Below, in pieces: positions 1 through 20,000 of a stretch of 20,000 nucleotides of DNA (within the stretch, counting starts at the first letter, position 1; each line of letters begins with the position of its first letter). The DNA is from an uncultured virus (IMG/VR IMGVR_UViG_3300006213_002470) (Duplodnaviria > Heunggongvirae > Uroviricota > Caudoviricetes), in IMG/VR virus record IMGVR_UViG_3300006213_002470. The stretch is one strand, 5' to 3'. A program made the position numbers and the translations under genes. The notes below the pieces were generated by a model, which worked only from the letters and a program-made list of their open reading frames with translations, searched no databases and was not told the DNA's origin.

Positions 1-1
1 T

Positions 2-532
2 ACCTGAAAGCATATTTCCTGATACCACGTCATTGTAAAAAAGTTTTCCATGCAGGCGGATTATTTCTTCACCTTCCTGTCCCTGATGCGAATAATAATT
101 ATCCAGACCTTTGCATAGCTGCCGCCTTTCTTCATAAAGCAGATCTATATCCGCATAGAACCTCAGATATAATGCGATATGCGAATTACTAACCATTTCA
201 TCCTGCAAAACATCATACAGCTTTTCTATTGAATATTTTAATACTTCTTTCCCATCCATCTGCTTTAAAAGAAAGCTGATTCTCCATGCAGGAATCCCCC
301 TTTGAAACAGCTGCAAAATATTTTTCCGCAATTCTGCACTATTTATCAGAAGCGCCTGCTGGATACCGGGCAACTCTTTGTAAGCTGCTGACACCCCCAT
401 ATCAATGATATCCCTGCAGCCCGCTATCAGGTTTTCTTCACTGCACTTTTTTGTCAATGATGCATCAAATCCTGCATTTACAATTAAATGGCAGCATTCT
501 CTGCGCTGCTTAATCTTCTGAATTTCCATCAT
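2..532 (-). CDS. Hypothetical protein, N-terminal part only (runs off the window edge)
   Basis: Not in the ORF track. Manual translation gives MMEIQKIKQRRECCHLIVNAGFDASLTKKCSEENLIAGCRDIIDMG..., open to position 2. GGAGG lies 6 nt upstream of the ATG at 532, and the start overlaps the end of the 716-aa gene. Confidence 0.8.
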   Translation of the reverse strand, partial: MMEIQKIKQRRECCHLIVNAGFDASLTKKCSEENLIAGCRDIIDMGVSAAYKELPGIQQALLINSAELRKNILQLFQRGIPAWRISFLLKQMDGKEVLKYSIEKLYDVLQDEMVSNSHIALYLRFYADIDLLYEERRQLCKGLDNYYSHQGQEGEEIIRLHGKLFYNDVVSGNMLSG

Positions 533-2660
533 GCACTACCTCCATTTTACTTATTATCTCCTGCACTTCACACCAAGCAAGCCTGTTAAAGCGGAATTCA
601 TCAACAATACACTCCGCAATTGTACCTGCCGCCTTTTTTCCGATTTTGGCACATATTTTCATGTTATCCCTAAATAGGTTCAGGCACACAGAAAACTTAT
701 CATCGCTCCACCGTAATTTCGAGAAACGCTTGGAAAGCATATCGTAAACCTCATAGCAATCTTTGGCAGTTGAAATCTCCTGTTCCATTTCTTCCCGACA
801 TCTGCACAGAGATTCCTGCTTCTCCTTCCGCTTCTTCTCTTCATCACGCCGCTTTTCTTCATTCCGATATGCCTCCCATTCTTCATCCGTATAATACTGC
901 CTGCATAACCGCTGCTTTTGAGATCCATCATCCATAGTATCCCGGATCACCCAAAACAGCTCTTTACTCTGCTCCGGGAACAATCGTTTCGCCAAATCGT
1001 CCGTTAAAAATGAATAGAGAAAATCCTCGTATTGCGATGGACGTTCTCTGTATAATGCCTGTTCTACCCATACGAAAAGTTTCCGCTGTTCATCAAGTGA
1101 CAGTATCCCCTCTTTAAAATCCAGCCGTTGAATACAGTGCCCCCTGTAATAGCCGGAGGTTTCGATTATCACGTCATCAAGTATGATCTTATCCCTACCC
1201 ATGAAATTCCCAAGTTTGCATATCCCGTACTCTTTGTCAAAGGCTTCCCAAAAGCGGAATATTTCATGATGGTCCAGCTTCTTCATGGTATTCATGATAT
1301 TCGCTTTCATAATCTTCCACTTTTCGCTCATCTCTTCCTCTGACAAAATCCTTTCATCCTCAACATACTGTTGAAAAAGCTCTACAACATCACACTTTTT
1401 CTCTGTAATGAGCCGCTTAAACGTCTGTTTTACCTCATCCGTATCTTTTATCCAGACAAAATCCATATAGCTTCTGCCTGTGCTTTTCTGAAAATTCAGT
1501 AGCCATAGTTCAATATCCGAACTTAGATGAAAATAAAGACTTCTTGCAAATATGCACTCAAATTCATCCGGATTCATCCATGTTGCAATGTCACACCAGT
1601 TTTCATCGCCAAAATTTACATAAAACCATTCTTCAGGAATATGCATCTCTTCCCTGCCTTGGTACAAATATTTGTATATATCATGATTCTTAATGAAAAC
1701 TTTCCGTGAAAGGCTTTCTAAAATACCCTTTTTTCCCTCAAGGCATATTTCGTACTTCATATATCTTATTATCAATGCCTTACAGAGTGCCATCAGATGC
1801 ATCTCTTCCAAATGTTCTGAATTAAAAAGCATTTGTAATCCGGCGAGCGCCATTCTTTCCATTGTAATAGAATTTAGTTCCAGCACATCCGGCAGTTTTG
1901 CATTTTCCGGCAACGACAAATTCAGATAGAGAATCTCCTGTTCAGTATATCCCATCTCCAAAAACCTGTTCCACGATGTACTTCCTTCCTTTACATACTT
2001 ACAAGGCAGCTCTAAAAGGCTTTTTAAAAGGTTTGCATCCTGTTTTCTGTATTTCCGAATGTCATAATAAAACTGTTCCAGAAACCATTCATAAAGCCTT
2101 TCATTTCCATACGCCTTTATCGTTCTATCCTTTCCGAAAAACCGCACTGCCTGCTCTCTCGCAAACTCCCACGCGTCCGGTTCATCCCGCAATGTGTATA
2201 TTGCAAAGATTGCCTCTGCCGTTTCCTGGAAAGAATACCGACATATCCTTGAACGCAGCTTTTCTTTTTCTCCCTCTTTATCCGAAAAAAGAAACAGGGC
2301 ACAGCTTAGATAAAAATCCCCTTCTGCGCGCAGCCTTACTTTTCGCAGAAACTGCTCCAACTGCCTTCCAACGAACATGGAACCTTCCAGGAAGTTTTTT
2401 CCTTCAGCCAGAGCCAACATAATTGCCCGCATCTGACGTTCACCGCCACCACATCTTTCCTCATACCGCTCCAATACTTCTCCCGGATAATTCAGCCCAT
2501 ACTGTTCTTCCATAGGGCTTACAGGAACATCCTGTCCGAACAAACTGTTCCTTTGTCTCTCCGTAAACTGCTTATCCTCACTCGACAGTGTAAAAAGCAG
2601 ATGTTTCATCTGTTGCAACAGTGAAATGTCCACATATTGTTCTAATGATGCCAATTGCAT
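510..2660 (-). CDS. Large hypothetical protein (716 aa), apparently helical, with an E/K/R-rich coiled-coil near the C-terminus
   Basis: Long ORF with AAGGAGG RBS at about 2668-2674. No catalytic motif recognised. Confidence 0.85.
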   Translation of the reverse strand: MQLASLEQYVDISLLQQMKHLLFTLSSEDKQFTERQRNSLFGQDVPVSPMEEQYGLNYPGEVLERYEERCGGGERQMRAIMLALAEGKNFLEGSMFVGRQLEQFLRKVRLRAEGDFYLSCALFLFSDKEGEKEKLRSRICRYSFQETAEAIFAIYTLRDEPDAWEFAREQAVRFFGKDRTIKAYGNERLYEWFLEQFYYDIRKYRKQDANLLKSLLELPCKYVKEGSTSWNRFLEMGYTEQEILYLNLSLPENAKLPDVLELNSITMERMALAGLQMLFNSEHLEEMHLMALCKALIIRYMKYEICLEGKKGILESLSRKVFIKNHDIYKYLYQGREEMHIPEEWFYVNFGDENWCDIATWMNPDEFECIFARSLYFHLSSDIELWLLNFQKSTGRSYMDFVWIKDTDEVKQTFKRLITEKKCDVVELFQQYVEDERILSEEEMSEKWKIMKANIMNTMKKLDHHEIFRFWEAFDKEYGICKLGNFMGRDKIILDDVIIETSGYYRGHCIQRLDFKEGILSLDEQRKLFVWVEQALYRERPSQYEDFLYSFLTDDLAKRLFPEQSKELFWVIRDTMDDGSQKQRLCRQYYTDEEWEAYRNEEKRRDEEKKRKEKQESLCRCREEMEQEISTAKDCYEVYDMLSKRFSKLRWSDDKFSVCLNLFRDNMKICAKIGKKAAGTIAECIVDEFRFNRLAWCEVQEIISKMEVVHDGNSED

Positions 2661-2679
2661 ACAATAACCTCCTTTTGTT

Positions 2680-2703
2680 AAAAGGGCGCCTTAAGACACC
2701 CTT
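2680..2703 (-). terminator. Terminator-like hairpin inside the left operon
   Basis: AAGGGTGTC-TTAA-GGCGCCCTT with only a short U tract, directly before the RBS of the 716-aa gene. Confidence 0.5.
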
Positions 2704-2722
2704 ACCACTCCATTTTTAATTT

Positions 2723-3328
2723 TCAATCCGGAAACAAACCAAACATTTCCTCAAAACAGTTCTTACATATACACTGGCCACGCGCCAGCAGTCCTCTTTC
2801 CCCATTGCTTAATTCCGGAAAAATATCCTGTATCAGATACGGCGCACCCTTTTGATATTCTCGGTACATCGCAGCCGCTTCCCTGCTTACAATCAGCGGA
2901 AACTCTTTATTGCAAATTTCACAGCTGCGTATAAGAAATTCCTGCTCTTCGCCCAGCTCATCCTGCCATTTCAGGTATTGCGTATAAAACTCGTTTGTAT
3001 ATCCCAGCAGCATGTTTTCATCAAACATAAACTCAGGATAAATTGCATAACCCGAATGAACCTTACGCCCAGTTGCTTTCCCCAGGCCATTCCTTTCCAG
3101 CCACTTTATGATATCCTCTCCACAATTATTGACATCAATATATGCACAGTTTTTTTGCTGTGGAACGTCAAGACAACAGGTAATTACAAGCAAATCTTCA
3201 TCATCAATACCGCTTCCCGCCTTATACATGCACATCCCCAGACTCCTGTTAAATAAGTAATAAATAGGATATAATTGCACATGCCTTATCTGTCCGCCAA
3301 TTCGATACATCAGTTTCTTTTCCTTCAT
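2723..3328 (-). CDS. DUF4313-like protein with a C-terminal Cys-rich putative Zn-binding region
   Basis: AYIDVNN...IIKWLERNGLGKATGR...SGY.IYPEF.F resembles DUF4313 of Firmicutes mobile elements. C-terminal CEIC...CICKNC. Confidence 0.65.
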   Translation of the reverse strand: MKEKKLMYRIGGQIRHVQLYPIYYLFNRSLGMCMYKAGSGIDDEDLLVITCCLDVPQQKNCAYIDVNNCGEDIIKWLERNGLGKATGRKVHSGYAIYPEFMFDENMLLGYTNEFYTQYLKWQDELGEEQEFLIRSCEICNKEFPLIVSREAAAMYREYQKGAPYLIQDIFPELSNGERGLLARGQCICKNCFEEMFGLFPD

Positions 3329-3331
3329 AAA

Positions 3332-3664
3332 TTAAGTTCCCTCCTTTTTGCAAACATAGCCATCAAAAATTTCTACTGTGTTATTTGGTAATCCGGCATT
3401 CACTTTGGGACCTGCCACCAAAAGAACACTGATTACACTACTTCTTTCAAGGCTGGCATCCTTTACCTGATAAGCGGCTATGATATTTTCCTGCACATTG
3501 GCAGCTACATTGACCTTTGTGCAGTCAAATATATCCTCCTGCTTAACCTCATATCCCGCCGCCAACGCCACTGTTTCATAAAATGGCGTCAGTATCTGTT
3601 TCATCTGTTCATCAGACAAACAGACTAATTTAGATTTTTCTTCACAACTGTTTTTTCCTTTCAT
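3332..3664 (-). CDS. Hypothetical protein (110 aa)
   Basis: AGGAGG RBS upstream, 3 bp gap to the next gene, first gene of the left operon. Confidence 0.8.
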   Translation of the reverse strand: MKGKNSCEEKSKLVCLSDEQMKQILTPFYETVALAAGYEVKQEDIFDCTKVNVAANVQENIIAAYQVKDASLERSSVISVLLVAGPKVNAGLPNNTVEIFDGYVCKKEGT

Positions 3665-3690
3665 ACGTATTTCCTCCTAGTTTTAAAATT

Positions 3691-3766
3691 GAGCAGGGAA
3701 GGTTGCTCCCCTACTGGCCGCGCGACCCGTGCGCCACTTTAGCGGCATATTTCCTCTGCACGGATC
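3691..3766 (-). other. GC-rich structured non-coding segment (bulged stem-loop plus second hairpin) in the 5' leader
   Basis: GATCCGTGC/GCACGGGTC stem enclosing an AGAGGAAATAT bulge and a GCCGC-TAAA-GTGGC hairpin, followed by an AGTAGGGGA/TTCCCTGCT hairpin. Confidence 0.45.
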
Positions 3767-3773
3767 TGTACAT

Positions 3774-3815
3774 AAAAAATGGCAGAAAACGCACACTTAT
3801 CCTGTGCTTTCTGCC
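3774..3815 (-). terminator. Second leader intrinsic terminator of the left operon
   Basis: GGCAGAAAGCACA-loop-TGTGCGTTTTCTGCC followed by ATTTTTT. Confidence 0.7.
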
Positions 3816-3872
3816 GTAAGTACTTATAACATATTTAGTTATATTCTGTAATTCTGTTCCTCCTTTTCCCAT

Positions 3873-3899
3873 AAAAAAACATCCGGCACAGCCAGATGT
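3873..3899 (-). terminator. First leader intrinsic terminator of the left operon
   Basis: ACATCTGGC-TGT-GCCGGATGT followed by TTTTTT. Confidence 0.75.
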
Positions 3900-3920
3900 C
3901 ATCTACGTTATATCTATCAT

Positions 3921-3939
3921 GAACCCATTACTGGGAATT
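3921..3939 (-). promoter_or_regulatory. Conserved leader GNRA hairpin, copy 1 (candidate antitermination site)
   Basis: AATT-CCCA-GTAA-TGGG-TTC between the promoter (4000-4027) and the terminator (3873-3899). Matches copies at 15547-15565 and 18808-18826. Confidence 0.6.
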
Positions 3940-3999
3940 GCTTTTACAGGTATTCAGCATAAGCCATTTACCATAAAAATAAAAAAATTTATAATAGAT

Positions 4000-4027
4000 A
4001 TTATAATACTCTTTCCGATTTTGTCAA
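4000..4027 (-). promoter_or_regulatory. Sigma-A/70 promoter of the left operon
   Basis: TTGACA-N16-TATAAT on the minus strand, with perfect consensus hexamers. Confidence 0.75.
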
Positions 4028-4062
4028 TAATTGTCAAATTTCCAATCCGTCCCCTGCGCCCC

Positions 4063-4091
4063 TTGACTTTAACATTTATTTCTCTTAAAAT
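4063..4091 (+). promoter_or_regulatory. Sigma-A/70 promoter of the alpha-CTD-like gene, divergent from 4000-4027
   Basis: TTGACT-N17-TAAAAT. Confidence 0.7.
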
Positions 4092-4146
4092 TAGAATACT
4101 TCCATCCTTTGCCACGCAACCTATAAAAATTGAGGATATAATATTT

Positions 4147-4533
4147 ATGAACATGATTGCAATTCAAAATAATCCAATTTCCAAAAATACAAAGAAATTC
4201 TTAAAAAATATCGGCATTACGGATATCTCAGCAGTTGACACGATTTCCTTTTCTTCTTTGGAACAGAACCTCCTGCCTTACGATCTTGAAAAAATAGTAT
4301 ATGAGTTAATGCCTCTCGGATGCCTGCGCCACCCTGATGGCGAGATTTTCATTTTTGACATTCCAATGACCAAAAGATTACTGCATATCCTGGCGAATTA
4401 TGATGTATATTACTTATCAAGGCTGGCAAAGTACAGTCTTAGAGAAATTATGCAGTTCCGCAACCTCGGAGCCAATACCTTCCATGAATTGGAAAAAGTA
4501 TGCAAGGAATACGAAACCCCACTACCCGACTGA
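4147..4533 (+). CDS. Stand-alone RNA polymerase alpha-subunit CTD-like protein (about 128 aa), putative regulator
   Basis: C-terminal IPMTKRLLHILANYDVYYLSRLAKYSLREIMQFRNLGANTFHELEKVC follows the alpha-CTD pattern (LSVR..N.L....I....DL...S..EL...RNLG.KS..EI). Start re-assigned from 3919 to 4147 using the GAGG RBS and upstream promoter. Confidence 0.75.
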   Translation: MNMIAIQNNPISKNTKKFLKNIGITDISAVDTISFSSLEQNLLPYDLEKIVYELMPLGCLRHPDGEIFIFDIPMTKRLLHILANYDVYYLSRLAKYSLREIMQFRNLGANTFHELEKVCKEYETPLPD

Positions 4534-4544
4534 TATTTTGCAAT

Positions 4545-4590
4545 AAAAAAAGAGTTCTACACTTCTCATAGTACGAAATGCAGAACTCTT
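4545..4590 (-). terminator. Intrinsic terminator ending the large operon, between convergent genes
   Basis: AAGAGTTCTGCA...TGTAGAACTCTT followed by TTTTT on the minus strand. Confidence 0.7.
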
Positions 4591-4604
4591 ATCATAAAAT
4601 AATT

Positions 4605-5498
4605 TTATTGCTTTTTTAATTGACATAACTGCGATAAACACAAGCGGAAAGCAAAATCCTGGGCATACCGTCCGCTTTTTATTCCATTCACTGCCTTTTG
4701 AATAATGTCAATCCCCTCGTCAGCCTGATCCAGCGTCATCTTGGGAATATATGTCCTCTGATGAACACCTACTTCCTGTAAGGAACAGCCGCACACATTA
4801 ACCTTATACAGAATACGATAGCTCCTTAAAAGGAGAGAAAGCGTACCTATCACGTTCTGTCCGCCATTCTGGATTATCAAGTCCGCCTGATGAAATAAAT
4901 CTGTAGTCCTGCCTTTGTCTATCAGGCATATCAGCTTGAAAACATCCTCCCGTTCATTTACCTGCACCAGCCGCTGCACTAGTTCCGTCGTTATTTCATC
5001 CTGTGTTGTACACAGTCGGTTCAGCGCTGATTTTACATGATATAAGTTTACATCCTCCATTTCATAATTAATGCGCATAAGGAATTCCTCGTATGCTCCT
5101 TTGGTAATTTTGCAATTCTGCCTTTTTATGTATCCTAAAATCCATTTTTGCAGCATACCCATATCCTTATCCAGCTGCTTTACGCTTTCTTTAGGGAATT
5201 TCTTATACAGTGAAAGCCTTTTGTCTATCTCTCCGGCAAATATATATATATCTGTCTTGGGCGCCGGCTCTTTCAGGTATTTTTCCAAAAACTCATTTGC
5301 CGCCAGTTTTTCCATAGACACAATCAGAACCCTGCGGTTTCCCATAAACGGCATCTGCTTTGCAAAATCTCTCTCCGTCTGCGTGAACTGCTCCGTTTCC
5401 ATGAGATTGAATTCAGGCATCACAATCCCCTTGACTGCCTCTGCCCTATATGCATGGAGCAGATAAGGCTCATTTCCAAAAATCAATTCATTTTTCAT
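4605..5498 (-). CDS. holA: DNA polymerase III delta subunit (HolA)-like clamp-loader protein, divergent element-borne copy
   Basis: N-terminal LIFGNEPYLL, QMPFMGNRRVLIV, LQKWI...ITxGAYE, EDVFKLIxxI and IKSG, with length about 300 aa. These are typical HolA features. Confidence 0.75.
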   Translation of the reverse strand: MKNELIFGNEPYLLHAYRAEAVKGIVMPEFNLMETEQFTQTERDFAKQMPFMGNRRVLIVSMEKLAANEFLEKYLKEPAPKTDIYIFAGEIDKRLSLYKKFPKESVKQLDKDMGMLQKWILGYIKRQNCKITKGAYEEFLMRINYEMEDVNLYHVKSALNRLCTTQDEITTELVQRLVQVNEREDVFKLICLIDKGRTTDLFHQADLIIQNGGQNVIGTLSLLLRSYRILYKVNVCGCSLQEVGVHQRTYIPKMTLDQADEGIDIIQKAVNGIKSGRYAQDFAFRLCLSQLCQLKKQ

Positions 5499-8157
5499 AC
5501 CGCGCTCTCCTATTTACAGAAATATATTTCTCAATATCCTTAAGGAAATTGCTTTTCCCCGGATAGTCCTCCAGAATAAACAATACCCTTTTCGCCCTGG
5601 TTACTGCCACATATAAAAGCCTGCGATCCTCTTCCACATCGCCGCATTCAAAATTGTCTACCCCATAGATAATAACCGCAGGAAACTCTTTTCCTTTCGC
5701 GTCATGGGCAGTTAACATGCGGACCTGGGAACGCTCTCCCGTGCTGTAATAAATTCTCGTGTCGTCTTCAAAGACCTTCATTGCTGACATAATCTCATAG
5801 AGCTGTTTGTAATGCTTAATCTTCTTCTCATACATTATGTCCTCTATCTTCTCAAGCACCTCCTTCGTGCAGACTCCCGTTGGAAAGAAAAACAATCCCA
5901 ATTCCGACAACGCCTGCTTTAATGGCTTTTTCAACACCTGCATGGCACGATAAATAGAACCATATGCTTTTTTCAGCGGTTCCAACGGTTCCAGAAAATA
6001 TCTGCTGGATTCTTCCCCATAGAAATCATATATCAATCCCTCATTTACATGGTCCTCATAGATACTGAGCTTCCTGTCTGCCTTTTCCACTGTACAGCCC
6101 ATGATACTTAAAAGCCGGAACAATGCCTTATCCTGATGCATCCCCTTGACCGCAAGCTCCAACAAGTCCAAAAGCATCTGAAAAACGCAGTCTTCACGCA
6201 GGTAGAACTTCGGCCGTTCAAGCGGCACCGCTACACCGGTCAGGACTGCATCTTTATCTACAATCTTACACAGGTTATTCAGCTCCTTATTTGTCCGGGC
6301 AATTACTGCAATATCCGAATACGCATATCCTTTTCCATGTATTTCCTTAATCAGCGCCCCAAACCTGCAATCATTAAAATTGGGTATGTGTATAGCCTGT
6401 ATTCCCGTGGAAAAAGACGCTGCCAGCTGCATTGGCACCCGCTCCCGATTCTTTTCTATCAGACCTGACGCCATTGTTACAATTTCTTCTGAAGAGCGGT
6501 AATTCCTGGAAAGCAGAATATCTTTCGTTTCAGGAAATATGTCTGGGAAATCCAGCATAAATCGGTTGCTTCCGCCCCGAAAGGCATATATCGACTGATC
6601 CGCATCACCACAAATCATCAGATTATTTTCCGGTTCCTTCACCAGCAGCCTGACAAACTCCGCCTGGGCATCATCGAGATCCTGCACTTCGTCCACCATG
6701 ATATAGTCATACTGATTCTGCACCGTTTCCAAAATACCCTGATTGTTTTTCAACAGTTCTACCGCCATACCAACCTGATCGTCAAAGGTAATGTATCCCA
6801 TTTCTTTAAAGGCTGCATCATACAGCTTCTTGACTCCTATGATTCCTTCCACGTCTTTTTTGCTATATGCGTTAGAAAATGCCTCTATCCCATGCTTGTT
6901 AATAAATTCAAAATCTTTCAACAGCGTTGCTATCAGACCGTAGCGCATGGTAAGCCCCTCATAGCTGACCCCGGAAATCAAGGGCGCATGGTTAAGGACT
7001 TTCATCAACAGGTTCTTACAGTCCACAAGCCCTGCAAGACGTACCGGACCTGTCAGGAACTCATTCTGGGTGAGAATCCCAAATGCCAGCGCATGGAGTG
7101 TATAAATATTGACGCCCTGCCCCACCTGCACTCTCTCCTGCATTTCCTGCGCCGCTTTCTTGGTAAAGGTAATCGCAAGGATCTTTTCTGCCGGAACTCC
7201 TGACTCCGCCAGCTTTCGTATCCGTTCTACCAGGACAGCCGTTTTACCACTGCCGGGACCTGCGCACACACGAAGGGGACCCTTTACATGGTTTATTACA
7301 TTTTCCTGTTCTTTGGAAAAAGAAATCTCCTTTTTCTTTGTATGTGCTTCTTCCGCCTGCTTTAAAAGAACAATATTCGGCGGTTTGCAAATATTTTCAA
7401 AAAAGCAACCGTCACAGGAACACTCCTCTGCCTGTCCGATAATATGCTGTATATGCTCCCATACCCCTTCCGGATGCCGCTCAATATACTCCCCGCTTGA
7501 AATCTGAATGATATTATCACCTTTCTTTTCCTCGAACCTTGCAAGCCGGTCCGGTTTGTCAGCGGAAGATGCAAGCCTTACCATCATTACCCTGATCTCC
7601 TTTTGGGGATACTTTTTACTAAGCCCTTCCATCAGAACCAGCATTTCCAGACTGTTCTCCACTTTATGCTGCAGCTTCCTCGCCCTATATGAATACGGCT
7701 TACAAAAGTTCCTGCATAAAATGACGCCAACAATACTTCCATCAGACTGTTCAAACAGCAGGTCTGCCGTTCCTGAAATGCCAGTTACGTCTATTTCACC
7801 GTGGCACAGCGGCATCTCCAAAGATACCATTGTATTTACTGATATTCTTGCCAACGATGGGATTGGGAAATTCTTTAAGAACCGGTCAAACAGCGCAATT
7901 TCATGTGCAATCACCCTTTTACGCTGCCAGCAGAGGGCGAACCAGTCTTCCTGATACGCCTCCTCCATATACATCTGCAGCTCTTCTATGATGGTATCTC
8001 TTTCCTTTCCCATGGCAATTCCCGCAGACATCCTCCTGATTGCCTCACTAAAACATAGATTCCTTGCATTATGGTCTTTCAGTGAAAGTTTTTGCAGTTT
8101 ATATTTTCTGCCGCATTCCAATCCTGCAATCAAATCCTTACTCCTTATATGTTCCAC
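5488..8157 (-). CDS. UvrD/PcrA-family SF1A helicase with an N-terminal AddB/Cas4-like Fe-S PD-(D/E)XK-like domain
   Basis: Helicase motifs: SKEQ, AGPGSGKT, ITFTKKAA, VDEVQD, GDADQSIYAFRG, NYRS, TAHDAKGKEF, EEDRRLLYVAVTRAK. The N-terminus has C15, GTADLL and C248-x2-C251-x5-C257. GTG start with AAGGAGG RBS. Confidence 0.9.
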   Translation of the reverse strand: MEHIRSKDLIAGLECGRKYKLQKLSLKDHNARNLCFSEAIRRMSAGIAMGKERDTIIEELQMYMEEAYQEDWFALCWQRKRVIAHEIALFDRFLKNFPIPSLARISVNTMVSLEMPLCHGEIDVTGISGTADLLFEQSDGSIVGVILCRNFCKPYSYRARKLQHKVENSLEMLVLMEGLSKKYPQKEIRVMMVRLASSADKPDRLARFEEKKGDNIIQISSGEYIERHPEGVWEHIQHIIGQAEECSCDGCFFENICKPPNIVLLKQAEEAHTKKKEISFSKEQENVINHVKGPLRVCAGPGSGKTAVLVERIRKLAESGVPAEKILAITFTKKAAQEMQERVQVGQGVNIYTLHALAFGILTQNEFLTGPVRLAGLVDCKNLLMKVLNHAPLISGVSYEGLTMRYGLIATLLKDFEFINKHGIEAFSNAYSKKDVEGIIGVKKLYDAAFKEMGYITFDDQVGMAVELLKNNQGILETVQNQYDYIMVDEVQDLDDAQAEFVRLLVKEPENNLMICGDADQSIYAFRGGSNRFMLDFPDIFPETKDILLSRNYRSSEEIVTMASGLIEKNRERVPMQLAASFSTGIQAIHIPNFNDCRFGALIKEIHGKGYAYSDIAVIARTNKELNNLCKIVDKDAVLTGVAVPLERPKFYLREDCVFQMLLDLLELAVKGMHQDKALFRLLSIMGCTVEKADRKLSIYEDHVNEGLIYDFYGEESSRYFLEPLEPLKKAYGSIYRAMQVLKKPLKQALSELGLFFFPTGVCTKEVLEKIEDIMYEKKIKHYKQLYEIMSAMKVFEDDTRIYYSTGERSQVRMLTAHDAKGKEFPAVIIYGVDNFECGDVEEDRRLLYVAVTRAKRVLFILEDYPGKSNFLKDIEKYISVNRRARYEK

Positions 8158-8171
8158 TTTTTCCTCCTTAT

Positions 8172-8200
8172 AAAAAAACGGGGCAGCTTTCCGCCGCCCC
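8172..8200 (-). terminator. Strong intrinsic terminator internal to the operon, just before the helicase RBS
   Basis: GGGGCGGC-GGAAA-GCTGCCCC followed by GTTTTTTT. Confidence 0.8.
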
Positions 8201-8206
8201 TAAAAT

Positions 8207-9037
8207 CTACGCCACCTTTTTTAGGGCGTCAGTATAAGCCTCCAGTTTCTTTAATGCAATATCAAGAAGCTGATCCATAACAAACGTCTTGCATACCCAG
8301 TTAGGATCAAAATTGTCAAAACTATAATAATTGTAACCATCACAGCCAAGCAAAAAAACACCGTACTCCTCTCCATCACATTCCTTTTTCTCTTCAGCAA
8401 AGCAGACCCAAAACGGCATCCAGATATCATGCTCCAACCTGCTTATATGAAGATCTTCTTCCTTGCACACCGTCTGTATCAGATCTGCATCCTGTTTCTT
8501 AAGCGCATTATATGTAATCAGTTTCTCATTTAATAAAATGCCAAGATTAAAGTAATCCGTATAACGTACCGCCTCATTCACTAATTTCTCCTCATTCTCA
8601 AAGAATTTTCTCGCAAAACCTTCCACGCCGCATTCATCCAGAAATTCCATATACGCCTTATGAAACCGCTCCTCTTCCGAATCTTCACTGCCCCCGGAAT
8701 CACCAGAAACCTCAATGTCCCCACATTCATGTCGAAAACACATACATTTCCATCCGTTAACGTTGACAGCCGTATGCATAATATCCGACATCTCCTCGTC
8801 CCAAAAACAATAATCCTCTTGTGCCTCGTCATCTGCACCTACTAACCTTGTGGGATCATACGTTCTAACAAGCTCCGGCTGATACTTTTCCCAAAAAAGG
8901 TTCAAGTACCGTAAAATCAGATTGCACAGGTTAGCCCGGAGCGGGGACGAAGCATGATAATTACCCGTTATGTACTCATCGAGCACAGTATCATCAAACG
9001 GACAGGTATCTATTTTCAAAATATCTTCCAACGTCAC
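8207..9037 (-). CDS. Hypothetical acidic protein (276 aa), paralog of 9034-9825
   Basis: GTG start with GGAGG RBS, overlapping the upstream stop (GTGA). N-terminus MTLEDILKIDTCPFD. Confidence 0.85.
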   Translation of the reverse strand: MTLEDILKIDTCPFDDTVLDEYITGNYHASSPLRANLCNLILRYLNLFWEKYQPELVRTYDPTRLVGADDEAQEDYCFWDEEMSDIMHTAVNVNGWKCMCFRHECGDIEVSGDSGGSEDSEEERFHKAYMEFLDECGVEGFARKFFENEEKLVNEAVRYTDYFNLGILLNEKLITYNALKKQDADLIQTVCKEEDLHISRLEHDIWMPFWVCFAEEKKECDGEEYGVFLLGCDGYNYYSFDNFDPNWVCKTFVMDQLLDIALKKLEAYTDALKKVA

Positions 9038-9825
9038 ATTTTGTCCTCCTTGTTCATTTTAAATAATTCCATTGCATACTCCAGCAGTTTATCCAGCACT
9101 GCAATCCTGATGAAAAACAAACTATTCATCATCCGAAAGTTCACAGCGCCATCACCATTCCAACCTTCAAACAGGCCCAGTAAATACTTGCCTGCATCAA
9201 GCATGCAAAAATCTTCCTCGAATTTTATACATAACGGTCTACAGATTTCCTTCAGCAGTTCTTCAATTTTTTTATCCCCTTCCGAAAAAGCCAGCTTGAC
9301 TTTCCGGTAGTTTTGTTTCCTGAACTGCAGATACCATCCTAAATTATAATTCCAAAAAATATAGTATTTTGCATTGCTGCGATTTGGTTTTAGGATTTTT
9401 TTCATTTTTCTAACCAGCTTTGCCGCGCTTTTCCACTCTCCCAGTTGGCACGGCTCCGTATCCGGCAGCCGTGTCAGAACCTTCTCCTTGTATACCATAA
9501 TTCTGTACTGCCAGTTGCATTCCGTCATTACCTGCGTAAAAATTTTTCCGGCAAACTCTCCTGAATACCACTGCATGATATAGTTCTCGATATTCACGCT
9601 TTTATCCTTTCCTGACAAACAGTAATTAACAACCGGCAAAGAGACAGCTATATTCATATCCGCAATAAATTTTTCAATATACCGGTAAAGCAGAAGAAAA
9701 CGTACCCATTTTTCAACTGACAGATGCGATGATACATAGGTGGAAACCCATATCTTACTTATATCATATACCATTCCTTCATCAATCGGAGTCGTATCAA
9801 TGGCAAGAATATCTTCCAAGTTCAT
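9034..9825 (-). CDS. Hypothetical protein (about 263 aa), paralog of 8207-9037
   Basis: Start re-assigned to the ATG at 9825 (GGAGG RBS, ATGA overlap with the ThiF stop). N-terminus MNLEDILAIDTTPID. Confidence 0.85.
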   Translation of the reverse strand: MNLEDILAIDTTPIDEGMVYDISKIWVSTYVSSHLSVEKWVRFLLLYRYIEKFIADMNIAVSLPVVNYCLSGKDKSVNIENYIMQWYSGEFAGKIFTQVMTECNWQYRIMVYKEKVLTRLPDTEPCQLGEWKSAAKLVRKMKKILKPNRSNAKYYIFWNYNLGWYLQFRKQNYRKVKLAFSEGDKKIEELLKEICRPLCIKFEEDFCMLDAGKYLLGLFEGWNGDGAVNFRMMNSLFFIRIAVLDKLLEYAMELFKMNKEDKM

Positions 9826-10529
9826 GATGCCTCCTCCCTCGGCGTCCGATCCATTGAATAGCACTTGAACGCATCAAAGAAAACAATTCCGCCTGGCCAG
9901 TCATCCGAAAGAAACTTTATCGTATTAGCCAGCAGGATTAATGCTGCGAACTGGTTTGTTAAGAGATGCTGCGGTTCTGCCTGGTTCAAGACCTCACAGC
10001 TCTCCTCGCTCCTTTTTACAGCCCCCTCCTGCAGCACATCAGGAAAATAACTTGCCCTGTCAGGGTACATTTCCATCCCACCTATCCGCGATCCAATAAC
10101 GATTTCTCCCGACTGATATTCATTTGCACTATCCATGTAGATACAATGTTCCCTGTTCATATAAAAACTGTGCATGCTCTGCCTGCACTGGTGGTTATCG
10201 ACACACCCCACCAGAAAAACAAGCGAGTTGTCCCTCACAAGCTTTTCTATGTCCTTTTCGCAGTCAATATAACCGTCATAGTAATCCACGGAAAGACCAT
10301 ACGCCTGAGAAAGCATCTCAGCCATGACCTGCGCCTTATTATACCCTATATCCTGCGGCAAAAAAGCCTGCCTTACCAGATTTTTGTCCTCAACCTGATC
10401 ACCGTCAACCAGGACTATACGTATTTCATCGTTCCGCAGGCACCTGTTTCCATAAAGATATCTTCCAAGTTCCTTGATATAATGGCTTCCCGTGCCGCCA
10501 CATCCAACAATGACAATATCACTTTTCAT
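9822..10529 (-). CDS. ThiF/E1-family adenylyltransferase (PRTRC-type)
   Basis: IVIVGCGGTGS, LVDGDQVEDKNLVRQ, NKAQV, GCVDN...R, and candidate catalytic Cys in EESCE. Start at 10529 has a GGAGG RBS. Confidence 0.9.
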   Translation of the reverse strand: MKSDIVIVGCGGTGSHYIKELGRYLYGNRCLRNDEIRIVLVDGDQVEDKNLVRQAFLPQDIGYNKAQVMAEMLSQAYGLSVDYYDGYIDCEKDIEKLVRDNSLVFLVGCVDNHQCRQSMHSFYMNREHCIYMDSANEYQSGEIVIGSRIGGMEMYPDRASYFPDVLQEGAVKRSEESCEVLNQAEPQHLLTNQFAALILLANTIKFLSDDWPGGIVFFDAFKCYSMDRTPREEAS

Positions 10530-12270
10530 TTGTCTTATCCTCCATTTCAAAAACATCACTCAGCTTCAGCATTTTGTAATTTCCGGCAATGCCGGCACGC
10601 AGCTTATGGGTAATTTCTTTCTTGTCAAGGTTGCCAAATACCATAAACAGGCGCGTGCCTTTCTCGTCATTATCATCTATGGACGAAAAAAAGGCATTCA
10701 TGCTTCCATGACTATGTATATCCATAACCAATACTTTGTCATTTTCCATATCGTGGTTGCGCGTAAAAACAACACTTGCAGACGTCACTTGCTGTTCCGG
10801 ATAATATATTTCATACTTTTCCGTTTCCAAGTTATAAAAAATCTGCACGGCAGCTTCCTTGCGCGGATTTCTCTTAAAAAAGGCAACAACATCCATCAAA
10901 ATCCCATAAGGAATCTTTTTTTCCGTCATCCTGAAATCCACATCGGAACCGTCTTCCCTGCAGTCAAAACATCCATACGGCATCTGCTCAATTCTGTAAA
11001 CAGAACCATCACGCCCCGTTACAATAAAAAACCCCTGATTCTTGCGCACATTCATTATCTGAACGCCTTTCCGGGAGCCTTTGAGTACTGGAATAACAAA
11101 TCCCCTTTCGTCATAATGCATTTCTGTACGCTCTTTTGAAAATTCCGGATAAATGCGCTCTATCACTGTACGGATTTCTTGCAGCGTAGCCGACTCTGCG
11201 TTTTTCAGGTCTTCTTTCTCAACCATCATTGTAAAGCCGGATCCACGTACAAGAATAGGCAGGCCAATCCGTTCGTTGTCCATCTCCTTTTTAAACTCCA
11301 ATACTGGGAACAGCAGGTTAATTTCTGCATTATAAACGAACATTCCGTTTTCGTACTCAGGATGCTTTTTCCCATAAGTTTTACGGATTTCCTCTAAAGT
11401 CACCTGTTCTTTTTCCGCATTTCCAAAATCCACGCCAGTATACGTTTCCTTTTGATCCAGATATCCTATTTGGATAGGCAGGCTGTACTTCTTACCCTTG
11501 ATTTCGGTACCGCCTAACATATATGGGAACAGCAGGCTGTTTCTCTCATCATAACAGAAATGACAACCCGCATATTCAGGATACTCTTTCACCCAGGCCT
11601 CGCGAATTTCTTCAAGCGAAGCCTTTTCCTTTATTTCCAGTTCATATTTCCCGACTTTAACAGTTAACGGAAATGCGATGGTCTGATCCTTTTTTACTTC
11701 CTGATACTGGATATCCAGCTTGACCCAGCACCCTCCGCTCTGACTGGTTTTTTCATCTGTTTGTCCGTCATCAGATCCACCGCCTGTCTCCGCAGCTTCT
11801 TCCTCAGCATCCAGTTCTTCATCCTGCTCCTCGCCCTCATCTTCATTCCCATAATCTTCTTCAGACGCAGCTTCCGCAATGTCTAACGGTTCTTCTTCAG
11901 TTCGGTCTTTCTCATCATCCGCGTCTGTATTTTCCGCAAGCTTTTCCATTGTTTCATGCAGCCTCGTAAATTCATTGCTGAACTTTACAAGACTGAACTG
12001 AATACCGCTCAATTCAGGATACAGCTTACGAAGCTCTGTCTTTATTTCGTTTTCGCCCAGAGTCACTCCTCCAAACTGCTCATTCGTAAGCGTACACTGG
12101 ATATATCCGCTTCTGATCCGCACGGGTAACTGATAGCGTCCACCCTGCTTTACGGGCTTTTTTTCCTTCTTCGCTGTTTTTCCGCTGCCCTTTCCTTTTG
12201 CACCTTTCTTCTTGTTAGCCACATCCTCACTGCTGATTCCAAATAATTCTGCTAAACTGCTACTGCTCAT
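10519..12270 (-). CDS. Four tandem prokaryotic Ubl-like repeats fused to a C-terminal JAB/MPN metallopeptidase
   Basis: JAB motif E(KEAAVQ)...HSHGSMNAFFSSIDD. Four repeats of LP/FP...(S/T)LEEIR...(Y/H)PE...hhPh, the last ending GSRKG. The second ATG (12270) has better RBS spacing than 12276. Confidence 0.85.
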   Translation of the reverse strand: MSSSSLAELFGISSEDVANKKKGAKGKGSGKTAKKEKKPVKQGGRYQLPVRIRSGYIQCTLTNEQFGGVTLGENEIKTELRKLYPELSGIQFSLVKFSNEFTRLHETMEKLAENTDADDEKDRTEEEPLDIAEAASEEDYGNEDEGEEQDEELDAEEEAAETGGGSDDGQTDEKTSQSGGCWVKLDIQYQEVKKDQTIAFPLTVKVGKYELEIKEKASLEEIREAWVKEYPEYAGCHFCYDERNSLLFPYMLGGTEIKGKKYSLPIQIGYLDQKETYTGVDFGNAEKEQVTLEEIRKTYGKKHPEYENGMFVYNAEINLLFPVLEFKKEMDNERIGLPILVRGSGFTMMVEKEDLKNAESATLQEIRTVIERIYPEFSKERTEMHYDERGFVIPVLKGSRKGVQIMNVRKNQGFFIVTGRDGSVYRIEQMPYGCFDCREDGSDVDFRMTEKKIPYGILMDVVAFFKRNPRKEAAVQIFYNLETEKYEIYYPEQQVTSASVVFTRNHDMENDKVLVMDIHSHGSMNAFFSSIDDNDEKGTRLFMVFGNLDKKEITHKLRAGIAGNYKMLKLSDVFEMEDKTNEK

Positions 12271-12285
12271 AATCATATCCTCCTT

Positions 12286-12993
12286 TTATTTTTTCCATGT
12301 CATTAAATCTTTCAGGCACATATTCCCTCTCTGCTTTTTTATTGGCATAAGATATTCTTCTGGGAAATCCTGTTTGTTATGGAGCTGCTCAAATAGTTCA
12401 CGCAGCGGTATATCCTTCACTCCAATACACTTTTCTGACTTATACAGATCCGAGTTGCATGGACTCTGTATAAACAGCGTCATTACCATTTCCAGCCTCT
12501 TTATTTCCAGGATGTCCGGAAATACATTACTTCCCCAACAAACTCTCCCATCATCGTATACGTTTCCAAATGGATATCTGTAAAGCACACTATTCCCCGT
12601 CGGTTTATCATCTTTTAATACAAAAACCCGCGTTTTTTCCAGCCTGCCCTTATCCACATGAAACGAAAACACAAGTGACGGCACACAGACATCGTACTGA
12701 GTATTCTCATACTGCATCATCTGCATGCTTGCAGGTAGCACAGTGACAATATCCGCCTTTAACTTATTGTTTCTAATACCAACCGCACCGTTGTAATATC
12801 CAAACGGAATTTCTCCAATAGGTGTTAGTTCTACTGTTTCAACAACCGACTTTTGAAAAGCTTTTAACAGAGAGCCCATTTCTACCATTTTGGAATTTTT
12901 TCTTCCTTTCTCATCCGTAAATACAACATTGGCACAATCGTAACCATGAGAACGGTTAAAATTCTGATTCAAATAAATCGCTATATCCTGCAT
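12286..12993 (-). CDS. Prokaryotic E2 family D protein (PRTRC system protein B-like)
   Basis: VPSLVF...LYRYPFGNVYDDGRVCWG signature with the catalytic-position Cys, adjacent to JAB and ThiF genes. Alternative start at 12999. Confidence 0.85.
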   Translation of the reverse strand: MQDIAIYLNQNFNRSHGYDCANVVFTDEKGRKNSKMVEMGSLLKAFQKSVVETVELTPIGEIPFGYYNGAVGIRNNKLKADIVTVLPASMQMMQYENTQYDVCVPSLVFSFHVDKGRLEKTRVFVLKDDKPTGNSVLYRYPFGNVYDDGRVCWGSNVFPDILEIKRLEMVMTLFIQSPCNSDLYKSEKCIGVKDIPLRELFEQLHNKQDFPEEYLMPIKKQRGNMCLKDLMTWKK

Positions 12994-13013
12994 TACCATA
13001 CCCTCCTTTTACT

Positions 13014-13292
13014 CTACAACGCTCTCCGCTGATTATTTTTATAATCAACCAGCTTCGATGCATCAAAATAATCTTCGGCACACGATTCATAAAGACTCAA
13101 AATTTCCGGTGTCTCATGAAACAGGTCTGCCATTCCTTCCAGACTAAGTTCATTAATGACCCTCTTATCTCCTGCCAATACCAAAAATAATGTCCGAAGC
13201 CTTTGACTTTTCTCATTAAGCTGACCGATATCCACGGGCTTCAGCTTCGATAATTCCTTCTGAAACCGCTTTCCATCAATAAAAATAGCCAA
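13014..13292 (-). CDS. Hypothetical protein (92 aa)
   Basis: TTG start with AAAGGAGG RBS, tightly packed in the operon. Confidence 0.8.
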   Translation of the reverse strand: MAIFIDGKRFQKELSKLKPVDIGQLNEKSQRLRTLFLVLAGDKRVINELSLEGMADLFHETPEILSLYESCAEDYFDASKLVDYKNNQRRAL

Positions 13293-13308
13293 AACGTATC
13301 CTCCTTTT

Positions 13309-14265
13309 TTAGTGAATAAAATTGCAATAGTTCAAAACATAATCAAAGCCTAATCCTCCCGCACTCATAGGTTCCATAACAAACCTGTATACCTTTGGAT
13401 AATTTTCCCTAAGCCGCTGGTACCTGTTCGGCTGTTCCTCCAAATGGCATCCCATAGCGCAGTACATACAGCCTGTCCTCTGCTCGCCCGTATTGTAATA
13501 GGCTCCTTTTTCGCCGCAGATTTTACCGTATACAGGACATATCCTTAAATTATTTTCCACTGCATACCGCAGGATATCCTGCCGCGGCCAGAAACCGAGT
13601 GGCTGTGATTTAGGCTTATCTGCAAGATACACGTTGCACCCTGTCCGGTTATACTGTCTCTGCCTCATAAAACCTTCATCCTGCGTGATCCCTATGTATG
13701 GCACCCGTCCGGTTCTTTTTCCATATTCAGTCAACGGTTTTTCCTTCATGACTATGCAGCAATATTCGCTTATATCAAACGGCGCATCTATAAGGAATTT
13801 CCAGCATTCAGACAGCTTACCAAGCTTCCCCCGTTCATCTCCATGCAAAAGGTAATTCCGGTAGCGCTCTGACAGGTTTCCATGCCTGAGCTTTCGTATC
13901 TTTGCAGCAACTTCCTTACTGATTAACGGATAGCCATAAGTAAGCAGGACATCTTTAAAATTCATTTCCGGATACAGGATTTCCACATCATAAAAACTAC
14001 GGACAAACTCCCGTATCTGAGGGAATTCTAAGCCTGTATCCACAAAAACCTTTGGTATGGACCGGTCCAGAACCCTCTCCACCATATGCACCAGCACCGT
14101 TGAATCCAGGCCGCCGGAAAAACTGATATACACATCTCCGCCATAATATTCATACCATTGCCGTATCCGTGTAGCAGAGAGCCTCAGCTTTATCTCATAT
14201 GGCAGATATTTTCGCTGACTGAACTCCCAATCCTGCAGTTTCAAATCTTTGTCCATGATATACAT
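13309..14265 (-). CDS. PAPS-reductase-family (PP-loop) protein, phage/mobile-element type
   Basis: ISFSGGLDS PP-loop, VFVDTGLEFP, CC..MKEKP and RTGCMYC (Fe-S Cys pattern). Confidence 0.85.
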   Translation of the reverse strand: MYIMDKDLKLQDWEFSQRKYLPYEIKLRLSATRIRQWYEYYGGDVYISFSGGLDSTVLVHMVERVLDRSIPKVFVDTGLEFPQIREFVRSFYDVEILYPEMNFKDVLLTYGYPLISKEVAAKIRKLRHGNLSERYRNYLLHGDERGKLGKLSECWKFLIDAPFDISEYCCIVMKEKPLTEYGKRTGRVPYIGITQDEGFMRQRQYNRTGCNVYLADKPKSQPLGFWPRQDILRYAVENNLRICPVYGKICGEKGAYYNTGEQRTGCMYCAMGCHLEEQPNRYQRLRENYPKVYRFVMEPMSAGGLGFDYVLNYCNFIH

Positions 14266-14269
14266 TTTC

Positions 14270-14728
14270 TTACACCCTTTTTCTAGCTAAAAAGCTGAAA
14301 TCAATCTCCTTTTGCAAAAATAAAAGAATGTAAATACCTACTTCATAAATGAACAGGTTCACCCTGTTGCTATGATAGTTTTGTATCCACATTCCTGCTA
14401 TCCGGGCAGCATCTTCCGCGTTGCCCACAATTTTCCCTTGCTCCAGCCGGCATCCTTTCATTGTAATCTTCTCTGCAATGTCAAACCCGGCATATTTCGT
14501 CTCCATTCGTTCGCGGTAATACTTCATCAGTTCCTCCGCCTCGCTTAAATTTTCAAGCAATATCACCGCTTCCATTTCATCAATGCAGAGCCCGTCTTCC
14601 ACATCCTCCGCCAACTGCATTGCCGCAATCAGGTACAGCACATAGAGCGCATAAGCGTAATGATAGTTGACATATACATCAAACGGCTCTATCCCATGCT
14701 TTCTAAAAAACTGACTTCCTTTCATCAT
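14270..14728 (-). CDS. Hypothetical protein (152 aa)
   Basis: ATGA overlap with the upstream stop and 4 bp gap to the next gene. Confidence 0.8.
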   Translation of the reverse strand: MMKGSQFFRKHGIEPFDVYVNYHYAYALYVLYLIAAMQLAEDVEDGLCIDEMEAVILLENLSEAEELMKYYRERMETKYAGFDIAEKITMKGCRLEQGKIVGNAEDAARIAGMWIQNYHSNRVNLFIYEVGIYILLFLQKEIDFSFLARKRV

Positions 14729-15450
14729 GCTGCGCCTTTCTTGTCAAATGAAACAAATTCCAGCTGCATACTCCCGCGGTATTCTTTGCGTATCCCGCGA
14801 AAAGTCATTTCATTCAGTTTTTGCCCAATCTGAAATTTTTCACCGTATGCTTTTTGGAGATCATCCCACTGCTTTTTCCAAATGAAAAGCTCGAGTGTTT
14901 CCCCATCACAACATACTTTCGCCTTGACACCGCCCTTCGGCAAGGCTTTAAAAGGCTCCATGACCGTCACTTTCACGACCACTTCTTTCTGCGGTTCCCG
15001 ACCGGGCTGCCGAGATCCGGTTGACGCTTTTCCTTTCATGCCAATCCCGAACCTTTTTGCACATCGTTTAAAAACATCCTGCACTGCAGAGTCAACCGAA
15101 TTTGCAACAGATGTTGGACGTGTTGATTCTTTGGGATAGATGACATCTGCCGCCCCGCTGGTACTGCGCACAATAGGTACACGCTCGTCATCATAGATAC
15201 TGAGTTTTCCGCTTGCAATGCAGCTTTCAAATCCATCAGATCCGAAACTGTACACCTGGACGGGGGCTATGAGTTCAAAGTCCCAATTTCCCATACCCAC
15301 CACGTTATTCAGGCGCTCTTCAATCTTTTCAACCGGTATGTACGCCATTCCTGTTGACGGATGCTTTTTTACCGCATCTGAAGGAAATTCCGCCTGAAGC
15401 TTTTCCCATACTTCTCGTATGGGCATTCCATTTACTGTTCTTTCTTTCAA
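14725..15450 (-). CDS. Rad52/Rad22 (Sak-like) single-strand annealing protein with a probable C-terminal OB fold
   Basis: LQAEFP..., AYIP...IEERLNNVVG..NW, SAVQDVFKRCAKRFGIG. C-terminal GxxxEYRGxxQL beta-rich domain. Start re-assigned to the TTG at 15450 (AAAGGAGG RBS). Confidence 0.85.
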   Translation of the reverse strand: MKERTVNGMPIREVWEKLQAEFPSDAVKKHPSTGMAYIPVEKIEERLNNVVGMGNWDFELIAPVQVYSFGSDGFESCIASGKLSIYDDERVPIVRSTSGAADVIYPKESTRPTSVANSVDSAVQDVFKRCAKRFGIGMKGKASTGSRQPGREPQKEVVVKVTVMEPFKALPKGGVKAKVCCDGETLELFIWKKQWDDLQKAYGEKFQIGQKLNEMTFRGIRKEYRGSMQLEFVSFDKKGAA

Positions 15451-15479
15451 GATAATCCTCCTTTTATAAAATTTTTCAT

Positions 15480-15510
15480 AAAAAAAGCGCCTACAGTAAC
15501 CTGTAGACGC
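15480..15510 (-). terminator. Leader intrinsic terminator of the large operon
   Basis: GCGTCTACAG-GTTA-CTGTAGGCGC followed by TTTTTTT, between the promoter and the first gene. Confidence 0.8.
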
Positions 15511-15546
15511 AATATTTTTATGATGCACCCTTATCATACACAAAAA

Positions 15547-15565
15547 GACCTGTTTCCAGGAATTT
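15547..15565 (-). promoter_or_regulatory. Conserved leader GNRA hairpin, copy 2
   Basis: AAATT-CCTG-GAAA-CAGG-TC on a basal stem ACAGAGGGA/TCTTTTTGT. Confidence 0.6.
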
Positions 15566-15618
15566 AATCCCTCTGTCAGCATACGCTGGCGGTGTGAATA
15601 ATAAAGAATGTTTAGGAT

Positions 15619-15647
15619 ATTATATTATAAGTTGGTTAGGTTGTCAA
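15619..15647 (-). promoter_or_regulatory. Sigma-A/70 promoter of the large operon
   Basis: Perfect TTGACA-N17-TATAAT on the minus strand. Confidence 0.85.
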
Positions 15648-15678
15648 AGAATTTTGTTCATTCAGTTACGACTGAAAA

Positions 15679-15726
15679 TGAAGCTCCCCCGCAGCTCTGC
15701 TGCGAAGAATTAGCCCCTGATAGATT
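15679..15726. repeat. Short GC-rich palindromic element, possibly an IS200/IS605-derived (PATE/REP-like) relic
   Basis: Minus strand AATCTATCAGGGGCTAATTCTTCGCAGCAGAGCTGCGGGGGAGCTTCA: a hairpin ending in TTCA that abuts the lipoprotein stop codon. The resemblance to IS200/IS605 ends is from recall only. Confidence 0.3.
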
Positions 15727-16609
15727 AAAACGCATTTTCCAAGGCAATATTCACATTCTCATTTGTTAAATCATACCAACTTACATTAGCCTTTTCTTCC
15801 TGTAGGCTCATTGCATTATTGAAGTCTTCTTCAGAACAGGGGGTACCATTTGCAAAATATTGAACAACAAGTTCATTATTAGAATTATACTGAGATATAC
15901 TATAATACAATTTATCAACCGTGAATCCATCCTTAGAAAATTCAAGTTTTCCTATTCCCGAGTCAGCAGCGCCGCCAGAAAATATGAATGTCCCATCTGT
16001 TTTCAAATCTATGAACTCCCTATAAGGCAATGTATACCCATAAACAGCTCCATCTTGATACCGAAGTATCTCAAATCCATAATCTGAGACTCCATTGATT
16101 TGCAACCAAAGCACAATTTCTTTTCCTCCATTGCCACTTAAATCTATAATCGAAAATTTAGTCGCTACTACTGAGATACTCTCATCATCCGTAACAACCT
16201 CTTTTATGTCTTCGAGATTTATTTTCCTGTTCTGTAATTCAGTGCTTATAAAATCTCCATTGTCTATAAGCACAGCTTTATAGCTTTCTTCTGCAAGTGG
16301 TAACTGCTCCTCTTTTCCATTGTTATTTACATCTGTAGAAGCTTGCGGTTGCCCGTTACTTTCTTCCACAGAAACTTGTGGCTTATCATTGCTTACTTCC
16401 ACAGAATCCTGCGATTGATCGTTACCTTCTTCAGAGTATTGATTTTCATTACCCACATTAGTTGTAGAAGAATCATCCATCACTCCACTCTCCCTGTTGG
16501 AATCTGCATTTTCTCCATTAAAGGTGCAAGAACAAAGCATACACATTAGTGCCACTCCTAATAAAATCAGATATGTGTGTTTACAAAAAATATTAAATTT
16601 CCGTTTCAT
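15725..16609 (-). CDS. Lipoprotein of unknown function (candidate immunity protein or inhibitor for the adjacent lysozyme)
   Basis: Basic N-terminus, hydrophobic stretch and lipobox LCSC, then a low-complexity linker and an acidic domain. AAGGAG RBS. Confidence 0.8.
   Translation of the reverse strand: MKRKFNIFCKHTYLILLGVALMCMLCSCTFNGENADSNRESGVMDDSSTTNVGNENQYSEEGNDQSQDSVEVSNDKPQVSVEESNGQPQASTDVNNNGKEEQLPLAEESYKAVLIDNGDFISTELQNRKINLEDIKEVVTDDESISVVATKFSIIDLSGNGGKEIVLWLQINGVSDYGFEILRYQDGAVYGYTLPYREFIDLKTDGTFIFSGGAADSGIGKLEFSKDGFTVDKLYYSISQYNSNNELVVQYFANGTPCSEEDFNNAMSLQEEKANVSWYDLTNENVNIALENAF
16313..16411 (-). repeat. Three degenerate 33-bp in-frame tandem repeats in the lipoprotein linker
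   Basis: QDSVEVSNDKP / QVSVEESNGQP / QASTDVNNNGK. Confidence 0.65.
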
Positions 16610-16736
16610 ATAAAATTATGCTCCTTTTCATTCATAGGTATATTTAACCTACAATTTACCAAATTGGCATCAATCAATTCTATTCCACTAAATCCGCTAA
16701 ATCTTACCTCTTTATTTCATTACCATCAATATTGCA

Positions 16737-16801
16737 ATTTTACTTCTAAATCCCTGTCAGTGTCAATCAAAACCCGATATTTTCTACATGACAGGGATTT
16801 A
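16737..16801 (-). promoter_or_regulatory. Lipoprotein promoter overlapped by a perfect 13-bp inverted repeat (candidate operator)
   Basis: TTGACA(16766-16761)-N18-TAAAAT(16742-16737). IR arms are TAAATCCCTGTCA (16747-16759) and TGACAGGGATTTA (16789-16801). Confidence 0.55.
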
Positions 16802-16969
16802 CAAAGCATACTCATAGTGACTACAAGAGCATAAATTGGACTATATTACATTTGGAGCTCAGATTATCCTTATATAAATTCTTATCCCCATATATAATCT
16901 CCACATCTCCCTCTGTAACAGCATACAATAACTGGCAAGAAACAGAAAATATTATTCACTTCCTACAAG

Positions 16970-17992
16970 TTATAAACTATTGTACCAAGCAGTTGCGTAT
17001 GAGGCTCTCTGATTCAATACAGCAATTCCGTCTCCAGATCTCTCATAATGATCATGGAATACTTTGGCCAGAGTGCCAGCATCCAACGTAGATGCCTTAA
17101 ACTCAGAAAAAGTCAGCCTAATTCCTGTATGATCCATGCTACCACCAGCGGTAGGCTTAAAAAAATCCCCCCTAGAAGTGCAACACCATAGTAAACAAGA
17201 TAACTCAGCATTCATAAGAGTCTTGGGATTACTGTTTGTTAAGTTATTAACAGCAGCTGCTGTGGCTGCACTTAATACACCCGTTTCCACTGCTCTGTTG
17301 AGGAATACAGTTGCCGGAGTCCATTGTACTAAGCCATAACCAAGAGAAGTATTATTTGATGACTGCCATATTCCGGGATTTATTCCACTTTCTTGCTGCA
17401 TATTACCTAAAACTCCACATGCCGCATTTTTTGTAAACCCTTGCTGCATCAAGTATGACAGTACATACTTTGCATTGCTTGTCATTTGTGCAGATGTTAA
17501 TGTTGATACGCCCGTACATACCGAAGCATAAACATTTCCTGTAACGACGCTACCACCACCGGGATATACATCATATCCGAACAAGTACTGCCACGTAAGA
17601 GAATTGACTACACCAGTATTACTGATCCCCATCTTCTGCTGAAATGTTTTTGTTGCTGATTCAGAGCCAGCGCCGAATGCACCATCTATTGAAACAGACT
17701 CAAACTTGTTAATTAAATACTGTGCTGCCCTTGCTGCATTATTAGAAGTACCTCTTTTCACCTCAACAACAATTGCAGCCAAAGTTGCAGGACCCGCTAT
17801 TCCATCAGGATCCAGATTATGTTTTGACTGATAGCTGGAAAGCGCCGTCTTAGTGCCGTTGCCAAAATTTCCATCAACAGAAATTGAAGCACCATGATAA
17901 TTAAGCAAACACTGCAATGCAGACACATTTGCTCCTTTGTTCCCTGACTTAATAGTAGGCCATTTCGGTGTTGTTGCGAAAACTGTTTCCAT
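16970..17992 (-). CDS. Peptidoglycan hydrolase: two PG_binding_1 domains plus a phage-tail-lysozyme (Phage_lysozyme2-like) domain
   Basis: DGNFGNGTKTALSSYQ...DGIAGPAT and DGAFG..SESATKTFQ repeats. Catalytic domain AACGVLGNMQQESGINP...GYGLVQWT...YERSG. Start re-assigned to 17992 (AAGGGG RBS). No signal peptide. Confidence 0.85.
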   Translation of the reverse strand: METVFATTPKWPTIKSGNKGANVSALQCLLNYHGASISVDGNFGNGTKTALSSYQSKHNLDPDGIAGPATLAAIVVEVKRGTSNNAARAAQYLINKFESVSIDGAFGAGSESATKTFQQKMGISNTGVVNSLTWQYLFGYDVYPGGGSVVTGNVYASVCTGVSTLTSAQMTSNAKYVLSYLMQQGFTKNAACGVLGNMQQESGINPGIWQSSNNTSLGYGLVQWTPATVFLNRAVETGVLSAATAAAVNNLTNSNPKTLMNAELSCLLWCCTSRGDFFKPTAGGSMDHTGIRLTFSEFKASTLDAGTLAKVFHDHYERSGDGIAVLNQRASYATAWYNSL

Positions 17993-18557
17993 AATTATAT
18001 CCCCTTTTTTTTGCAAATATTCAATTTTCATCATTTTTGTAATATTAATTTCATGTTACACTACTGAATTTTTATTTCCAGCCACCACTAAACAATATTT
18101 AGCTTGAATCCATCATAATCACCCCTTCTCTACTGTTTTTATGAAGTATTCATCGTTATACATACGCTGTCAACTAATGATGCACTCTTGATTTTTCTAT
18201 TTTTATACAACAATTTTCCAAGTTTGTTAATAGAATTTTGTAAATGTACAACTTTTCATTCTAATGTACAATATAAACATTCAACTTTGTATAGTACATC
18301 TCTATCCTTTATACAGACATCATTCCACCAAAACATAATATTTTAAACCATCATTATAATATTCTCATATATGCTTTGCTTTCTTACTTCAGCATCACTT
18401 CAATAAAAAACTAGTTTTTATTACATGAATCAAATATACTGCAATATCTCATTGAACGATGCCGTCTTTATGAAAATTCTTTTATCAATATTTTAAAATT
18501 ATATCAATTAGGTTTATTTTTGCACCCTCTTATACAAAATCTAAACCATACACACAG

Positions 18558-18693
18558 CCTGTTACTGTTCACTCCGTTCCAGTAACAGGTAAAAATCCAT
18601 GCAAAATCACCTTCGATGATGGTTTTTTACTTGGTTCCAGTAGGTTTTCGTACGAAATTAACAGTAACTGCTAATTCCTGTCTGAACAGTAAC
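18558..18693. repeat. Cluster of CAGTAAC boxes and palindromes (candidate oriT/ori)
   Basis: Perfect IR CCTGTTACTG/CAGTAACAGG (18558-18589), AACAGTAAC at 18660 and 18685, GTTCCAGTA twice (18576, 18634), and palindrome TTTCGTACGAAA (18646-18657). Lies upstream of the relaxase-like gene. Confidence 0.55.
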
Positions 18694-18729
18694 CACAGCA
18701 TTCTTCAATTTCAAAAATATTTTTATATC

Positions 18730-18759
18730 TTGCCAGCTATAACTTTCATGTGCTACAAT
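18730..18759 (+). promoter_or_regulatory. Sigma-A promoter with extended -10 for the Replic_Relax gene
   Basis: TTGCCA-N18-TACAAT, with TGTG-N immediately before the -10. Confidence 0.65.
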
Positions 18760-18807
18760 ACCTTTGTTATTATTAGCATTTAGCTCCTTTTGGACAAAAT
18801 ATAGATC

Positions 18808-18826
18808 AAATCCCTGGCAACAGGTT
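18808..18826 (+). promoter_or_regulatory. Conserved leader GNRA hairpin, copy 3
   Basis: AAATC-CCTG-GCAA-CAGG-TT immediately before a terminator. Confidence 0.6.
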
Positions 18827-18830
18827 ATTT

Positions 18831-18855
18831 AAGCTGCAGATTCTGCGGCTTTTTT
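18831..18855 (+). terminator. Leader intrinsic terminator upstream of the Replic_Relax gene
   Basis: AGCTGCAG-ATT-CTGCGGCT followed by TTTTT. Confidence 0.75.
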
Positions 18856-18884
18856 ATTTTGAACAGAAAGGAGTATTTAAACAA

Positions 18885-20000
18885 ATGCAAAACACACTAA
18901 ATTTTAAAGATACACTGATTAAGGAAGCCGGCTTGCTTTCCCTGACAAAAAGCGACTGCGACCTCTTTATTCTCGCCCAAGCAAACACACTAACCTACCA
19001 ACAGTTATCAGCCACTGGACTTCACGGCATTTCCACTACCGGAGGGCGACTGAGCTTGAAAAAGCTCACAGAACAGGGATACATAACGGGTAAGACCCTG
19101 CCAAATACCAATCGTGTAAGGTATTTCATCCTGACTGCAAAAGGGAAAACGCGCCTGGAAAAGATTTTTAGCAGTACATTTTTAAGCACAAAGCAGATTG
19201 ACCTTGAGCGCAGACCCCCGACAAGCCAGCAGCAACTCCCACACCGCATCCACACCAACGATTTATACTTTGCGTATCTCTCCTGCCCATACCTTGAAAT
19301 TCTCCCCGTATGGCAATTGGAGGCACGCTATCAGGCAGCATCGGAAAAACAACAGACACCCCGATGTGACGGTCTGCTTGAAACAGGATACGGCAATTAC
19401 TACATAGAGCTGGATAACCGTACGCAGGGAGATGCTGCATTAGAAAATAAGCTGTCACAATATATGGATTCTGATCTGTTTCTTGGCAAGAATGTAATGA
19501 AAAATGCCCTTGTTTTTACATTAAACACGGAAGTAAAATTGCCGCCGGTAAAGAAATCGCCCTATTCCGTATACCGGATCTTGCTAAAGGCCATCCGCAT
19601 ATGGCAGGCTCTGGAGAAGGAACAGGATAAAGCAATACATTTTTCAGCATTCTGCGACATTATGGAGAATGGCAGCTATCCTTATTTATGCCTGCTGTCA
19701 GGAAACGACAAAATTATTTTAAGGAATCTGTGCAGGCAATATCCCGATATCTCATTAAACGATGCAATCCTTATGAAAAAAGAATTCCTATATGATACAT
19801 CCCTACAGGATGAGCGCGTTTCCAATCAGGACGCGCTTTTTTTGAAACGTCTGAAGCAGAAATTTTACAGCATACTGGATAACCGCCACTACGCCACTCT
19901 GCATTACCGTATTAGACAGGGTATGCGTTTATATGCCATTCCTAACCATAGGCTGGCAGATAACATACCTTTTCATGGCGATCACATCCATGTTTCTTGA
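18885..20000 (+). CDS. Replication-relaxation family protein (wHTH plus PD-(D/E)XK-like; MOBC-type relaxase-like)
   Basis: N-terminal wHTH (LTYQQL...LKKLTEQGYI...YFILTAKG), then PHRIHTNDLY and PRCDGLL...YYIELDNRT...KLSQY. AAAGGAG RBS. The stop falls exactly at the window end. Confidence 0.75.
   Translation: MQNTLNFKDTLIKEAGLLSLTKSDCDLFILAQANTLTYQQLSATGLHGISTTGGRLSLKKLTEQGYITGKTLPNTNRVRYFILTAKGKTRLEKIFSSTFLSTKQIDLERRPPTSQQQLPHRIHTNDLYFAYLSCPYLEILPVWQLEARYQAASEKQQTPRCDGLLETGYGNYYIELDNRTQGDAALENKLSQYMDSDLFLGKNVMKNALVFTLNTEVKLPPVKKSPYSVYRILLKAIRIWQALEKEQDKAIHFSAFCDIMENGSYPYLCLLSGNDKIILRNLCRQYPDISLNDAILMKKEFLYDTSLQDERVSNQDALFLKRLKQKFYSILDNRHYATLHYRIRQGMRLYAIPNHRLADNIPFHGDHIHVS

Follow-up and report, generated by a model that had tools for sequence, protein, structure and literature searches.

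The locus described here raises the question of why a mobile element would encode a ubiquitin-like (Ubl) protein-conjugation pathway next to genes for DNA replication and recombination. The window, i.e. the whole stretch of DNA analysed, is the 20,000-nt uncultured-virus record IMGVR_UViG_3300006213_002470, whose minus strand carries every named gene within positions 4605 to 15450. The bacterial Ubl pathways described in 10.1101/2024.11.21.623953 act, or have been proposed to act, against phages. The reading that we favour, held at slightly less than even confidence, is that the DNA comes from a large Lachnospiraceae element, either a conjugative plasmid or an ICE, and that a backbone operon there encodes a conjugation pathway linked to the sliding-clamp machinery that the element itself provides, with HolA acting as a delta subunit and not as an E3.

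Organization of the locus and its leader

With Pfam families called at curated cut-offs, genes were confirmed for the Rad52-like and PAPS-reductase-like proteins, E2 (Prok-E2_D), Ubl-JAB, E1, two paralogues, UvrD and HolA (Table 1). The original prediction had placed E1, E2, Ubl and JAB genes beside Rad52-like, UvrD and HolA genes, an arrangement upheld at Pfam/NCBIfam cut-offs. Four further genes, counting the 263/276-aa paralogue pair as one, lie in the same region (152 aa, PAPS-reductase-like, 92 aa and the pair). UvrD carries an extra N-terminal four-cysteine domain and has intact helicase motifs. HolA passes TIGR01128 holA (114 bits against a cut-off of 80) and DNA_pol3_delta (E 1e-6), and its profile matches the solved delta subunit 3zh9_B (E 2.9e-15).

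Table 1. Features of the locus, with family matches.
Feature	Position	Strand	Remarks
Sigma-70/sigma-A-type promoter	15619..15647	-	TTGACA-17-TATAAT, 12/12 consensus match; heads operon
Leader hairpin	15548..15564	-	4-bp stem, mostly GNRA-type loop; conserved motif
Further copies of the leader hairpin motif	3923-3939; 18809-18825	-; +	
Intrinsic-terminator-like hairpin	15487..15510	-	leader, attenuator-like, ahead of first gene
Rad52/Rad22-family single-strand annealing protein, 241 aa	14725..15450	-	Rad52_Rad22 PF04098, E 5.2e-6; TTG start after RBS
152-aa protein, clade-conserved	14270..14728	-	no family; in 11 lineages, weakly in pNP144
PAPS-reductase-family (PP-loop) protein, 318 aa, accessory	13309..14265	-	PF01507, E 4.5e-16
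92-aa protein	13014..13292	-	directly ahead of E2; 13 lineages
E2-like protein of family D, 235 aa	12286..12993	-	PF14460, E 8.2e-15; catalytic candidate Cys152
Ubl-JAB precursor, 583 aa	10519..12270	-	N-terminal peptide, four beta-grasp (Ubl) repeats ending KG402, JAB peptidase
N-terminal clamp-binding-motif-like peptide	12241..12258	-	residues 5-10, no Gln
Four Ubl repeats	11065..12144	-	11980-12144, 11503-11682, 11290-11496, 11065-11274
JAB/JAMM peptidase	10519..11064	-	E472, H519, H521, S529, D532
Minimal E1 (ThiF-like), 235 aa	9822..10529	-	PF00899, E 1.5e-15; GCGGTG nucleotide loop, crossover-loop Cys178
263-aa protein	9034..9825	-	paralogue of 276-aa neighbour, hhalign probability 99.7%
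276-aa largely helical protein	8207..9037	-	AlphaFold2 pLDDT 85
Strong terminator-like hairpin	8180..8200	-	cassette/uvrD gap
UvrD/PcrA-family SF1A helicase, 889 aa	5488..8157	-	UvrD-helicase PF00580, E 1.2e-52
HolA, clamp-loader delta subunit, 297 aa	4605..5498	-	overlaps uvrD stop

A similar promoter was found in relatives 83-87 nt ahead of the leader motif. The window contains three matches to this motif against 0.03 expected, for a pattern derived from these same leaders, and the 147-kb relative contains seven copies against a shuffle mean of 0.17; no Rfam family matched it. The terminator-like hairpin of the leader kept 7/7 pairs in 15/15 leaders, five pairs being changed on both sides. 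The operons that begin with this motif include those of Ubl, holB-dnaX-dnaE and the dnaN-like gene but also relaxase and pilus operons, so that it is not replisome-specific. In the gap between cassette and uvrD, a hairpin with a T-run was present in 7/15 loci, and in seven others uvrD begins right at the preceding stop or overlaps it. The 'tightly coupled operon' of the original prediction calls for a qualification: the run has one perfect promoter at its head, yet terminator-like hairpins occur in the leader and ahead of uvrD. Given the attenuator-like leader and this second terminator, co-transcription across the operon is predicted to be conditional.

Components of the conjugation pathway

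The four Ubl repeats of the precursor are homologous (pairwise hhalign probability 92-98%), the last strand of the first repeat (11980-12144) coming after an acidic insertion, and only the last repeat ends in Gly. In an AlphaFold2 model, repeats 1 and 4 resembled MoaD (Z 6.0, rmsd 2.6, 56 aligned) and Fubi/ubiquitin (Z 5.6, rmsd 2.5, 57 aligned), both at middling Z; the window repeats had no match to PRTRC_C or Prok_Ub. The free-standing Ubls of split relatives end exactly at KG in 4/4 cases, and the predicted cut site after Gly402 is therefore fixed. The peptidase passes the Prok-JAB cut-off (E 9e-7), its metal-site motif is intact in 24/24 aligned relatives and 86/88 homologues, and structural comparison matched its fold to Rpn11, JAMM1 and BilC. 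Ahead of it lies an extra beta-rich region with an invariant R426, preceded by Trp in some lineages and by Tyr in the window; this region may correspond to the JAB-N domain of class 6d, in which an Arg and a Trp are conserved.

The E1 is a single 235-aa domain in which Cys178 is Cys in 24/24 aligned relatives, and Cys152 of E2 is Cys in 25/25. The catalytic residues look intact, and the set is complete, as the original prediction had it, except that the Ubl is not a separate gene and forms the N-terminus of the JAB protein. Among the remaining genes, the PAPS-reductase-like gene occurs in 7/12 holA lineages, and the 92-aa protein has weak homologues in holA-less lineages. The 276-aa protein, whose family comprises 83 clusters at 50% identity, yielded no recognised fold (best structural Z 5.2), and the PRTRC models matched none of 16 members of the 263/276-aa pair; the 276-aa protein is a candidate substrate-selection factor or a candidate for the class 6d helical protein.

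Conservation of the neighbourhood and the replisome of the element

Of the 18 lineages whose downstream sequence extends for 8 kb or more, 12 have HolA and UvrD after the module, down to 27% identity (plasmid pNP144), and six have the module without holA and uvrD. Rad52 was found in only 5 of the 12 holA-bearing lineages. The conserved neighbourhood that the original prediction proposed to look for was found for holA and uvrD in 12/18 lineages and missing from 6/18; the PRTRC-like module on a mobile element was supported, being co-inherited with uvrD and holA within the clade, and Rad52 was absent from 7/12. HolA distances correlated with those of E1, E2 and JAB (rho 0.84-0.90, 11 lineages), compared with 0.84-0.87 among E1, E2 and JAB themselves. 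Co-divergence of this kind is expected for any two backbone genes.

The suggested association of the Ubl module with the replisome recurred in other plasmid lineages with different subunits, the module being paired there with dnaN or with dnaX and holB. A clamp or clamp-loader gene was present in the analysed stretch of 7/14 annotated plasmids, the subunits differing, and none was nearby in 7/14 plasmids and 6/18 lineages; the neighbourhood excess of such genes gave P 0.0003 to 0.09, depending on the loci assumed per plasmid, for plasmids that are related to one another.

The 147-kb relative (G001:C1) encodes DnaE, DnaX, HolB-like and DnaN-like proteins, its DnaX passing the NCBIfam cut-off and its divergent DnaN-like protein (E 2.5e-4 and 5e-4) falling far below it. 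The DnaX, HolB and DnaN-like genes were located in this relative, outside the window, from which we infer their link to the window's replicon. Since this relative carries genes for the other parts of a Pol III holoenzyme, HolA most plausibly represents the delta component of a clamp loader that the element itself encodes, together with DnaX and HolB, and not an E3-like adaptor.

A putative clamp-docking peptide and the proposed mechanism

The clamp-binding consensus is QL(S/D)LF (PMC9690074). The pattern Q-x-x-[LI]-F, picked after the N-termini had been inspected, occurred in the first 42 residues of 7/14 plasmid Ubl proteins and in 0/92 neighbours (Fisher p 1.4e-7). In the window's clade, 77 of the 81 intact Ubl-precursor N-termini contain L-x-[DEAS]-L-F; by the pattern applied, the motif Gln is found in 0/81, window included, and the hydrophobic pair at positions 4-5 is kept. 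The window peptide and the element's DnaN-like protein gave a complex score of 0.54 (best of three controls, 0.00), above a mark that was reached by 116/157 solved complexes and 2/215 mismatches and at which scores up to 0.60 comprised only 18 solved complexes plus both mismatches. The peptide-clamp runs had at least 45% contact agreement and a partner pLDDT of at least 46, no interface being given. The score lends weak support to clamp docking, and memory of solved clamp-peptide complexes may be reflected in it. The Ubl tag may, on this modelling, dock on the DNA sliding clamp via its N-terminal peptide.

Conserved residues suggest each step of the following mechanism. JAB would cut the precursor after Gly402 to release a free tetra-Ubl, whose Gly would be adenylated by E1 and held as a thioester on Cys178; E2 would receive the Ubl on Cys152 and ligate it to a target, possibly chosen by E2 itself or by the 263/276-aa pair, and JAB would reverse the link. 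The N-terminal peptide of the tag would dock on a beta clamp, thereby either bringing the reaction to clamp-bound proteins or giving the tagged protein a clamp handle. The presence of HolA in the Ubl operon would reflect the role of that operon in replication and recombination of the element. A bolder form of this proposal, which we consider unlikely as a whole, holds that the system controls sliding-clamp traffic: a self-processed tetra-Ubl with a docking peptide would be joined, in a reversible reaction, to replisome or recombination proteins of the element or to the clamp itself. Large Lachnospiraceae elements would then replicate with a Pol III holoenzyme of their own, in which a diverged clamp is matched by a docking code without Gln, all governed by one element-wide attenuator leader.

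Alternative explanations

A genuine conjugation system could also have the replication genes as mere backbone neighbours in one regulon, its tag being directed at proteins of the host (in connection with defence factors, proteolysis or establishment in a new host), whether or not the clamp is used. We regard this as possible, if somewhat improbable. The leader motif heads many backbone operons, a terminator splits uvrD-holA from the module in 7/15 loci, and the module has YqaJ, RecD2 and ERF neighbours in three lineages and stands elsewhere beside RecA/SSB, ArdC or no recognisable neighbour. Host targets would, however, leave unexplained both the clamp motif on the tag and the fact that dnaN, dnaX-holB or holA came to accompany the module repeatedly and independently.

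Anti-phage defence, in which a poly-Ubl would be attached to phage proteins, appears decidedly unlikely. Bil and Bub likewise have multi-beta-grasp Ubls, a JAB-processed fused precursor and no E3 (10.1101/2024.11.21.623953), whereas here the E2 belongs to family D, the backbone position among replication genes is fixed over 27-100% identity, and the neighbourhoods examined contained no defence-island regulators. We are similarly doubtful, and a little more so, that the Ubl serves as a sulfur or group carrier for nucleic-acid or small-molecule modification with the PAPS-reductase-like protein and tags no protein: the E1 is minimal and ThiF-like, and the PAPS-reductase-like gene lies in the operon of those seven holA lineages and near the cassette on three annotated plasmids, but many lineages have lost this gene while keeping the module intact, and no sulfur-transfer partner is encoded. 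Moreover, thiocarboxylate chemistry does not need an E2 with an invariant Cys. Finally, the original prediction's HolA as an E3-like substrate adaptor bringing E2-Ubl to the clamp is very improbable: HolA is co-inherited with the module in the 12 lineages and keeps a segment aligning with the matching segment of the solved delta, yet the module is intact without it in six lineages and in 13/14 annotated plasmid stretches, and DnaX, HolB and the DnaN-like protein on the same element (the 147-kb relative) account for its presence.

If the preferred clamp-tied pathway is correct, bacteria would have an equivalent of the Ubl control exerted at the replication fork, with implications for the way in which large gut plasmids use machinery of their own to replicate. 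The variant offers concrete handles, namely the predicted cut site G402, two cysteines and a putative clamp-docking peptide, together with candidate partners encoded by a single replicon; should the clamp link fail, what remains would be an uncommon poly-Ubl layout within a family that is known but unexplained.

Comparison with known systems

The module is a divergent Bacillota variant of class 6d/PRTRC. Class 6d is an operon type predicted in 2006 by Iyer, Burroughs and Aravind (PMC1779556) and is equated here with the NCBIfam PRTRC system (models PRTRC_A, _B, _C and _ThiF); in the literature searched, we found no experimental study of it, Ubl transfer to a target included. The two share an E1-like protein, JAB, a family-D E2 with its Cys, a Ubl Gly end and a mobile-element location; the 263/276-aa pair, largely helical and suitably placed, may correspond to the class 6d helical protein, which has conserved charged residues. 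The best NCBIfam matches were PRTRC_ThiF, PRTRC_A and PRTRC_B, all three under their curated cut-offs (E1 against PRTRC_ThiF, TIGR03736: 97.4 bits, cut-off 144.75). The class 6d/PRTRC Ubl is small and standalone, whereas that of the window consists of four tandem repeats fused to JAB with Gly402 internal. The His that is absolutely conserved C-terminal to the E2 Cys in class 6d (PMC1779556) is absent from the window E2, which has P-C-N-S-D there, and occurs in 1/25 aligned rows. The neighbours HolA, UvrD and Rad52 are also unlike those of class 6d/PRTRC, and no ParB gene is adjacent: the 19 window proteins include no ParB-family member, and the 147-kb relative has ParA and a ParB-like gene about 40 kb from the cassette.

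In Bub (class 6e), the Ubl is fused to E2 and JAB to E1 (E2-E1 fusions also being typical), the E1 and E2 are Cys-less and form Tyr and Ser oxyesters, and DUF6527 is present; Bil attaches its Ubl to phage tail proteins and relies on a long E1 of IAD-AAD-CYS layout (10.1101/2024.11.21.623953). The window shares with both a multi-beta-grasp Ubl fusion, a JAB cut after Gly, here predicted, and the lack of an E3. Unlike Bub, it keeps E1 Cys178 and E2 Cys152, has a Ubl-JAB fusion and no DUF6527 match; unlike Bil, its E1 does not have the IAD-AAD-CYS layout.

In eukaryotes, the Ub/SUMO pathway controls PCNA, Srs2 and Rad52. The original prediction drew on this likeness, an analogy only, in which a clamp, an SF1 helicase and an annealase accompany a Ubl pathway; unlike in PCNA control, no E3 is present, and from one lineage to another Rad52 and UvrD may be replaced or missing.

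The leader recalls the antitermination and attenuation of Gram-positive conjugative plasmids such as pLS20 (conAn), where conAn2 regions of about 260-600 bp follow a conAn1 gene (PMC8191782), in that backbone operons have internal terminators needing read-through. It differs in being about 150 nt long, with a short conserved hairpin, repeated ahead of seven operons; no antiterminator was identified for it.

Related Ubl-JAB cassettes occur on large plasmids of Bacillota (B. mycoides p139, Cytobacillus pBO1, Virgibacillus, Lysinibacillus, Alicyclobacillus and Butyrivibrio pNP144), where annotation calls their products no more than hypothetical, Mov34 or ThiF proteins. Coverage of the 583-aa query reached 80% in none of 147 plasmid records, and repeat profiles found one repeat in the two scanned Bacilli proteins. 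These cassettes pair with dnaN or dnaX-holB and not with holA, except for pNP144. A Rad52-like gene lies near several of them, and they have in common with the window the order E2, Ubl(-JAB), E1, the clamp-motif-like N-terminal peptide and the KG end.

Gene content of the operon

The ubiquitin-like (Ubl) conjugation, recombination and replication genes named in the original prediction are present in the eleven-gene stretch (table), whose proteins pass the Pfam cut-offs of Rad52_Rad22, PAPS_reduct, Prok-E2_D, Prok-JAB, ThiF, UvrD and DNA_pol3_delta; the Ubl module is real and, judged from its sequence, looks intact. The top NCBIfam models were PRTRC_ThiF for E1, PRTRC_A for JAB and PRTRC_B for E2, every one of them under its own cut-off. 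The 276-aa protein had no NCBIfam family, only Atlas matches at or below 0.81, and no distinctive fold match among viral or PDB structures; its profile reaches holA-less lineages, but neither the Butyrivibrio plasmid pNP144 nor Bacilli proteins. A Replic_Relax relaxase (Pfam) at the end of the window points to a conjugative element.

UvrD has an N-terminal domain with a single early Cys plus a C-x2-C-x5-C cluster; this domain, absent from two relatives' loci (L042 and L050), is reminiscent of AddB/Cas4-type Fe-S nucleases, but without their usual catalytic motif. In some relatives (loci L012, L115, L116, L118, L120, L122 and L124), a small gene upstream of E2 encodes 103-114 aa with an acidic-aromatic tail (e.g. 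EDDFI, DEDFF) reminiscent of the SSB C-terminal tail; the 92-aa protein of the window lacks such a tail. Short contigs across the lysozyme-type gene of the AT-rich insert (table) showed much greater depth in one RNA run, a contig depth that carries no claim of expression.

Features of the window and of related elements
Feature	Location	Strand	Content
Operon	4605-15450	-	Eleven genes: Rad52-like, 152 aa, PAPS-reductase-like, 92 aa, E2, Ubl-JAB, E1, 263 aa, 276 aa, UvrD, HolA
Perfect promoter	15647-15619	-	Followed by leader with short conserved hairpin and terminator
Leader hairpin motif, window	15548-15564; 3923-3939; 18809-18825	-; -; +	n=3 vs 0.03 expected
Leader hairpin motif, G001:C1	7782, 27087, 51679, 69978, 81809, 110993, 128810		n=7
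Ubl repeat 1 insertion	11700-11920	-	Long, acidic, disordered; ahead of last strand
UvrD N-terminal domain	7300-8157	-	Cys cluster
Alpha-CTD-like gene	3919-4533	+	RNA polymerase alpha-CTD-like domain (E 1.4e-4)
Lysozyme-type gene	16970-18034	-	Peptidoglycan-binding and phage-tail-lysozyme protein in AT-rich insert
Near-complete DNA polymerase III holoenzyme	G001:C1, L095:1899-3125; L095:18278 to L096:4398		DnaE, DnaX, HolB-like, divergent DnaN-like, plus HolA of the Ubl operon
Replication genes	G001:C1		DnaE, DnaX, HolB-like, SSB, Y-family polymerase
Mobility and partition genes	G001:C1		ParA, ParB-like, coupling protein, the window's relaxase family, Tad pilus genes
tRNA t6A cluster	G001:C1, L096:11091-14557		tsaC/tsaD/tsaE/tsaB-like, beside parA
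cas12a and cas2	pNP144, L112:14445-18629		

HolA and the element-encoded polymerase III

The 147-kb contig of a relative, G001:C1, carries a Ubl-JAB with 76% identity to that of the window; 116 of its 126 ORFs were scanned, the ten left out being orthologues of the operon itself. This contig, whose circularity is not evident, may be a plasmid or an ICE. Its divergent DnaN-like protein was matched weakly by TIGR00663 (E 2.5e-4) and by profile comparison with the solved clamp 6ap4 (E 5e-4); a 328-aa protein considered as the clamp was rejected as YhaM-like. An orthologue of the DnaN-like protein lies on a separate scaffold of the assembly that contains L003, a stretch that shares 18,612 bases with the window at full identity. 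Since DnaE, DnaX, HolB-like and DnaN-like proteins are encoded on a related element and the HolA profile matches solved delta, HolA is most simply seen as the delta subunit of the element's private clamp loader.

The Ubl-JAB precursor and its catalytic residues

The Ubl of the predicted E1-E2-Ubl-JAB system exists, but not as a separate gene, since four repeats are fused ahead of JAB in one protein. An AlphaFold2 model (59-row alignment; mean pLDDT 73) places four compact repeats N-terminal to JAB, which are mutually homologous (hhalign 92-98%) and matched no Pfam or NCBIfam model. With middling Z values, repeat 1 resembles MoaD (Z 6.0) and repeat 4 resembles Fubi (Z 5.6) and ubiquitin (Z 5.5), whereas repeats 2 and 3 are assigned as putative Ubls through homology to the others. 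Repeat 4 closes with L-K-G-S-R-K-G402, a motif found in 87 of 88 homologues, and ends where the ubiquitin C-terminus falls in the structural alignment; as all four free-standing Ubls of related plasmids terminate at KG, G402 is likely the mature end. JAB keeps its full metal site in 24/24 aligned relatives, the E1 crossover Cys178 is present in 24/24, and the E2 Cys152 in 25/25. The insertion in repeat 1 (table) is shorter in relatives of about 500 aa. Ubl-JAB is truncated to 461 aa in one lineage (loci L025/L026) and split into two ORFs in another (L027), which may reflect decay or sequence error.

Distribution and gene neighbourhood

The viral contigs searched yielded no relative, six phage records matched in the JAB part only, and genome contigs queried with a distant homologue gave no locus. 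Of the 401 genomes covered by a family-wide search, one alone, the seed, carries the Ubl-JAB fusion, which is thus sporadic among them. The comparison took in the window and 94 loci, 95 sequences in all, which single-linkage clustering of the JAB-bearing protein at 70% identity sorted into 27 lineages; L084 and L085, in which no Ubl-JAB ORF was called, were excluded. Downstream counts cover the 18 lineages for which 8 kb or more of downstream sequence was available, the other nine having less. Both uvrD and holA lie downstream in 12 of these 18, and neither in six, so independent assortment of the Ubl module, which would have told against the original prediction, is half borne out: the module is co-inherited with uvrD and holA within one clade, but assorts independently across the family. 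YqaJ, RecD2 and ERF lie a few genes downstream in three of the six lineages lacking both genes, indicating that helicase and annealase functions recur through other families. Rad52 occurs in 5 of the 12 holA-bearing lineages. The complete plasmid pNP144, at 27% identity, keeps together E2, Ubl-JAB, Rad52, E1, the helicase, holA, ssb and dnaX. HolA distances track those of E1, E2 and JAB (rho 0.84-0.90, n=11 lineages), as those of any backbone gene might. This plasmid also bears CRISPR-associated genes (table).

Leader and transcription

Across 15 leaders, 11 of 11 pairs were held in every sequence and six had changed on both sides, the signal coming mostly from the terminator stem. The order of strong promoter, short conserved hairpin and terminator is element-wide and heads many backbone operons; on G001:C1 the operons preceded by motif copies include those of the Ubl, the holB-dnaX-dnaE, the dnaN-like, the relaxase and the pilus genes. 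The leader matched no Rfam family, and a sub-threshold gyrA-motif match within coding sequence was dismissed. The hairpin looks like a site recognised by an antiterminator, or a palindromic operator; no antiterminator turned up. Of 15 loci, seven have a second terminator ahead of uvrD, and in seven others uvrD directly adjoins the preceding stop codon or overlaps it. The tightly coupled operon originally proposed needs qualifying, with terminators in its leader and before uvrD; a single transcript is here plausible only with read-through. The alpha-CTD-like gene, a candidate regulator retained by close relatives, lies on the opposite strand and overlaps the second promoter and leader.

A possible clamp-binding motif in the N-terminal peptide

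The available part of PMC9690074 gives the clamp-binding consensus as QL(S/D)LF. Among 14 annotated plasmids with Ubl-JAB-type cassettes, seven Ubl-bearing proteins contain Q-x-x-[LI]-F within their first 42 residues, versus 0 of 92 neighbours (p 1.4e-7, for a pattern picked after the data were seen and plasmids that are related); an eighth is gained with an unannotated upstream start. These counts leave out Stanieria, whose annotation shows no recognisable cassette, and the unannotated Subdoligranulum. In the latter, the cassette has an adjoining Rad52-like gene and a Gln-less peptide. Gln forms also occur in four holA-less gut lineages, and the clade of the window has L-x-[DEAS]-L-F in 77 of 81 intact N-termini, with Gln in 0/81 by the pattern used. 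A clamp or loader gene lies within the fetched stretch of 7/14 plasmids (four have dnaN, two have dnaX/holB together with a divergent clamp, and one has holA and dnaX), a proximity with a chance P of 0.0003 to 0.09, varying with the assumption.

Peptide residues 1-32, modelled in complex with the DnaN-like protein of the element, gave a score of 0.54 (best control 0.00). Of 157 solved complexes 116 attain this mark, as do 2 of 215 mismatches; among these, only 18 solved complexes and both mismatches fall at or below 0.60. In these runs contact agreement was at least 45% and partner pLDDT at least 46, and no interface was returned. The score may stem from resemblance to clamp-peptide complexes already solved, and the model lends weak support to peptide-clamp docking. 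Co-evolution of Gln loss with a divergent clamp was considered and rejected: Alkalihalophilus combines Gln with a divergent clamp, and B. mycoides a Gln-less peptide with an annotated dnaN. As Gln loss does not track clamp divergence across plasmids, co-evolution is not claimed. The clamp link is a reasonable and testable lead.

Proposed mechanism and alternatives

We propose that JAB would release tetra-Ubl from the precursor, that E1 and then E2 would pass it via their cysteines to a target, that the N-terminal peptide would link the tag to a clamp, and that tagging would serve the element's own replication or recombination. We infer every chemical step, and hold this reading as a whole tentatively, at slightly below an even chance. 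Rather unlikely is that the genes merely share the element's backbone and that the targets are host proteins. Anti-phage defence, the role of the Bil Ubl system, is improbable, and a shade more so is a Ubl serving as sulfur or group carrier together with the PAPS-reductase-like protein of the operon. The original proposal of HolA as substrate adaptor is the most improbable, as the private clamp loader accounts for HolA and 6/18 lineages have the module without holA.

Comparison with known systems

The window system works like class 6d as described in the accessible portion of PMC1779556. Two class 6d features given there, a standalone Ubl and a His after the E2 Cys, are missing from the window, as is the adjacent ParB of PRTRC; with these three listed features failed, it is a divergent variant rather than a strict member. 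It differs from both Bub (class 6e) and Bil as far as the available text of 10.1101/2024.11.21.623953 describes them, and its leader differs from the antitermination element in the part of PMC8191782 at hand. A 2026 preprint, in its accessible part, mentions a PRTRC protein B that is diversifying in one gut prophage and gives no function. The literature matches listed, from a collection with few subscription papers, included no experimental study of class 6d/PRTRC or of the clamp link; clamp genes may already figure in the supplementary neighbourhood data of PMC1779556. The window system is a variant of a known, unexplained kind, and what is new here is a precursor with four repeats, a private holoenzyme that accounts for HolA, and the shared leader.

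Follow-up and report, generated by a model that had tools for sequence, protein, structure and literature searches.

The window, that is, the whole stretch of 20,000 nucleotides that was analyzed, contains three operons that are each headed by a copy of the same short leader, referred to here as leaders A, B, and C. Positions 15480–15647 (minus strand) hold the whole of leader B, from the −35 hexamer through the end of its terminator. By Pfam, the operon behind it encodes Rad52-like, PAPS-reductase-like, Prok-E2_D, JAB fusion, and ThiF/E1-like proteins, and its further genes encode two unknowns, a UvrD-type helicase, and a DNA polymerase III delta-like protein. A ubiquitin-like conjugation cassette (9822–14265, minus strand), consisting of the Prok-E2_D, JAB fusion, and ThiF/E1-like genes and a 92-aa possible Ubl, shares this one operon with the Rad52-like, PAPS-reductase-like, UvrD-like, and Pol III delta-like genes. 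Products of the leader A operon include an unknown protein of 716 aa and a DUF4313 protein, and leader C heads a Replic_Relax (relaxase-like) gene, again as assigned by Pfam.

Other features of the window lie outside the leaders. Two genes are leaderless, one for a lipoprotein-like product (15725–16609) and one for a peptidoglycan-binding lysozyme (16970–18034), and separate promoters serve them, at 16766 and 18173. The 700-nt gap 5′ of the relaxase-like operon contains an inverted repeat, CCTGTTACTG...CAGTAACAGG, together with repeated ACAGTAAC words (18555–18700), and this region looks like an oriT or a site for binding a regulator. Contigs of several sequencing runs end at 18559–18561, with loose ends that differ. 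Within the JAB-fusion gene, positions 11944–12031 (minus strand) weakly match the gyrA RNA motif of Rfam, at 31.6 bits (E 1.8e-4) where the gathering score is 45. The public RNA runs containing the stretch are represented by Logan contigs only, which show neither ends nor levels and whose uncovered parts prove nothing. In two RNA runs, the leaderless genes (15957–18173) lie on the deepest contigs, with a depth of 37, versus 2.6–4.8 within the leader-headed operons, a difference that cannot rank expression.

The three leaders share one order of parts: a promoter, a hairpin designated P2, an intrinsic terminator with its T run, and then a ribosome-binding site (RBS) and start codon. The first-pass annotation had reported this order for three transcription units, and it was seen at all three sites. 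P2 corresponds to the motif AATYCCYRGNAAYRGGT, for which a pattern scan allowing up to 2 mismatches found three exact matches in the window, at 3939–3923 (minus strand), 15564–15548 (minus strand), and 18809–18825 (plus strand). Chance would be expected to give 0.17 matches in the window, and three copies were reached in 0 of 200 dinucleotide shuffles. All three P2 hairpins are carried by the transcribed strand, and the copies read CCCA-GTAA-TGGG, CCTG-GAAA-CAGG, and CCTG-GCAA-CAGG, just as first described. The gap from the −10 hexamer to P2 is 53–64 nt in these leaders. The promoters had been called near-consensus sigma-A promoters, which holds for all three, two at 12 of 12 positions and the third at 10 of 12 with an extended −10 TG.

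In leader B, the promoter (15619–15647, minus strand) is one of the perfect matches, with TTGACA (15647–15642), a 17-nt spacer, and TATAAT (15624–15619). It is followed on the same strand by the U-rich tract TTCTTTATTATT (15597–15608), by a second hairpin, P1 (15577–15588, CAGC-GTAT-GCTG), recognized by RNAalifold and covariation, and by P2 (15548–15564), which reads AATT-CCTG-GAAA-CAGG-T and folds as a GNRA tetraloop hairpin. The intrinsic terminator (15480–15510) has a 10-bp stem at 15510–15487 (−16.5 kcal/mol) and a run of seven T residues, after which come an RBS and the Rad52-like gene, which starts with TTG at 15450. From an AUG in the loop of P1, an open frame (15582–14725, minus strand) extends across the terminator and into the Rad52-like gene with no stop codon. 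This frame is probably due to chance, since it lacks a preceding RBS and the other classes of leader do not conserve the AUG.

Leader A, also on the minus strand, has the second perfect promoter (4000–4027, TTGACA-16-TATAAT), a U-rich tract (3987–3973, from sequence and alignment), a P1 with the loop TTAT and two G·U pairs (3966–3955, RNAalifold), P2 (3923–3939, AATT-CCCA-GTAA-TGGG-T), and an intrinsic terminator (3872–3900) in which the hairpin at 3900–3878 precedes the T run. A second terminator-like hairpin (3781–3815, minus strand, −16.7 kcal/mol) lies 3′ of leader A and ahead of the gene at 3664–3332. Between the leader A terminator and this hairpin (3781–3868, minus strand) there is only an RBS-like AAGGAGG and a mini-ORF, an arrangement that could be tandem attenuation or a leader peptide. 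Leader C, on the plus strand, has the weaker promoter (18730–18759, TTGCCA-18-TACAAT), a U-rich tract (18761–18774, from sequence and alignment), a P1 of TCC-TTTT-GGA (18785–18794, RNAalifold), P2 (18809–18825, AATC-CCTG-GCAA-CAGG-T), and, only 5 nt past P2, an intrinsic terminator (18831–18856, hairpin 18831–18851). The ATG at 18885 opens the relaxase-like gene.

The shared motif was first described as a single hairpin. P2 is indeed a real hairpin, but the module proved to be larger, with P1 as a second covarying hairpin and a U-rich tract in front of it. The common leader module covers ~70 nt and consists of the U-rich tract, the variable P1, and an invariant P2 of the form AAUY-CCYR-GNRA-YRGG-U. 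The tract is invariant as TTCTTTATTATT in three classes of leader (B, D, and E), and the P1 sequence differs from class to class. A linker of 14–20 nt with AAUY at its end lies between P1 and P2, and a U follows P2. As judged from the sequences, the universal core of the module is the U-tract, P1, and AAUY-P2-U. Internal spacing is constant, whereas anywhere between 5 and ~70 nt separates P2 from the terminator. An apparent joint from 12290 to 15548 in the RNA-run contigs, along with loose ends at 15569, was set aside as apparently derived from contigs of other leaders with a common 22-nt P2 region.

Relatives of the window were retrieved through an alignment of E2_D homologs, which gave 10 loci in species-representative genomes plus a further 19 in metagenomes, and every titled record among them is of the Lachnospiraceae type. 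The relatives keep leaders at equivalent positions. Orthologs of leader B have the loops GAAA, GGAA, or GUAA and those of leader A have GUAA or GCAA, and in a distant group with 46–50% E2_D identity, the P2 stem is CCUA/UAGG. Building a covariance model from the copies and scanning relatives with it had been proposed at the outset, and the model made from the leaders recovered diverged copies in four related genomes (G001–G004). It gave 34 matches (33 of them distinct) from 23 sources, in related Lachnospiraceae elements. The motif does sit in promoter-proximal leaders there: all 34 matches lie 3′ of a promoter-like site, which is a 12/12 promoter in 20, and the gap from −10 to P2 is 53–71 nt over the leader set. 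The P2 loop is a GNRA tetraloop on the sense strand in all 33 distinct leaders (GCAA 13, GAAA 7, GGAA 5, GTAA 4, GCGA 2, GAGA 2), and one further copy has GGGA. The stems are CCUG/CAGG in 21, CCCA/UGGG in 6, and CCUA/UAGG in 6.

The leader module is rare outside these related elements. Over 151 sampled Lachnospiraceae genomes, model R2 matched only G001 and G142, and the match in G142 is false. The 17-mer pattern occurred in 18 of 301 genomes (the reversed-pattern control in 4), and by context, the matches are real leaders in G001 and G217 only. Plasmid and phage collections gave no Megablast match to the window, and searching viral contigs with alignment A1 and with the E2_D and Rad52-like proteins gave no relatives. 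A scan of IMG/VR contigs for the leader pattern returned two chance matches whose stems lack complementarity, and no leaders were found there.

The fullest view of the module comes from G001:C1, a 147-kb contig with an E2_D protein 72% identical to that of the window. It carries seven leaders, at 7782 (−), 27087 (−), 51679 (−), 69978 (+), 81809 (+), 110993 (−), and 128810 (−). Every one of them has its own promoter, a U-tract, a differing P1, and the 17-nt P2 consensus without deviation, followed by a terminator and an RBS. Behind the leaders lie operons that encode a DNA methylase with an SNF2 helicase and a beta-clamp-like protein; a clamp loader and then, past an internal terminator, DnaE; a relaxase-like protein with a type IV coupling protein; Rad52/Ubl/UvrD; DUF4313; PcfM/SSB; and a Tad-like pilus. 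Several operons had been proposed to form one leader-sharing set, and the set is larger than that claim. Thus, the leader module marks the core of a very large conjugative element, where it stands ahead of most operons.

The gene content of this contig has other features of its own. It encodes its own DnaE, beta-clamp-like protein, gamma/tau, delta′, delta, and ParA/ParB, along with a complete t6A set (Sua5, TsaD, TsaB-like, and TsaE), several radical-SAM/SPASM clusters, and two agr-like loci. AbiH and a cyclase resembling a Pycsar-type defense gene are also found. At ~119,680–119,725 (L054 19680–19725, minus strand), 5′ of a Csp-like gene, there is a tRNA-like T-arm fragment, GGTTCGAATCC, with acceptor-like flanks. 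ARAGORN found no tRNA at this fragment, which may be the remnant of an attachment site.

The conservation of the module points to a role for the RNA. The first-pass annotation had argued for RNA structure from compensatory stems and a kept GNRA loop, an argument that is strengthened by covariation of both P1 and P2 and by the loop in 33 of 33 leaders. In alignment A2, a plain MAFFT alignment of 22 leaders that was not fitted to any structure, RNAalifold predicts P1 and P2 unaided. Standard pairs are formed in 98.8% of cells, versus 17–44% in slid controls, and there are 26 double-change cells, versus 6.7 ± 2.1 in column shuffles (0 of 500 as many). The covariation set comes from one element family with many orthologs and paralogs, and these counts are not independent and overstate the number of events. 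In P1, G·U pairs are used in both orientations in this alignment (UG 7, GU 4), and one P1 pair in the 34-leader alignment, which is fitted to the model and leans to structure, occurs as AU 10, GC 10, UA 6, GU 4, and CG 1. The constraint on the module is, on this comparative evidence, at the RNA level, because both helices covary and P1 uses G·U pairs. The G·U pairs and the strand-specific G-N-R-A loop argue for RNA and not a DNA palindrome, which would show neither.

The operons behind the leaders also contain terminators of their own. In operon B, an internal intrinsic terminator (8174–8200, minus strand; hairpin 8200–8180, −16.8 kcal/mol) has a T run that touches the RBS of the UvrD-like gene (GTG at 8157), which leaves no room for a promoter. 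This terminator is at the same position in 12 of 12 close loci and is also present in 3 distant loci, where the stem sequence has changed. The helicase and delta-like genes would need read-through 7.3 kb past the leader, because the conserved terminator adjoins the RBS without space for a promoter. In G001, more intergenic terminators were found within four leader-headed operons. Operon B is closed by a terminator with a 15-bp stem (4551–4589, minus strand, −20.5 kcal/mol). This is similar to the situation in pLS20, where the conjugation operon ends in a long-stem terminator that is reported to resist conAn processive antitermination (PMC10325885).

Conserved internal terminators that abut the ribosome site of the next gene are the reason to argue for processive antitermination. 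By analogy, the anatomy of the module is that of hairpin-recruited processive antitermination. To our knowledge, only a few such systems are established in Gram-positive mobile elements (LoaP, conAn, canT, and EAR), with one or two sites each. No Rfam family accounts for the leaders, in line with the original suggestion that the regulon is undescribed: a comparison of the window with Rfam 15 at E ≤ 1 gave no match at the three leader sites, and at nine further leader loci, the only matches were GcvB, at 21.5 bits (E 0.71), and PhrS, at 19.7 bits, neither of them close to the gathering score.

In anatomical terms, the closest parallel is LoaP of Bacillus velezensis. That system is described as having a UNCG-type hairpin in the dfn/mln leader that is essential for antitermination, a NusA-dependent leader terminator, long operons with internal terminators, and the same hairpin in more than one leader (PMC12691694). 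The likeness extends to the promoter, the small tetraloop hairpin, the intrinsic leader terminator, and the long operons with internal terminators. The differences are also clear. The hairpin is of the UNCG type in the LoaP system, whereas here it is GNRA in 33 of 33 leaders and has invariant AAUY and U flanks. LoaP-regulated operons are encoded along with a NusG paralog, but none was found in the four genomes searched here. Finally, at least seven leaders are found on one mobile element, and the module includes the covarying P1 and the U-rich tract.

The nut sites used by lambda N offer a second comparison. Both systems place a GNRA-type hairpin on the nascent RNA between an early promoter and terminators, with several copies per mobile element, and both require read-through of distant terminators, which for the present element we infer. 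In lambda, a 5-bp stem carries the GNRA-like pentaloop of boxB, whereas here a true tetraloop caps a 4-bp stem, and the terminator comes before the first gene. Neither a boxA-like match to rrn leaders nor an Arg-rich N-like ORF was found here, in contrast to the lambda system. The boxA comparison used six rrn leaders from two Lachnospiraceae genomes, which are not the hosts; these leaders are unlike the U-rich tract or P2, and their conserved box is absent from the window.

A trans-acting factor was sought in several ways. A search for a NusG/LoaP paralog or an Arg-rich N-like protein had been suggested, and neither turned up. A six-frame search of G001–G004 with PF02357 gave one housekeeping NusG match in each of three genomes and none in G004, all off the element contigs. 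None of these four genomes had a match to ConAn1 (PF17362, pXO2-34) at E ≤ 1. A crude scan for Arg-rich proteins among ORFs of 25–160 aa in the window and G001:C1 gave only alternative-frame ORFs inside genes. Comparison of 67 unknown ORFs with PHROGs gave nothing regulatory, and Q-family Pfam models matched none of 150 of the 152 ORFs of G001:C1.

Two proteins remain as leads. One is an alpha-CTD-like protein of 128 aa (4147–4533, plus strand), which is encoded divergently from leader A behind its own promoter without a leader. Its Pfam score for PF03118 is 22 bits in the window, below the cutoff, and 29.2 bits in the G001 homolog, above the cutoff; phmmer finds RpoA chains at E 0.06–0.8, and the nearest Atlas clusters are alpha-CTD proteins, with a score of 0.90. 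An AlphaFold model had a mean pLDDT of 58, too poor for a fold search. The gene is found in the G001–G004 elements and was not seen within ±10 kb at the distant loci L019–L023. Its sequence makes it a candidate regulator, as a lead only. The other is a Csp-like (cold-shock-domain) protein whose gene is found on the G001 and G003 elements, between two leaders in both, and directly upstream of an agr-like locus in G001. CspA-family proteins are antiterminators that bind U-rich single strands. The Csp-like protein is likewise a candidate for the factor and only a lead, and U-rich binding would not explain the invariant P2.

The first-pass annotation described the motif as a nut-like antitermination leader. 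A structured RNA leader with fitting anatomy that is common to independent operons is well founded, and the proteins associated with the known systems (a NusG/LoaP paralog, ConAn1, or an N-like ORF) were not found. The best of the readings considered is that the module is a nut- or LoaP-like loading hairpin for factor-dependent processive antitermination, which we consider about as likely to be right as wrong. Here we infer read-through, processivity, and the existence of a factor acting in trans. A strong sigma-A promoter would transcribe the leader, and by default transcription would stop at the efficient leader terminator. The putative factor would recognize P2 on the nascent RNA and pass to the elongating RNA polymerase, and the modified polymerase would read through the leader terminator and the conserved terminators within the long operons. 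The variable distance from P2 to the terminator, 5 to ~70 nt, makes a fixed competition between antiterminator and terminator unlikely, and therefore the effect would have to travel with the polymerase. The factor is probably encoded by the element, and probably of a kind not yet described. Because the same module heads at least seven operons of the related element, a single factor would turn on the conjugative element as a whole, including replication, transfer, recombination, and the pilus.

Antitermination might also need no protein. An RNA of the HK022 put, EAR, or Tn916 canT type, in which P1–P2 binds the polymerase in cis while promoters regulate and terminators insulate, is an improbable alternative. 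HK022 put is a short RNA with two stem-loops just after promoters and before terminators, it is found in two copies per element, and no protein is needed for its action. We know of no GNRA/AAUY signature in put. The module resembles put in having two stem-loops right after promoters and ahead of terminators, and its stem-loops fit within ~50–70 nt, in several copies on one mobile element. The searches for NusG, ConAn1, PHROGs matches, and Arg-rich ORFs found no protein factor, as this explanation would predict. There is precedent in canT and conAn2, which show that RNA elements are able to antiterminate in Gram-positive conjugative elements (PMC11658703, PMC8191782). As in those Bacillota elements, the operons here are long and have internal terminators, which there are overcome by an RNA-based processive system. 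However, these RNAs are much larger and are described for a single site per element: canT is 341–452 nt (PMC11658703), and conAn2 is a single RNA of ~300 nt located after conAn1 at the start of the conjugation operon (PMC8191782), whereas the present module of ~70 nt precedes at least seven operons. The absence of ConAn1 (PF17362) in four of four genomes is a further difference from conAn. In addition, a 12/12 promoter whose spacer lacks a conserved operator, followed by a constitutive antiterminator and, directly after it, a strong terminator, would leave the operons permanently on. The invariant single-stranded AAUY and U, the invariant lower stem, and the free loop N also look like a protein-recognition site.

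A ligand- or protein-controlled attenuator, in which a three-way junction senses a signal and acts on the leader terminator only, with the internal terminators handled otherwise, is unlikely. This possibility draws on a third helix, P0. In classes B, D, E, and F, the U-rich tract, as the 5′ strand, pairs with an A/G-rich strand 3′ of P2 and closes a P0–P1–P2 three-way junction next to the terminator; the pairing extends to 15 of 15 positions in one class. For leader B, the P0 duplex (15597–15608 with 15537–15526) is predicted at −13.0 kcal/mol, versus −5.9 ± 2.1 for shuffled sequences (0 of 300 as good). P0 is better than at least 98% of shuffles for B, D, E, E3, F, F2, and B5 and is a weaker case for D2 and E2, where 11% and 8% of shuffles are as good. 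P0 is missing in classes A, C, G, H, I, and J, which rules it out as a universal helix, and leader C has just 5 nt between P2 and the terminator. A riboswitch would not be expected to have P0 in only 4 of ~10 classes or a P2–terminator spacing of 5–70 nt. No conserved alternative pairing of P2 with the terminator arms was found by eye across classes, and the B-type terminator is unchanged whether P2 is CCUG or CCUA. Few conserved unpaired nucleotides remain for a pocket, no Rfam riboswitch matched, and an attenuator leaves the conserved internal terminators unexplained.

A consensus promoter followed immediately by a strong terminator would also fit other uses of a short RNA. The short terminated transcripts (~95–135 nt) could themselves be the product, as small RNAs that titrate a protein, or the module could be a processing or stability signal, such as an RNase hairpin. 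Consensus promoters and efficient terminators would yield abundant short RNAs with an identical putative protein-binding hairpin from at least seven loci. Still, every copy is directly 5′ of an operon on the same strand, with an RBS 10–30 nt past the terminator and no second promoter, and the downstream genes would be left without a visible route to expression, so that we give such roles a low probability. A DNA-level site, with the P2 inverted repeat as an operator or roadblock for a dimeric regulator or as part of a Q-type promoter-proximal loading site, is very improbable. In its favor, CCYR-NNNN-YRGG is also a DNA palindrome, −10-like TATTAT words occur in the early transcribed region (at varying distances from the promoter), and in Q-type systems a leader terminator goes together with a promoter and a −10-like element (BaGTA preprint, 10.1101/2024.11.20.624540). 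Against it, the spacer is asymmetric and strand specific (sense-strand G-N-R-A in 33/33), P1 pairing is kept through G·U, spacing is fixed from P1 to P2 and not to the promoter (−10 to P2 53–71 nt), and no Q-family match was found in 150 of the 152 ORFs on the seven-leader contig.

Antitermination has a bolder form, which is tentative and which we think less probable than its opposite. A GNRA-hairpin leader before every core operon would make the module the regulon-wide master switch of a giant element, operated by a factor family not yet linked to antitermination or by the module alone on the polymerase, with the replication, transfer, recombination, and pilus genes released together. The alpha-CTD-like protein, which could act on NusA or polymerase, and the Csp-like protein at the agr-like locus could serve as leads for this version.

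The analysis finds a compact RNA signature on at least seven operons of an element of more than 120 kb, which is equipped with a replisome of its own as well as a Tad-like pilus and a ubiquitin-like cassette. The leader motif is a ready candidate for a new RNA family. If the module is a loading site, the 17-nt hairpin would be a simple handle for finding the factor. It would also offer a route to asking how a huge element silences dozens of genes behind consensus promoters and then fires them jointly in gut commensals.
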